From: Tetramitus jugosus
Taxonomy: Eukaryota; Protista; Heterolobosea
Direction: 5' to 3'
Assembly: GCA_937625935.1 (NCBI GenBank)
Contig: OW569387.1
Location: forward strand, 341,573-405,572
Length of the DNA: 64,000 nucleotides
Below are positions 1 to 64,000 of this stretch, piece after piece. The position numbers were made by a program, and so were the translations under genes. The number at the start of each line of letters is the position of its first letter. Positions within the stretch are counted from its first letter, which is position 1. The notes beneath the pieces are model-generated. The model did not search any database. It saw only the letters and a list, made by a program, of their open reading frames with translations, and was not told the DNA's origin.

Positions 1-2
1 AG

Positions 3-34
<32 letters not shown>

Positions 35-1164
35 TGATGACAATGGATGAATCGGAAGAAACACTCTTGTTTGCCAATCATTTGATGAATCAGAGCTCAG
101 GTAGTAGTAGCTCTGGTGGTGGTGGTGGTAGAGGTTCGATGGGTGGTCGAAGTCATTCGAATGCTTCCTCGGACAGTGTCTCACTCACTCCACCAAAGCA
201 AGTACTGTACAGAAAGATGACTGATTCACAGATCAATGCCGTTGTCTTTTCATCAGATTCCATGATGATTGCTACGGCACACAATGACAAGACTGTGAAG
301 CTGTGGAACTCGAGAACAGGTACGATTACGACCACGTTGCACGGCAGTGCAGATGCAGTTGTCGCTGTGAGCATGTGCCCCAATCAGAGGTTGGTTGCAG
401 GCAGCAGCACAGACAACATTTGTCGTATATGGAGCATGGCAACAGCACGTGTGCAATACTCGCTCACTGGTCACACGAAAAAGATTTATGCCACAGATTT
501 TACAAATGACGGCAAGAGGTTGATCACTGGTAGTCACGATCGAACCATCAAGATTTGGGAACTGCAGTACGGTAACTGCGAAAAGACATTGTTGACATGC
601 AAGAGCAGTGTCAATGATTTGGAGTGTAACCCTGGAACACCCATTTTCATCTCTGGTCACTTTGATGCGTGTGCTCGATTGTGGGATCTGAGATCACCTT
701 ATACACTGGTCCACGAGTACAACACGATACACAAGCAACAAATTACATCGGTCAACTTCTCCAGGGACGGCAACACGTTGCTCACCAATGCACGAGACAA
801 TTTGCTGCAAGTGATTGATGTTCGTACGCACAAGATTCTGCACACACTGTCGCACGACGACTACAAGAACAATGTGAATCAAAATAAGGCTGTGATGAGT
901 CCATGTGGTTCCTATGCCATTGCAGGCACCAGTTCAACCAAGAATGTGTGTTACGTGTGGGACATTTCACCACGTTCTCTTGCCATGAGAATTGCTGCAT
1001 CTTCTTCTTCTTCTTCGTTTGGAAAGTCAACACCAATAGTCGTACCAAAGGCTGTGGCACTCGACGGTGGACACAAGCAGGCCATCACTGGTTGTGCATG
1101 GTCACCAGATGGAGCTCAAATTGCCAGTGTTTCCATTGATAAGCAACTTGTCGTCTATCAATAA
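1..1164 (+). CDS. ATG16: ATG16/TipD-like WD40 protein, C-terminal part (frame open from the window edge)
   Basis: About 7 WD40 repeats. ISGHFDACARLWDLRS and LLTNARDNLLQVIDVRT resemble the ATG16L1 propeller. Frame 1 has no stop from position 1, so the gene probably starts upstream of the window. Confidence 0.7.
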
Positions 1165-1254
1165 GTTCTTTTTTATAATACCTGTATGATAAAACAAAAA
1201 ACACACGAAGCTTAACTTATCATTGTGAAGATTTATTTATTCGATACTAAATGA

Positions 1255-1707
1255 TTACTCCATGTCATTCGATGACGATGTCAACAGATCAGTGACATAC
1301 TTGGAGAGCAGAATGACATTCTTGTCATTCTCAGCTCTCTTTTGCCAATAGGCTACACGTTCAGTCCATTGATCCACTTGCTTTTCAATAAATTGATCAA
1401 TAAACGTCGACTGATCACTACTACTCTTGTTATTACTATTACTGTTATTATTGTTATTGTGAATGGGCATGGGAACATAGAAACTGAGACCAGCATGAAC
1501 AAACATTTCTTCGTTATTGTCCGTTTTGGCTTCCAAGTGATAATTCTCTCCCATGTCGACCAACAAGTGATTCCGATGAGTCGATGGCTGTGACCGCATC
1601 GTTTTCACATGTGATGCCAATTGATTCCAATGATCGACTCTTGCTTGTGCACTGTCTCTCTGCATGAGACAATATTCCAAATCGGATTCCAATCCTCCTT
1701 CACCCAT
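1255..1707 (-). CDS. UXT-like alpha-type prefoldin subunit
   Basis: Helix - beta hairpin - helix layout; LLVDMGENYHLEA...MFVHAGLSFYV resembles the UXT hairpin core. Confidence 0.65.
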   Translation of the reverse strand: MGEGGLESDLEYCLMQRDSAQARVDHWNQLASHVKTMRSQPSTHRNHLLVDMGENYHLEAKTDNNEEMFVHAGLSFYVPMPIHNNNNNSNSNNKSSSDQSTFIDQFIEKQVDQWTERVAYWQKRAENDKNVILLSKYVTDLLTSSSNDME

Positions 1708-1767
1708 TATTTTGTTTTTTTGTTGTTTGAAGATCTATGAAGAAATGCAAGTGGAGGAGTTTTATTG

Positions 1768-4700
1768 TTACTGCTCTTGTTGGTTTTGTTTGCCTGTCAA
1801 GGATTGATGAATCATTTCAATATCGTGAGAGTTCTTGCTCTGTCTGTTGTCGACTTCTAGGTCCAGCTCGTCAATGGTTTCAAAGTCTTGTGGAGGAAGA
1901 TCGACAAAGGTTCCCGTCATGCTCGTGCCAGTGCTTTCATCGGATAGCTCCAGATCACCATTGTCTCTGTTTTTGGGGAAGAAGAAATCTCTGATGGAGA
2001 AACGTTTGGGATTTGAGCCAACGACTGGAGTTTGACTCGTATCAGAGGTTGTTCGAACAGCTCCACCAACCGTGTATTCTGCTTTGGTTCCAGTGAGAGC
2101 TGATGTTGAGGAGGTCTGCGTGGTGTGCATCGTGTTCTGGGCAATAGTCTTTCTTCTGTCCGTTGTAAAGTAGTCTTCTGGACTCAGTATCTTGCCGCTA
2201 GTAGATGTAGTTTTCTCTGGTGAGTCATAGCCAAAGATGATTCCGTTGTCGATGGGTTCGCTTGGAGGTGCGGACTCCCGTCTAACCAGACGCTTACCAT
2301 TGTTTGGTTTTGTTGAAATGATGATGGATGAAGCATTTTGAATCCGCTTCCCACCACCGCCTCTTAATGGTTTTACAATTTTTCTTTCTCTCCTTATTGG
2401 GTGAGGGCTGTCAGTGTACATGTCATCTTCACCGTACTCCACATGATCAAAATCATCATCACTATAATCGAAGGTGTGACTGGTGTTCACATCTCTGTGG
2501 AAAGTTGATTCAAACTCGTCTTCCATTCGTCTAATCACCTGGGTGAGCTTTTCAATCTCTAACTTCTGATTGTGAATTGTTTTGTTCTGGGTAGCTAGTT
2601 GTTCCTGATGTTTGTTTGCTTGCTCGTTGGTCTTGTTAATTAAATTCTTTAAATTTGTATCAAGGTTCGATATTCTATCATCCCGAATATTTAACTTGTT
2701 TTCCATTAGCTTGATTTGCAAATCCTTGTTATTTCTTTGTTGAGTAACGTCATGTAGTTGAGTTGTTGTTGCTTGAAGACTTCTCTGTAAGAATGCAATC
2801 TTGTCCAAATTCTTTTTGAGAGCAGAACTGTCGAAGAGCTGGTTGTGCTTGTCCCTAGCTTCATCAAGAAGCATCTCCAATTCAACAACTTTGTCACATC
2901 GGTTAGTTAGATCATTCATCAACGAGAGAATTTGTTTCTCATAAGTTTCTCTCTCCATAGCCATCCTCATATTAATCTTTTGGAGTTCATCTAACAACAG
3001 GACTGTATCATGAGTTTCTGCATTTGCACTTGCGTTGTTAGCTTTGATTCCAAAAGAAGCGGTTACATTTGTTAGGATTCTACTGAAGGTATTAGAAGAA
3101 GTTGCAGGAGATGATGTACTAGGCTCGAACGATTTTTGGGTTTTGGAGCTTGCTGTTCGTTTCTCACTATCAATGTTCTGAGCAACTGATGAGGTATCTG
3201 TCTCTGAACTCTCATCATTATTCTGTTCAATCAAAGAGATTTCTTCTCCAGTGACATCGTTCTTTCTGTCATCATTCTCATTCCAATCAGTGGTACTCTC
3301 ATTTTCTTCAGGTGCATCCAGGCACGATAACTTGTCCTTGAGCGATGAGATGGCTAGGGACATCTTTGCTTTTCTCTTCTGAAGAATTGAGATATCTTCA
3401 TCCTGGGTAGCAGCTTGCTGTTCCAAACTCTCAACAAGTTCGTTATGAGCATTGCTCATCACTTCAATGAAATCTTCAAGCTTTCGAATCTCTTGAGCCT
3501 TTGGGATTCTGTCAAGCTCTTCGATTTGGTTTTTGAGATCTGATACTTGTTGTTTCAAAATGTTCAAGTCCTTATTGGCAGTTTCATTTCTTATCTCCAA
3601 GTTTTCGATCGTAAAGTCTTTCTCTGTCGATTCATATTCGATCTTTTCTAACGACATTTTGAGTTCAGCTACCTCATTGGTTTTCATAGAGTTCATTGTT
3701 CGAAGATCGTTCATATAGCTATTTAAATCTCTTTCCACCTCTCGATAATATTCCATCTTTTCATCATATTCTTTGCTTAATTCGTTATATCGATTCTTAG
3801 CTTTCTCTTTCTCTTCATTCGCTTTCGCTAATTTATCTTTCTCTACTGCGATGTACTCTTCTAAGGATCGAATCTTTTCATCCAAATCTGGTCGACCCAC
3901 TGGAGTTTCGGTCTTTTCATTTTCATTGATCTTCTGTTTCTCTTCATCAGGTTCTTGTTGGGGCTCTACTTGGTCATTGATATCAATCTGCACCTTACCT
4001 CCGGTGTACTTCTTTAACTCTTTCTCTAATGCCAGAATGTACTTGTTGTTCTGAGCAATTTCAATCTTCGCCTTTTCTAATAACCGAGTTAGTTCCTTGA
4101 CGGATAATTCTCGGTTAACCTTTGGCTTATTCTTAATGCTCTTTGCTCTGATACCAAACCGTAGAGTTGATAGTGTTTCAAAATCATTGTATGTACTCGA
4201 AGAGCAATTAATTATCAACGTTGTTCTAGAATTTCCTCCAAGCGAATCCTGTAATAGTCGAGTTAGTTTGGAGTCTCGATAGGGAATGAATTTGGATTTA
4301 CCGTCAGTCAAAGCATTGATAACATTTCCGAGACACGAGAGAGACTTGTTAATGTTCTTTGCTTCTTCGAGCAGCTTACCAGCAGCACCTGTTTTCTTCA
4401 CCTTTTCCGAGCCAGCCAAGTCGACAAGAAACAACTTTCCAGATTTCGATTCGAGAGATACTGTATTCTTTTGAGATACAGTAACAATTAAGATACTGTG
4501 ACTGCGGGAAGACTCTTCGTTCATTCTTGTTGCAGATACGGTACGGTTCGCTGCTCCTTCTTTAATGAGTAGAAACACTTCGTCGGACGAGGTAACATAT
4601 TCTTCAGTGGCTCCTTGCACATAAATACCTCTCCCACTATCTCTATCCTCCTTGATTCTCAGATTCTGTTGGGTAGGGTCCAATAAATCTCGAATCTTCT

Positions 4701-5435
4701 CCAAATATATTTCCAGATAGGACACTTGAATAGTGAACTCAATAGCCGAGTCTGCACTGTCGACAGAAAAGAAAATGTTGTCAATGATACGGGGTATAAT
4801 ACCCTTCATTGTGGAGTCATCACAAAATCCCTAAGATAAACCAACAAAGCGAGTATGAAGTTGTTAGTTTTCGTATGGTATCATTCTTGAATGGACTACT
4901 TGAATGGTACATACAGTGAGATTGTCATTCGGACCCATCATTGTGAATCTGTTAGAATCAATAACATCAACAATAAAATATTAGTCAATGTTCTAAAGTG
5001 ACAGGAAGAGTAATGAGTAGAGGAGTAGGAGAGTGAACCATACGTTTTGCCACTACCTGTTTGACCGTAGACAAACACGGTACCATTGTAGCCTTTAAAT
5101 ATATCATCTACAATCGGCTGGCCAACTCTGTCATACACCATCTTTTGATCGGAACTCATGCCGAACACGTGGTCAAACACAAAGGAGTGTTTTCCTTGCT
5201 TTGGCTGTTTACAAGTCATTCAATCCAATTGACAGCATTTATATTCCAATGTTTGTTAGAATGGCAATCATTAAAAAACAGTGAGTAAAATGTGATTAGC
5301 AAGCTTACTTACGTTCTCTAGTTGAACTGTCTTTTCATCATCGTCAATCGAAAGGCATACAGCCCCACCAAGGGATAGCTCAAGCTTATTTTGCGGCCTA
5401 ATTCGACAAACAACTTGAATGTTACTCTCTGCCAT
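1768..5435 (-). CDS. Kinesin-1 (conventional kinesin heavy chain), 4 exons: 5435-5313, 5204-5044, 4948-4915, 4830-1768
   Basis: MAESNIQVVCRIRP start, P-loop GQTGSGKT, NEESSRSH, LVDLAGSE, long coiled coil, and tail IVKPLRGGGG (IAK-type autoinhibitory motif). Three GT-AG introns join the exons in frame. Confidence 0.93.
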
Positions 5436-5653
5436 TTGTTTTAATCAGTCCACAAGACAATACTTGATATACAAGAGAATTTCGAAGCTTTGTTTGTTTC
5501 GCGCACATTGACCTCAACTCAAACAAATAAAATTCCCCGGCGACTACAGCTTGTTGGCAAGCAAAGGAGAGGGTTTTGGCGCCTGTACAAGCTTCTAGTT
5601 CTCTATCAACATGTGGACTCATCAGAGAAGAGGCGCGATACTGGCTTAAATTG

Positions 5654-7229
5654 TCATTTCTTATCATGGTGAATTGTTTGTAGTATGGGAGGAAGTTTCG
5701 AATGAGCCTTCTTCTTCAGAACAACTATCCTTTTGACAAGATTGTTCTCAATTTTTTGCTTGTACCAACCGATAATCATTCCCACGATCACTCCCAGTAG
5801 ACCTATGCCGAACAATAAGTACACGCACAGGAATGCTCGACCCGCTCTCGAGTTAACAACAAGCTCACCATATCCGATACTGCAGAAAAGAAACCTGATC
5901 AGTGTTGCCCACTTTAGAAGAAGAAAAAATGAATTGGAGTAGTAATACATACGTCGACAAACTAACAAGAGAGAAGTATAATCCAATACCATAATTCCAG
6001 TTCTCAATGAGTGAGAGCACCATTGAACCCAATAGGACAAAGCAGATGACAACCGAAACTTGGAGACTAATTTGGATGAAGTGACTAGCTGCGGCCTGGT
6101 TAATTCTGATTCGGACTTTGTGATGTCTCTGAAACCAAGATCTTACTGCATGCATTCCTCTATGTCTCGAGAAAGTCGTATACTCATCAGTGATTGATAT
6201 TTGACCTGGTAAGTGACCTATGGGATGATTATGAGGGATACGAACGTCCACTTGGTTATAATCGGCTCCAGTCTCCGAAGTTCTATCTGTACTCAAATAA
6301 TTGGAGGAACTGCGCTCGCTCTCAGTATAATGATGAACATCTGTTTGCACTCCATCATGATGGCCCATAACGAAATGATTAAAGATATTGAAGATATGAG
6401 ACGTGATACACATGTACCTCTGACTGACGAAAGCAATCCAACCCGTTAGTAATGGCACTCCGATGATAATGCATACCGAGTTGTACGCTCTAGATCCTGC
6501 TCTGCTGGGCGCAAACTCACCATAACCTACTGTCGTTAGAGTGATTACGACTACGTACAGAGAGAGACCGTATCCCCAACCATGCTTACTCTCAATTGCC
6601 CACAGAGGAATCGCCATGAGAGCCAGAGTGGCACTTAGAGCCATACACGCCAGAATAAAGGTAAAAACATGTGTTCGAAGTTTTTTCAGAGATTCCTTTA
6701 AAGTTGGTCGCTGCTGTTCTCGTCGAATAATTGTTGTCTTTGTCGGTGGGATTCCACTAACTCCTCCTTCTTCCATTTCCTCCTCCATTATGATCAACCG
6801 GTCTAATTCTCCTTCATTTTCTTTATTCTTCTCCTCTACGATGACTTCATTGTGAGATTGCTCTTGGAGAGCTCGAGTTGAGCGACGATGTTGCCACGTA
6901 GCTGCTATACTCTCTTGAGTGATTGGATCCGGGATGCAATTCTTCAGTACATGAACATCTTCATCTGCAACAACGAAGCGTATCCAATTATTGTTGATCA
7001 GGGCATCAATCTCCAATGAAATATACGGCAGTTGTTGAATAATCCCTTCTTGCTTGTTGAAAGTGTGTACAGCTGTTGACAACACATTGGCATACTGTTG
7101 ATGTGGTTGACTAGATAATAAATCTTGTGCAGGAAAACAATGGACATGCCAAAAAGGTTTTTTGATCCGTATTGTCATCGCATAGGGTTCCAAAAGAAAG
7201 AAATGATACTCTTGTGGGTTCTCGTTCAT
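5654..7229 (-). CDS. Two-pore-domain K+ channel (4TM/2P, TPK-like), paralog A; intron 5880-5952
   Basis: P1 TLTTVGYGE; P2 SLST|IGYGE formed across a phase-2 GTATGT..CAG intron; four hydrophobic segments. Confidence 0.88.
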
Positions 7230-7337
7230 TGTTTGTTTTTTTACAATGTATTGAGATCAATTAATTATTCCGTCCGATTCAAAAAGGCAATTGTTGTTTT
7301 TGGATTGAGGTCTTCCCTCAGGGTTGTGGCAACATGT

Positions 7338-8941
7338 TCAGGGTTGTGTGACAACTTCTTTTTGAGACTCGTGCTTCTCTTTTTTTTCCTTTCTCAGAGC
7401 TCTCTTCGCTCGTCTCTTTTCGATCATCTTGGTGACATGTTTTTTGATCCTACTTTTGTAAAGGTCGAGACCCATTCCAATTATTACTGCCAGCAAGCCA
7501 ATGCCAATTAATAAATAAAAGCATAAAAGGACTCGGCCTGCTCTTGTTGTCACGAGAACATCTCCATATCCGATTCTGCACAGTATTGAATGAGTTGTGT
7601 TCTCAAGGGAGATAAGAGTGAAAAACCAAAAACTTACGTTGATAAACTAATAAGTGAGAAGTACAATCCCTCTCCGAAGTTCCAACCTTCAATCCTTTTA
7701 AAAACGGCAGATCCGATTAGGACATAAGCAATAATGATGAATACTTGAAGGCAAATCTTGAACGATTCGCTGGTGAGTATTTTTTGTAATGTTTCCCTTA
7801 CTCGACGATGCCTCTGAAACCAACTCCTCGCTCTGCCACTACTTTTGACTTGATTGGGTGTGTTGAGATCATTTGGGACTATGGGATTCCTGTTTCCACC
7901 ACCAGGTACGTTATCTTCCATGGATAATTGAGCCACATTGACATACACTGATGAATCATGGATATGGTTGTCACCCGGTTCATCTAGAGATGTGTTCGCA
8001 CTTTGTTCGTTCGTGGGCCGAACATTAGGAGTGACGGCAGCGTTGTTGTTCGTGACTGCTTGAGCATCATCGCTCATTGGTTGGAGGGCCTTCTCCGTTC
8101 CGTAATCAATTTCTTCATGGTGATCCAAGAGTGCATGACAGAAAATGTTAAAGCTGTGAGTAGTGATGGAAATGTATTTGGTGCTCACCAAAGCCAACCA
8201 CAGACCCAACAAGGGAACTCCAATCACAATAATGATACAATCAAGTGCTCTGCCTCCCTGCTTCTTTGGAGTGTAGTCACCGTACCCAACTGTGCACAAA
8301 GTCACAACGATAAAATACACTGTCACACCATATCCCCAACCTTCAGATTTCCCGATGGCCCACATGGGGATTGCCAATAAGAAAACTGCACATATAATCG
8401 CTATGTATCCAATAGCAACAATAATAAGATCTCTATGGATACGGTCAAATGATTGCTCGAGCGTTGGCCTCTTTCCATCTAGTTCCATCTCGGACGCCAA
8501 GATTTCTTCCTCTTTTTGTTCCTCTTCTTCCAACTGTCTGGTTTTCTCGAGTTCACGATTCTGTTCAACTTCTTCAATGCTCTGTTGTGTTACTGGATCG
8601 GAAACAACACTCTTCAATTTCTGAATGTCTTCATCTGCAACGACGAAACGGATCCATTCTTGGTTGATCAGAGCTTCTATCTCCAAGAAAAAGTACAATT
8701 GTGGTGGTGGGGGTGGTGAATCATTCTCGAGTTGTTCCTGAAGTTTCTGTTGATAATCTGATGCGAGATAGATTGAAGAGTCTGATGTGTTGGCATACTG
8801 AAAACACTCTTGTGGTTCATCACCTTCGACTTGACCCTTGGAATCAATGGGTTGTGGTATCGGAGATTTCATTCTGAGAGTAAGTTGATGGTGTTGAAGA
8901 AGATAATACTCGTATTCATGGTTAACCAATTCGGAAGTCAT
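7338..8941 (-). CDS. Two-pore-domain K+ channel, paralog B; intron 7576-7637
   Basis: P1 TLCTVGYGD; P2 SLST|IGYGD across a phase-2 GTAAGT..CAG intron at the same position as in paralog A. First ATG is at 8941. Confidence 0.88.
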
Positions 8942-9040
8942 AGTTGAGTGGTTGAGTGTATTGGTTTTGTTGCGAAAGCCATCACTAAAAAGTCGCTGAA
9001 CTATTTCGGGCAACAGCTCAGTTCAGGACAGGCAAAAGGT

Positions 9041-9144
9041 TGACGGAAGTGGGGTTCGAACCCACGCCCTTTCGGAACACGGATCTTAACTCAACCTGAG
9101 TGTATTCCTAAACGTGTCGCCTTAGACCTCTCGGCCATTCCGCC
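9041..9144 (-). tRNA. tRNA-Leu(UAG) with a 24-nt canonical intron (about 9083-9106)
   Basis: Minus strand reads GGCGGAATGGCCGAGAGGTCTAAGGCGACACG-TTTAGG-[intron]-CCGTGT-TCCGAAAGGGC-GTGGGTTCGAACCCCAC-TTCCGTCA. Acceptor, D, anticodon, long variable and T arms all pair, and a TTTT tract follows. Confidence 0.92.
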
Positions 9145-9431
9145 ATATAATGATAGAGATAGAGCAGAATTTGAAAAACTGCCTCCCAATCTGCGTCGAA
9201 GGCTGTGAAGGGTGTCTGGAAGCAACAGAGGGCTCTAACACAACCAGATCTAGTACAAGGACTTGTTGAACATGCTTAGGCAGAGAAATCAGGTTAGCGG
9301 AGAATGTTACTTCTGTGATCAATCCAAAGGTGCTCAATGAGCTTCGAGAGGTGGCGCTGTCATACTTCGCCGGGCCTTTCGCCTATTTAATTTCTTGTCA
9401 ACAACGATAATTGTGTGTCAAACATATCAAC

Positions 9432-11288
9432 ATGACCAAGAGATCATCTCTCCAGTCATCCTCCTCTTCATGCAAGAAATTGAAATCATCATATCAAACT
9501 TCTGAAAATCAAACCAAGTTCGTTCCTACGAATCAAGGTATTAAAGAGTTTCACTTCAATGAAATCGTCAGTAGAACAGACAATTCATGCCTGAATCAAC
9601 ATGTTGTGTTTGAAAACAAAATTCCTAACTTCGGTGCCCCTCATGAGATTGATCAAAATGCGTCTGGTCAATACAGAATGGTTCTCAGGAAAGAAGCATT
9701 AGAACTATTCGGGAAAATTGACCATTGGCATGAACAATTCAATGAAGATGGCAAAATGGATGATACGTGTCTTGAATTGTGGGGTAGTGGAGGTGTTGGT
9801 AAAACGGGGCTCTTGTTCCTAGCGACACAGTACTGCTTTGAAAAGGGGTGGCTAGTGATATACATGCCCATTGCTCCGAGTCCTTGTGAGATTGACCTGT
9901 GGTGCGAGGATATGTTGGAAGGGCTAAGAACTTACTATGGGAAGGAACAGATCGACCATAAAACTGTTGATGAGGCAAGCAAGCAACATGGAAGCGCTTC
10001 CCAGATCTTTACAAATGTGATTCAAAAATTAAGCACTAGATCATCCAAACCCGTACTGATAGTATCGGATCAATGGAACGTACTCAAGAGAGATGGTGAT
10101 ATGAACAATCCATTTTTTGCTTACTTCTCCAACTTAGAAGGAGTTGGAAGCAAAAGCAAGGCAGTTTTCCTCTGTGCTGTATCATCACAGGCAGCACCTA
10201 CCCTGCCAAAAACAGCCTTCAGAGATGCTAATCAACAAGCGACTGCCAAGACAATTGATCCATACGACGAAGCAGCCTTTATGTCACATTTGGCTCTCAT
10301 GCAAACTCTTGGCAAGTTGGAAAATCTTACAGTCGAAGAAGGGCAAATGATTCGTTATGAAACAGCATGTATTGCACGCTTAGTAACATGGATAGCTATG
10401 GGTGAGAACGACAGATTGGATATTTCTGAGTTTTCTAAAAAAGCAGTCAACTACTACAGCAAAAGAGTGGAAAACTTTTTGGATAGAAACGCAGATAAAG
10501 GTTCTGTCTACATTGCTGCATCCATTTATTTGAACAAAGTTGTGAAAGGACCTGTAGATGAAAGATGGATCGAACAAGGGCTTTTATTGAGCAAGGAAGA
10601 GGGAACCTACGATGCTCCATGTCCTAGTGCGAGGCTAGCTATTCTCTATGTTGTGAAATCTCGCAAATTAGATACATTAGATTTCTTGCTGACAGACATT
10701 CAATGCAGAGGTAGGGCTCTTGAATTACTAGTTCTCCAGTCCTTTTCTGAGGCTGACAGAATAAGACCAGTCACAAGAGTTGTTCCTCTCGATTCTACTT
10801 CCGAACTCAGAATTGGAGTTACAAAGATCTGCTATCAATCTGCTCCCGTTGGTCAAGTTTATGAAATTTTCGAGGTTGAAAGGGGTACAATGCTAGTTTG
10901 CCATAATTCCCATGCTGTGGTTGATTTTGTTTTCAGAACAATTGAAAACAATCTTGTTTTTGTCCAAGTGTCTAATTCTACATACTCAAAACACAGTCCC
11001 CAGACTGAAGAACTCTTCACCAAGACAATCCAAGTGAAAAGAAAGGGTAGTGTTGAATTAATGACGATGTATAATTTTTATAGATTGTGCGTGGGTATGA
11101 AGGAGGTTGACCCAAAAACAACACGCAAATCCCACGTGAGCACTACAGTTGTGTATCTTACTCCCTCACAAGTCAAGACCAGAAATGTTGCTGGAATTAC
11201 AATTCTCAATAGCAAAGAACAGTGGACAGCTTTTGTGGGGCAAGAGAATGCAGAGAGAGTATTCAGTACAAATGATATTGGTAAATAA
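9432..11288 (+). CDS. Crinkler/RHS-type P-loop NTPase + C-terminal PD-(D/E)xK (REase-fold) protein
   Basis: Walker A GSGGVGKT, Walker B VLIVSDQWN, then GRALELLV...HAVVDFVFRTIENNLVFVQVSNSTYSKH (D...QxS REase variant). Intronless. Confidence 0.65.
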   Translation: MTKRSSLQSSSSSCKKLKSSYQTSENQTKFVPTNQGIKEFHFNEIVSRTDNSCLNQHVVFENKIPNFGAPHEIDQNASGQYRMVLRKEALELFGKIDHWHEQFNEDGKMDDTCLELWGSGGVGKTGLLFLATQYCFEKGWLVIYMPIAPSPCEIDLWCEDMLEGLRTYYGKEQIDHKTVDEASKQHGSASQIFTNVIQKLSTRSSKPVLIVSDQWNVLKRDGDMNNPFFAYFSNLEGVGSKSKAVFLCAVSSQAAPTLPKTAFRDANQQATAKTIDPYDEAAFMSHLALMQTLGKLENLTVEEGQMIRYETACIARLVTWIAMGENDRLDISEFSKKAVNYYSKRVENFLDRNADKGSVYIAASIYLNKVVKGPVDERWIEQGLLLSKEEGTYDAPCPSARLAILYVVKSRKLDTLDFLLTDIQCRGRALELLVLQSFSEADRIRPVTRVVPLDSTSELRIGVTKICYQSAPVGQVYEIFEVERGTMLVCHNSHAVVDFVFRTIENNLVFVQVSNSTYSKHSPQTEELFTKTIQVKRKGSVELMTMYNFYRLCVGMKEVDPKTTRKSHVSTTVVYLTPSQVKTRNVAGITILNSKEQWTAFVGQENAERVFSTNDIGK

Positions 11289-11661
11289 GTTCTTGAATAT
11301 GGAGCTTTCATATTCGACCAGCAACTTGAAAATGAAAAAGTTATCCTTTTGAGCAAAAGTAAGCCAAGTCTTCTTCAACTTCTCTACCTCCTCGATTTGT
11401 TGTTCTCAGTCCAGGAAACACCTTTTTCAAGACCTGCTTCGAGAGTAACATGTCTGAGTAAAGAGAAGGGGTTGTCAATGGTGTGGACAAGGGAGTCGCC
11501 TTCAGAGGTTTATCAGACGATTTGTTTCCTGCTTTCAACATTCACGACGCCCAATGCGAATTTGAGTTTTGTTAGGAAGAGATGTTGGTCAAACCATAGT
11601 GTGAGTTGTAATTCGACCAAAACGCACATTATCTTTTTCAACGTGTCCCAAAAAAACAAAA

Positions 11662-12057
11662 ATGGTTCAACCTCTCATGTGGATCGAAGCCGAAGAATTG
11701 GCTCCCATTCTCCTATCCAACAATAAAAAGGTTCTCGTAGTGGATTTGCGTGATGAAGACTACGAAGTGGGTCATGTGATCAACTCTGTCAACTACCCCA
11801 GTCAGACATTGAACGAAGAAGCTCTGGAAAAATTGTTGAACAAGGTTGTGGACGAAGGAACAGAAATGATTGTCTTCCACTGTCATTACTCTCAAGTCAG
11901 AGGACCTGCTTTTGGCCAAAAATTCCACAACTTGGTCGAGGATAAACTACCTGAAACTAGTCAATTGCAGTGCAAGGTATTGAGAGGGGGATGGGGCAAT
12001 TGGCACAAGAGATACCGATCTGAAGTGGACGTACAACGATACATTACATTCCTGTGA
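11662..12057 (+). CDS. Single-domain rhodanese, Cdc25-like phosphatase / ACR2-type arsenate reductase
   Basis: VVDLRDEDYEVGHVINS, active-site HCHYSQVRGP (HCx5R), and LRGGWGNW. Confidence 0.88.
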   Translation: MVQPLMWIEAEELAPILLSNNKKVLVVDLRDEDYEVGHVINSVNYPSQTLNEEALEKLLNKVVDEGTEMIVFHCHYSQVRGPAFGQKFHNLVEDKLPETSQLQCKVLRGGWGNWHKRYRSEVDVQRYITFL

Positions 12058-12202
12058 AAGCTTTCACCAATAAAAAACCCGCCAAAAAAGAATGCCAACA
12101 ACTTGTTCGAGTCAATTCTGGAACCATCCCTCTTTGGCGCCTCTTTTTGTCAGTTTACTTTGACAAAAAACCAAATTTCAGATCACACAAAGAAAAAGCA
12201 AA

Positions 12203-14197
12203 ATGGCCACAACAAAGAGAAGACGCAGAGCAAGACCAACTGGCGCCACACGAACAACAGAGGAATCCACAGAAGAACAACAAGCTCACGAACACGACGA
12301 CTCCACCATCTCCACACCACCTTCCTCAAAAGCTTCCAATGGTCATCATGATGAAGAATCAATAACCACACCAACGACACCAAGAGAGGAAGAAGTCAAT
12401 CATGATTCTCCTTTGACCCCTCCTCCAAAACAAACCACCATGATGACTACACTACCTACTCCATCATTATCCACTGCTCGTCGTGTCTCTATTGCTCTCG
12501 TACCTGATCAGTTCATGTCACCCAAGGCCAGATCCAATCGAAAATCACTGTCTGTTGTTCAAGAAGAACCACAACAACAACAACAATCGACTCCTCTACC
12601 GGCCAATAGTGCAAGAAAGAGAACAGCTGCTGCTGCTGCTCTGCATAGGGTATCATCTAGTCGTGTAGCAAGTGGAGCTCCATCAACTCCTCAAGTACAA
12701 AAATCATCATCTTTGTCGGGAATGATGCTCGTGGAACCTCAAATGTTATCTCCTGCTGCTAAACTACTCAGAAGAAGGTCATTGGCGAATACTACTACTG
12801 GTTCTGCTGCTTCAAGTGGTACTTTTGTGTCTGGTGGTGATGATGAGAATGCTGCTTCATTGATTCCCACTGATATCCATACACCAGAGTCCAGTCGAAT
12901 GGGAAGGAGACCATTCACGAGTCAAGAAGATCAAGTCATTGTAGATGTGGTGCAACATGAGGCCCAAGCGGGTGGATCAATTCCAAAGCATGTGTGGGAC
13001 ATTTGTGCAGGTCAGTTGGGCAATGGAAGAACTGCCATCTCGTGCAAGAAACGATTCGAAACGCATTTGAATCAAACATTGAATGTGCCCTTTTTCAGTA
13101 ATCGAAGATTGGGAACACCAAGATCAGCACCCACTCCTGCTGCAGGTACTTCTGCTAGAAAATTAACGGGAATTCTCAAGACGCCATCATCTGTGACGAG
13201 ATCCTTGCTTTCGACGACTCGAGGTGCTGCCAAAATTGCTCATACCGAACCAATGGAAGATGAACACGTTACTTCGAATGAACCATCTCCCATCCTTGGT
13301 GTAGCCTCACCTCAACACGTCGTTCGCCAATCTCCACTCTTCGGAAGTGAAGACGAAGAAGATGAAGGTTTTGGTGGTGATGAACAACGGGGATTCGAGG
13401 AAGAGGAAACTGTGCGTCCTGAGACTCATTTTGAGCGTGAATCTCATGCCATGCGATCTGCTGAAACATCTGCTCAGGAAAGGGCAACGCGTGCACAACA
13501 TGCGATCGACGAGAACATTGTTCCACCACAGGACACTGCCAATGGCGGACTGTTGTCTGTTAGTCTTCAACCAAGAATCATGACAGATAAGAAGAAGAAG
13601 CCATCGAGAAAACTTCCTTTGAGTGACTCTGAAGATGAAGATTTAATGAGACGACACCTCAGAAGACAACCAAGAGAAACGAAAACTGCTCGGAAGAGAA
13701 TCGTATGGGATCTTAATAATGGTGAGGAAGAGGAACCGCAATCAGAGGACGAAGAGGTGCAAACCAAGAAGCGTAGGAAAGTAGCAGAGACTAGAGAACC
13801 AGAATCAGAGAAAGTGAGCGAACAACGAACTAGGAAAGAAAAGCAACAAGCGCCAAAGTCGGTGACACCTGCAGTTGCAGAGGAAACTGAACCGTCATCT
13901 ACTGTACAACTAACATCTGCTCAGCTCAAAACATTGAACAGAATCCAAAAGGAAACAAAGCAGAATATTGCTGTTATTCTCCACGCTCTCTTTGTCTGCA
14001 GTGGCCGCATTGAAAATGCCATACAGTACCTCAGCTCTTCATCCGATAACATACCTGTGTGGACGCGTGATGAAGATAAGGTATTGCTGAGCAAATCGAA
14101 GACGAAAGAAATCAATCGGCTGAGAACGAATTTACTGACGACAAAAGGAGGTTCAGAGTGTGAACATCGTGTCCGTTTCCTCACACCATCTCAATAG
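12203..14197 (+). CDS. Rap1/TERF2IP-like telomere protein (Myb domain + Rap1 C-terminal domain)
   Basis: Central Myb (RRPFTSQEDQVIV...W...GRTAISCKKRFETHL). C-terminal ILHALFVCSGRIENAIQYL...VWTRDEDKVL...KGGSECEHRVRFL follows the RCT pattern. Confidence 0.62.
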   Translation: MATTKRRRRARPTGATRTTEESTEEQQAHEHDDSTISTPPSSKASNGHHDEESITTPTTPREEEVNHDSPLTPPPKQTTMMTTLPTPSLSTARRVSIALVPDQFMSPKARSNRKSLSVVQEEPQQQQQSTPLPANSARKRTAAAAALHRVSSSRVASGAPSTPQVQKSSSLSGMMLVEPQMLSPAAKLLRRRSLANTTTGSAASSGTFVSGGDDENAASLIPTDIHTPESSRMGRRPFTSQEDQVIVDVVQHEAQAGGSIPKHVWDICAGQLGNGRTAISCKKRFETHLNQTLNVPFFSNRRLGTPRSAPTPAAGTSARKLTGILKTPSSVTRSLLSTTRGAAKIAHTEPMEDEHVTSNEPSPILGVASPQHVVRQSPLFGSEDEEDEGFGGDEQRGFEEEETVRPETHFERESHAMRSAETSAQERATRAQHAIDENIVPPQDTANGGLLSVSLQPRIMTDKKKKPSRKLPLSDSEDEDLMRRHLRRQPRETKTARKRIVWDLNNGEEEEPQSEDEEVQTKKRRKVAETREPESEKVSEQRTRKEKQQAPKSVTPAVAEETEPSSTVQLTSAQLKTLNRIQKETKQNIAVILHALFVCSGRIENAIQYLSSSSDNIPVWTRDEDKVLLSKSKTKEINRLRTNLLTTKGGSECEHRVRFLTPSQ

Positions 14198-14281
14198 AAC
14201 AGTTGAGTTGCATTGTATTATTCATTCAACGTTTATAAAACAAAAAATAATTATTTGTCAAAAAGTGGCATGGATTTCATC

Positions 14282-17200
14282 TTACAAAACCGCTATGCAA
14301 CTAAAGAGACTGGATGCTCGACTCTTCTTCCGCTTGTAATCGTTGGCATAGAACTGGTAAAGTCGAGAAATCTTCATCCGAACACCGATGCAAGGGAAGC
14401 TGTATCTCCATTGACTGAATATGACATCCTCCTCAGACAAGTTATCTTCCAACAGAGATGGATATTCACATACCCAGACATCCACGTTAATAGTCTCTGA
14501 TCTATAATCAATAGAGTACGTTGGAGCCTTGTAGTTTGGAAGTCCATGCTTTCCAAATCGGCCCATGGACACAATCTTGGAGAGTTTTTCCAACCAGGGA
14601 TCCATTGCGCCCTTATTGTTCTTGTAATACTTGGTGTAAAATTTGAGACTTTCAGCCGTAAGGAATACGGTTGCATATTCCGTGTCATCTACTCCCGATT
14701 GGAACAAGTAATGCTTCGTGTACGTTTGTACAACAGCCAACTGCGTGTCATATTTCAAATCCTCCCATCCTAGTTTTGATAACATTTTCATGGGATCGAA
14801 CTGTGGATTCATCCGATTCGTAAATCGCACTTGACACAATGGCAAATTGAAATTTGAGTTCAGAGCAGCCAACTCTGCACCAAAATACGGATGTTCAAGC
14901 TTGGACAAGAGGAACAATTTGTCGTACATGAACTCGTGACGGAACAGTGCTTCCTTGTAGCCCTTGACGTCGTATCCGACTCTGAATCGATCATACTTGT
15001 AAACATCCAACAACATTCTCAGAATTGTGCGTTTAAACAGCTTATTCAACTCTGTTGTATCATCAGAATTAAACAATTGCTCGACAGCCAAGGATGCTTC
15101 ATCTGCCTTGTCATCAAACGAATCATATGCTTGACCAGATTTTTCTGCCGTGCTAGTTGTGTTCTTGTCGGCATTGGCATTGATTCCCAGTCTTCTAGCA
15201 GTAGAAGCACTCACATTGTTTGGAAATAGGTTGTGAATGTAGAAACGGATCGATGGATCAATATGATCCACTTCGAATATCACATCATCTGCATTGTTGC
15301 TCAAGTACCGCGGCACACAAATGTTCAAAAAGTGAATATTGTGAGCCACAATCTTCTCTGGAGTCAATCGCATATCTCTCAAGAAGGTGTTCTCAAATGA
15401 TTGAACAGTGGTACCAGGTGTCAAAACAATCAACGTTCCATCATACTCGCTCAACAACTGGAAATAGGCTTCATTGTCATCATTGACCTCTTCATTCTCA
15501 CTCAATATACTGCTACTGCTTCCACTGCTACTACTACTACTACTCCCCGTAATACTATTACTACTACTACTCAAATTACTACTACTACTCATCATCATCA
15601 CATTGCTATTGTTCTTGTTATTTTGATTGTTACTATTCGCAAATGAATGATAATCATTTGCAAATTCAAACTGAAACACTACAGTCTGTGACAAATCCTG
15701 TTCATAATCATCACCCATCATCAATCGATTCCAATCTCTCAAATGATCACACGTAAACTTTGCTTGACATCGATACAGTTGAACCACGTTACCAGAATTG
15801 GTCGTTGTTGGACTTCCACTATTGCTACTCGTACTGCTCTTACTACTACTACTACTACTACTATTGCTGCTGCTGCTCGAACTCGCTTTTGTCGTTGAAC
15901 TCGAATTTGTTCTATTTTTATCTGTTGTAGATGTCGATGATGACGGAGAATAATTGGTTCTTCCATGATGAAAACTCATTTTTTTCAAGCCAAACACATC
16001 TTCAAACAAACTCTGTGTAATACTACCCACACTACTACTACTACTACTATTGATACTATCGATATTACTATTATTATCAAAATTATGATTGTTATTTTTA
16101 GTAACATTGTGTAATGAGGAGGATGATGGTAGAATCATAGAGGGAGGCAACTGAGGAGACAACGTATTTTTTCCATCATGTTCCAACACACGTATTTGAA
16201 CAATTGGTCTCATATGTATCTGTTCAAACAATGGTAAATCAAACATTGGTTTATGCGAATGATAATTTTGATATGCATTGTTATTACTATGATTAAAATT
16301 ATGATTCAATGTTGTTGTTGTATTTGTTGTATTTGTGTTACTAGTGTTCGTAGTAGTAGTGTTGTTAGTGTTGTTAGTGTTGTTCTTAGTAAAGTGACTA
16401 TTGGCATAACTTGTTTGAATACGATTTTTTTGTTGTTGATTCATTTGATTTTGTTGATGTTCCATGACTACGATTCGATCATTTGGATGATGCATCATGT
16501 ATTGTGTCGTGTTTGCATGAGAAAGCTTTCTTGTTGTTGTTAGTCCATTTGTATGATGATGATGATGATGATGATTACTATTAGTGTTGTGACTATTGTT
16601 GTTGTTGTTACTACTGTTGTTACTGTTGTGACGAACATGATGAGAAAGAATGTTTCGAGGGGAGAGTGAAGCGGCAGAAATTTTTCTTCGCGGAGAAATG
16701 TGTTTCCGACTGAGCGGGGAATGATTGGCCGACACGACATCAAAATGATTTTGTTGTGAAGTGGCATTGGTAGCGGCAGCCAATGGATTGGTAGTAGTGG
16801 GAGAGAGTGGTGCTGATGAGTTGGAAGCTAATAATTGAGCAAAAGCTCCGTTACCTAATCCAACACTTTTTCCCTTGATTTTTCTCTGTTGATGATGATG
16901 TGTTGATTTTTCTGGTGATAAAAAGGAAGATGAAGAGGAGGGTGATAGAGGAGATAAGGGCTCTGTCGATGTGGTAGTGTCATCTTTGAATGTTACACTA
17001 CGTCTTTCAACTGTTTTTGTTGTTGTTGTTGTTGTTGTTGTAGCTAATGATGTGTCTTCTGTTGTTGTTGTTGTTGTTGGAACGTTGAGCAGTGAAGCAC
17101 GACGAACAGTACTTTCATTTTCAGTGACGACGGTTGTTGTTGTTGTTGTTGTTTTTGCTTCATTGTGGTGAAGAATATTTTTTTCAGAGTCAATAGTAGC

Positions 17201-17587
17201 TGCTACAGTACTGTTGTTATTATTGTCATTGTTGTTGTCATTGTCCACATTTACTTGAATTGTAATGGTAGGTTTTAGTTCATTATTGTTCGTTTCATTA
17301 TTTTCTAATGATGCTGTGGATGTTGAAATGGCTGGAGAAGCGATTGTTGATTCTTCTTCTGCTTGGTTGATACCAACAATAGTAGTGGTGTCTGTTGTTT
17401 CTTGAGCAGGAAAAAAAGAAGGAAGAGTTTGCTTTTTTTCGTCGACTTCAACCACAACAAGGTGGTTGTCCACTGTTGGTGGTTGAGTGGGTTGAGTGGC
17501 CGGTGGTGAAGAAGATAATGTCGGTATCATGTCTTGTTCTTCAGGGTTGCTCCTGCTGTTGCTGGGAGTATGAGAGTCAAGAGACAT
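14282..17587 (-). CDS. Hypothetical protein: long N/T/S/H low-complexity region plus about 400-aa unassigned globular C-terminus
   Basis: Uninterrupted ORF of about 1100 codons, first ATG at 17587; no family recognised. Confidence 0.7.
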   Translation of the reverse strand: MSLDSHTPSNSRSNPEEQDMIPTLSSSPPATQPTQPPTVDNHLVVVEVDEKKQTLPSFFPAQETTDTTTIVGINQAEEESTIASPAISTSTASLENNETNNNELKPTITIQVNVDNDNNNDNNNNSTVAATIDSEKNILHHNEAKTTTTTTTVVTENESTVRRASLLNVPTTTTTTEDTSLATTTTTTTTKTVERRSVTFKDDTTTSTEPLSPLSPSSSSSFLSPEKSTHHHQQRKIKGKSVGLGNGAFAQLLASNSSAPLSPTTTNPLAAATNATSQQNHFDVVSANHSPLSRKHISPRRKISAASLSPRNILSHHVRHNSNNSSNNNNNSHNTNSNHHHHHHHTNGLTTTRKLSHANTTQYMMHHPNDRIVVMEHQQNQMNQQQKNRIQTSYANSHFTKNNTNNTNNTTTTNTSNTNTTNTTTTLNHNFNHSNNNAYQNYHSHKPMFDLPLFEQIHMRPIVQIRVLEHDGKNTLSPQLPPSMILPSSSSLHNVTKNNNHNFDNNSNIDSINSSSSSSVGSITQSLFEDVFGLKKMSFHHGRTNYSPSSSTSTTDKNRTNSSSTTKASSSSSSNSSSSSSSKSSTSSNSGSPTTTNSGNVVQLYRCQAKFTCDHLRDWNRLMMGDDYEQDLSQTVVFQFEFANDYHSFANSNNQNNKNNSNVMMMSSSSNLSSSSNSITGSSSSSSSGSSSSILSENEEVNDDNEAYFQLLSEYDGTLIVLTPGTTVQSFENTFLRDMRLTPEKIVAHNIHFLNICVPRYLSNNADDVIFEVDHIDPSIRFYIHNLFPNNVSASTARRLGINANADKNTTSTAEKSGQAYDSFDDKADEASLAVEQLFNSDDTTELNKLFKRTILRMLLDVYKYDRFRVGYDVKGYKEALFRHEFMYDKLFLLSKLEHPYFGAELAALNSNFNLPLCQVRFTNRMNPQFDPMKMLSKLGWEDLKYDTQLAVVQTYTKHYLFQSGVDDTEYATVFLTAESLKFYTKYYKNNKGAMDPWLEKLSKIVSMGRFGKHGLPNYKAPTYSIDYRSETINVDVWVCEYPSLLEDNLSEEDVIFSQWRYSFPCIGVRMKISRLYQFYANDYKRKKSRASSLFSCIAVL

Positions 17588-17902
17588 GATTGTTTGGTGG
17601 TGGGTGTACTTGGTTAGGTTTCTGAAACCTGAAACACTCACAATCGGATTTTAGAAAGCGAACAACACCCAAAGTGACGAATCCATCACACTAGGAAATG
17701 TTGCGACATCTGTCTCGAGCGGACAAATCACTGCAAAAAAGCTCGTTCGCCATTTGGGCAACATTCTGGCCTGTTTCTGCAACTGTAATCAATCATGTAA
17801 TCCGTTTTTCTTGACATCTCATGCATGTGAACTTTTATTGTTGGATTTTATATTATTACCGTGCGAGCTCAAATGGAACAATCAATTCGATGACCTTGTT
17901 TT

Positions 17903-20900
17903 TTACTTGTCGACACTCAATTCGAGAATATTAGTCTTCTTCTTGTCTTGTTCAATCTCAGCCTCGTTCGACGCTTCATCATACTCGAACGCAACCTTAT
18001 ATACATCGCTGTAGTAGTCTGCAAAATGTACAGTGATACCATCGCGAATCTCGTGATCCAACTCTGTCCAGTCCTTCTTGTTGCTGATTGGTAAGATCAC
18101 CTCTCGAACTCCAGATCTTCTTGCAGCGATAATCTTTTCCTTGACACCTCCAATGGCCAGAACCTTACCAGTCAGAGTCAACTCACCAGTCATACTCAAG
18201 TTTTGCTTCACTGGCTTGTTCAAAGCGAGTGACAACAGTGAAGTAACCATGGTGATACCTGCGGAAGGACCGTCCTTTGGTGTGGCACCTTCAGGGATGT
18301 GCATATGAATGGCAGATTTGTCAAAGAAGCCCTTCTTCATTCTTGGTTCGTCGTCCTCGTCTTCTTCTTCCTCTTCTTCCTCGTCGTCCTTCTTGCTCTT
18401 CTTCTTCTTCTTTGGTGGCAATGGCTCAGGTGGTACGAGGGTATTGTAGAATTGTTTTGCAAATGTATAGGCGATGGCTGAGGATTCTTTCATTACATCA
18501 CCAATCTGGCCCGTGGTCTTCAGTGATCCTTCCTTCTTACCAGGTTCGATTGAAGTCTCAACATAAAGGGTGCTACCTCCCATGGAAGTCCAGGCCAATC
18601 CCATGACAACACCAGGTGGTGGTGCAATATAATAACGATCTGTTGAGAATGCAGGCTTACCCAGATAATGTTCGAGTTCAGCTTCGGTAATTGTAATCTT
18701 CTTGTTCTTCTTTGTTGTTTGTATCTCGAATGCAACCTTTCTCAGGATACGTTCAATGTGCTTTTGCAAGTTTCTGATACCTGCCTCTCGACAATAGTTT
18801 TGAATGAGAGCACGCAACATTCCTGTTGTCATCTTGATTTGCTTGGCATTAAGTCCATTCTCATCCAACAGTCTTGGCACCAGATATCGTAGAGCAATTT
18901 GTACCTTTTCCTCCAGAATGTATCCAGATAGACGCAACACTTCCATTCTGTCAAGCAATGGTTGTTGAATGGTGTCTAGTGTGTTTGCTGTACAAATGAA
19001 CAATACTTTGCTCAAGTCGAATGGAACGTCCAAGTAATGATCAATGAAGGCATCATTCTGCTCTGGATCCAAGGCTTCGAGCAAGGCCGAGGATGGATCG
19101 CTGTTTCTCTTTCCCATCTTATCAATTTCGTCAATCATAATGACTGGATTAGATGATTTGCTGAGCTTCATGACTTGAATCAACTTTCCAGGCATGGCAC
19201 CAATATAGGTTCTTCTGTGACCCTTGATCTCAGACACGTCGTCCATACCACCAACAGAGAATCGGTAAAAGTCTCTCTGTAGAGCTCTAGCAATCGATTT
19301 ACCGATCGAAGTCTAGTATTCATTGTGTGCATAAATGTGTGTAGCGTGAGAGTTAGTACATGTATACGGATGAATGAAGACAAGAACAAAAAGAGAGTTG
19401 CTATTCATACAAACCTTTCCCACACCTGGAGGACCAACAAAGCACAAGATCTTACCCTGCACTGTGCCCTTGAGCTTACCGACAGCAATAAATTCCAAGA
19501 TACGATCCTTAATCTTCTTCAATCCGAAATGATCCTCGTCCAATACCTTGATTGCGTGCCTCAAGTCAAAATTCTCCTTGTTGTACTGTCCCCAAGGCAA
19601 CAACGTGAGCCAGTCCATGTAGTTACGCACAACATGGAACTCGGAGCTTGCTGTTTCCAGCATTGACAATTTGTTCAACTCTTCATTGATCACCTTGAGT
19701 GCTGTTTCGTTCGGTTTCAAATTCTTGAGACGATCCTTGAATTTGGTAATAATGGCATCTTTTTCGTCAGTTTCCAATCCCAACTCCTTCTTGATCAGCT
19801 TCAATTGTTCGTTCAGATAAAACTTTTGTTGAGCGGCGCTAATCTTTTCGTCGAGACTCTTTCTAATCTTATCTCTGACCTTGAGTGTCTCAATCTCACT
19901 CTTGACCAATATGAGTGCCTTTTGAGTTCTCTCAATCACGTCATCAGTCATCAACACGTCTTGCAACTTGTCGGCATCAACTGTTGTCAACAAGGAAACC
20001 AAATCGGCCAATCGAGCAACATCGGAAGTGTCCATTTGTTGCAAACACTGTTGTAATTGCTCACGATGCAACGGATCCAATGCTGACAGTTCTTGCAAGG
20101 CTTGAGTCAATGAGAGAATATAGGCCTTCAAATTACGATCTTCACGGTCAAATGGCTTCAATTCGGCATCCTTGACACGAACGGTCAATCTTGGCATTTT
20201 GTCCACAGTTCCAGTAATCTTAATTCGACGTATGGCAGTGAACGAAACCAAAACACCATCACCGACTCGAGATGGAATCAATTTGGTAACGAGTGCCAAC
20301 ACACCGACTTGTTCGACCTGTGACGCACGACCAACAGTCTTCAATCCATCTTCTCTGTCCTTGTGATCCTTCAACAAGAAGAGACCAATCAATCTTCTTT
20401 CCATTGCTGCTTCCAACATGCCTCTCAAGAACTCTCGATCCTCAATCATTAGAATGACAATAGAACCGGGGAACACTGGTCTCTTATAGCACGGAATCAC
20501 TTCAACAAATGGTGGAGTAGGTATGGATGATCGATCCATCAGTGTACTTGGTTCCTCTGGTTCCGGTGTAACGATTGGATTGACACCTTCCTCATCTTCA
20601 CCACCATCATTATTGTTGTTACCATTGTTGTCACCTGGTGGTGCATTGCGACTTGATCCACCACCACCACCACCAACATTCGATGATGACGAAGATGCTA
20701 CGTCGTGATCTCCTCCATCGTCTTCCTCTGCCAACAATTGTTCAAAATTAGAAAAATTTTCAAATTTTTCTTCTTCTTCATCAACAACGATATCATCTTC
20801 TTCATTCTCCTCTTCTTCCTTGATGTTGTTGTTGTTGTTGTGTTCTTCTTCTTCATCTTTGAGCTCTTTATCGTTGTTCTTGTCCGTGGTCGTCAGTGTT

Positions 20901-21291
20901 GCATTGTCCTTTTTGTTCTTCTTGTTTTCATCTGATTGTAACAATGCAGAGTAACGATTGGTGAAAATCTATGTGTGTGCGTACGCATGTGGAACGGATT
21001 GTCGTGTGAGTTTATTATATTTGGATTGAGTGAGAAAAAGAGTTTACACTGGTGAAAAACACCACATACGTTTCTGGTGGTGGTGGTAATGGAAGAATGA
21101 ATCGAGTTGTTGTTGTTGTTATTGTTGATATTGTGATTCATTCCACTCACTTGGTGATAAAAGTGTTGTTGTGCAGCGTGATGCAATTGAGATGCAATGT
21201 TGTTGTTGATCAACAACTTTTTTGCCATCGTCACTCTAGTTGTTGATGATATGCTATTCGTGCATCGGTTCAATACTAGTCGTCGATTCAT
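17903..21291 (-). CDS. LONP1: Mitochondrial Lon protease; introns 20969-21069 and 19313-19414
   Basis: Presequence-like N-terminus, Lon N domain, Walker A GPPGVGK|TS across an intron, IDEIDK, and catalytic KDGPSAG and IGGVKEK. Confidence 0.95.
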
Positions 21292-21547
21292 TCTAACTCA
21301 AATAATATATAAAACTATCAAAGAAGAAATAGTATGGCTGTCGTCGTGGTCAAATGTTTTGTTTTTGTTGTTTGCTGCGGGAAACTTTGATCAAATTATT
21401 TGTCTGGTAAAAATAGGCGCACATTCCTATCAAATATTCATCCGCTTCAAACAAAGGAGATCTTTGGCGTGATTCAAAAAAATGACACGTGCAGAGATGC
21501 ATTGAATTTTACGAATGAAGACTGCAGATCTCGTGCATGACAACTTT

Positions 21548-23849
21548 TTACTTGGTGAGTCTGAGGGAGAACAAGCAGCCTCTATCTGTTCCCATTACAA
21601 AATCAGTGTTATCCTTGCGGTTTGGATTGACAGTGATCGAGGATATTTGACCCAGGTTGGACAATGGATTGGTCAGGAATGCAAACTCTGGCACTGGCAT
21701 AAAGTTTTCAATCTTGAAACTGACAATGAGAGTCGGTTCAACAACGACCAATCTGTTTCCACAGCTCGAGAAGGAGGCAAGAAGAGCATTGGAAGAAATT
21801 TCCTGAGGTGGATATACCTTCTTGTTTTCCACAGAGTACAAATAGAGGGACTTCTTTCTCTTGATGTAGAAAATCTTCCCAGATGGATGGAATTTGACCA
21901 TTGGTGGTGGTGATGTAGGATCCTTGCCCACGGCTTCAAGAATGCTCACATTGCTCACGACCTCAATCTCACAGGCTGAAAGCTTTTTCCTGACATGGCA
22001 TGTCAATAATCCAACGGCACCAGATTCCGAAATGTGAGCAACGAGCAACATTTCACTGCTTGCTATTCCGTCAATGCATGTTATAGGGTCTACAGTGTTG
22101 GCTTTGTATAGGGGATATGGTTGGAAGTTTTCGTTGCTTACACGACCAACACCAATATTACCAGAGTCGAATCCGGCCACAACATAATTGTTGTCAGATG
22201 GACAGAAGATGACAGACTTTGGCTTTGCGTCTGGAGCATAGACATCCTTCAAAATGACCTTGACATCAATCTCCTTTGGATTCTTGTTGCGCACGGATTG
22301 ATTGCCAGTACGGGCCACTTTCACAAGTGTTCCCTCTTGATTGGATCCGTAGAGCATGAAATATGAATCAGTAGTTGTAATAGCAACATAAGGATGTGAG
22401 ATCGTGTCAGCAATGCGAATCACTTGCAAAACATTGGACGAGGTAGTGTCATAGCTGATTGGATTCCAGTAAACAAAGAACACTTCATCCTTTTCACGGA
22501 TACCAACCAGACAAGTTCCTTGGAATCCTGGGATCAACTGGGTAATCTTCCCATTTTGTTTGTCTGTAAATACAGGCAATGTGTTATAGAGACAGGCATC
22601 AGACAATGGCACGAGCGAAGCAGATGCAGACAGTGGAGGCACTATCTGTGGTGTTGCGTCAACAACAGGTGCAGGGGGCTGTGGAGGTGCTGTTACCTTT
22701 GGCGCAGCTGTGGTTGGAGGGACAGCAGTGACCTTCTTGGCAGCAACGGTAGCTGGAGGAGCAGTAGCGGGAGGTGGAGGAGAAGGACGAGTGACTGTTG
22801 CGGCTGTTGCAGGTTGACTGGTCTTTGGAGTCTCGGCTGTTGGTTGAGTCGTAGTAGGGACAGTGGTAGCGGTTGCGGTGGTAGAAGCAGCAGTCGCTGG
22901 TGGGATCGGGGTTGTAGATGTTTTTTGCGTCTTTTTTGGGTTTTGACTGATGGATAGGTCTTCCATTGAGGTTCCATCCGTTTCAGTGGTTTCTCTTGGT
23001 CTCTTCCTTGATACACTGTCATAAAAGAGACGCAAAATGTCGTCTGCGGCATTGGCCTGCTTTGGCTTCTCCTTTGGTTTCTCGACTACCTTTGCGAAGG
23101 GCTTACAAATTTCGTCAATGTTGAATGATGGACAATTAGTGAGCACTTTGTTATAATTTGGCAACTTTTCCTTCAAATCCTTAATCATCTCATCCACAAT
23201 CAATTCATAGTTCAACTCTGGAAGGTTCTTTGCTTCCGCATAGTTTGAGAAAAAGGTGGCAACAAAGCCTGTATCTTCCTTTACAAAGCACACATTGTTC
23301 GCAGCTGTCAATACATCTTCATCTCTATCATATTTTGTGAAAGTCAAAAAAATTAAACAATGATCATCATCATTGATGAAAAGAGAACATGTGGTGAGTC
23401 AAAAAAGAAGAACGTTGATACCAAAAGAATTGAGGTGTCCATACCTGTCCAGAGCAATAGCAAACAGAGAAATGTAGAAACGGTGATACAATTCTCTCGT
23501 TTCCTCACTCAATGGCAAAAAATGATTCAAATAAGCATTTGCTTCCTTAAACTTTCGTTCCTTCAACAAGTCAAACAAGTAGTTCTTGTCAAGAATGAAT
23601 TTCATGCTAAAGAAAAATGAAAGCTTTGTTAGCTCAAATATACAAAAAAATACCAAAACCAAGCACGGAATCATTGGTCGAGGTGAGTTTAATGACATAC
23701 GATCTCGCAGCTTCATCACATTCTGGTGTATTCTGACTTCTCAAGAAACTATAGATGAACTTTTTGGTCTCCTCGATGAATTTAGAGTCCTTGTGTTCAA
23801 CCATTACAAAAGAAGGGATATCACTTGGTGATGCAGTATGACCGTTCAT
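21548..23849 (-). CDS. LisH/CTLH-like N-terminus + Pro/Thr linker + beta-propeller (TOPLESS/WDR26-like architecture); introns 23607-23700 and 23325-23444
   Basis: Spliced N-terminus FIYSFLRSQN...EAARSMKFILDKNYLFDLLKERKFKEANAYLNHFL...AIALDR. C-terminal WD-like strands (VIFCPSDNNYVVAG, VKFHPSGKIF, ASFSSCGNRL, ITVNPNRKDNTDFVMGTDRG). Confidence 0.6.
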
Positions 23850-24015
23850 TGTGTGATTGGGTTTTTCTTGTTTTTATGTGTTGGTTGTTGTGATCGCTCA
23901 AATTTTTGTGGTGGGACAAAAAATGTTTTGAAGGAAGGCGGGAAATGCGGGAAATTATCACACAGTTCGAGAAATTTCTCAACCTTTATTTGGTGTGATG
24001 CTACTCACAAAGACT

Positions 24016-24765
24016 TTAGTATGAGAAAATACCTCTCTTGATGACCAGAGATTTCGTGTGTTCCTTGATTTGAGTGTCAAGAATCTGATGAATCTGTTTG
24101 CATCCTTCCTCTGCAGCCTTTATCACTTCTTCAAATGAGTCCAACGACAGCTTGGAGTCCATTTGAACCAGTGAAATCTTGTTTTGTTTTGGAAGGAGAG
24201 CAATAGGCAAGTCTGGACCACCTGCACTATCTTCCACATAGTTTAGATCGGTCAATGGCACACCGTCAATTAATCCAGCGGCACACGAAACAACAAAATC
24301 CTTCATCGGTATACCAGCATCAATCAGAGCCAATGATGCGGCATTGATACATGCACATCTTGTGCCTCCATCTGCCTGCAACACTTGCATGAATATATCA
24401 ATTTGTGTTCTAGGGAACAAATGCGTCATAATCACACTCTCAAACGTCTGTCTAATGACAAGTGAAATCTCTGTTGATCTTCTGTCACGCTTATACTTTT
24501 TTCTACGTTCTCCACCAGTGCTGAATGTGGCCATACTGTACTCGCAGTTAATGATTGCTCTGTCGTGCTTTGCTTGCTTCTTTCTTGACACTTGTCTTGG
24601 GCCGTACACTGCAGCGAGCACCTTTGTGTTACCTTGCTCATAATATGCGGATCCATCTGCTCTACTGAATAGATTTAAACGGAATTGAATTTTTCTCACT
24701 TCATGAGGTCTTCTACCATCGACTCTCAACCCTTCTGGGGTCACATATTCAATCTTGTGGCTCAT
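24016..24765 (-). CDS. RRP41: Exosome core subunit Rrp41 (RNase PH fold)
   Basis: GLRVDGRRPHEVR, ADGSAYYEQGNTKVLAAVYGP and LQADGGTRCACINA. Likely ATG at 24765. Confidence 0.96.
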   Translation of the reverse strand: MSHKIEYVTPEGLRVDGRRPHEVRKIQFRLNLFSRADGSAYYEQGNTKVLAAVYGPRQVSRKKQAKHDRAIINCEYSMATFSTGGERRKKYKRDRRSTEISLVIRQTFESVIMTHLFPRTQIDIFMQVLQADGGTRCACINAASLALIDAGIPMKDFVVSCAAGLIDGVPLTDLNYVEDSAGGPDLPIALLPKQNKISLVQMDSKLSLDSFEEVIKAAEEGCKQIHQILDTQIKEHTKSLVIKRGIFSY

Positions 24766-25079
24766 TGTTTTTTTTGGTCGACTTTTTGTTCTTCTTGTTG
24801 TTTTTTTTTCTCTTTCCATTCAATGAAATGCTTGAACCAGTAATTGGTGGAGAAATAATCGAGAGCGGAGTTAGTCGCAGTTGTGAAATGGACAAGACGC
24901 CAACTTTGTAACGTATGAATTGGAAGTGCGTCTTGTCCATTTCACAGAAGCGAACGAAAAAACAATTGCAACACAAAACAAAAAACCGCGAGTGTGACTT
25001 TTCGACATCGAACAAAGACGATCGGTCGTACTTGAGTGTGAATATATATTTTTTTTTGAGAAAAACAACAACAACAACA

Positions 25080-26147
25080 ATGAACGGAATAAGTAGTAGT
25101 GGTAGTTCAATACCCTCTCTATTTGTCATGGTGCTATGCTCATTGCTCATGATTGCTCTAATGACCACTCGTGCCACCAATCTCGACAACAATAACATGT
25201 GGATGCTAGATGATCAATTATTCTCCGATTCCAATGCTCAATACCTCGATTATCATGTCTCTGTTGAACTATTGGAGAAGAAGAGTGAATTTTGTACTAA
25301 TTTTGTGTTCCCTGGCAAATCATTGTGCAATCTCGTTGTGACTCAAACCGTGAAACTCAACATGCATGAACAATTGAAAAATGTGACAAAGGGCAGAGCT
25401 TATTTTGTAACTCCTTCCTTCCCAATACCTCATCAAGCACAGAGCGCAGAAATGATTCAAGTTCTTCATTTGAATGTGACTGATCGTTTGTACAATGAGA
25501 GTTGTCCAGTGTTGAGTGAAGTGACGCGCACAGAGTCTAATGGAATCAAGACTCGTGCTTGGAAGATTTCATTCTATGAGAAGCAGTATCCTGATCCACA
25601 AGTGTTCCAAATCAAGTTTAAGATTGTGGATGTTGTGAAGCCATTGAAGAAGGACAAGCAAAATACGTAGGTGTCAATCGAACATTTGTCTTTTTTTTTA
25701 TTGTTGGTTTAATCATGGTCATGTGAACTAACTTTGTGTTTGAACAGTTTCTCTCTTCAAATGATTACAGAGTCAGTGTTGAATGCAACTGGTCGCAATG
25801 GCTATTTTGCATCCGTGTTTGTTCCGTACAAGGATGTCGATGCGAAAATGACTGGATTTAACTATGAGCCTGCTCCTACTGCTGTCTACATGCACAATGG
25901 TACTCATACATTGACTTATGACAACACTGGAGACAAGATTGCACAAAATTTGACTGTTTCCATGACATTCCCTAACCATTATTATCCACAGTGCCAAGTG
26001 ATCAGATGGCCTTCCATTACCATGTGGGCTGTCGTTGGTGGATTGACTGTTGTCCTGTTGCTGTACGTGATTGTTCACTTGGTTGTTGAACAAATTCTAA
26101 GAGCAAGACGAAACAAGGAAGCTGCTGAATATGGCAGACTAGATTAA
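25080..26147 (+). CDS. Type I membrane glycoprotein with a short tail; intron 25667-25747
   Basis: Hydrophobic signal peptide, several NxS/T sequons, C-terminal TM helix and tail ending EYGRLD. A phase-2 GTAGGT..CAG intron joins the two ORFs. Confidence 0.72.
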
Positions 26148-26272
26148 GATCACATAGATAAATAATATTCTTACAAGTTGTATTATTTGCCATTTGTTGT
26201 GTTGACAACAGACAGATTCATTCACTTCACCAGTTTTCACACACAAAACAACAAAAAAACAAAAACTACAAA

Positions 26273-27592
26273 ATGCTTCGTGCCTTGATCGATTGGATAT
26301 TATCAATTTTGTTACTGATGAAATCATTGTTGTCATTGGTTGTTTCCTATGTGAGAGATCACAGAAATGTGAATACTCTGTGGAGAGGTTTCACTGCTCT
26401 GTCCACTCCTCAACTCGTCGAAGAGATGATATCATTGGATAATGATCGATCCAAAAATCATAAAATTGTCGCAACGAACAACAAGAATCCCAAAGTTTTT
26501 GTGACAGAGTTGAACATTGATGATAAAACAGCTGTTTCTTCTCTTCTTGTGGAGAGCTTGCAGATTATAAAGAGTAACAATGATAACAAGAGCTTATTCA
26601 CCAATGTGAATCGTGAAGTGAAGCATTTGTTTGTCATGATGACGGGCAATCCTGGCATTTGTCAGATTTATGAACCGTTTTGTACGACTTTACACTCGAA
26701 ATTAATGACATCGATGCAAATAAGTGATGAGAAAAGTGATGAGATTGCTGTTGTGGCAGTAGGATTCACTGCACACTCAATTTCAAATCATGTCAACCAG
26801 TTCTATTCATTGTCCTCCGAAAATACCAAGAGTACATTTACGATTGATGAACAAATTGAACACAAGCGATTGCTCATTATGGATTTGATTCAAAAGTATC
26901 CAAACGCCAAGATTCATCTCATGGGTCACTCTGTCGGTTCTTATGTCATTACGAACTTAATTCAACAAATGCCGAGTCCAGATTTTATTGAAAAGCATTT
27001 TGGTTTGTTCTTCCTATTGTACCCAACGATCCAGAACATGATCCATACTCCCAACGCTCAGACATACAAGTATTTTGTGACCCCTGTTATGAGACAAATT
27101 GTGTCACTCGGTGTTTCATTCCTGTTTGGATACTCTCCTCGCTTCTTGCGTGAAAAGTTTCTGCACATGTATGCCAATAAGCCAGAGAACAAGGGAAGTA
27201 GGATTCTAGCGGATTCGTTGCACTTGTTTATGCAATATCCATTGTTGGTCAATGTGTTGACTTTGGCCAATAGTGAATTTGAACAGATTCAAGACATTGA
27301 TAACGTTATGTCTGATCATTTACCTAATACCCATATGCTGTATAGGAAATGCAGATGGATGACATGTGATGGCGATGGTTGGTGTCCACAGGAGCACATT
27401 CGACTTATTGAACAAAAGTTGACTCACCACAACGAGACACAGGATCAGATATTGTGGACAACCAACAAACAGAAATCGCTCGTGTTCCACCATTGCCCAG
27501 AAGGTCATCATGCTTTTTGCTTGCACGAAAGAGATGTGCAGGGAACAGCAGATTTTATTGCTGAGAACATGAGCTCTGGCGAGAAACATTAA
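26273..27592 (+). CDS. LDAH: Lipid droplet-associated hydrolase-like alpha/beta hydrolase
   Basis: MTGNPG, nucleophile elbow GHSVG, LYPTI, DGWCP and HAF motifs. Confidence 0.85.
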   Translation: MLRALIDWILSILLLMKSLLSLVVSYVRDHRNVNTLWRGFTALSTPQLVEEMISLDNDRSKNHKIVATNNKNPKVFVTELNIDDKTAVSSLLVESLQIIKSNNDNKSLFTNVNREVKHLFVMMTGNPGICQIYEPFCTTLHSKLMTSMQISDEKSDEIAVVAVGFTAHSISNHVNQFYSLSSENTKSTFTIDEQIEHKRLLIMDLIQKYPNAKIHLMGHSVGSYVITNLIQQMPSPDFIEKHFGLFFLLYPTIQNMIHTPNAQTYKYFVTPVMRQIVSLGVSFLFGYSPRFLREKFLHMYANKPENKGSRILADSLHLFMQYPLLVNVLTLANSEFEQIQDIDNVMSDHLPNTHMLYRKCRWMTCDGDGWCPQEHIRLIEQKLTHHNETQDQILWTTNKQKSLVFHHCPEGHHAFCLHERDVQGTADFIAENMSSGEKH

Positions 27593-27731
27593 CAAACCCT
27601 TATAAATCTTTCTCACCCCGTACTCAGTTGTATTGGTGCTTTTCGCGCTCAAAACAGCCGACCGTTACACAAAATGTGAAAGTTCCACTAAAACCTGGCT
27701 CGAGAAAAACAAGTGCAACAACGATTCAAAC

Positions 27732-29324
27732 ATGCAAGACAGTGATGACGAGAGCGTGCCTGAAACTAGTGCAGCAACCACCATTGAAAAGGAACCAACA
27801 GATAACAAGCAATACAAGTTCACCCAAGTCGCTCAACTGAACAGTCAACTGTTGACTTGGTACGATGCAAATCATCGTATTTTACCATGGAGAACAAATC
27901 CAAAGACATCTCACGTGCACGGCAAGGGCAAGAATGGCAAAGTGTCAAGCAGGGATGATGAACCGAAGAGTGAGAACTCCTCAGTAGAAACAATCAAAGC
28001 CGAGGATCTCAATCAGAGGGCCTATCAAGTCTGGATCAGTGAAATTATGTCTCAGCAGACGCGTATTGCTACGGTTCTGTCGTACTATAAGAATTGGATG
28101 AAACAATTTCCGACTGTAGATGATTTGGCTCGCGCTAGCGTGGATGATGTGCATGCTGTGTGGTCCGGATTGGGTTATTATAGACGTGCAGACAATATCC
28201 ACAAGGCTGCAAAGAAAGTTGTCACTGATATGAAGGGTAAGTTTCCAACCAACGCAAAAGACTTGTTAGAGCTGCCAGGAGTAGGTAGATACACTGCAGG
28301 CGCCATTGCGAGTATCGTTTTCAGGGAGCGAGCACCAATTGTTGATGGAAATGTGCTTCGTTTGTTCTCTAGACTGCAGATGATACCATTTGATATTTCA
28401 AAGCAAAAGAATTGCAACGATTATTTCTGGCCGTTGGCACAGCAATTGGTATCAGATGTGTCGGTGCCTAATGATCGAATTGGTGACTTGAACCAGAGTT
28501 TGATGGAAATGGGAGCAACTGTGTGTACACCAAAGAATCCAAGTTGTTCAGAGTGTTGTATTCGCGATTTGTGCGAGGCCAATGAGAGTGTTCAGAATGG
28601 TGAGTCAGTAAGTGTCGAGATATGGCCAGTGAAAGCGAAAAAGAAGCAAAAGGCAATCAAGTTTGTTGCTGTTTGTATATTGTTTAAGAACCCAGATGAG
28701 ACTGTTGAAGATTCTCCCAAAGAACAACAATACTACATTATGAAAAATCCATCGAGTGGTCTTCTGGCCAATTTATATCAATTCCCTTCGATAACAATCG
28801 AAGAAGATACCGCAGATGGTGTTATTGAAAAGTCATTGCAAAAGTACATTATGAAAAACACTGATCTAGATCTGTCAGTCTTTAATGCTTCATTTGAATA
28901 TTGTGGCCAGGTACAGCACATATTCACGCATATTGATATGCAACTTAAAGTATACGCTGCTTGCTTGGAGAATTCGGTCGAAACCAAGACAAGCAAAGCA
29001 AAAGAAATTGAATCTGCGTTCGTGACACTCTCTGGATTCGATGATTATGGCATTCCAACGTTGGTCCGAAAGGTTTTCCAACGCTTCATAGACAAGGACA
29101 ATGATGTGAAGAGTACCAAATCTGTGAAAAAGTGTAGTACCCCGAAGAAGAAACCAACCTTGAAACCAAGCACAACCAAGAGACGGAGGTCAGTAGCGAA
29201 ACAAGAAGATAGCGATTCAGAACAACCAGACGAGGATGAGGATGAGGAGAAGGTCGATGTTCAAAAGAGGCCTCGAACACGATCACAGACTAAGCTGACT
29301 CAATTTTTTATCAAGCCAGAGTGA
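27732..29324 (+). CDS. MUTYH: A/G-specific adenine DNA glycosylase MutY
   Basis: RILPWR, WISEIMSQQTR, GLGYYRRA, HhH LPGVGRYTAGAIAS, VDGNVLR, 4Fe-4S motif CTPKNPSCSECCIRDLC, and NUDIX-like HIFTH. Confidence 0.95.
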   Translation: MQDSDDESVPETSAATTIEKEPTDNKQYKFTQVAQLNSQLLTWYDANHRILPWRTNPKTSHVHGKGKNGKVSSRDDEPKSENSSVETIKAEDLNQRAYQVWISEIMSQQTRIATVLSYYKNWMKQFPTVDDLARASVDDVHAVWSGLGYYRRADNIHKAAKKVVTDMKGKFPTNAKDLLELPGVGRYTAGAIASIVFRERAPIVDGNVLRLFSRLQMIPFDISKQKNCNDYFWPLAQQLVSDVSVPNDRIGDLNQSLMEMGATVCTPKNPSCSECCIRDLCEANESVQNGESVSVEIWPVKAKKKQKAIKFVAVCILFKNPDETVEDSPKEQQYYIMKNPSSGLLANLYQFPSITIEEDTADGVIEKSLQKYIMKNTDLDLSVFNASFEYCGQVQHIFTHIDMQLKVYAACLENSVETKTSKAKEIESAFVTLSGFDDYGIPTLVRKVFQRFIDKDNDVKSTKSVKKCSTPKKKPTLKPSTTKRRRSVAKQEDSDSEQPDEDEDEEKVDVQKRPRTRSQTKLTQFFIKPE

Positions 29325-29506
29325 ATTTAATCTTGGGATATTATTTATTTATTAAGGTGGTGCATCTGCCATCTGCCACCAGTTCAAAGAGCGCACCGAA
29401 GTCGAATGATCTCCGTTCATCTTGGTGACCTGTGAGTTAATTACCTCTGGATCCATCGTTCTGCTGAAGGATGACTTAGTGTCTCCAAGAGTTTTGGTAC
29501 AAAAGA

Positions 29507-30063
29507 TCAAATGTCTTCCCAACAAACTGAACATTTTCTCAATATCATTGCGCATTCGTCACAGTGCCACATGTGCCTCAAGTATGTCCTTTTAGGCGTG
29601 AGGCAATGAGGACATTCAATATCATGAGGTGCCGTAAAGTATGCAGTTGTTTGCTTTTGGTGCTTTTTGCAGCAGTAATCTTTTACGGTGTGCTTTGGAA
29701 TCTCTGAAAGATCTGTGATACACATTCATGAGTTAAACTTCCACTTAGAAACCTCAAAAGAAAACGGTCATAGCATTTCGAATACATCAACGTACTGAGT
29801 GGCAAGATAAAGACACCGGCGGAAATATCTGCCTTCATTCCTCTGGGAGATCCTCTTGTAGGTGATCGAACCTGAGTCGTTGAGTTTCCACATTGGGAAC
29901 ACTTCTCCTTGAACAGAGCACAACTCTTGCAGTAAGTGTACTGTTTCAAGTTGGTCTTTTTCTTCGTTTTGCACAGTTTACACACAACTTCGTAACTCTC
30001 TGCAACAGTTTCTGGCTCTTGATGCACACGGCAAAAGTGAGACATAAAGATCTGGTGAGCCAT
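29507..30063 (-). CDS. Small protein with two CRIPT-like Cys-rich (zinc-binding) repeats; intron 29713-29795
   Basis: CKLC...YCKSCA...CSQCG and CPHC...HCDECA...CSVCW. A phase-1 GTACGT..CACAG intron joins ORFs 29683-30063 and 29507-29725. Confidence 0.65.
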
Positions 30064-30178
30064 CTATTGCGACTCTCTCAAATTCTGTAGTCTCCAACCG
30101 AAGAACGACCGAAATTTACCGTCCCGATTCAACGAAAAATTTTCCTTGTGAGATGCACTTGAATTTTTATTACTTTTA

Positions 30179-30538
30179 TTACTTGGTTTCTTCACTATCA
30201 TTGTTAGCACTATTCTTATTGTACTTATCTACAATCGTCTGATAGCTCGCTCCCAAATACAGTTTGAGCATAGTCGGTGTCGCCGATCTCACTTCAACCA
30301 ACACTGTTTCCTTGTTGAGTCGCTTGTGAGCTTCAAATCGATGACATCCACCAAAACTGAACATGAGACCCGTATCTATATCCTGAAGCACTTGAATAGG
30401 AACTTGTAAACCTTCTCGATCAATCGACACCATCAAACACTCTACCTTGTCATGATCCAACACGGGTGCAATGGGCCGAATGACTTGACTCATTGGAACA
30501 GTTTTGACATTGACTAATAATGGTTCTTGTTCAATCAT
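30179..30538 (-). CDS. SRX1: Sulfiredoxin
   Basis: IRPIAPVLDHDKV, GLQVPIQV and signature FSFGGCHRFEA. Confidence 0.92.
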   Translation of the reverse strand: MIEQEPLLVNVKTVPMSQVIRPIAPVLDHDKVECLMVSIDREGLQVPIQVLQDIDTGLMFSFGGCHRFEAHKRLNKETVLVEVRSATPTMLKLYLGASYQTIVDKYNKNSANNDSEETK

Positions 30539-30952
30539 TATGATTGTTGTTCACTTGTTGTTGGTGGTTGCTTTGTTGTTTTTGTTGAGTTCGGTCTTGA
30601 GAAATGGGATCAATTGACTTGAGCTCAATCATGAAGGAATTCTCCTTGGAAAATATGATTTGGGTATTTGGTCCTCAGTTTGTTGAGCAATAACAAACAT
30701 TATCCGCAGTTGGCAAAGGCTGCATTTTGTGTGCAATGACTGACACCATTGTACTTTTCCTTGAGCCAACAAACTTTGGAGCTCTTGTGAATCCTTGTGC
30801 GAGATCGCCCTGGACGGAATCATCATTGTATTACAAAAAATAGAATTGGATGTTTTATTTGGTTGAAAAGGAATTCCACCTTCTGATGGGTAGTTATCCC
30901 CTTCAAACTCTTCCAGCAAAACCAAACTCAAAACAAGTTGATTGTATACAAT

Positions 30953-32536
30953 ATGAAGTTTTCGGTTATTCTATTGGCAGCAGTACTTTGTCTAATGGGC
31001 TTTGCTCATTCTCAATCTCTGGAGTGGTTCGATGAAGTAACAAAGGGTCCTGGTTTCCAAATTATTAGGCCCTCCTTTGTTAGGTCGGATGCTCAGGACA
31101 ATATCTATGTGGTCAAGTTGCAGACTTCGTCGTCACCTGGCGGCACAGCTGGGGCTGCTCAGATATTGAAGTACAATTCAACAGGTTTCCTGCAATGGGC
31201 TTTCAACGCTTCCTCCAATTCTATCAATCCAGTTGGGTGGTTTGATGTGGCAGATGATGGTTCCAGCTTTATTACCGGTAGTAACTTGTTCATTGGTCCT
31301 GGTTCATTCGCAAATGGCTTTGTGCAAAAGGTTGATACTAACAGAGCGCTTCAATGGCAGAAAACATTCGAAAATTCTGCCATGGGGCGAGCGGTACCAC
31401 TACCTGATGGTCTTGTTCGAGTAGAAGTTAGCAATATTAACAATGGTTCTGAGTATTCCAACACCTATGACACGAATGGCCTGCTGTTGTCCACTGAGCC
31501 CTTGACCAATGCTGTGGTATCTACTGGTGCTTTGAATCCTGTCACTGCCAGCACATCTAACAGCTTGGGCAATTTCTGCGGGGTTCTTCCTTTGTCTGGA
31601 CCAGACGTCTTCTTCCAATTTGTTCAATTGAATGCATCTGGTGGAATTATCTGGAGTCAACCTGTCTCGGGCATTTTCTTCTCATCTGGTGTTTCACAAA
31701 TCTTGATCGATGAGACTGGAAACTGCTTGTTTGTGGGATCAGGTAGTAACATGACCGTGGGTCCATTGAGTTTTCCACCATCCGAACTGAGATCCAACTT
31801 CCTTACATTCATCAACTCTTCGGGCGTTCCTCAATTGTTGAAGGTTTATGATTTCCAATCAATCGATGGTGTGGCTTGTGGAGCACTACCAACAACCTTC
31901 GCTAAATGTTGGATCTCTGGGGTAGACCTGGATGGAGGACCTGCACTTGCTAGACTGAACACTACCTTTAGTCTCAATGAACTTTTTGTTGGAGAGGGAA
32001 TTAACACTACACGTTCCTTTAAGATTGTTTTCAATACCCATGGTAGATTAGCTGGAGCTTTCAGTACAGGGCAAGCCTCAGGAACATGGTTCGAAACTCC
32101 TATTGTAGTACCTCTCAATCCAAGCAATATATTCACTGGAGCTCTATTCGTGTTCCAGTTGAACCTGGCCACAACCAGTTGCAATAGAACTCAATTGTGC
32201 TCTACTGAAGAAAACTGTTGTGTGATTAGTGATGAACAAACTGTTTGCTTCTCTCCATCAACAAACAGTTGTTTCTCGCAAGTAGGAAAACTGTGCCCAG
32301 CAGGATTTTTGCCATGTGGAGAAGATTGTTACTCCCTGGAAGAGTTCTCTTGTGTCAACTCTTCACTATGTCCCGTGGGCACTCTACATTGCGGAAATGC
32401 ATGCTACAATCCATCTCAGTTCAGTTGCTTTGAAGGAGATCGGCTCTGCCCTCAACGAACATTGCTCTGTGGAAACGCTTGTTACGATCCTGATCTCTTG
32501 AATTGCTGTGATGGAAGTCTGTGTCCAATCTCTTAG
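30953..32536 (+). CDS. Secreted protein: beta-propeller-like N-terminus + C-terminal CBM52-like Cys repeats
   Basis: Signal peptide MKFSVILLAAVLCLMGFAHS. Repeats of the type KYNSTGFLQW / QLNASGGIIW. Tandem LCP..CGxxCYxPxxFSC repeats at the C-terminus. Confidence 0.7.
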   Translation: MKFSVILLAAVLCLMGFAHSQSLEWFDEVTKGPGFQIIRPSFVRSDAQDNIYVVKLQTSSSPGGTAGAAQILKYNSTGFLQWAFNASSNSINPVGWFDVADDGSSFITGSNLFIGPGSFANGFVQKVDTNRALQWQKTFENSAMGRAVPLPDGLVRVEVSNINNGSEYSNTYDTNGLLLSTEPLTNAVVSTGALNPVTASTSNSLGNFCGVLPLSGPDVFFQFVQLNASGGIIWSQPVSGIFFSSGVSQILIDETGNCLFVGSGSNMTVGPLSFPPSELRSNFLTFINSSGVPQLLKVYDFQSIDGVACGALPTTFAKCWISGVDLDGGPALARLNTTFSLNELFVGEGINTTRSFKIVFNTHGRLAGAFSTGQASGTWFETPIVVPLNPSNIFTGALFVFQLNLATTSCNRTQLCSTEENCCVISDEQTVCFSPSTNSCFSQVGKLCPAGFLPCGEDCYSLEEFSCVNSSLCPVGTLHCGNACYNPSQFSCFEGDRLCPQRTLLCGNACYDPDLLNCCDGSLCPIS

Positions 32537-32661
32537 AGCCGTGTTTGGATTGGGAATACAACGATTGTAAATAAATGTAAATATTCATCTCGAGCTATTA
32601 GCTCTTCAATTATGAGATAGTTTATAAAAACAACTACACCAGTCTCAATATGTCAGATCAC

Positions 32662-34305
32662 TCACCACGAACGCTCAGGATTACGGATGAGAACACCAGG
32701 AAGCGCAAGTTTCAGTTCATCAGAAGGATCATGATCCAAGGTCAAGCTCTTCAACTTCTTGCAGTAGGCTGGTATAATTGCATCGAGAAGTTCTGCAGAA
32801 TAGTAAGAATTGGATACAGAAAGGTGCTCTAGGGAATGACCAACTCCCTCCAACATCTCTCCTATTACTTCAGAGTTGGTTTGGATATTCAGCTGAAGTT
32901 TTTTGAGCTTCTTCAAGTGAGATAGATCCTTGTGTTGCTCAGAGATACAGATGTCATAAATCAGTTCTTCCAGATTGTCACAATGATTTAGGAATGTTTG
33001 TTCGCCCACTTCATCGTATGTGCTCAAACGCAACGACTTTAATTGAGGTGCCCAAGGTAACATCTTGTTCAACTGGGCTTCGTCGATACTGCTGTAAGTT
33101 GCCAGCGACATACATGGTTTGTCATAGCCTTTGTATCTAGAGTCATTCAAATAGAAGTCTACCTGAGGCTCGAGACTATCATAATTGGTGAGAACAATCT
33201 TCGACCACAGGAAAGGATGACACACAATTTGAGAGAACTGGCGACTGACCAAACTAACATCCACCAATTCTTTCTGTGTCAAAAAGGACAAAGCATGAAT
33301 GAAAACGGACTCTGGCAAAAGTCGATAGTGAAATTGATTGATGCTTGCTCGTCCGTCAATCTCACAGGCCTTGTGTCGATCCTTGATAGCCAAGTCATCC
33401 TCATGCAATCTTAGATAGCAATAGCTACGCATTGCGTATCCATTGGCACACAAAAGACCATCACTCTTCTCAATGCACTGAGAAAACAATTCGATAGCCA
33501 CAGCAAGGTCATGTATATAGTAGCAAGTCTGCCCATAATTGAAATAATAGATGGCTGAATTATTGTGATCAGTTTGGTCTTTTGAGATGGAAGCAATGGC
33601 CAACTTGAAGTCTTCAATTGCTTCATAGTATTCTCCATGACGGAACTTTGCCATTCCTCTGTTGTTGTACAAATCAGCTTTAGAGATGAGGGTTGGTGAA
33701 CAGGAGCGAACTACCTTGGAAACTGCCTTCTTTTCCATCATCTTCTTGGCTCTCTGGTCTCTGAGACCAAATGGATCTGGAAGCGTCTGTTTCCACTCGT
33801 ACAACTTGTCTTCCACAACATCTGATATCTGGTACCAAGTGTTGGATGCGTCCTGCAACTTGGCGTGAACAAACTCTTCAGCAGTAATGGGTTCTCGGCC
33901 CTTCTGGTAATACTCAATGGCTTTGGTGTACTGCTCCATTGATCTTGAATCATTCAACACTTCCAACAAAAATCCATAGTAGTAATGAGTCATGTGATTC
34001 TTGGGCTCGAGTGACAAGGCCTGTACGAGATCCTTCTCTGCTTCTGTGTACTTGTACTGCATCGTGTACATTAAGCTTCTCAACATGAGAGTCTGAGTGT
34101 CCTTTGGGTTCATGGCAAGCCTCACATTATACTCGATTAGCTTTTGTTGTGTTGCACCTGGATGAGTAAACTCCCATATTTTGCCCACGCGTTCATCAAT
34201 GACACTTGCACTGTGTTTCACTCCACGTACGATACCTGTAGCAGCAAAGATTGGTATCAATAGAACAAGACCCAAAGGTGAGACATAGTAACCTCCTCCA
34301 CACAT
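32662..34305 (-). CDS. TPR + F-box + LRR-like protein
   Basis: TPRs (YNNRGMAKFRHGEYYEAIEDF), F-box LLPESVFIHALSFLTQKELVDVSLVSRQF...LW, then LxxLxL repeats. Confidence 0.85.
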   Translation of the reverse strand: MCGGGYYVSPLGLVLLIPIFAATGIVRGVKHSASVIDERVGKIWEFTHPGATQQKLIEYNVRLAMNPKDTQTLMLRSLMYTMQYKYTEAEKDLVQALSLEPKNHMTHYYYGFLLEVLNDSRSMEQYTKAIEYYQKGREPITAEEFVHAKLQDASNTWYQISDVVEDKLYEWKQTLPDPFGLRDQRAKKMMEKKAVSKVVRSCSPTLISKADLYNNRGMAKFRHGEYYEAIEDFKLAIASISKDQTDHNNSAIYYFNYGQTCYYIHDLAVAIELFSQCIEKSDGLLCANGYAMRSYCYLRLHEDDLAIKDRHKACEIDGRASINQFHYRLLPESVFIHALSFLTQKELVDVSLVSRQFSQIVCHPFLWSKIVLTNYDSLEPQVDFYLNDSRYKGYDKPCMSLATYSSIDEAQLNKMLPWAPQLKSLRLSTYDEVGEQTFLNHCDNLEELIYDICISEQHKDLSHLKKLKKLQLNIQTNSEVIGEMLEGVGHSLEHLSVSNSYYSAELLDAIIPAYCKKLKSLTLDHDPSDELKLALPGVLIRNPERSW

Positions 34306-35288
34306 CTTCTTAGTGGTTGTGATGTTATTCTGCTTGTTGTTCTTTTGTTCTTCAAGGGAACTTGGAACACTCGGGGAAAAGAAAGCGCGTTATCAACCCA
34401 CTCGACACGAGAGTTGTGAGACCCCCATAGATTTTTTGCGGGGTTAGCTTTTGAAGGAGTAGACCTGTAGTAAGCACGATAACTGACAATTGATCAACTA
34501 CAAATGGCTCTCGCTTCCGAAGTTTATTCCCAGAACATAATTACCGAGTCAAGCCAAACTTGACACAACTACCGAAGAAACACTCAAGAGCCAGGTTCAG
34601 AATGCTTCTCGCATACGAAAATTGCAGTGGGACCTTCAACGATATATATTTCTGGACATCCATTGTAACGACATCAGATAAAATATCAGTCAACTGGAAC
34701 CAGAGAAACAATTCTGGGAGATTCCAAGAGCCGAAAATACAACAATTTTCGGTATCTAGAACCAAACAAGGCGAAACTCCATTACAAACTGGTTCGGCTT
34801 TCGCCAAAGCTTTTTATAGGAGGAAAGCGCTGCTGTCCGGTCTCACACGCGGAGAGCTGTAGTCTGTGGTTTCTATTGTGAGTTCTGGCCGCAAAGGGAG
34901 ACAAAAAAAACCTTGGTGTGTTGTTTGCTATTGTGGAGAAAGAGTTTGCTTGTATTCAAACGAACCTCTCAATTCAAAAACAAAAGCACTACCTACAACA
35001 ACACAACAGGCAAACGACCTGAAACTCTCTTCAAAAGAAACTAATTCGTTGTTCGAACCTCTCGTTCTTCATCACACATAGCTGAAGCAAATCACTCACA
35101 TTGGAATTCCTACCAGATACCAAGTTGACCAACACTCCAAACCCAACATTAAAATTGTAGTTCACGCCTCTCCATTACTTCCTCTTTAAATCTCCGGAAA
35201 TTCCCTCTGAGTAACTCCACACACGCACGTAAAGCCCCACTCTACGACTTTTCAAGGTATTAAAAATAGACAAGAGCAGCACACCATC

Positions 35289-37904
35289 ATGACAGTGACC
35301 AATGTCCAAAATACAACACCCCTACCGTCTGTGCTACCACAACACACGGCGACGACAACGGAAACAGCACCTCTCTTTTCCACATCTACTCTCCACCACC
35401 ACACCAACAACCTCCATCTCAACAACCAGAGTAACAACACTGAGGTAACAGAGCTTCAATCATCACTACTACACCAACCCCATCATCACAACTCCTCTTC
35501 TATTCATCATCAGCATCATCAACACGACGGAATGTTCTCCACTACAGCAACAACAGCTATGAAACAACAACAACAACAACAACCATATCAGTATCATTCT
35601 CATATCATGATGATGAAGGAGGAGGAAGAGAACCAACACCTAACAGCTCATCATGATGATGAGATGATGAACAGTGTAGTGGAAGTTGGAGTTGATTCAA
35701 GATGTTGTGGAACAAGCACAACAACACACTCTGTATCTACCATTGGTATACTCATGACTGAAGAGACACCTCATGGTTGTCGTGACGATAATGAGGAAGA
35801 ATTAATCAAGATGGAAAAAACTTCACCAAGTGCACTTGTTTGCAAAACTGAAGAAACGGAAGAACAAGAAGAACTCTTCAATCATGACGATGCTGAACAA
35901 AATTCTTCTTCTCCAAAGAATAACAACAGCACTACTCCTCGCACCAATCTCTCACCTGCTCTCAAGCAATTGACTTTTGAAGAGTATGAAGCAGTAGACA
36001 CAACAACAACAAGTGGTGGAGAACTGGTGGATAATGACATTGGAGAGTTCACATCAATGATGACTCAGGATCTTGTTGTCAACAACAACTACAATAATAA
36101 CCACCCCACTACAGCAGCAGTAACAAAATCAACAAGACTGCGAAAAAATGCTGCCCACAACAACAACAATTATGCTCAACAAGTGTGTAGAAAGCTCATG
36201 TATCACAAGCCTCCCACTGTCTCTGTACCTCAACCTGCCAACAATGCTCCCAACTCCAACAATAACACTCCTGCATCCACTTCTACAATTATGAGCACTC
36301 CAACAACAGCTACTTCCACCACTATCAAGACTCCCTCTACATCAACCAGTTCCACTTCGTCTTCTTCCACGAGACAAGTCAGTTGTTCCAATTGTGGTGC
36401 AGACAAGACACCATTGTGGCGCAAGGGATCAGACGGTCACACACTGTGCAACAAGTGTGGTCTCTATTGGAGTCGACACAGTAAGCACAGACCCATCAAA
36501 CTCGATCGTTCCAATCGAAAGCCGCCCACAAGAAAATCTCCTCCCAATTCTCCGAAATTATTCGATGTGGAGCTATCATCCTCATCGAATACAACCAACA
36601 ATGGTGCAAAGAGCAGAAGAAAATCAAGTGGAAGCATCAAGAGAAGTCACTCTCCAACCTTCTCTCACAAATCGTCTTCCAACAAGAGAACCAAGAGACA
36701 CTCTCTTCCTGCGTTGTCATCATCCTCACCTAGCACAGGCGGTAGTAGCAACAATGACATGTCTCAGTCTCCACCACTCTTTATGCACCATCATCATCAT
36801 CATCACCATCATCCCTCCATGCAAACCATGAGTGATTTGTTGAGTAGTGAATTGAGTGATGGTGCAAACAGTAATTGCAGTGGTGGAATGCACACGCACT
36901 TGTTGCAAAGTGACGAAGATGCTGCACTGTACTATAGTCTTCATCATCACCATAGCAGTGATTCTAGCAATCATGCCTATCATAATTGTTATAGCAGCAG
37001 TGGTGATGAAGAAGAACAACAGGCTGTGTGCTTGGAACGGTTCCTCCAATCGTCATCTTCATCTGCCATTGTCCCATCGCACCACCATCACCAAATGGGA
37101 ATGGGCAGTGAAAACAGTGGACTATCGTTCATGGATGCCTCAATGTCAGGAGCGAGCAATCAAATGCTTCTCTCGTGTAATGGCGGTGCTCAAGACTTTA
37201 CTTCTCAATTAACGGGAACGCAAATGTCTCACATGTTCACCTCATCTGTGGACACTGATACTTCCCTGTGCAGAGATGACAATGATGACCACATTCAACG
37301 GCAACCACCAATCATGGGTACTCTGTTCTATACACCTGGTGATCTGGACTTATCGGCAATAAGTCATCCTGGTAGTTCATTCATTCAGTACATGAATGTT
37401 CATTCACACCACAATACAACTCTGCATCAACAGCAGCAACATCATCCTCTGTCCATTGACCAGGAGATGGCAAACACAACTGCTGCTGCTGCAATGTCGT
37501 ATGGAGGAGTGGTACCTACACCATCGGATGCTACTAATGCCTCTGTGATCACTCCATCGTCCTCATCTGGCGAATTGCAACAACTGCTCATGCCAAGTTC
37601 ATCTACTTCATGCATGATTGATGAAACAACAAACGCTCACCACCATATGATGAGCACGAACTGTGAGCACAATCAAAGTATGATGTGTTCTCTGTTCTCT
37701 GAGCAAAACAACATATTCTCTGATGATGCCGTTCCAATCATGGACGAGATTGTTGTAGATGTTGTGGGCACGAGCAGCAACAGTGTGCTCTCATCTGTCA
37801 TGAACGAAAGCAATGAAGATGAGAGTATACTGTTGGATTCGAATTGCCTGATGGGTGGCTCTCTGGATGCATTGAGCAATCAGGACACGTTTCTCACCTT
37901 TTGA
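35289..37904 (+). CDS. GATA-type zinc finger transcription factor
   Basis: CSNCGADKTPLWRKGSDGHTLCNKCGLYW (Cx2Cx17Cx2C) followed by a basic region; the rest is low complexity. Confidence 0.9.
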   Translation: MTVTNVQNTTPLPSVLPQHTATTTETAPLFSTSTLHHHTNNLHLNNQSNNTEVTELQSSLLHQPHHHNSSSIHHQHHQHDGMFSTTATTAMKQQQQQQPYQYHSHIMMMKEEEENQHLTAHHDDEMMNSVVEVGVDSRCCGTSTTTHSVSTIGILMTEETPHGCRDDNEEELIKMEKTSPSALVCKTEETEEQEELFNHDDAEQNSSSPKNNNSTTPRTNLSPALKQLTFEEYEAVDTTTTSGGELVDNDIGEFTSMMTQDLVVNNNYNNNHPTTAAVTKSTRLRKNAAHNNNNYAQQVCRKLMYHKPPTVSVPQPANNAPNSNNNTPASTSTIMSTPTTATSTTIKTPSTSTSSTSSSSTRQVSCSNCGADKTPLWRKGSDGHTLCNKCGLYWSRHSKHRPIKLDRSNRKPPTRKSPPNSPKLFDVELSSSSNTTNNGAKSRRKSSGSIKRSHSPTFSHKSSSNKRTKRHSLPALSSSSPSTGGSSNNDMSQSPPLFMHHHHHHHHHPSMQTMSDLLSSELSDGANSNCSGGMHTHLLQSDEDAALYYSLHHHHSSDSSNHAYHNCYSSSGDEEEQQAVCLERFLQSSSSSAIVPSHHHHQMGMGSENSGLSFMDASMSGASNQMLLSCNGGAQDFTSQLTGTQMSHMFTSSVDTDTSLCRDDNDDHIQRQPPIMGTLFYTPGDLDLSAISHPGSSFIQYMNVHSHHNTTLHQQQQHHPLSIDQEMANTTAAAAMSYGGVVPTPSDATNASVITPSSSSGELQQLLMPSSSTSCMIDETTNAHHHMMSTNCEHNQSMMCSLFSEQNNIFSDDAVPIMDEIVVDVVGTSSNSVLSSVMNESNEDESILLDSNCLMGGSLDALSNQDTFLTF

Positions 37905-37946
37905 GCAACAACCAAAGCATAAATAAAAACACTCGAATGTACAAAT

Positions 37947-38804
37947 TTATTTATCAGATTGTGATTCCTCCATCTGTTCTCCGTGCGTTTCTTCTTCTTC
38001 TTGTGGTTGCTGAGACTCCTCCATCTTGTCTGCTTGTTCTTCTTCGACGTTGTCACTGGCAGAAGCATTCTCATTCTCTGGTTTCTCGACTGGGAAATAC
38101 AATGGCAGCATTGCTTCATACATGCTCTTCTCCTTTTCCAAAAACACAATAAAGATGAGACGATCAACCTTCTTGTAGTTGTCATCCTTCTCCATCCATG
38201 TTCTCACAGTGTCCAATGCAACAGTTGTTGCACGATCCAATGGATAACCAAAGATACCAGTCGATACACAACAGAACGCCACAGTCTTCAACTCGTGTTG
38301 CACCACAAGATCCAATATCGTTTCATAGCACGATCGTAGCTTTTGTGGATTCTCTCCCCTTGGTCCCACCGTAGACAGAATGTATTTGGCGGGCATCGCA
38401 AAACCAGGAGAAATTTTTGTATTTCCGACTTCACATCCGTCAAGAGTGGCATTGTGAAGACGGAGGTGAGGACCAGCGGCATCATGGATACATCCATCAA
38501 TTCCACCACCACCAAGCAATGACTCATTGGCAGCATTGACAACAGCGTCAATCTCCAACGTGGTCATATCACCTCTAAAAATGGAAATTTTATCATTGAT
38601 CTCAGAGTGATAGGCGAACTTTGGAGCATGTTTTTCACGGAAACTTGCCATATTGCCCGCATTCTTGCTAGCATATTCAGGCCATGTAGGAATTTGCTCC
38701 AATGTGATAAATTTTTTACCACAGGCATAGAGAGCTCTCTTCTCTTCTATAGTCGCAGGTTCGACCCACGGCTTAATGGTCCTTCTCATTCTTTCCATGA
38801 ACAT
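37947..38804 (-). CDS. MacroD-type macrodomain ADP-ribose glycohydrolase
   Basis: GDMTTLEIDAVVNAANESLLGGGGIDGCIH, TVGP and CVSTGIFGYP. Confidence 0.93.
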   Translation of the reverse strand: MFMERMRRTIKPWVEPATIEEKRALYACGKKFITLEQIPTWPEYASKNAGNMASFREKHAPKFAYHSEINDKISIFRGDMTTLEIDAVVNAANESLLGGGGIDGCIHDAAGPHLRLHNATLDGCEVGNTKISPGFAMPAKYILSTVGPRGENPQKLRSCYETILDLVVQHELKTVAFCCVSTGIFGYPLDRATTVALDTVRTWMEKDDNYKKVDRLIFIVFLEKEKSMYEAMLPLYFPVEKPENENASASDNVEEEQADKMEESQQPQEEEETHGEQMEESQSDK

Positions 38805-38987
38805 GATGATGATGATGATTTGTTTTGTATGAGTTTTTTGTTTGGTTTTTGTTGCTTGAGAACAACCAAGGGATTCTTTTTTTGTTGTTTGGGCGCAGAA
38901 GCAAGTTCCATCGCGGAACCTTGGTTTATCTCACTCACTGTGGGAAAAAAAAACAAAAAGTTTGATCTCACAACAAAGTAAAACAAA

Positions 38988-41900
38988 ATGGTCAAAGACG
39001 ACAATAACAATATTGATAGCATACTGAAACAAATTGAACAAAGTTACAGTATTGTATCAAACAATGGTGGCACTGGTGAAGACATTCCATTCAGTGTTTT
39101 TGAAACGGGTCTCACTGGAGAATTGGGCATTGCACTTCAACCATCTTCATCATCAACGTCATCACATGTTGAACTTGAACTCATGAATCATCATCATCAA
39201 CAACAACAACATCATTTTTCGTCGTCAACTACAAAAAAACAACAAGAAAAAAGCGAAAATTCTTCGTCATTGAATGATGCCAAATTTTGGATCGAAGATG
39301 AATATTTGTCTCTTGTCAAGAGTAGACAATTGGTTGATGATTCTAGAATTTGGCCCAGAGAATTTCAAATGAAAAATGATATTCAAGTGTCTCGACCAAG
39401 GCATCACATGATTGTTGATACACGTGATCGTTTCTTATCATTTAAATCAACAACATCGACAACAACAACAACAACGAATCATCATCATCATCATAATAAT
39501 ATTGATAGTCAACAGAAGAAGAATAGCAGCATGATGACGATGGATCGATTCACTGAAGTGTACATGCCAGAGTTGAGCACATCATCACAACAATCAATGA
39601 GTTTATTGAGATTGCCTGGATCGAGCAAAGATTTTGTGAGAGGCAATTCTCAACAAGTTCCATTTATGCCCGGTGGAATCGACACGGAAAAAGAACAATT
39701 GTTTCAGTCAATGATGTTGAATCCGAATTCAAAACAGGAAAAGAAGAATACGATGCAGAACAATAATGCGGCCACAAAGCAGTTGGATACTCATCAAATG
39801 ATCACGTTGACTGTTGAGGAAGAATTACGTTTGTTATCTTCGAATCAAAGAACTGAAAACTTGTTGCATGTGATGCCTGGTTATGACAAGGGAGTTGCAC
39901 CTCACGAGTTCTTCACAACTGATTCTTCAAACAACAGGAGAGGATTAGGTGAAGGAGTTATCATTGAGGAGTCATCGATTGTTGATGAGATGAAAAAGAC
40001 TGAGGCTTCAGATGTCGAACGATCTGTGATGGTTGGTCCAAGTCAAGTAATTGTTGGACAAAATCCATTGGGATTATTGGACAAGTACAAGAAAGAGGCC
40101 CAGGCTGAACAGAAACTAGTTGATCGATTCAGTGTGGAACAACAGAGACAGGACAATCAAAAGAGAAGAGAAGAAGAAGTGAAGAGAGCGCAGAAGCAAG
40201 CACAGAACATTATTCGATTGAGTGATGTGTTTGATGATTTGTATGATGAAGAGGAGGAAGAAAACAAGTCAGCATATGGACGAAACAACAGCGGTGATGC
40301 AGTTGTACATGTGCATTCACAGGAATCTGGCAAATTCTCGCCAGTTTCTTCCGGCGAAACATCACTCAAAGCAACTAGAGCGATGATCAGTAAACCCTTG
40401 CTGCTAACTGATCACACAAATTATAGTGTTGAGGAGGAAGATATTGATGCACTGTTGAGTGATTCCACCGATGGTTCATCATTCCAGACGAACAAGACTC
40501 GAGCCAAGAAAAATGTACCAGAGGCTAAGGAGTGGGCAGTTCTCAAGACGCAACACGATGATGATATTATTAATGCTAATTTCCATGATATGGTTCCAGA
40601 GATGGCGATGGAGTATCCTTTTGATTTAGATACTTTCCAGAAGCATGCAGTGTATCATTTAGAGAACAATGAGAGTGTGTTTGTGAGTGCGCACACTTCA
40701 GCAGGTAAGACTGTTGTAGCAGAGTATGCTATTGCGTTGGGAAAGAAGCATATGACAAGAGTGATCTACACATCACCTATCAAAACTTTATCCAATCAAA
40801 AGTTTAGAGAGTTCAAGAAGACATTTGGCGATGTGGGCATCTTAACTGGTGACGTACAGATTAATCCGACAGCCACCTGTCTTATTATGACAACAGAAAT
40901 TTTGAGAAGCATGTTGTACAAGGGTGCTGACTTGATCCGAGATGTTGAATGGGTTATATTCGATGAAGTACATTACATTAACGATCCAGATCGAGGTGTT
41001 GTTTGGGAGGAGGTTATTATTATGCTTCCACAACACATTAACCTCATTTTGTTGAGTGCTACTATTCCAAATTATGTCGAATTTGCAGATTGGGTAGGTA
41101 GAACGAAACAAAAGAAGGTTTACGTGATTCAAACACTTAAGAGACCAGTTCCTCTTCAACATCATTTGTTCTATGATGGCAATCTATACAAAATTGTTGA
41201 TAAGGATGGAATATTCCTCAGTGCTGGATACAGATCTGTTCTTCAGGCTCAAAAGTTCAAGAAGCAATTTTCCAAGACTGGTGGAGGTGGAGGTGGGGGT
41301 GGAGCTCGAATCAAGAATGATCGAGCAGACTGGGTGAAGTTGATTGACATGTTGGGTAAGAAGAAGCTTCTACCAGTGGTTGTGTTCTCATTCTCGCGAA
41401 GAAGCTGCGAAGAGATTGCATATGGATTATCAAACACTGACTTGACTGGTAGTTCATCCGAGAAGAGTGAGATTCATGTATTCATCAATCAGTGTGTACA
41501 GAGACTGAGTCCAGCAGATAGGGATTTGCCACAGGTATTGAAGATTAGAGAGCTACTGAAGCGTGGTATCGGTATTCATCACTCTGGTCTCTTGCCGATT
41601 GTGAAGGAGATGGTAGAGATTTTGTTCTCTCGTGGACTTGTCAAGGTTCTTTTTGCCACTGAAACATTTGCAATGGGTGTGAACATGCCTACAAAGACTG
41701 TTATTTTCAATCAGATTCGGAAGCATGATGGTAGAGAATTCCGTGAACTACTCTCCGGTGAATACATTCAGATGAGTGGTAGAGCAGGTCGCAGAGGTTT
41801 AGATACTGTTGGTGTCGTCATCATTCTGTGCCATCAAACACGTGATGACGACGATATCCCAGAGGAGCCAACGTTACAACGTATGATTTTAGGAAAAGCC

Positions 41901-43430
41901 ACCATGCTTGAGAGTCAATTCCGCTTGTCTTACAACATGATGTTAAATTTGTTGCGTATCGAGCATTTTAGAGTGGAGGATATGATCAAGAGAAGCTTCT
42001 CTGAAGCTCATACTCAAAGATGGATGCCAGACAAGGACGAACTCATTAGAACGCAGGAGAGACTTCAAAAACTGATGCTACAATCCCAAGAGGATCCGAA
42101 TAGTAGCATGATTACAGCAGATGAATGTCTATTTGGTCAACCCGATATGGAGAATTACTATGCACTCTCGCAAGAGCTCCTAGAAGTCAATAAGCAGATT
42201 ATGACTTTCATGTTGCCTCAGTCCAATTCCGTTTTAACCAATGGTAGAGCTCTGGTTGTGCGTACAGAGAAATATGGAAACACTCTGGCAATCTTGGTGA
42301 AGCAATTCTTTGTCGATCAAAAAATGCAAGTGCTGGTTCTCAGATTGAACAAGGATCACAAGCAGACTATTATGCCCACAGAGAGTGGTTTACCATTCTA
42401 TTCGCCACTTTTGTTCAGTCAGAGTCAAGAAAGTGAAGATGATATGAGCAATACTGGTCCTCTCTCGGAGCTACTAACCATTTCAAAGGATGATATAGTC
42501 TCCATCACACAAACCAAATTAAATATTAATATTACTGGTGAGGATGACGTGGAAAGTGCCAGTATGAGAGCAGCTGCAAATCAACTCATGGCCATTTGGG
42601 AACAATCAGGCAACAATATTCGGATCGTTGACGGTGTAACTGATTTGAAGATTAATGCATTTGAATTTGCTGTTCCATACAAAAGGAAAAAGGTGATTCT
42701 TCAGTTGATGCTTGGAAGTTCATGCTCCCAATGTCCAAAGATTCACGAGCAATACGCAAAGATCGATAAGGCAGAACGAATTAAGAAGGGTTTAGAACGT
42801 ATCAGAGAGGCTCTTTCTGACAAAAATCTTTCTCTCATGCCAGAATTCGAAAAGCGAGTTGTTGTGTTGCAAACATTGAAGTACTTGGATAAGGATAGAA
42901 CGGTTCAATTGAAGGGAAGAGTTGCTTGTGAGGTCAACTCATGCGATGAATTAATTGTCACGGAGATGATCTTTGAAAACTTTTTCACTTCACTCACCCC
43001 TGAGGAGTGTGTTTCTGTTCTTTCTTGCCTCTTGTGTCAAGATAAGACGGAGGATCAACCAGCATTGACAGATCGTTTGATCGCAGCCAAGGAGAATCTT
43101 GTGCAACTGACGATGGGTCTCGGCCAATTACAAATGCAATGTGGTCTCGAAACCGCACCAGCAGATTTCCGAGATGCCTCATTGAACTTTGGTATGATGC
43201 AAGTAGCGTATGAGTGGGCTCTTGGTGTTCCATTTGCTGAAATTACCAAATTGACCACTATTGCTGAAGGAAGCATTGTTCGTTTCATTTCACAAATTGA
43301 TCAGGCTTGTCGAGAAGTGAGAAATGCTGCTAGAGTGATTGGTGATAGTAATCTGTATTTGAAGATGGAGGAAGCATCGCGAAAGATTAAGCGTGACATT
43401 GTTTTTGCTGCTAGTTTGTATGTTGTGTAA
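38988..43430 (+). CDS. SKI2: Ski2 DExH RNA helicase
   Basis: Ski2 N-terminal VRG...PFMPGG motif, AHTSAGKT, DEVH, SAT, SGRAGRRG, and C-terminal IKRDIVFAASLY. Confidence 0.95.
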   Translation: MVKDDNNNIDSILKQIEQSYSIVSNNGGTGEDIPFSVFETGLTGELGIALQPSSSSTSSHVELELMNHHHQQQQHHFSSSTTKKQQEKSENSSSLNDAKFWIEDEYLSLVKSRQLVDDSRIWPREFQMKNDIQVSRPRHHMIVDTRDRFLSFKSTTSTTTTTTNHHHHHNNIDSQQKKNSSMMTMDRFTEVYMPELSTSSQQSMSLLRLPGSSKDFVRGNSQQVPFMPGGIDTEKEQLFQSMMLNPNSKQEKKNTMQNNNAATKQLDTHQMITLTVEEELRLLSSNQRTENLLHVMPGYDKGVAPHEFFTTDSSNNRRGLGEGVIIEESSIVDEMKKTEASDVERSVMVGPSQVIVGQNPLGLLDKYKKEAQAEQKLVDRFSVEQQRQDNQKRREEEVKRAQKQAQNIIRLSDVFDDLYDEEEEENKSAYGRNNSGDAVVHVHSQESGKFSPVSSGETSLKATRAMISKPLLLTDHTNYSVEEEDIDALLSDSTDGSSFQTNKTRAKKNVPEAKEWAVLKTQHDDDIINANFHDMVPEMAMEYPFDLDTFQKHAVYHLENNESVFVSAHTSAGKTVVAEYAIALGKKHMTRVIYTSPIKTLSNQKFREFKKTFGDVGILTGDVQINPTATCLIMTTEILRSMLYKGADLIRDVEWVIFDEVHYINDPDRGVVWEEVIIMLPQHINLILLSATIPNYVEFADWVGRTKQKKVYVIQTLKRPVPLQHHLFYDGNLYKIVDKDGIFLSAGYRSVLQAQKFKKQFSKTGGGGGGGGARIKNDRADWVKLIDMLGKKKLLPVVVFSFSRRSCEEIAYGLSNTDLTGSSSEKSEIHVFINQCVQRLSPADRDLPQVLKIRELLKRGIGIHHSGLLPIVKEMVEILFSRGLVKVLFATETFAMGVNMPTKTVIFNQIRKHDGREFRELLSGEYIQMSGRAGRRGLDTVGVVIILCHQTRDDDDIPEEPTLQRMILGKATMLESQFRLSYNMMLNLLRIEHFRVEDMIKRSFSEAHTQRWMPDKDELIRTQERLQKLMLQSQEDPNSSMITADECLFGQPDMENYYALSQELLEVNKQIMTFMLPQSNSVLTNGRALVVRTEKYGNTLAILVKQFFVDQKMQVLVLRLNKDHKQTIMPTESGLPFYSPLLFSQSQESEDDMSNTGPLSELLTISKDDIVSITQTKLNINITGEDDVESASMRAAANQLMAIWEQSGNNIRIVDGVTDLKINAFEFAVPYKRKKVILQLMLGSSCSQCPKIHEQYAKIDKAERIKKGLERIREALSDKNLSLMPEFEKRVVVLQTLKYLDKDRTVQLKGRVACEVNSCDELIVTEMIFENFFTSLTPEECVSVLSCLLCQDKTEDQPALTDRLIAAKENLVQLTMGLGQLQMQCGLETAPADFRDASLNFGMMQVAYEWALGVPFAEITKLTTIAEGSIVRFISQIDQACREVRNAARVIGDSNLYLKMEEASRKIKRDIVFAASLYVV

Positions 43431-43834
43431 ATGAAGGTTGTTTTTCACCACGTTCACTGCAGTTTTGAATAAAACTTCCCCATGAAACTTAACTTGTCAC
43501 TGAAACTTTGCCGTTTCGTAGGTGTTAATTTATCCATCACATCATGACGCCACAGAAAGCGAAGAATAAACAAGAACGTGTTCCTTGTGTCAAGAGAAAC
43601 CAATGTTCAATTTCGTTGCATTGTAGGTTTCATTACTATCTGTTCGCGCTATTAGTTTGTTCAATTGTCCGACTTGTTCTGATTCCTGCTGGTGACCTAC
43701 CAATTTTACCCGATTTGTGGAAAGAATGTTGTGAGCTAGAAACACAGAACATAACAGTATCAACCATCATCCTCATTCTTCGTTTGTCCAAACACCATAT
43801 GTTGCCCTTTCGTTGCTGTTTTGTTCAACGTGTC

Positions 43835-46800
43835 ATGGCATTGAAGATTTTGGTCTTGTCTGCTGTTGTTTTTGGCAGCATACTTCTTCCGTGTTGCATT
43901 GTGGAGGCAAAAATTGCATCATCGTCTCTCTATGCGTGGTCGTTATCCGGCAGCAGCACTAGCAGAGAAAATCCTATGCCTTTCGATGTGACTGTCGGTG
44001 TCATGCAAAATGAATTTATCACTCAGGTCGCTGCTGGACAGAGTCACACAGTGGCTCTGACCAAGAAAGGAACCATCTTCACGTGGGGTGACAATACGAG
44101 TGGCCAATTGGGCGATCAATCATACTTTGATCGAAAGCAGCCTGTGGCAATTGTGTTGACTTTGATGTTGGAGAGTAGACGGTTTATTCAAATTGCTGCT
44201 GGTTCCTGGCACACGTTGGCACTGTCAAACTTTGGTGAGATTTTATCTTGGGGAAACAATCAGTTTGGCCAATTGGGTTTCAATGAAGAACGTTCGAGTG
44301 AAAACTTTCCTCGCGTTATACCGTTCGACTTATCATCAAGCGAAGTGATTCAAATTTCAGCCGGTGAGATTCACTCGATGGCTCTGACAAGTGATGGTCG
44401 CGTATTCTGTTGGGGCAGTAACATGGTGGGCCAACTTGGACATAACTCGACCATCCAATTTTCCCGCACCCCTGTTCACGTAGCAATTAGTGAAAGAATT
44501 GTTCAAATCTCTGCAGGTTCGTGGCACTCAGCTGCCTTGACAGCGAATGGAACCGTGTTGACTTGGGGCAGTAACAACGAGGGTCAACTCGGACGGATTG
44601 ACTCCAATGCTTTTGTCCCTAGTCCAATCAATTCCACTGGAGTTTTGACTGGTGCGAATATTACTCAGATCTCAGCAGGCTACTCACACACAGTGTCTTT
44701 AACAAGTGATGGTAGAATTATCTCGTGGGGAGGCAACAATTGTGGTCAATTGGGAGATAATACTCAACATTCGAATAATTCTGGCCCAGTACTGGTTTAT
44801 ATGGAGGGTGTGCCAAAAGGAACAAAATTTGTCTATGTCGCAGCCGGTTTCGATTATACGTTATCAATCACGAGACAAGGTACGATATATGCTTGGGGTA
44901 GTAATAACAATGGTCAACTAGGATGTGACGGACCAACTTCTATCGTGCGTCTCTCTCCTGTAGCTGTGAGTACCAATGGGGTTTTAAGTGGCAAGAGTGC
45001 TCGACAAGTGTCAGCAGGCAATGATCATTCTGTGGCAGTAACCACGGATGGAAAGGTATATTCATGGGGTAATAATAAATTCAGAAAGCTGGGCATTGGT
45101 GAGACTATTGCATCAAAGCCCGTTCCAGGAGATGTGGATACGAAAGGAGTTCTTGATGGACAAACCATTACGAAAATTGCTTCCTTCGAAGGACATACAA
45201 TCGTTTTGACGAGCGAAAGTAAGCTGTATGGTTTTGGGAGAAACGAGTGTGGTCAGTTGGGAGATGGAACAATTGTTGCCAAAAATTTTTTTGTTGCTGT
45301 GGACATGAGTAATGTGTTACTTGGTAGAACTATATCACAAATAGCTGTTGGTCGTGGTTTCTCCGTTGTATTAGACACAGAAGGAAGAGTATATAGCTGG
45401 GGTTGCAATCACTATGGCCAATTAGGTATCGGTACCCGGAGCAACTCATTACTTCCAGTTCGGGTCGATATGAATGCTGTAACTGCTGAAATGGTCAAGT
45501 CTATTGCAGTTGGCACTTTTCATACGGTTGTGATTGACAATGATGACAAATTATATTCATGGGGTGGAAATGGGAGAGGACAACTCGGTGATGGGAGTAC
45601 ACAAGCAGCCTTTTCGCCTGTGGTTGTCAGTATGCCGGCATTGTTACAGTCGCAGATTTTTACTCAAATCGTCGCAGGAGACACGCATACAGTCGCATTA
45701 ACAAGCGATGGAGTGTGCTATGCTTGGGGTAGTAACTCTGACGGTGAGCTTGGAACTGATTCGAATAGAGAGGAACACATTCCCATCCTCACGAATAGCA
45801 TAAATGGAACAGTTACGATGATTGGAGCTTCACGATCGCGTACAGTTCTGCTAACGAATGATGGAGTTATTCATGTTTGGGGAGACATTTCTCGCTATAC
45901 TCAACATAGGGAATTAGTCAACGACAAAATAACACGGCTCGTTTCGGGAGGTACTGGTATTGTCGCTGTGACTAATGATTCGCGTGTGTTTGCTTGGGAC
46001 ACGGATTTTTACAATGTAAACCTTTCCAACGTTGATCCAACTCAATACATTTCCCAAGCATATGTGACTTCAACCGGGAAAAGCGGTATTCTTGGAGTGA
46101 AATGTGTGAGTGGGTATTTTAGACAAAATTGTGAATCATTCTATTGCTATAATATAACACACGATAGTAATAGTGTTTGCTCAGGGAACGGAAATTGTGT
46201 GTCTCTGGATACATGTAAATGTGGAGAAGGATTCGCTGGTGATGATTGCTCCGCTCCACTTTGCTTTGGATATCCAGGCAATAGCCGTACTGTTTGTTCG
46301 TCGAGAGGAAAGTGTGTAGCACCAAACGAGTGTGTTTGTCCTCGTGGCTATTATGGAGAGACATGTTCTATTAACCTTGATTTTCTCGCATTGCTGTCAC
46401 TTTTGATCATTCCTTTTACGGCACTGTTCGTGGTACTAATCATATTCGCTACCTATATTGCAAGACGTGTGAAGAAAGATAAGAAGATTGAATCAGATCT
46501 TCGGGCATGCTTACTCGAAGAAATGACTGATTTTGAGAATATTAATGATATGGCATTGTTCATTGATATGAAGGATATCAAGTTGATCAGTCGTCTGTCT
46601 GAAGGAGCCGCAGGAGTTGTGTTTAAAGGAAAGTGGAAGAGTAATTTGGTCAACAAACTCGTACAGGACACCACTATACCAGCCCGCAGTCAACCTCAAC
46701 CATTATCACAAGCAGTGAGTGACCTAGTGAATATGAAGTCCAGATTCAATCTTGGTCGATCGTCGGGAAAGATTGTTAAACTAGCATCGTCATTGAAACG

Positions 46801-47305
46801 TAAAACGCTGAATAATTCATTGAAATCCCAAAGTGCGATAGACTCGACTGAACTATCAGAAACTGCAATACCAAACCACAATCATTCTCAACTACTATCA
46901 CAAACAGTGAATGGTCTATCGGAGCCAGCAAATAACCCAACAGAACAACCAAGTATTGGTGGCTGTACGATTGATGTTGGTCAATCTCAACAACTATCGC
47001 AGACAGTGAACGACTCATCGGAGCCAGCAAGTAACCCAACAGAACAACCGAAAGCAATCGATGGCAACACGATTAGCGTTAAAACACAAAATATAAGGTC
47101 AAAATCGAGGAAACGACGATGGGGTGAGTGGAATCATGTGGAAAATGAGGATGAGGAAGATGTAGAAGAAGGAGGAGAGCGTAAGAGAGTAAAGATAACC
47201 CCCTCGGAAAGTGATTCAATGGAGGATGTACTCGAGGAACCCCAAACCCAACCAGCAACTAACGTTTCTGCCAACCTGATTGAACAAGAACTACGTCACG
47301 GATAG
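43835..47305 (+). CDS. RCC1-repeat + EGF + TM receptor with a kinase domain truncated after subdomain I and fused to an unrelated tail (chimeric, possibly a pseudogene)
   Basis: Signal peptide at ATG 43835, more than 10 RCC1 repeats (WGxNxxGQLG), EGF repeats, TM helix, then IKLISRLSEGAAGVVFKGKW with no VAIK/HRD/DFG afterwards. Confidence 0.8.
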   Translation: MALKILVLSAVVFGSILLPCCIVEAKIASSSLYAWSLSGSSTSRENPMPFDVTVGVMQNEFITQVAAGQSHTVALTKKGTIFTWGDNTSGQLGDQSYFDRKQPVAIVLTLMLESRRFIQIAAGSWHTLALSNFGEILSWGNNQFGQLGFNEERSSENFPRVIPFDLSSSEVIQISAGEIHSMALTSDGRVFCWGSNMVGQLGHNSTIQFSRTPVHVAISERIVQISAGSWHSAALTANGTVLTWGSNNEGQLGRIDSNAFVPSPINSTGVLTGANITQISAGYSHTVSLTSDGRIISWGGNNCGQLGDNTQHSNNSGPVLVYMEGVPKGTKFVYVAAGFDYTLSITRQGTIYAWGSNNNGQLGCDGPTSIVRLSPVAVSTNGVLSGKSARQVSAGNDHSVAVTTDGKVYSWGNNKFRKLGIGETIASKPVPGDVDTKGVLDGQTITKIASFEGHTIVLTSESKLYGFGRNECGQLGDGTIVAKNFFVAVDMSNVLLGRTISQIAVGRGFSVVLDTEGRVYSWGCNHYGQLGIGTRSNSLLPVRVDMNAVTAEMVKSIAVGTFHTVVIDNDDKLYSWGGNGRGQLGDGSTQAAFSPVVVSMPALLQSQIFTQIVAGDTHTVALTSDGVCYAWGSNSDGELGTDSNREEHIPILTNSINGTVTMIGASRSRTVLLTNDGVIHVWGDISRYTQHRELVNDKITRLVSGGTGIVAVTNDSRVFAWDTDFYNVNLSNVDPTQYISQAYVTSTGKSGILGVKCVSGYFRQNCESFYCYNITHDSNSVCSGNGNCVSLDTCKCGEGFAGDDCSAPLCFGYPGNSRTVCSSRGKCVAPNECVCPRGYYGETCSINLDFLALLSLLIIPFTALFVVLIIFATYIARRVKKDKKIESDLRACLLEEMTDFENINDMALFIDMKDIKLISRLSEGAAGVVFKGKWKSNLVNKLVQDTTIPARSQPQPLSQAVSDLVNMKSRFNLGRSSGKIVKLASSLKRKTLNNSLKSQSAIDSTELSETAIPNHNHSQLLSQTVNGLSEPANNPTEQPSIGGCTIDVGQSQQLSQTVNDSSEPASNPTEQPKAIDGNTISVKTQNIRSKSRKRRWGEWNHVENEDEEDVEEGGERKRVKITPSESDSMEDVLEEPQTQPATNVSANLIEQELRHG
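46886..47080 (+). repeat. Two tandem ~99-bp (33-codon) repeats in the chimeric tail
   Basis: SQLLSQTVNGLSEPANNPTEQP... and SQQLSQTVNDSSEPASNPTEQP... start near 46886 and 46985. Confidence 0.75.
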
Positions 47306-47679
47306 AATTATCTCATGGCTTTAATCATGCAAGAAGCTTCAGGTTCTAAGACTCTAGGCTTCATATACAATGCCAAAGGCTCCTGTTTCTCCAGCGTCAA
47401 AGGGTTGGATTGCTGCTGCCGTAATTGCACCCCTGTTCGTGATAGGTGTCCTCATTTCTATTGCAGTTCTTGCCGTTGTTGTGTTGCACCTCACTACTCA
47501 TAATAAAGCTACTCATCCCGCAAAACTCATCGACTGATCATTCTAGGTGTTCCGCTTTTTTGTAGTTTGTCACAATTCCCATTCCCGCCAAAAAACTTTC
47601 CAAGAAAAACTGGAAACTGTTCGGTCCAGTTCTCACAGCCAAGGAACTTTTGTCACGACAAAGCCATAACTTGGTGGAG

Positions 47680-50600
47680 ATGCAACAACAAGATGATTCT
47701 TCACTTCCATGTGATGAATTTGCCACAGGGCAATGGAAGAGAGATTGTGAAAAAGAACGAGACAAAGAACTTGGTTTTTTCACTTTGTGTGACCAATTGA
47801 TACCGAGGCACATTTTTGGGGCAATTATTGAGTTTATACCTGCATTTCCTTACTACTTTGTCATTCGATCTGTTTGTTCACAATGGTTGTATGAGTTTGA
47901 GGAGAAAGTTTATGGTCAAGTTCATTACTTGGATCTTGTGAACGATGGTAAACCAAAGTTTTATGTTGTTCCACAGCAACAATACACGAGCGGAGATGAT
48001 GTGCAGATGGATGGCAAAGAAGATAACAATGTTAAGATTGTCAGATATAAGCCAATTGATATGACAGGCAAGCACTTTGACATTTCGACTTTGACTGAAC
48101 CAGGTGTTGAGACACAAAGGTACAATCGTGTTCCAATCTATCACTTTTTGTCCCATGTTTTTCATAATGTCAGACACTTGCGATTAGCATTTTCAACTTA
48201 TAGCTCGCTTGAGATGTTTGATTGTCTGAAAACAATGCTACCAAGACTGACCAAGCTTGAAAGATTAGATATTATCGGTGCTCGATCATATAACTACTGG
48301 GGTGGCGCAACAGCAAACTTATTTGTGGAAAGTCTTTGTGATTTGGTTGCTCATCTGCCTTCATGGCTGAAATCTTTGCATTTGATTGGCATTAAACTAG
48401 AATATGTTGAAGACACTTTCATTGTGCTCCAGTCATTGACGGATCGAGGAAGAAACATTTCAGGTGTGAAACAATCTGGGAATACTGGTAGAATAATCGA
48501 GGCAAACATCAATGAATTGCATCTGAATCATTGTTTCTTCGAGAGAAACTACTCTGTGGATTGTTGCAGAGTGATCAAGGATCTGCGCCAGGTCATACCA
48601 TCTCTGAACATTCTAGAATCACTCGACTGTAATGCCATATCTTCACACACAGCTTTTCCAAGTGTTTCGTACGCCGACTATATCAGATATATGACCGAAA
48701 GGGAGGGTATTGTGTTGTCTTATCTTGCTCAATACGATCTCGAAATGCAGAGAGACGATGTTATAGACGCCATTGTGGATGCAGCTGTTAGTGAATATCC
48801 CTGTTTTAAATCAGTCATCGATCGAAGCATGGCTGAAAGAGATTGGCAACTGCGTCCCCGAACACCTCCTGATTTGTCATGATCATGCAACATCCTCGCG
48901 CAACATCCCATCTGCTCTCTGTGTTAACAGACATTGAGAGAATGAAATATCCAGAACTAGTTTTAGATGTTAATCATGCCTATCCTTATTGCGGGATACC
49001 GGATGCAGGAATGACTGTTCTTACATTCCTCATTCAAAATTGCAGAAGCGAAGATGCTCTTAAAGCTATTAAAACTGTTGTCACACAGTATGGAGCACTA
49101 CTAGCTGTTGCCAGTGTCAGAAATTATTTGTTAGAAGCATATTCGCTCCCAGACACTGAAATTCGCTCCAAATTAGTTGAATATATATTGATGAAGAAAC
49201 CAGATTTGGTCCTTCTAGGGGATTCTTCAGGAATCATTCGTTGTGATCAAAAGCAGTTACCTATGTTGCATTTGATGATCAAATACTGCTTTGCCAACCC
49301 ACAGGAGAATCTTGTTAATTTTCAGTACCTTGTTAGAAGAGGAGCATCATTATCGAATTTGAGTTCTCAAGGCAATAACTACTTGCATCTATCCTGTCAA
49401 CTATTGGACCCCAACTACTTGAAGTTCTTCCTCGCCAATGGATCAATGGATGATCTCTTTGTAAAGAATGATCATAATGAAACTCCTCTCGAAATGGCGT
49501 TCCTGGAATCGGCATCAACCTACATGCATGCTAGTCATTCATCTCCCGGTCAATTTTTGGAATCCATAGATAAGTTATCTGTTTTGAAGCAGGGAAAAGA
49601 ATGTATCTTCAAGGAATATGAAACATCATGTGGAACACTACTACACGCAGCAGTGAAGAACAGCTTCTATCAAGACTCTTCCATTGATTTTCTTCTAAAG
49701 AAGGGAGTTGATGCAAATGCCCTCAACACCCATGGAGAGAATGTGCTATTCTCTTGCAAAAATCAAACTCCACCCTTTCGATTTCTTTACACACTTTCAG
49801 CGGCTCGATTCGAGAAGAGAGTGAATCAATTGATCAATGCAGGGGCGCAAGTAGATTGTTTGAATAATGAAGGCACATCCGTTATCATGAAAGCCCTAGA
49901 GCAAGAGAACTATCCATTAACTAAGGCTATCATTGAAAAATTATCAGATGACAACATTGCAGAGCTTTTGAAAGAAAGAAAAAGAAATGGAGTCAATGCT
50001 CTGCACTTTACCCTCCCCCTATTGACAAACATAGTTGAAAAACTATCGAGCATGAACAGAAAGCAGAAGGTGTTATGTGAAGGAAACTATCCTATCGCAC
50101 TTCGTTGCGCCAAGTTGTGCATCAAATACCATCCTGAGATGCTCAATGAGAGAGAACATGTCGATGGGGGCGTGGATCAAACTACTCCTAGTCCTCTTGA
50201 GATACTACTCAGCTCCTCTCACGGTCATTTCCTATTGAGTGATTTAGCCATCGATTTGAGTGAGCTGGCCAACAAACCGATTGTTCTTCCAGATCAGCAA
50301 ATAGCCCAGTTACCTGCTGTTTTTGTTGCGCTGAGTAAGACCGGTAGCCCTGTGCTATTTGACAAAATTTTGAGTCATACGACTGACGTTATGGCTTATG
50401 ACAACTCAGATGTTCACAAATCCAATTTGTTGCAAATAACAGCCAGAAACAACTTCAGTATGTGTCAATCGGTGCTCAAGTACTGGAAAAAGCACTACTC
50501 AAAGAAAGAACTATGCGACCTGATCAGCAAACCTCTTGAGAATGACGATGTGAACGAAAGAAGACCTCGCAACTCTATCACTCTCTCATGCATCGAGGGA

Positions 50601-51479
50601 CAATTCGAAGTATTCAGTATTTTGTGGCCGTATGTCCATTCAAACGCAAAATTATTGGATAATCCTGTTAAGGTAGCAATGGACCACAATCAGTATGATT
50701 TTGCTCTGAACTGTATGATACAACACGGTATTTTACCCTCATCTAAATCTCTAATGCAATCAATCATTCGATATCATCTATGCAATCAAAAGCTGAATAG
50801 AACTCATGACCTTAAAGTTGTTGATTGGTTGGAATGCTTGAGAGAAGAATCAGAAGGCTCTTGGATTGATATCCTTTGTGCGACACCTGCTGAACCCAGC
50901 CAAGAAGAGAATGATAACATGAGCACATTCAAGCTGTTACTTGTGAATGCATTTTCGAATACTCTTGGTTGGTTCTTCAAACACTTTAAGCACCATTCTA
51001 AATTTTCAGATGTAATTCTGTCCTTCGATGTTCAAACAGGGGAAACTTTGCTACATCTATTGACAGGTGAATTGTTTCCAAGGAGTGAGTATGAATCGTG
51101 TCACGAAATTCTAAACCTCATACTCCAATACTTTGACTCTCTGGATGATAGCGAGAAGGTTTCGAGCTTTGTCAATCATCGAAATCAATTGGGTCAAACT
51201 TGTCTGCACCACATCGTCACCAACATAGATATTCATAGCATGATACCGACTCTTGTGCGATACGGAGCTGACATTACCATCACAGATAAGGAAGGCCATA
51301 CACCCTTGGACAATGCAAGTGAGAGCATAAAGAGAAGCATCATGAGACGAATGAATACTCAAAGTGAGACATCCAAGAGAAAAAGAGATACTACCTCATC
51401 AATCACCATCTCAGACGATAGCGAAGAAGATGAACCAATCGCAAAGAGAAGAACAACAAGAAGACGCCGCCGCACATAA
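47680..51479 (+). CDS. F-box/LRR-like + ankyrin-repeat protein, split by one frameshift near 48875 (or two genes)
   Basis: F-box-like LIPRHIFGAIIEFI...IRSVCSQW, LRR-like segments, then ankyrin repeats (GNNYLHL, GTLLHAAV, GETLLHLL, GQTCLHH, GHTPLD). The two ORFs overlap by ATGA at 48879-48882. Confidence 0.7.
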
Positions 51480-51648
51480 ACCCGCATGGATCTGTAACGA
51501 CTTTTTCTGATCCGCCATAACTCCGCCACTCAACGTTTTTACGTACCTTGGACACAATGGAGGATATCCCTGCTCAAGAAGAGGATGGAACAACCAGATA
51601 CGAATGTTCTAAACTGATCCTAACACGGCAATCGATGCCCAACAAGGA

Positions 51649-53241
51649 GTGCCAAATTTGCCATTTCAGGAAGTTTCCATTGCTCCCCAGAGCACTTATG
51701 TTGAAAAGGCAGTTCAAGAAGAGGTAAATGCAGCACCCAGTTCGTCCTCTTCAGCTTCTGCTCTAAACCTTACAGTACCTGTTTCTGCACAAGCACCACA
51801 AGCACAACAGGAACAACAAGATCAAACAAACAGAGCAGAGGAAGATGACAATGAAGATGACGAAGTGGATAGTGAAGATGAAGGAGAAGAAGAATAAAGA
51901 ATTGTTGATCGATTTGAAAGTTTGTTTACAAATGTTGCGAGACCAGGTGATTTTGCAGTTGGTTCCGTATTGTCTTCTGATTTTGCTGTTCCGGCCATTA
52001 CTGTCAATGGTAATCCCTCCATGATTGGTTTACCTCTTGTTGAATCTCAAGCCAAAGAGATTATTGCTGTGGCATCGAAATCACCCTTGGTCGTCGAGAA
52101 GAAACACTGTTTGATGACAATGTTCGTAACTCTTGGCAATTGGATCCCTCTCAATACAAGATTAATAACACAAAGTGGAATAATCATGTCAAACAATTGC
52201 TTGATACAGGCCTCACACCCAGGATTGGGCATTACAAATCTTCAAATCGGATGTAGTCTGTACAAGCTGTTGCTGTATGAGAAGGGAGGTCATTTCAAAT
52301 TTCATCGAGACACAGAGAAGGAAGATGGAATGTTTAGTACGTTGATTATTCAACTTCCATCGTTGTATGAAGGAGGTCGGATCACTATCAGACATAGAAG
52401 AAGTGAACATACGTTTGATTTTGCCAAAGTTGCTGCCTTTACTCCATACTTTGCTGCATTTTATGGAGCCACAGGAAACGAAGGAGCCACGTTAGAGAGA
52501 TGGTATCAAACAGCGGTTATCGTCTTTTGGCCAGTTGAAAGATCAAACAATCTTTGGCTTGATATGGGAACAAATCTTGCCGTCCAGAAGCTTGGTTCAA
52601 TGATTTCAGATGTAGTGGATCGAGATAAGATGATCACAAAGTGGGATTACAATGGAATAATTGTTCCCATGATTGAAAATATTAACGAGTTACGAGACAC
52701 TCAATTGGCTATTCGTTTCTGTAATGAGGTGTTGATCAAGAAATCATCCACGTACTCATCGGGAGTTGGTCGCGCAATTAAGAGCTTAATAACTGTATTC
52801 GGTTGGAATACTATGCAAGAGTATGTCGCTCAATACATTCGGAGACTTGCCACTGCGGGATATAATGGAATGGAGAATGGTGTTAAACTTATTGGAGAAC
52901 TTGCACCGACAACCATAGGTTCAAGTATACAACCAAGCGACTATTTCATGTTTAACAATCTTGTCGATAGCATTTGGACTCAATATTATTCGAGAGTGAG
53001 CAGCACGTATTACTACTCTAGCTCCTCTGACCATGAAACCATTGGAATGCTATTGGTGTATCTGTACAGATTGAACATGAAAGACAAAATATCCACCATA
53101 ATTACGTATATACTCCAGAACACTGAACGGTACAAGTCGTTGGCTAATAAAGATCCAACTCCATGTTCAAATGTCACACCTTTACTAAAAGTGAAAGTAG
53201 AGTTGAAACTCTTGTTTGTTGTTTGCAGTCGCATCAGTTAA
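51649..53241 (+). pseudogene. Decayed 2OG-Fe(II) oxygenase-family gene
   Basis: LYKLLLYEKGGHFKFHRDTEKEDGMF (HxD). In-frame TAA at 51895. The conserved GRREETLFDDNVRNSWQLDP block lies in another frame (about 52090-52200). AAFY jumps directly to GATGNEGATLERWY, so the distal His strand is missing. Confidence 0.75.
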
Positions 53242-54269
53242 TACCCTTGAAAATTCGAACAATCTTCTTGAAATGATTGGAATAATACGCAGTTACATAG
53301 TACCTGGGTGGTTGGACTCCCGAGGACCAATGATATCTCTGGAAATCTCTGCGTTGACTAACAAACGCCATAATGAAACGATCCTCTTCAAGTGAATTTG
53401 CAAAGAATCTCTCACCTGCATTTCTTGAGATGGTTGGCTCTCCCAATTGATCAATCAATTGCTCTACTGTTGGTACTGCCTGTGTTGACACTGACTCATC
53501 AAACAGAATTTCAATGTCAATTCTTTTAACCTCTTTGATAACATCATGGACCTTAGTTTGTTATCATCTTCATTCTTGACCTTGGCTGCATGTTACCAGA
53601 ATGGTGTTGGGCGCAGAGTTATATGATCTTGGCTACTCCATGGATATGTGATTTCTTTGGTGGAATGAACTAAATTACAAAGTTAACGCCAATGACGATA
53701 TGATGCCTCAGTGAGTTGCAGCAGTAGAATTTCCTCTCAGAAAAGTGTGAAAAGATGGGGAGAACTAGTGAGGTATGGCACTTCCTCCAATTCTATGATA
53801 GACTCTATGCACACTTTCAAGTTGACCCAAGACAGTATCAATGTTCCCGACGCCAATTCAAATGAGCGAAAATTGTATAAGAGAACGAAAACCAAAGTAC
53901 TAACTACCTAATGCACTATCTACGAAGAGATTCAATCCTCCAAGCACTTCCATTTGGGTTGTTGATACTTGCACTTGAGGTTATCCAGGTCATCTTCTTC
54001 AAGTTGATTTCAGGCCTCATTCGACTAACTAGCCCAACAAATATACTCGGTGTTTCTTATGATAACGTTTGCATCTCTAGCGGTCGTATAACACTAATGC
54101 GATCTCTGTTGTTGATCTATGTGCTTGGCGAGATGCAGCTGAATACTCTGACGTTATTTGTCACAAAACTGTATATTGTATATTTACTGTGACCTTTTTG
54201 TAAGATATGGAGGTCTCAGTAGCTGCCTATGATTGATGATTTTCTCTTCTCCAGCTAATAATCACATTC

Positions 54270-54623
54270 TTACGTACGAACAACAACATGATTACAATCT
54301 GAGCTACGGAGAAGAAGTACCAGATAGAACCCTGTTCCATCATATTGGATGTGATCAAATGAGCGGTAAATGGTCAGAAGATGAATAAGAATAGCCTGGA
54401 TCACCATACCCTTCTTCTCGTAGATAGCAAAGAACGGAGCAAACATGAGGAATGAGTGGATAGCTGCGCCTGGGACAATATATGTTGGATCTGCCATCGG
54501 AATAGACCATGGTGTTAATACCTCTGCGCAACGGAACTCTTCGCTAACTTTCCAGTAATAACGTTTCTGTATCAACCAGATTGAATAATTCTTGTGTTCT
54601 GAAATTTGAAAACGCGTTTTCAT
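54270..54623 (-). pseudogene. Fragment of a membrane-protein gene
   Basis: Protein-like WSIPMADPTYIVPGAAIHSFLMFAPFF with hydrophobic segments; ends not credible and family not assigned. Confidence 0.3.
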
Positions 54624-55533
54624 GGCGAATTAATTTTTCGGTGAAATTGCGTTATCAATTTTACTCAGTTCAACAAAAAAAAACAAAGACTGAGGATCTA
54701 CTCACTACTCACCAGTCAGCAATTAGACCGTTTTGCCTTCAGAGCCATCTCTTATCAAATCTCTGGTCCACATCTCTGCATAATCTTTTTAGTAATATTT
54801 TGCATGAGTTCAGCAGTGTCGCGACTCAACTCGCTGTGAACGAAGAATCAGAATTTCCATTTCGTGATATATACAAAAGGGTTGTTGTTAGTATGTATGA
54901 AGCAAGCACTTGAGAAAAGTGGAAGCGTTCGTATCATACCTCTTTGTTGCCACGGTGGCGGCGAAGGTGTGATACGAGTCGACTGATTTTGGTCCGATAC
55001 CAGAGAAACCAACACGAGCAATGGAAGTGTTATAACTCATATTATATTGATACTGTGACTAACAACGTTTTTTGTGCGTGAATTGCGGAGTAAATTTTGT
55101 AAAAAAAGCTTTCTTGGCGCCAATGTTGTCGGGTTTTATTGACCATTTACAATAAAGGTGTGGTGTGTGGTATTGAATTCACATGAAGTTACACAAGCTT
55201 GATCACATAAATTTGAAAATATCAGGTCCTAGTGATAGAATTCAAGTTTACATGAAGTCTATCATGACTTGCTAGAGTACCACTTCCTGTGGTTACACCA
55301 ATAATTGTAACATCCTGATTCTGATTTAACAGAAGCAGGAACTTTGATACAACATTTGACTGTAGATTGACTCATGTTGACAAGTGGTCAAGCGGGAAGT
55401 CAAACTCCGACCAAACGGGGTTCTAGTACAGACAAGCAGCAGGAAGATCGGAGAACATGCTAGCCTAGCGGAGTTCCTCGCAAGTCTTATAATCCGGAGT
55501 GCTTGAATCCTTGAAGTACCAATCAAAAACAAA

Positions 55534-56301
55534 ATGAAACAAGCAACCATTATTGTTGTACTGTTGTTTGTGCTATTCATCGTCAGTGATAGTTACTGCC
55601 GTAGTGAAAGAAGAAGAAGTAGAAGAGCTACCAATGCACTTGCTGACTCAAGACCAGCTGTCACAATGACAACGACATGTGAGAAGGCCATCCAAAACAA
55701 CCGTTTGCATGGAGCCACAGTGTATGAGAATCCAAGATACATGGGCTTTCTTCAAAGTCCTTGCAGAAACAAAGGAACACCTGGTTTTCTAACAAAGGAG
55801 GAAATTGCTCTCATTCATGCATACACTAATTTTGAGCACAGTTCCAATATTTTCATTGCATTGAACTGCTTCTTGAGATATAGAGGTTCTGTTGAAGTAC
55901 CTGGATGGGTGTACGATTTTACTGCAAGATTATCGCAAGTGATTGACAAGTTGGGAGAATATAATGATGTCGTCTGGAGAGGTACTGCATTGCATACGAA
56001 GCCACAGATGGGACAAGTAATTGAGAATTTGAGTTTTCTGAGTACTTCTTCAGATCGTCGAGCTGCACAGACATTCGCAGGTGGTCAATACTTATTGGCT
56101 TTCTATAATCATGGAGGAGCATCAGTTGCACAATACAGCTGTATGGACAATGAGAAGGAAGTTATTGTCAAGCCAAATCAATGCTGGAAAGTGTTCAATA
56201 TTGAAGAAGGCAAGCCAACAATTATCCATCTGGAACAAGTCTCCTGCAAGGGTAAATCCACTGAAGCTCTCTTGTCTGACAGATTTGTTGTTCATGGATA
56301 G
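55534..56301 (+). CDS. Secreted R-S-E clade mono-ADP-ribosyltransferase (ARTC/toxin-like)
   Basis: Signal peptide, polybasic RSERRRSRR, helical IHAYT...LNCFLR, catalytic VWRG, FLSTSS and NEKEVI (ExE). A-rich context before the ATG and AATAAA just after the stop. Confidence 0.85.
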   Translation: MKQATIIVVLLFVLFIVSDSYCRSERRRSRRATNALADSRPAVTMTTTCEKAIQNNRLHGATVYENPRYMGFLQSPCRNKGTPGFLTKEEIALIHAYTNFEHSSNIFIALNCFLRYRGSVEVPGWVYDFTARLSQVIDKLGEYNDVVWRGTALHTKPQMGQVIENLSFLSTSSDRRAAQTFAGGQYLLAFYNHGGASVAQYSCMDNEKEVIVKPNQCWKVFNIEEGKPTIIHLEQVSCKGKSTEALLSDRFVVHG

Positions 56302-56415
56302 ATAATAAATAATGAGAACATCTCATCTTCTTGTGGTGCAACTCATGTTTCCACATAAAGAGAAGAGACAACATACACACATACATAGTTGTTGTTTACT
56401 ATCTTGACCATCTTT

Positions 56416-57148
56416 TCAATTGGACATACAATAATTAATGAATAATTCTACAGGTAAGTCATCATTCTCACCCAGCCCCAACTCCTTCCACATCTTTTCA
56501 ATATCATCCTCTGAGAATTTCTCTCCCATTGTTGTCAAGGCATTCTTGAAGGCGTGCATTGATACCTGGCACCGTTACCAACTTGAGTTGCACTTGTATT
56601 ATCTGTGATCAGGTCATCATCTAAGCCGTGTAGTGGTGATGCTGCAGATGGAGATGGAGTGACAGAAGTGGGCACCGTAAATGAAGATGACAATTGTTGT
56701 TGTTGCTGTTGTTGACTGTCTGCAATGAAGATGACAATTGTTGTTGTTATTGTTCCATTGGTGGTGGTGGATTCGCCACAGTGATTGATCAACACTTCAA
56801 ATGCCTCCCTCACAGACTCCTCCTCATGTATCATTCGTGTCACTAGACTTAAGAATTCTGTAATGTCAATGAGACCATTGCCCGAAGTATCAGTCTCCTT
56901 GACCAACTCGTGTAACAATGATTCATTATTATTTATATAACTTTGACCTAGAGCTTTCAATAATTGACTGAATTCGATAGAGTTCAACTCTCCATCACCC
57001 GAGGAGTCGAACTGAACACATCTCTGAACTCTGCCAGTTGGTCATCTGTCAACTGTTTCAACACATCTTGCATCAGAGCATACTTGCTGTCCAAACTGTT
57101 TGTATTACTACTACTGGTACTATCTCTCTTGTTACTGAATTTCATCAT
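56416..57148 (-). pseudogene. Calmodulin-like EF-hand gene with two frameshifts and a low-complexity insertion
   Basis: LTDDQLAEFRDVFS/[fs]FDSSGDGELNSIEF...DTSGNGLIDITEFL...REAFEVL-[insert]-[fs]FKNALTTMGEKFSEDDIEKM. Confidence 0.75.
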
Positions 57149-57246
57149 TTTTTTTGGTTTTCTTTGATTCGTGCACGAATGAATGGTTGGTGGTGACTCG
57201 AAGAACCAACAAACTCACGCTTCAAATTTGCACATTTCAGCTGCAC

Positions 57247-58068
57247 ATGGATCGCACCTTAAGCGAACCACCAAACAAGTTAAGAAAATTAAACAATGAA
57301 CCATCATCATCACTCTCTTTTGATGTCTTGACAATTATTGTAGGATTTTGTGACACGAGAGAATGGTTATCCCTCAGTTATACATGCAAGTCTCTGAATG
57401 AATTGAAATTCAACAAAGAATTGATGAAGAACAAGAAGAGAACATTGAGGAGTGATATTACCTCAGAGGAAATTGATAAATACTTCAGTTTGTGTCGAGG
57501 AACGCTGTTTAACGTTTCTTTGAACAAGAACAAAGAATATATTAACAAGAGCGTAAAAGATGATCATTTTGTTCATCTCGAGGGCATCCATGCTTTAGAT
57601 TTGAGTTATTGTTACTCCGTCAGTGACAAAGCATTCTCTCATTTGACTGGAATACATACTCTGGATATGAGTAACTGTTCTCAAGAAACGATCACAGACA
57701 AGGCCTTCTCTCATTTGACTGGAATTCACACTTTACAAATGGTTAGGTGTACACAACAGACAATCACAGACAAGGCTTTCTCTCATTTGACTGGGGTTAA
57801 CACTCTGCACATGAATTACTGTTCTCAAGAAACAATCACTGGCAAAGCAATCACTCATTTGGCTGGAATTCACACTCTGAATATGAGTGATTGTACCCAA
57901 ATTCCAATCACAGACGAAATATTCTCTCATTTGGCTGGAATACATACTCTGTATCCGGGTAGGCGATTACAAAGGGCATTCAACAGAATACACAAGATGA
58001 TGACTGATGACAGTGATCCAGATTCATTTCGGGAAACCGGTACGAGCGCTAAGGCATTAACCGGTTAA
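57247..58068 (+). CDS. F-box + tandem ~25-aa leucine-rich repeats
   Basis: F-box LSFDVLTIIVGFCDTREWLSLSYTCKSL, then about 6 repeats of LTGIHTLDMSxCSQETITDKAFSH. Confidence 0.82.
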   Translation: MDRTLSEPPNKLRKLNNEPSSSLSFDVLTIIVGFCDTREWLSLSYTCKSLNELKFNKELMKNKKRTLRSDITSEEIDKYFSLCRGTLFNVSLNKNKEYINKSVKDDHFVHLEGIHALDLSYCYSVSDKAFSHLTGIHTLDMSNCSQETITDKAFSHLTGIHTLQMVRCTQQTITDKAFSHLTGVNTLHMNYCSQETITGKAITHLAGIHTLNMSDCTQIPITDEIFSHLAGIHTLYPGRRLQRAFNRIHKMMTDDSDPDSFRETGTSAKALTG

Positions 58069-59451
58069 AGTATTACAGAGAGCTCATGAAGGATAAACGA
58101 AGAACTCTGATTCGGTCTTTAGATTCAAACACAATCACAAAGTGGGTAGCCAAAATGTTTAAATTCAAATTGGTCAAATGACGCTTTCTTACACGTGATT
58201 CAATCGGTCTTCTTTCAGAAATCAGAGAAACTCTCTCGGCACTAAATTGTTCATCATCTGGTTCTTCATAATCAGATACTGTATGTTTATCACTGCATAA
58301 TATAATGAAATAAAGCAAGCTTACTAGTGATCAAGCCCCAGTAGCTGTGCAGCACGTTGGAAACTTGAATGTTCATAGCAAGAATCACAGGACCATCACG
58401 AACCTCTACCTTTAGTTCTTTAATCCCCTTAAAAGAAGAAAGGTGGAAAGACCTACTAGAGTAGATTTACTAGTAGAACAGTTGGTGAAAATTGTCAAAG
58501 AGTCAGAGCATGAAGGCGTATGATAAGATTTTTGCTCTGATGCAAGAAGAGTATGATGACGAGATACTCTTCGCTGCAATCAGTAGATTGGACACTGATC
58601 ACTCGCCTGTTACTTTTACGAATGAAAGATTCTATGTTGTTGAACCAACTGCTTCTTCAACCATGTAATACAACCTTTTTTTATACTTGTTCGTCCTGCA
58701 TCTCATCTGTTTGTTTAGTCCTATGGACAATGACCCATTGATTTGCGATAATGTCATATCTTTCCAAATTGACAACATACACATCGTCATCAAAGTCAAC
58801 CAGTCTATTGGGAACCTCGTTGTACTCACAACACTTTTTCAAGTAAACAAGGATCTTGGATAAACTTCTGGAGTAGGAGGTTTCTGAATTGAACCTAAAG
58901 TTGCATCTGATTCTGTGCAGCATCAAGTTGTATAAAAAATTAACTTTGATTCTGTCACTTCTTTGCATCAGTCGTAAGCACGTTCATTATACTCATGTTC
59001 GAAACGTATGTATGCGATGAAGATGATGCGGTGCACGATAATAACTGCACTGGCTTGCTACTCGTTGTTTTGGCGTAAGTGAAAGTTCGCGAAGGTCCTT
59101 GCTTACTTTGTGTGTGTTCAGTTATATGCAGCCTCAACAATCACTCTTCTTCCCTGTTATTGGACATACAATCTAGTAGGTTTACAATGAAAACAAAACG
59201 ACACGTGGATCCACAACGTTACAACGAGAGAAAGAGCAAATACATTCTCTAAGTCGGTAAAAACAGTAAGGGTGTTTTCACCTCGGGCTCAATCTATAAA
59301 ACTCACACTCCAATCTCATGTCACTTCTTCTGGCCCCGTTGGTCTCTCTTCAATTCGTACGAAAAACGAAGGAGGCAAACATGGCGGCAGTGGTGGCAAC
59401 AATGAAAATTACTCTCAATTTTCTTCTCGTAGTCCCTCGATAGTTGGTGGT

Positions 59452-61428
59452 ATGCCATTATCGATGAAGAGACAGCGTCTTGAGATGGCGGGTATATACC
59501 ATCAACTACCACCACCAAAGAGAATATACTATTACAAAGGTATCAATCATGTGACTAGTAGTAATAGCAGTATTGGTATTATGGCAACTGCGAGTACTAG
59601 TACCAGTAGCGGTGGTGATAACGACATGAAGCAGAAGAATACTCACGAGAACACATCAACTACTGCTTTAGTAACAATTATCAGTGACGATGAAGAAGAT
59701 GGATGCTCCTTAAATCGCAGTGGTGGTAAATCAACACCTGCACCACCTGCGATGTTGACGGCGACACCTTCTCGACATGCAAGCGCTCCTCCATCCTCTA
59801 TTAGAACCAATTTACTTGGTACGAACATGCCAACATTTTTGGTAGCGAATGCATCCTCAGTTTCAGCAAGCAAATTTGGAAGCTATGCACAACAACAGTC
59901 TACGGGGGGACGTCATCCAACAACTACGCCTTCACCAATAATAACCGCCACAGTCACACCAGTTTCTGCTCCAATAGCTTCTCTGTGGACACAAAAGATA
60001 CCACTTGAGGTAGTCGAGAAACAAGTGTACAATCCTCAAGAAGATGGTGATCAGCAATATGATGAATTTGACGAGAACGATTACAATCATGATGTTGTTC
60101 AGGCAGCAATTGCCATGTACCGTTTTCAACTCCCGATGAAACCAGAGGAGGAACAAGGTGTAGGAACGACGTCATCTGTTATACCAGCACAACCAACTTT
60201 GACACCAGTTGCTTCTTCCTACAACAATATCAATGTCAACGAAATGGAAATTGAGAGAGAACAGCAGAGGAAGCAGGAGGAAATTCAGAAACGCGTAGAA
60301 CAAGAGCAACGGAAGCAGCACTCGCTCCAGATGCAACAATTAAAGGAACAACAAGTACGACAAATGGATATTTTTAAGCGACAGCAATGGTACCAACAAG
60401 AACGGTTGCGAAGACAGCAAGAAGAGGAATTGCGTATGATAATGTCAGGCCAGAGTCCCCTTGTTCTCGATGCGATAGCCAAAGAGTTACCGATAAAACC
60501 AATCACGATACCTCTGGAGCAACCAGTTACATCAAGAGTTAATGAAATGGAAGCATTACAAAGGATGCCAGCGTCACAGTTTCGCAAACGACCTATAGAG
60601 CAAAATGAAATGGAGGGTTGCTTCCAGCTTACTAAACCCAAACGATCTCAAGATATAGATGAAATGGAGGGGTACTTTCAGATAACTAAACGCAAGATGC
60701 CATCTTCCCAGAATCCTGTTGATGTGCTAAACTATATGACAACAATGAGCCACGTACTAGTTATTGCACTCATCAAAATCAAACCAAATAAGGGAGCTGT
60801 AAAGAGGCCTAGAGGAGGTTTGACTTATTGGGAGATTGCCAATATATATACTCCTCCAACAGCAGCATCTGCGCCAGCAATCGTACCTTCGATAGATGTG
60901 TATGGAAGACCTATTGCTTTTCAAACTCCAGATGATCACTTTCTCACCATAAGATCCGGAAATAAGGGTGTGAATGAGAATGGAAGCCATAATAGGATTA
61001 TGTATGCCTTGTTCTGTAGAATTCCTGCTGCTTGTTGCTATACTCGTACAGAGAATGGAGAAATAATAGTTATTGACCCTGACGTCACAAAGGTCTCTGT
61101 GCAAGCAAGAAGGTGCAGTTCTATGGAAGATATGGAAACCCAAGAGAGTGTTCTGGTTGATAAGCGGCGAATATATAAGTGTGCTATTAGTGATCATGAG
61201 ATCATCTATTATGCATATATAGCACTCAGATTCGACATTTCCCAAGACTCAACCAAATCACTCAAGCATGTGATTCAAGTACTGTACAATGGACACACGA
61301 TAGCACAATCAAAGTTGTGCAAGTTTGTCAGTGGTCGCTGGAACAGCAAGGCTATTCTTTCACAAAAAACTCCATCCGTTGAACAGGATTTTGTTTGCTA
61401 CAATATCAAACAGATATCTCAAGCTTGA
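59452..61428 (+). CDS. Hypothetical protein: S/T/P- and Q-rich N-terminus, beta-rich C-terminal domain (possible transcription factor)
   Basis: Long intact ORF, first ATG at 59452; NLS-like KRQRL and KRPR; Q/E coiled coil. Function is inferred only. Confidence 0.55.
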   Translation: MPLSMKRQRLEMAGIYHQLPPPKRIYYYKGINHVTSSNSSIGIMATASTSTSSGGDNDMKQKNTHENTSTTALVTIISDDEEDGCSLNRSGGKSTPAPPAMLTATPSRHASAPPSSIRTNLLGTNMPTFLVANASSVSASKFGSYAQQQSTGGRHPTTTPSPIITATVTPVSAPIASLWTQKIPLEVVEKQVYNPQEDGDQQYDEFDENDYNHDVVQAAIAMYRFQLPMKPEEEQGVGTTSSVIPAQPTLTPVASSYNNINVNEMEIEREQQRKQEEIQKRVEQEQRKQHSLQMQQLKEQQVRQMDIFKRQQWYQQERLRRQQEEELRMIMSGQSPLVLDAIAKELPIKPITIPLEQPVTSRVNEMEALQRMPASQFRKRPIEQNEMEGCFQLTKPKRSQDIDEMEGYFQITKRKMPSSQNPVDVLNYMTTMSHVLVIALIKIKPNKGAVKRPRGGLTYWEIANIYTPPTAASAPAIVPSIDVYGRPIAFQTPDDHFLTIRSGNKGVNENGSHNRIMYALFCRIPAACCYTRTENGEIIVIDPDVTKVSVQARRCSSMEDMETQESVLVDKRRIYKCAISDHEIIYYAYIALRFDISQDSTKSLKHVIQVLYNGHTIAQSKLCKFVSGRWNSKAILSQKTPSVEQDFVCYNIKQISQA

Positions 61429-61473
61429 TTCACCAAGTTTTACATAAATTATTAGCAATATCTTTGGCGGCAA

Positions 61474-61674
61474 CTATTTGAAGTAATCAGCTGGAATATA
61501 ATCCAAAATGTCGTTGTCTTTCATCCCTAATTTTTTGGCAGTATCACTACCAGAAATTCTGCGCCATTGTACGTGAATGTCCTCTCTTCGGCTCGTGGTA
61601 TTTGTTGCATCATACAGTACTTCATGTGTGATTGGACATAGAAATCCCTGTAAAGGTACATCAAAGTTGGTCAT
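61474..61674 (-). pseudogene. Short chimeric remnant: U-box start fused to a SUMO-like C-terminal half
   Basis: FLCPITHEV resembles a U-box start. TFTYNG/[fs]RRISGSDTAKKLGMKDNDILD resembles SUMO/SLD strands. Confidence 0.45.
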
Positions 61675-61686
61675 CTTTTGTGCAAG

Positions 61687-61709
61687 TTGGGTTGGGTTTG
61701 GGTTTGGGT
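61687..61709 (+). repeat. Interstitial telomere-like repeat
   Basis: TTGGG TTGGG TTTGGG TTTGGG T, in the same orientation as the telomere. Confidence 0.8.
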
Positions 61710-62141
61710 CTGTCTTGTTGTTAAGGAAAACCCGAGAATTTTGCTGTATTTGGTATCAGAGCGTTGAAATTTACAGTTTAGTGTAAAAAAAAAAAATTGA
61801 GTTCGGTTGAGTTGTGGCTTACAGGTTGAGGGAGTAAAAAGAAGACATATAGGACAAGAGCTGCATGACTTTTGGAGTCTATGATCAGATCGGAGATATT
61901 GAGGTTCAACGAACAGGGAGGTTCACGGTCCAGGACCGTGAAATGATTTCCTGAATTTCATCTCAGGTCATTTGTCAGTGGAGCTTTTTGGGATCCAGCA
62001 AAGAATTTCGACCAATGGGCGAAGTGATTGTAACGGATTAAGAAGGAATACAACGCACCAACATGAATATGACAGAAGACTTGTGAAGGAGTTCAACCTG
62101 AAATACAATGACAGTCAATAGTTAGCTATTTGTCTTGATCA

Positions 62142-62159
62142 TGGGTTTGGGTTTGGGTT
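62142..62159 (+). repeat. Interstitial telomere-like repeat
   Basis: TGGG TTTGGG TTTGGG TT, in the same orientation as the telomere. Confidence 0.75.
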
Positions 62160-62377
62160 GTCACATATCGGCTAGCCAAGACTGGCTGAATACAGTCAAC
62201 TGTACGTTGTAAAGGTTGTTTTTGTATTCTTTATGGTCTGAAATGTTCAACTTAAGCTTTGTGTGGAAAAACTCACTATAGATTGTGAACTAGCCCCCAA
62301 ACTGTGATATGGAGTTGGGTTTTGAACTCAGAAAACCCAAATCTCTATGAGCTATTGACTGATGAGTCGATAAAAAA

Positions 62378-62680
62378 TAGGCGGAACCAGCCATTTCGGC
62401 CTAGAAAAGCCTTTTTACAGAGGAACTCTCTGGTTCCGCCTAAAAGTTGGACTCACAAGCGGAACCAGCTGGTTCCGCCTAAAAGAGCTTTTTTTCAGAG
62501 GAACTATCTGGTTCCGCCTAAATTATCGACTTTACAGAGGAACCAGCTGGTTCCGCCTAAAACTTGCTTTGTCAGTGGAACTATCTGGTTCCGCCTGTAA
62601 TATGACTTTTTCAGTGGAACCAGCTGGTTCCGCCTAAACGCACACATGTCTAAGAGGAACCAGATAGTTCCGCATAAAAA
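62378..62680. repeat. Telomere-associated array of 8 palindromic ~39-bp units with variable spacers
   Basis: Cores start at 62383, 62422, 62461, 62500, 62539, 62577, 62616 and 62656. Consensus GGAAC-N6-GTTCCGCCTAAA followed by about 15-17 nt of variable sequence. Confidence 0.92.
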
Positions 62681-63150
62681 GATTTCTACAGAGAAACTTG
62701 TAACTGAGATCAGAAAGGTTCGGACATCTGAAGGAAGATACATTGTGACAGAGACGGTTGAACTGCAAGATTGAAGTCCTTCATAAATTGTTTGTAATGC
62801 TTAGTCGGTGAATACAATAGCCTGATGAATGCATTCTCGACTGGGAATGACATTGTCCAGTAACCGAAACGTGGGAAAAGGAAAAGACGAAGGACACGGC
62901 AGGAAATATTTTGTAACAAAGAATGATGAAGGAAGGTTCAACATGGATGAAGGAGTGTTGTTAGAATTACAATGAGAGTTTTGACATCGAGTGCAGAGAT
63001 GCATGGAGCAAATTGAGAGGAAGTTGTAACAAGTGTTAGGAAGAAGTATCAAGGAAGTGAGAACAAGATTACAATGGTGGACATTGTATTCCTGCATAAA
63101 AATTGATTTTGAGATGGTTTTGTGATTTTGGTGAGAAAATAGATTTTGAC

Positions 63151-64000
63151 TTGGGTTTGGGTTTGGGTTTGGGTTTGGGTTTGGGTTTGGGTTTGGGTTT
63201 GGGTTTGGGTTTGGGTTTGGGTTTGGGTTTGGGTTTGGGTTTGGGTTTGGGTTTGGGTTTGGGTTTGGGTTTGGGTTTGGGTTTGGGTTTGGGTTTGGGT
63301 TTGGGTTTGGGTTTGGGTTTGGGTTTGGGTTTGGGTTTGGGTTTGGGTTTGGGTTTGGGTTTGGGTTTGGGTTTGGGTTTGGGTTTGGGTTTGGGTTTGG
63401 GTTTGGGTTTGGGTTTGGGTTTGGGTTTGGGTTTGGGTTTGGGTTTGGGTTTGGGTTTGGGTTTGGGTTTGGGTTTGGGTTTGGGTTTGGGTTTGGGTTT
63501 GGGTTTGGGTTTGGGTTTGGGTTTGGGTTTGGGTTTGGGTTTGGGTTTGGGTTTGGGTTTGGGTTTGGGTTTGGGTTTGGGTTTGGGTTTGGGTTTGGGT
63601 TTGGGTTTGGGTTTGGGTTTGGGTTTGGGTTTGGGTTTGGGTTTGGGTTTGGGTTTGGGTTTGGGTTTGGGTTTGGGTTTGGGTTTGGGTTTGGGTTTGG
63701 GTTTGGGTTTGGGTTTGGGTTTGGGTTTGGGTTTGGGTTTGGGTTTGGGTTTGGGTTTGGGTTTGGGTTTGGGTTTGGGTTTGGGTTTGGGTTTGGGTTT
63801 GGGTTTGGGTTTGGGTTTGGGTTTGGGTTTGGGTTTGGGTTTGGGTTTGGGTTTGGGTTTGGGTTTGGGTTTGGGTTTGGGTTTGGGTTTGGGTTTGGGT
63901 TTGGGTTTGGGTTTGGGTTTGGGTTTGGGTTTGGGTTTGGGTTTGGGTTTGGGTTTGGGTTTGGGTTTGGGTTTGGGTTTGGGTTTGGGTTTGGGTTTGG
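63151..64000 (+). repeat. Telomere (TTTGGG)n
   Basis: About 850 bp of uninterrupted TTTGGG running to the window end, with the G-rich strand pointing 3' outward. Confidence 0.98.

Follow-up and report, generated by a model that had tools for sequence, protein, structure and literature searches.

A subtelomeric repeat element of Tetramitus jugosus containing an array of constrained dyad sites

Introduction

The stretch of DNA analysed here, called the window, comprises 64,000 nucleotides from the heterolobosean Tetramitus jugosus and runs into a telomere. About 0.5 kb before that telomere lies a row of short palindromes at regular intervals, separated by sequences of near-constant length. What kind of feature is this row, and what keeps its palindromes alike? 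An initial annotation, made from the letters alone, framed it as a CRISPR-like, telomere-associated array and offered three readings: an iterated platform for a dimeric protein, the subterminal repeats of a transposon, or a precursor cut into hairpin RNAs. Chromosome-end biology is essentially undescribed for heteroloboseans. Our literature search on Naegleria subtelomeric elements found no paper, and a search for the core sequences found none containing them.

Results

The window and its array

The window is the right end of contig 44 in a 26.35-Mb assembly of 56 contigs. It has a G+C content of about 42% and is gene-dense, with long uninterrupted open reading frames (ORFs) under the standard code. 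The genes neighbouring the array are of eukaryotic type and include a Ski2-like helicase, RCC1/EGF, ankyrin and F-box/LRR proteins, and an ART-like ORF. The last of these is an intact ORF of 255 aa at 55534-56301 (+) that matches the Pfam family ART (NAD:arginine ADP-ribosyltransferase) with E=1.8e-8; its exact sequence occurs on 3 contigs of JGI/IMG and Logan data. Ten proteins of the window were looked up by exact sequence, and none fell in a named cluster. A search of the whole window for known RNA families in Rfam returned nothing but one tRNA match of 104 nt at 9041-9144 (-), which is not reported by ARAGORN and presumably contains an intron.

Coordinates of the array, of the modules around it and of related arrays at other ends are collected in Table 1. 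Reading of the sequence and a pattern search agree on eight units, with core starts from 62383 (degenerate) to 62656 and periods of 39, 39, 39, 39, 38, 39 and 40, as the initial annotation had described them. Its other anatomical statements hold as well: the first unit, U0, is degenerate, the left edge of U0 mirrors the right arm of the core, and a perfect 20-mer palindrome is present at 62459-62478. Without extension, the core is a 16-bp dyad, GGAAC-N6-GTTCC, of 5-N6-5 form. Matches to GGAAC-N6-GTTCCGCC with at most 2 mismatches number 17 in the window, against 0.59 expected, and 0 shuffles reached 17.

Table 1. Coordinates of the chromosome-end features in the window and of related palindrome arrays at other ends
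Feature	Location	Strand	Remarks
Interstitial telomere tract, proximal edge of the duplicated terminal block	61687..61709	+	Tandem Repeats Finder (TRF); identity between the right ends of contigs 44 and 15 starts exactly here
Module A, subtelomeric block of ~430 bp	61710..62141	+	Occurs at ends with or without the array module
Second interstitial telomere tract, junction of module A and module B1	62142..62159	+	TRF
Module B1, non-coding terminal element of ~1 kb containing the array	62160..63150	+	84-100% identical copies at ~19 ends
Leader block with telomere-like inverted repeat	62305..62346	+	Nearly invariant among 16 ends; homologous block in sister module
U0, degenerate first unit	62378..62421	+	Core at 62383; left edge mirrors right arm and linker; same decayed form at all ends
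U1-U7, each core GGAAC-N6-GTTCC, linker GCCTAAA and spacer of 15-17 bp	62422..62694	+	
Starts of U1-U7	62422, 62461, 62500, 62539, 62577, 62616, 62656	+	
Variable tail, from array to telomere-adjacent block	62695..63074	+	40-76% of alignment columns vary among ends
Conserved telomere-adjacent segment of ~78 bp	63075..63150	+	Common to ends of all module types
Terminal telomere, (TTGGGT)n	63151..64000	+	G-rich strand 5' to 3' to the contig end; TRF: 141.7 copies, 100% matches
Sister array, core GGAGC-TCATGA-GCTCC	Contig 14 left end, piece 900-1135		Seven clean 38-bp units, 76-bp alternating pattern
Sister array	Contig 1 right end, piece 1726-1960		Partly decayed, 39-bp period
Sister array	Contig 46 right end, piece 1800-2010		Partly decayed, 39-bp period
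Third-form examples	Contig 2 right end, contig 39 left end, contig 38 left end; one piece 2800-3200		

Tandem Repeats Finder fits the array better with a 78-bp period (82% matches) than with a 39-bp period (68%), so the array is a series of alternating dimers, with centres CAGCTG and TATCTG. The centre of the last unit is inverted and reads CAGATA. The spacers, described at first as all different, do differ from one another, but they are related, with a mean pairwise identity of 0.61 against 0.50 +/- 0.02 for shuffles, and the same spacers recur at other ends. The closest pairs are U0/U2 (88%) and U4/U5 (81%). As a tandem repeat the array is old, and its units diverged before the module containing it spread.

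A reading of the 39-bp unit as a coding repeat, for which two frames are open and an ORF of 98 aa is found at 62304-62600, was rejected. This ORF lacks an ATG and ends at different places in different copies; its frame is shifted by a 1-bp indel in U4, and conservation ignores codon positions. In module B1 no ORF stays intact across the copies, which differ by frame-breaking indels of 1, 7 and 19 bp; the minus-strand ORF at 62801-63097, for example, is disrupted elsewhere by those of 19 and 7 bp.

A modular chromosome end

The motif TTTGGG has been proposed as a candidate telomere repeat for Naegleria gruberi (PMC3622300). In the window, short interstitial tracts of telomere repeat set off two modules, A and B1, on the way to the terminal telomere. 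With window positions 61700-63150 as the query, module A (query positions 1-444) finds matches of 85-99% identity at at least 15 other ends, and matches to module B1 all begin at query position ~443, directly after the tract at 62142-62159. A direct comparison of two loci, the right ends of contigs 44 and 15, finds them identical from the tract at 61687 outward and unrelated proximally. At the left end of contig 10, two B1 modules stand in tandem with a telomere tract between them; joints that lead from a module end to a module start also occur in contigs of independent runs. Telomere repeats are also found joined to broken units: at the left end of contig 10 the joint lies in the spacer of U6, and at the right end of contig 7 it lies within a core. 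These joints are healed terminal deletions within arrays, with new telomeres added.

The leader of module B1 contains two invariant runs, 62305-62325 and 62331-62346. At the distal end of the module, the segment of about 78 bp matches positions 584-661 of a query made from the module at the right end of contig 1; these positions match at least 25 ends at 79-89% identity, including contig 44 itself at 404647-404724. The segment at 63075-63150 may be a true universal telomere-adjacent sequence.

Several further observations concern module A and its proximal border. Contig 44 also carries module A internally, at 79077-79401, 79 kb from its left end; this copy is 95% identical over 331 bp. The module holds a perfect 21-bp palindrome at 61922-61942, with the core CGGTCCAGGACCG and TTCA/TGAA ends, which is kept in the copy on contig 2; its motif is unrelated to the array cores. 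Just proximal to the first interstitial tract, an ORF of 66 aa at 61474-61674 (-) has a U-box-like N-terminal motif and a start codon about 12 bp away from that tract, and is probably what remains of a gene cut short at an old break point.

Distribution over the genome and in other samples

The core with a GCC extension occurs at 101 sites in the genome, and at 0 for a reversed control. The 100 such sites that were listed all lie near contig ends, on 15 of the 56 contigs, and all are on the minus strand at left ends and on the plus strand at right ends. The association with telomeres claimed at first sight is confirmed by this search. Dropping the extension raises the count of GGAAC-N6-GTTCC to 136, with 17 for the reversed control. 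Internal sites are about as frequent as the control and their centres are unrelated, so the motif is specific to subtelomeres rather than a regulatory word of general use.

At about 19 ends, on 15 of the 56 contigs, the units U1-U7 recur in the same order, with 5-8 units per array. Variants have lost U2, U1-U2 or U4, or have a duplicated U1. Counted from match tables and from 34 ends read out of 112, the B1 family is carried by about 19 of the 112 ends, and by about 34 of the 112 when related palindrome families are included. The array is therefore not essential for every telomere, and its absence from most ends argues against an essential role in capping. It has the properties by which a subtelomeric element is recognised, namely presence at several ends, a fixed orientation, exchange between non-homologous ends and a variable number of repeats.

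The stretch of the window is also present in sequencing runs from a source labelled 'organism A' and from groundwater, soil, freshwater, biofilm and hot-spring metagenomes. Telomere repeat and sample types would suit a free-living heterolobosean amoeba. A pattern scan for arrays of the core in metagenomes, among which records of this genome and its close relatives may be lacking, returned only unrelated arrays, mostly of 22-bp period and with other centres (for example ATGAAT or GTTGAT), on contigs of about 41-46% G+C. These 22-bp-period arrays look like iterons of some replicon.

Constraint on the arms of the core

The initial annotation had taken conserved cores among diverged spacers as a sign of selection on phased sites, and had named equal substitution rates in spacers and cores, with spacers descended from one unit, as the marks of an ordinary minisatellite. 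Among comparisons of unit consensuses, the arms show 0 differences in 210, while the centre differs in 29%, the linker in 12% and the spacer in 49%. For the comparison across ends, 16 ends were aligned with MAFFT, and the motif was not used to pick units. Variable columns number 1/70 in arms, 5/42 in centres, 7/49 in linkers and 25/113 in spacers, with 53/230 in the 5' flank and 117/292 in the 3' flank; arms differ from spacers at p=4e-5, and spacers do not differ from the 5' flank, with the proviso that the ends are related through recent copying, so that column counts are not fully independent. If arms varied at the rate of spacers, about 15 of their columns should be variable, and 1 is. A neutral minisatellite should accept substitutions at an equal rate along its unit, and this array does not. 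The proposal of selection on phased sites is borne out by these comparisons; from the description of an ordinary minisatellite, the descent of the spacers from one unit stands and the equality of rates does not.

Differences within the array in contigs from groundwater, from soil and from a source labelled 'organism B' fall, among those listed, only in spacers and centres (62411, 62428, 62525, 62603, 62639 and an insertion after 62566) and never in arms; many of these are variants among paralogous ends and not independent events. No mirrored double change was seen within the arms of family B1, which indicates that the sequence of the arms is constrained and not their pairing alone. Decayed units are U0, everywhere, and several units at the right ends of contigs 1 and 46.

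Sister and third palindrome families

A second palindrome, GGAGC-N6-GCTCC, occurs at 43 sites in the genome against 2 for the control, and nearly all of these are subtelomeric. The module that contains it shares with B1 a homologous leader, the GCCTA linker, a related spacer and the telomere-adjacent segment of about 78 bp, and is accordingly a diverged paralogue of B1. In its leader, the inverted repeat is replaced by three or four tandem units of 12 bp (piece coordinates 1425-1495), which contain the C-strand telomere word and are inverted relative to the telomere.

Between the B1 and sister half-sites, 4 of 8 positions differ, and all 4 changes are mirrored in the other half, an outcome with a probability of about 3e-5 if the halves had evolved independently. 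The 146 sites found in 34 ends divide into 120 of the A/T type, 25 of the G/C type and 1 hybrid. The hybrid arrangement is seen in the last unit at the right end of contig 1, where a GGAAC arm is combined with a GCTCC arm.

A third form consists of GGTGGAGC and GCTCCACC around a 6-bp centre rich in T or A, with CTAAA after the second arm. It lies in repeats of 132-167 bp at about 9 further ends. A decayed copy of the third form is present in module A of the window, at about 61975-62000.

Alternative explanations of the dyads

An array can keep its cores alike for reasons other than protein binding. The array might be an ordinary, functionless subtelomeric minisatellite, its cores kept alike by concerted evolution and template switching at quasi-palindromes rather than by selection. 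Subtelomeric tandem repeats are commonplace, the number of units here varies through loss and duplication, the spacers descend from one unit, and the array is found only at a minority of ends. Template switching, moreover, makes mirrored changes in one step and would explain the difference between B1 and the sister family. Homogenisation, however, acts on whole units, and the spacers stay position-specific at all ends while arms are identical between unit consensuses, so that whole-unit homogenisation cannot explain the constancy of the arms; nor does the single variable arm column fit a neutral rate. Templated repair should also leave about half of the arm mutations in B1 as mirrored doubles, of which there are none. 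We consider this explanation unlikely.

The dyad might instead matter as a DNA structure, with hairpins or cruciforms that stall replication or provoke breaks and make the array either a self-spreading hot spot or an origin or fork barrier. The symmetry has survived four mirrored changes between families, and the stability of the single strand far exceeds that of shuffles (z=-10.3). Breakage within arrays is evident from the new telomeres at the left end of contig 10 and the right end of contig 7, and the many near-identical copies point to recent spread. On the other hand, arms of 5 bp around a 6-nt centre make very weak hairpins, non-palindromic centres such as TATCTG are stable, and the arm sequence within B1 is itself invariant. 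A constraint on structure only predicts that mirrored variants are tolerated within a family, and the lack of such compensatory variants in B1 argues against it. An explanation by structure is rather improbable on this balance.

It is very unlikely that the units serve a mobile element in cis, as subterminal repeats for an end-targeting transposase or as sites of a site-specific recombinase. Inverted half-sites flank a 6-bp centre, which lacks symmetry in every other unit and is inverted in the final one; in this the units do resemble recombinase cores, and the module boundaries are sharp. These boundaries, however, are telomere tracts; the module has no terminal inverted repeats or target duplications and no conserved ORF, and no copy lies away from the chromosome ends. 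A search of the whole genome with the recombinase profile PF00589 gave no match, a model that eukaryotic recombinases may escape. The suggestion of transposon subterminal repeats finds no support in this lack of dispersal and of a PF00589 match.

Scarcely credible, finally, is an array that is transcribed and cut into hairpin RNAs of about 39 nt, as a precursor of phased small RNAs, or one that serves as a true CRISPR-like memory: the spacing is regular and the cores are self-complementary, but the spacers are mutually homologous, descended from one unit and keep one order at about 19 ends, cores of the single strand pair with one another over long distances in place of unit hairpins, arm sequence is kept without compensatory or wobble changes, and the only Rfam match in the window is the tRNA. 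With CRISPR arrays the row shares regularly spaced, partly palindromic repeats at intervals of similar length, and differs in that its conserved part is the 5-N6-5 dyad and not the full repeat. It also lacks their context, with a eukaryotic telomere 0.5 kb away, eukaryote-type neighbouring genes and no cas genes. Both the CRISPR-like framing and the hairpin-RNA precursor of the initial annotation are set aside on these grounds.

Discussion

The array is a subtelomeric repeat element, an ordinary kind of feature, with a clear signature of constraint on its dyad sites. We read it, with about even confidence and from sequence comparison, as the constrained centre of a Y'-like terminal element of about 1 kb, whose dyad cores would be homodimer sites that together form a subtelomeric platform. 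Dyad cores at a fixed spacing between drifting linkers are what distinguishes an array of dimer sites, and they are what is found. In the 5-N6-5 geometry the centres of the half-sites are 11 bp apart, on one face of the helix; sites of like geometry are those of CAP (TGTGA-N6-TCACA) and of papillomavirus E2 (ACC-N6-GGT). Arms that are fixed within a family, together with both half-sites switched between families, favour a row of homodimer sites. Counting against a platform, some units are decayed, 39 bp does not correspond to an integral number of helical turns, and template-switch repair of quasi-palindromes could yield mirrored changes without selection.

The anatomy and distribution of the element, its orientation, its copying between ends, the uneven constraint and the mirrored half-site switch are observed; a bound protein and a platform role are what we infer, along the following lines. 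Module B1, placed between a short interstitial TTTGGG tract and the telomere, would spread from one chromosome end to another when recombination or break-induced copying sets out from the interstitial telomere tracts. The array within it is an old 39-bp tandem repeat, organised as 78-bp dimers, in which spacers drift and the GGAAC-N6-GTTCC cores would be held by selection. The most likely reason for that constraint would be a sequence-specific, homodimeric DNA-binding protein on each unit. Seven or eight such dimers could make a protein platform of about 300 bp, at 0.2-0.5 kb from the telomere. Its putative role in subtelomeric chromatin might be that of a boundary, or lie in silencing, in the clustering of ends or in control of transcription directed toward the telomere; alternatively, the platform could act as a fork barrier in the manner of the Epstein-Barr virus family of repeats.

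Two core families would imply two binding specificities. A further and quite doubtful step would be that chromosome ends carry a sequence code, in which arrays of GGAAC and GGAGC type have co-evolved with paralogous homodimeric subtelomere binders and sort the ends into classes, each of which clusters, recombines or is silenced as a group. If true, such a code would amount to a subtelomere system specific to this lineage, and nothing comparable is described in Heterolobosea. The presence of two core families in one genome is a natural experiment in any case. The arrays also offer a precise and cheap handle, since a 16-bp probe with an arm-mutated control could be used to fish for a subtelomere-binding factor, and arrays and modules together give a map of the exchange of material between ends through interstitial telomere tracts.

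Comparison with known systems

Among systems built from rows of binding sites, the family of repeats of Epstein-Barr virus oriP consists of 30-bp tandem units, each with a palindromic dimer site for EBNA1, and acts as a tether, enhancer and fork barrier. It resembles the B1 array in outline, with phased dyad sites, conserved cores, a short linker and one dimer for each unit (putative in B1). The viral repeats belong to an episome and are unrelated in sequence and context, and the analogy is one of architecture only.

Human subtelomeric 61-29-37-bp repeats are promoters of TERRA with CTCF sites. Like the B1 arrays, these repeats are short, arranged in tandem and oriented toward the telomere, from which they are no more than about 1 kb away; only some ends carry them, and a sequence-specific factor binds them (putative in B1). 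They differ as CpG-island promoters with shown transcription, whereas B1 lies in a region of about 42% G+C, and the motifs are unrelated.

In Plasmodium falciparum, the telomere-associated TARE repeats and arrays of the SPE2 motif have a counterpart of the proposed kind, in that SPE2 is bound by the ApiAP2 factor PfSIP2. SPE2 differs from the B1 core in being a direct bipartite repeat and not a palindrome, its arrays are much larger, and its binding is demonstrated. Both are short bipartite motifs at a fixed spacing, confined to subtelomeres in ordered blocks between the telomere and the first genes, and both would be platforms for one sequence-specific factor (putative in B1).

The closest parallel for the organisation of the ends is with the X and Y' elements of Saccharomyces cerevisiae, terminal modules that are copied between ends with short interstitial TG1-3 tracts as points of exchange. 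Module B1 has no sequence relationship to Y'; it is only about 1 kb long, non-coding and without a helicase ORF, and where the yeast conserved core is an ARS with Abf1, Tbf1 or Reb1 sites, the core of B1 is a 39-bp dyad array. In common with the yeast elements, the ends of T. jugosus are modular, with modules bounded and separated by telomere tracts, carried by a subset of ends in fixed orientation and in places as tandem copies, with protein-binding sites embedded in them (putative in B1), and with near-identical copies at different ends that arise by ectopic recombination or break-induced replication.
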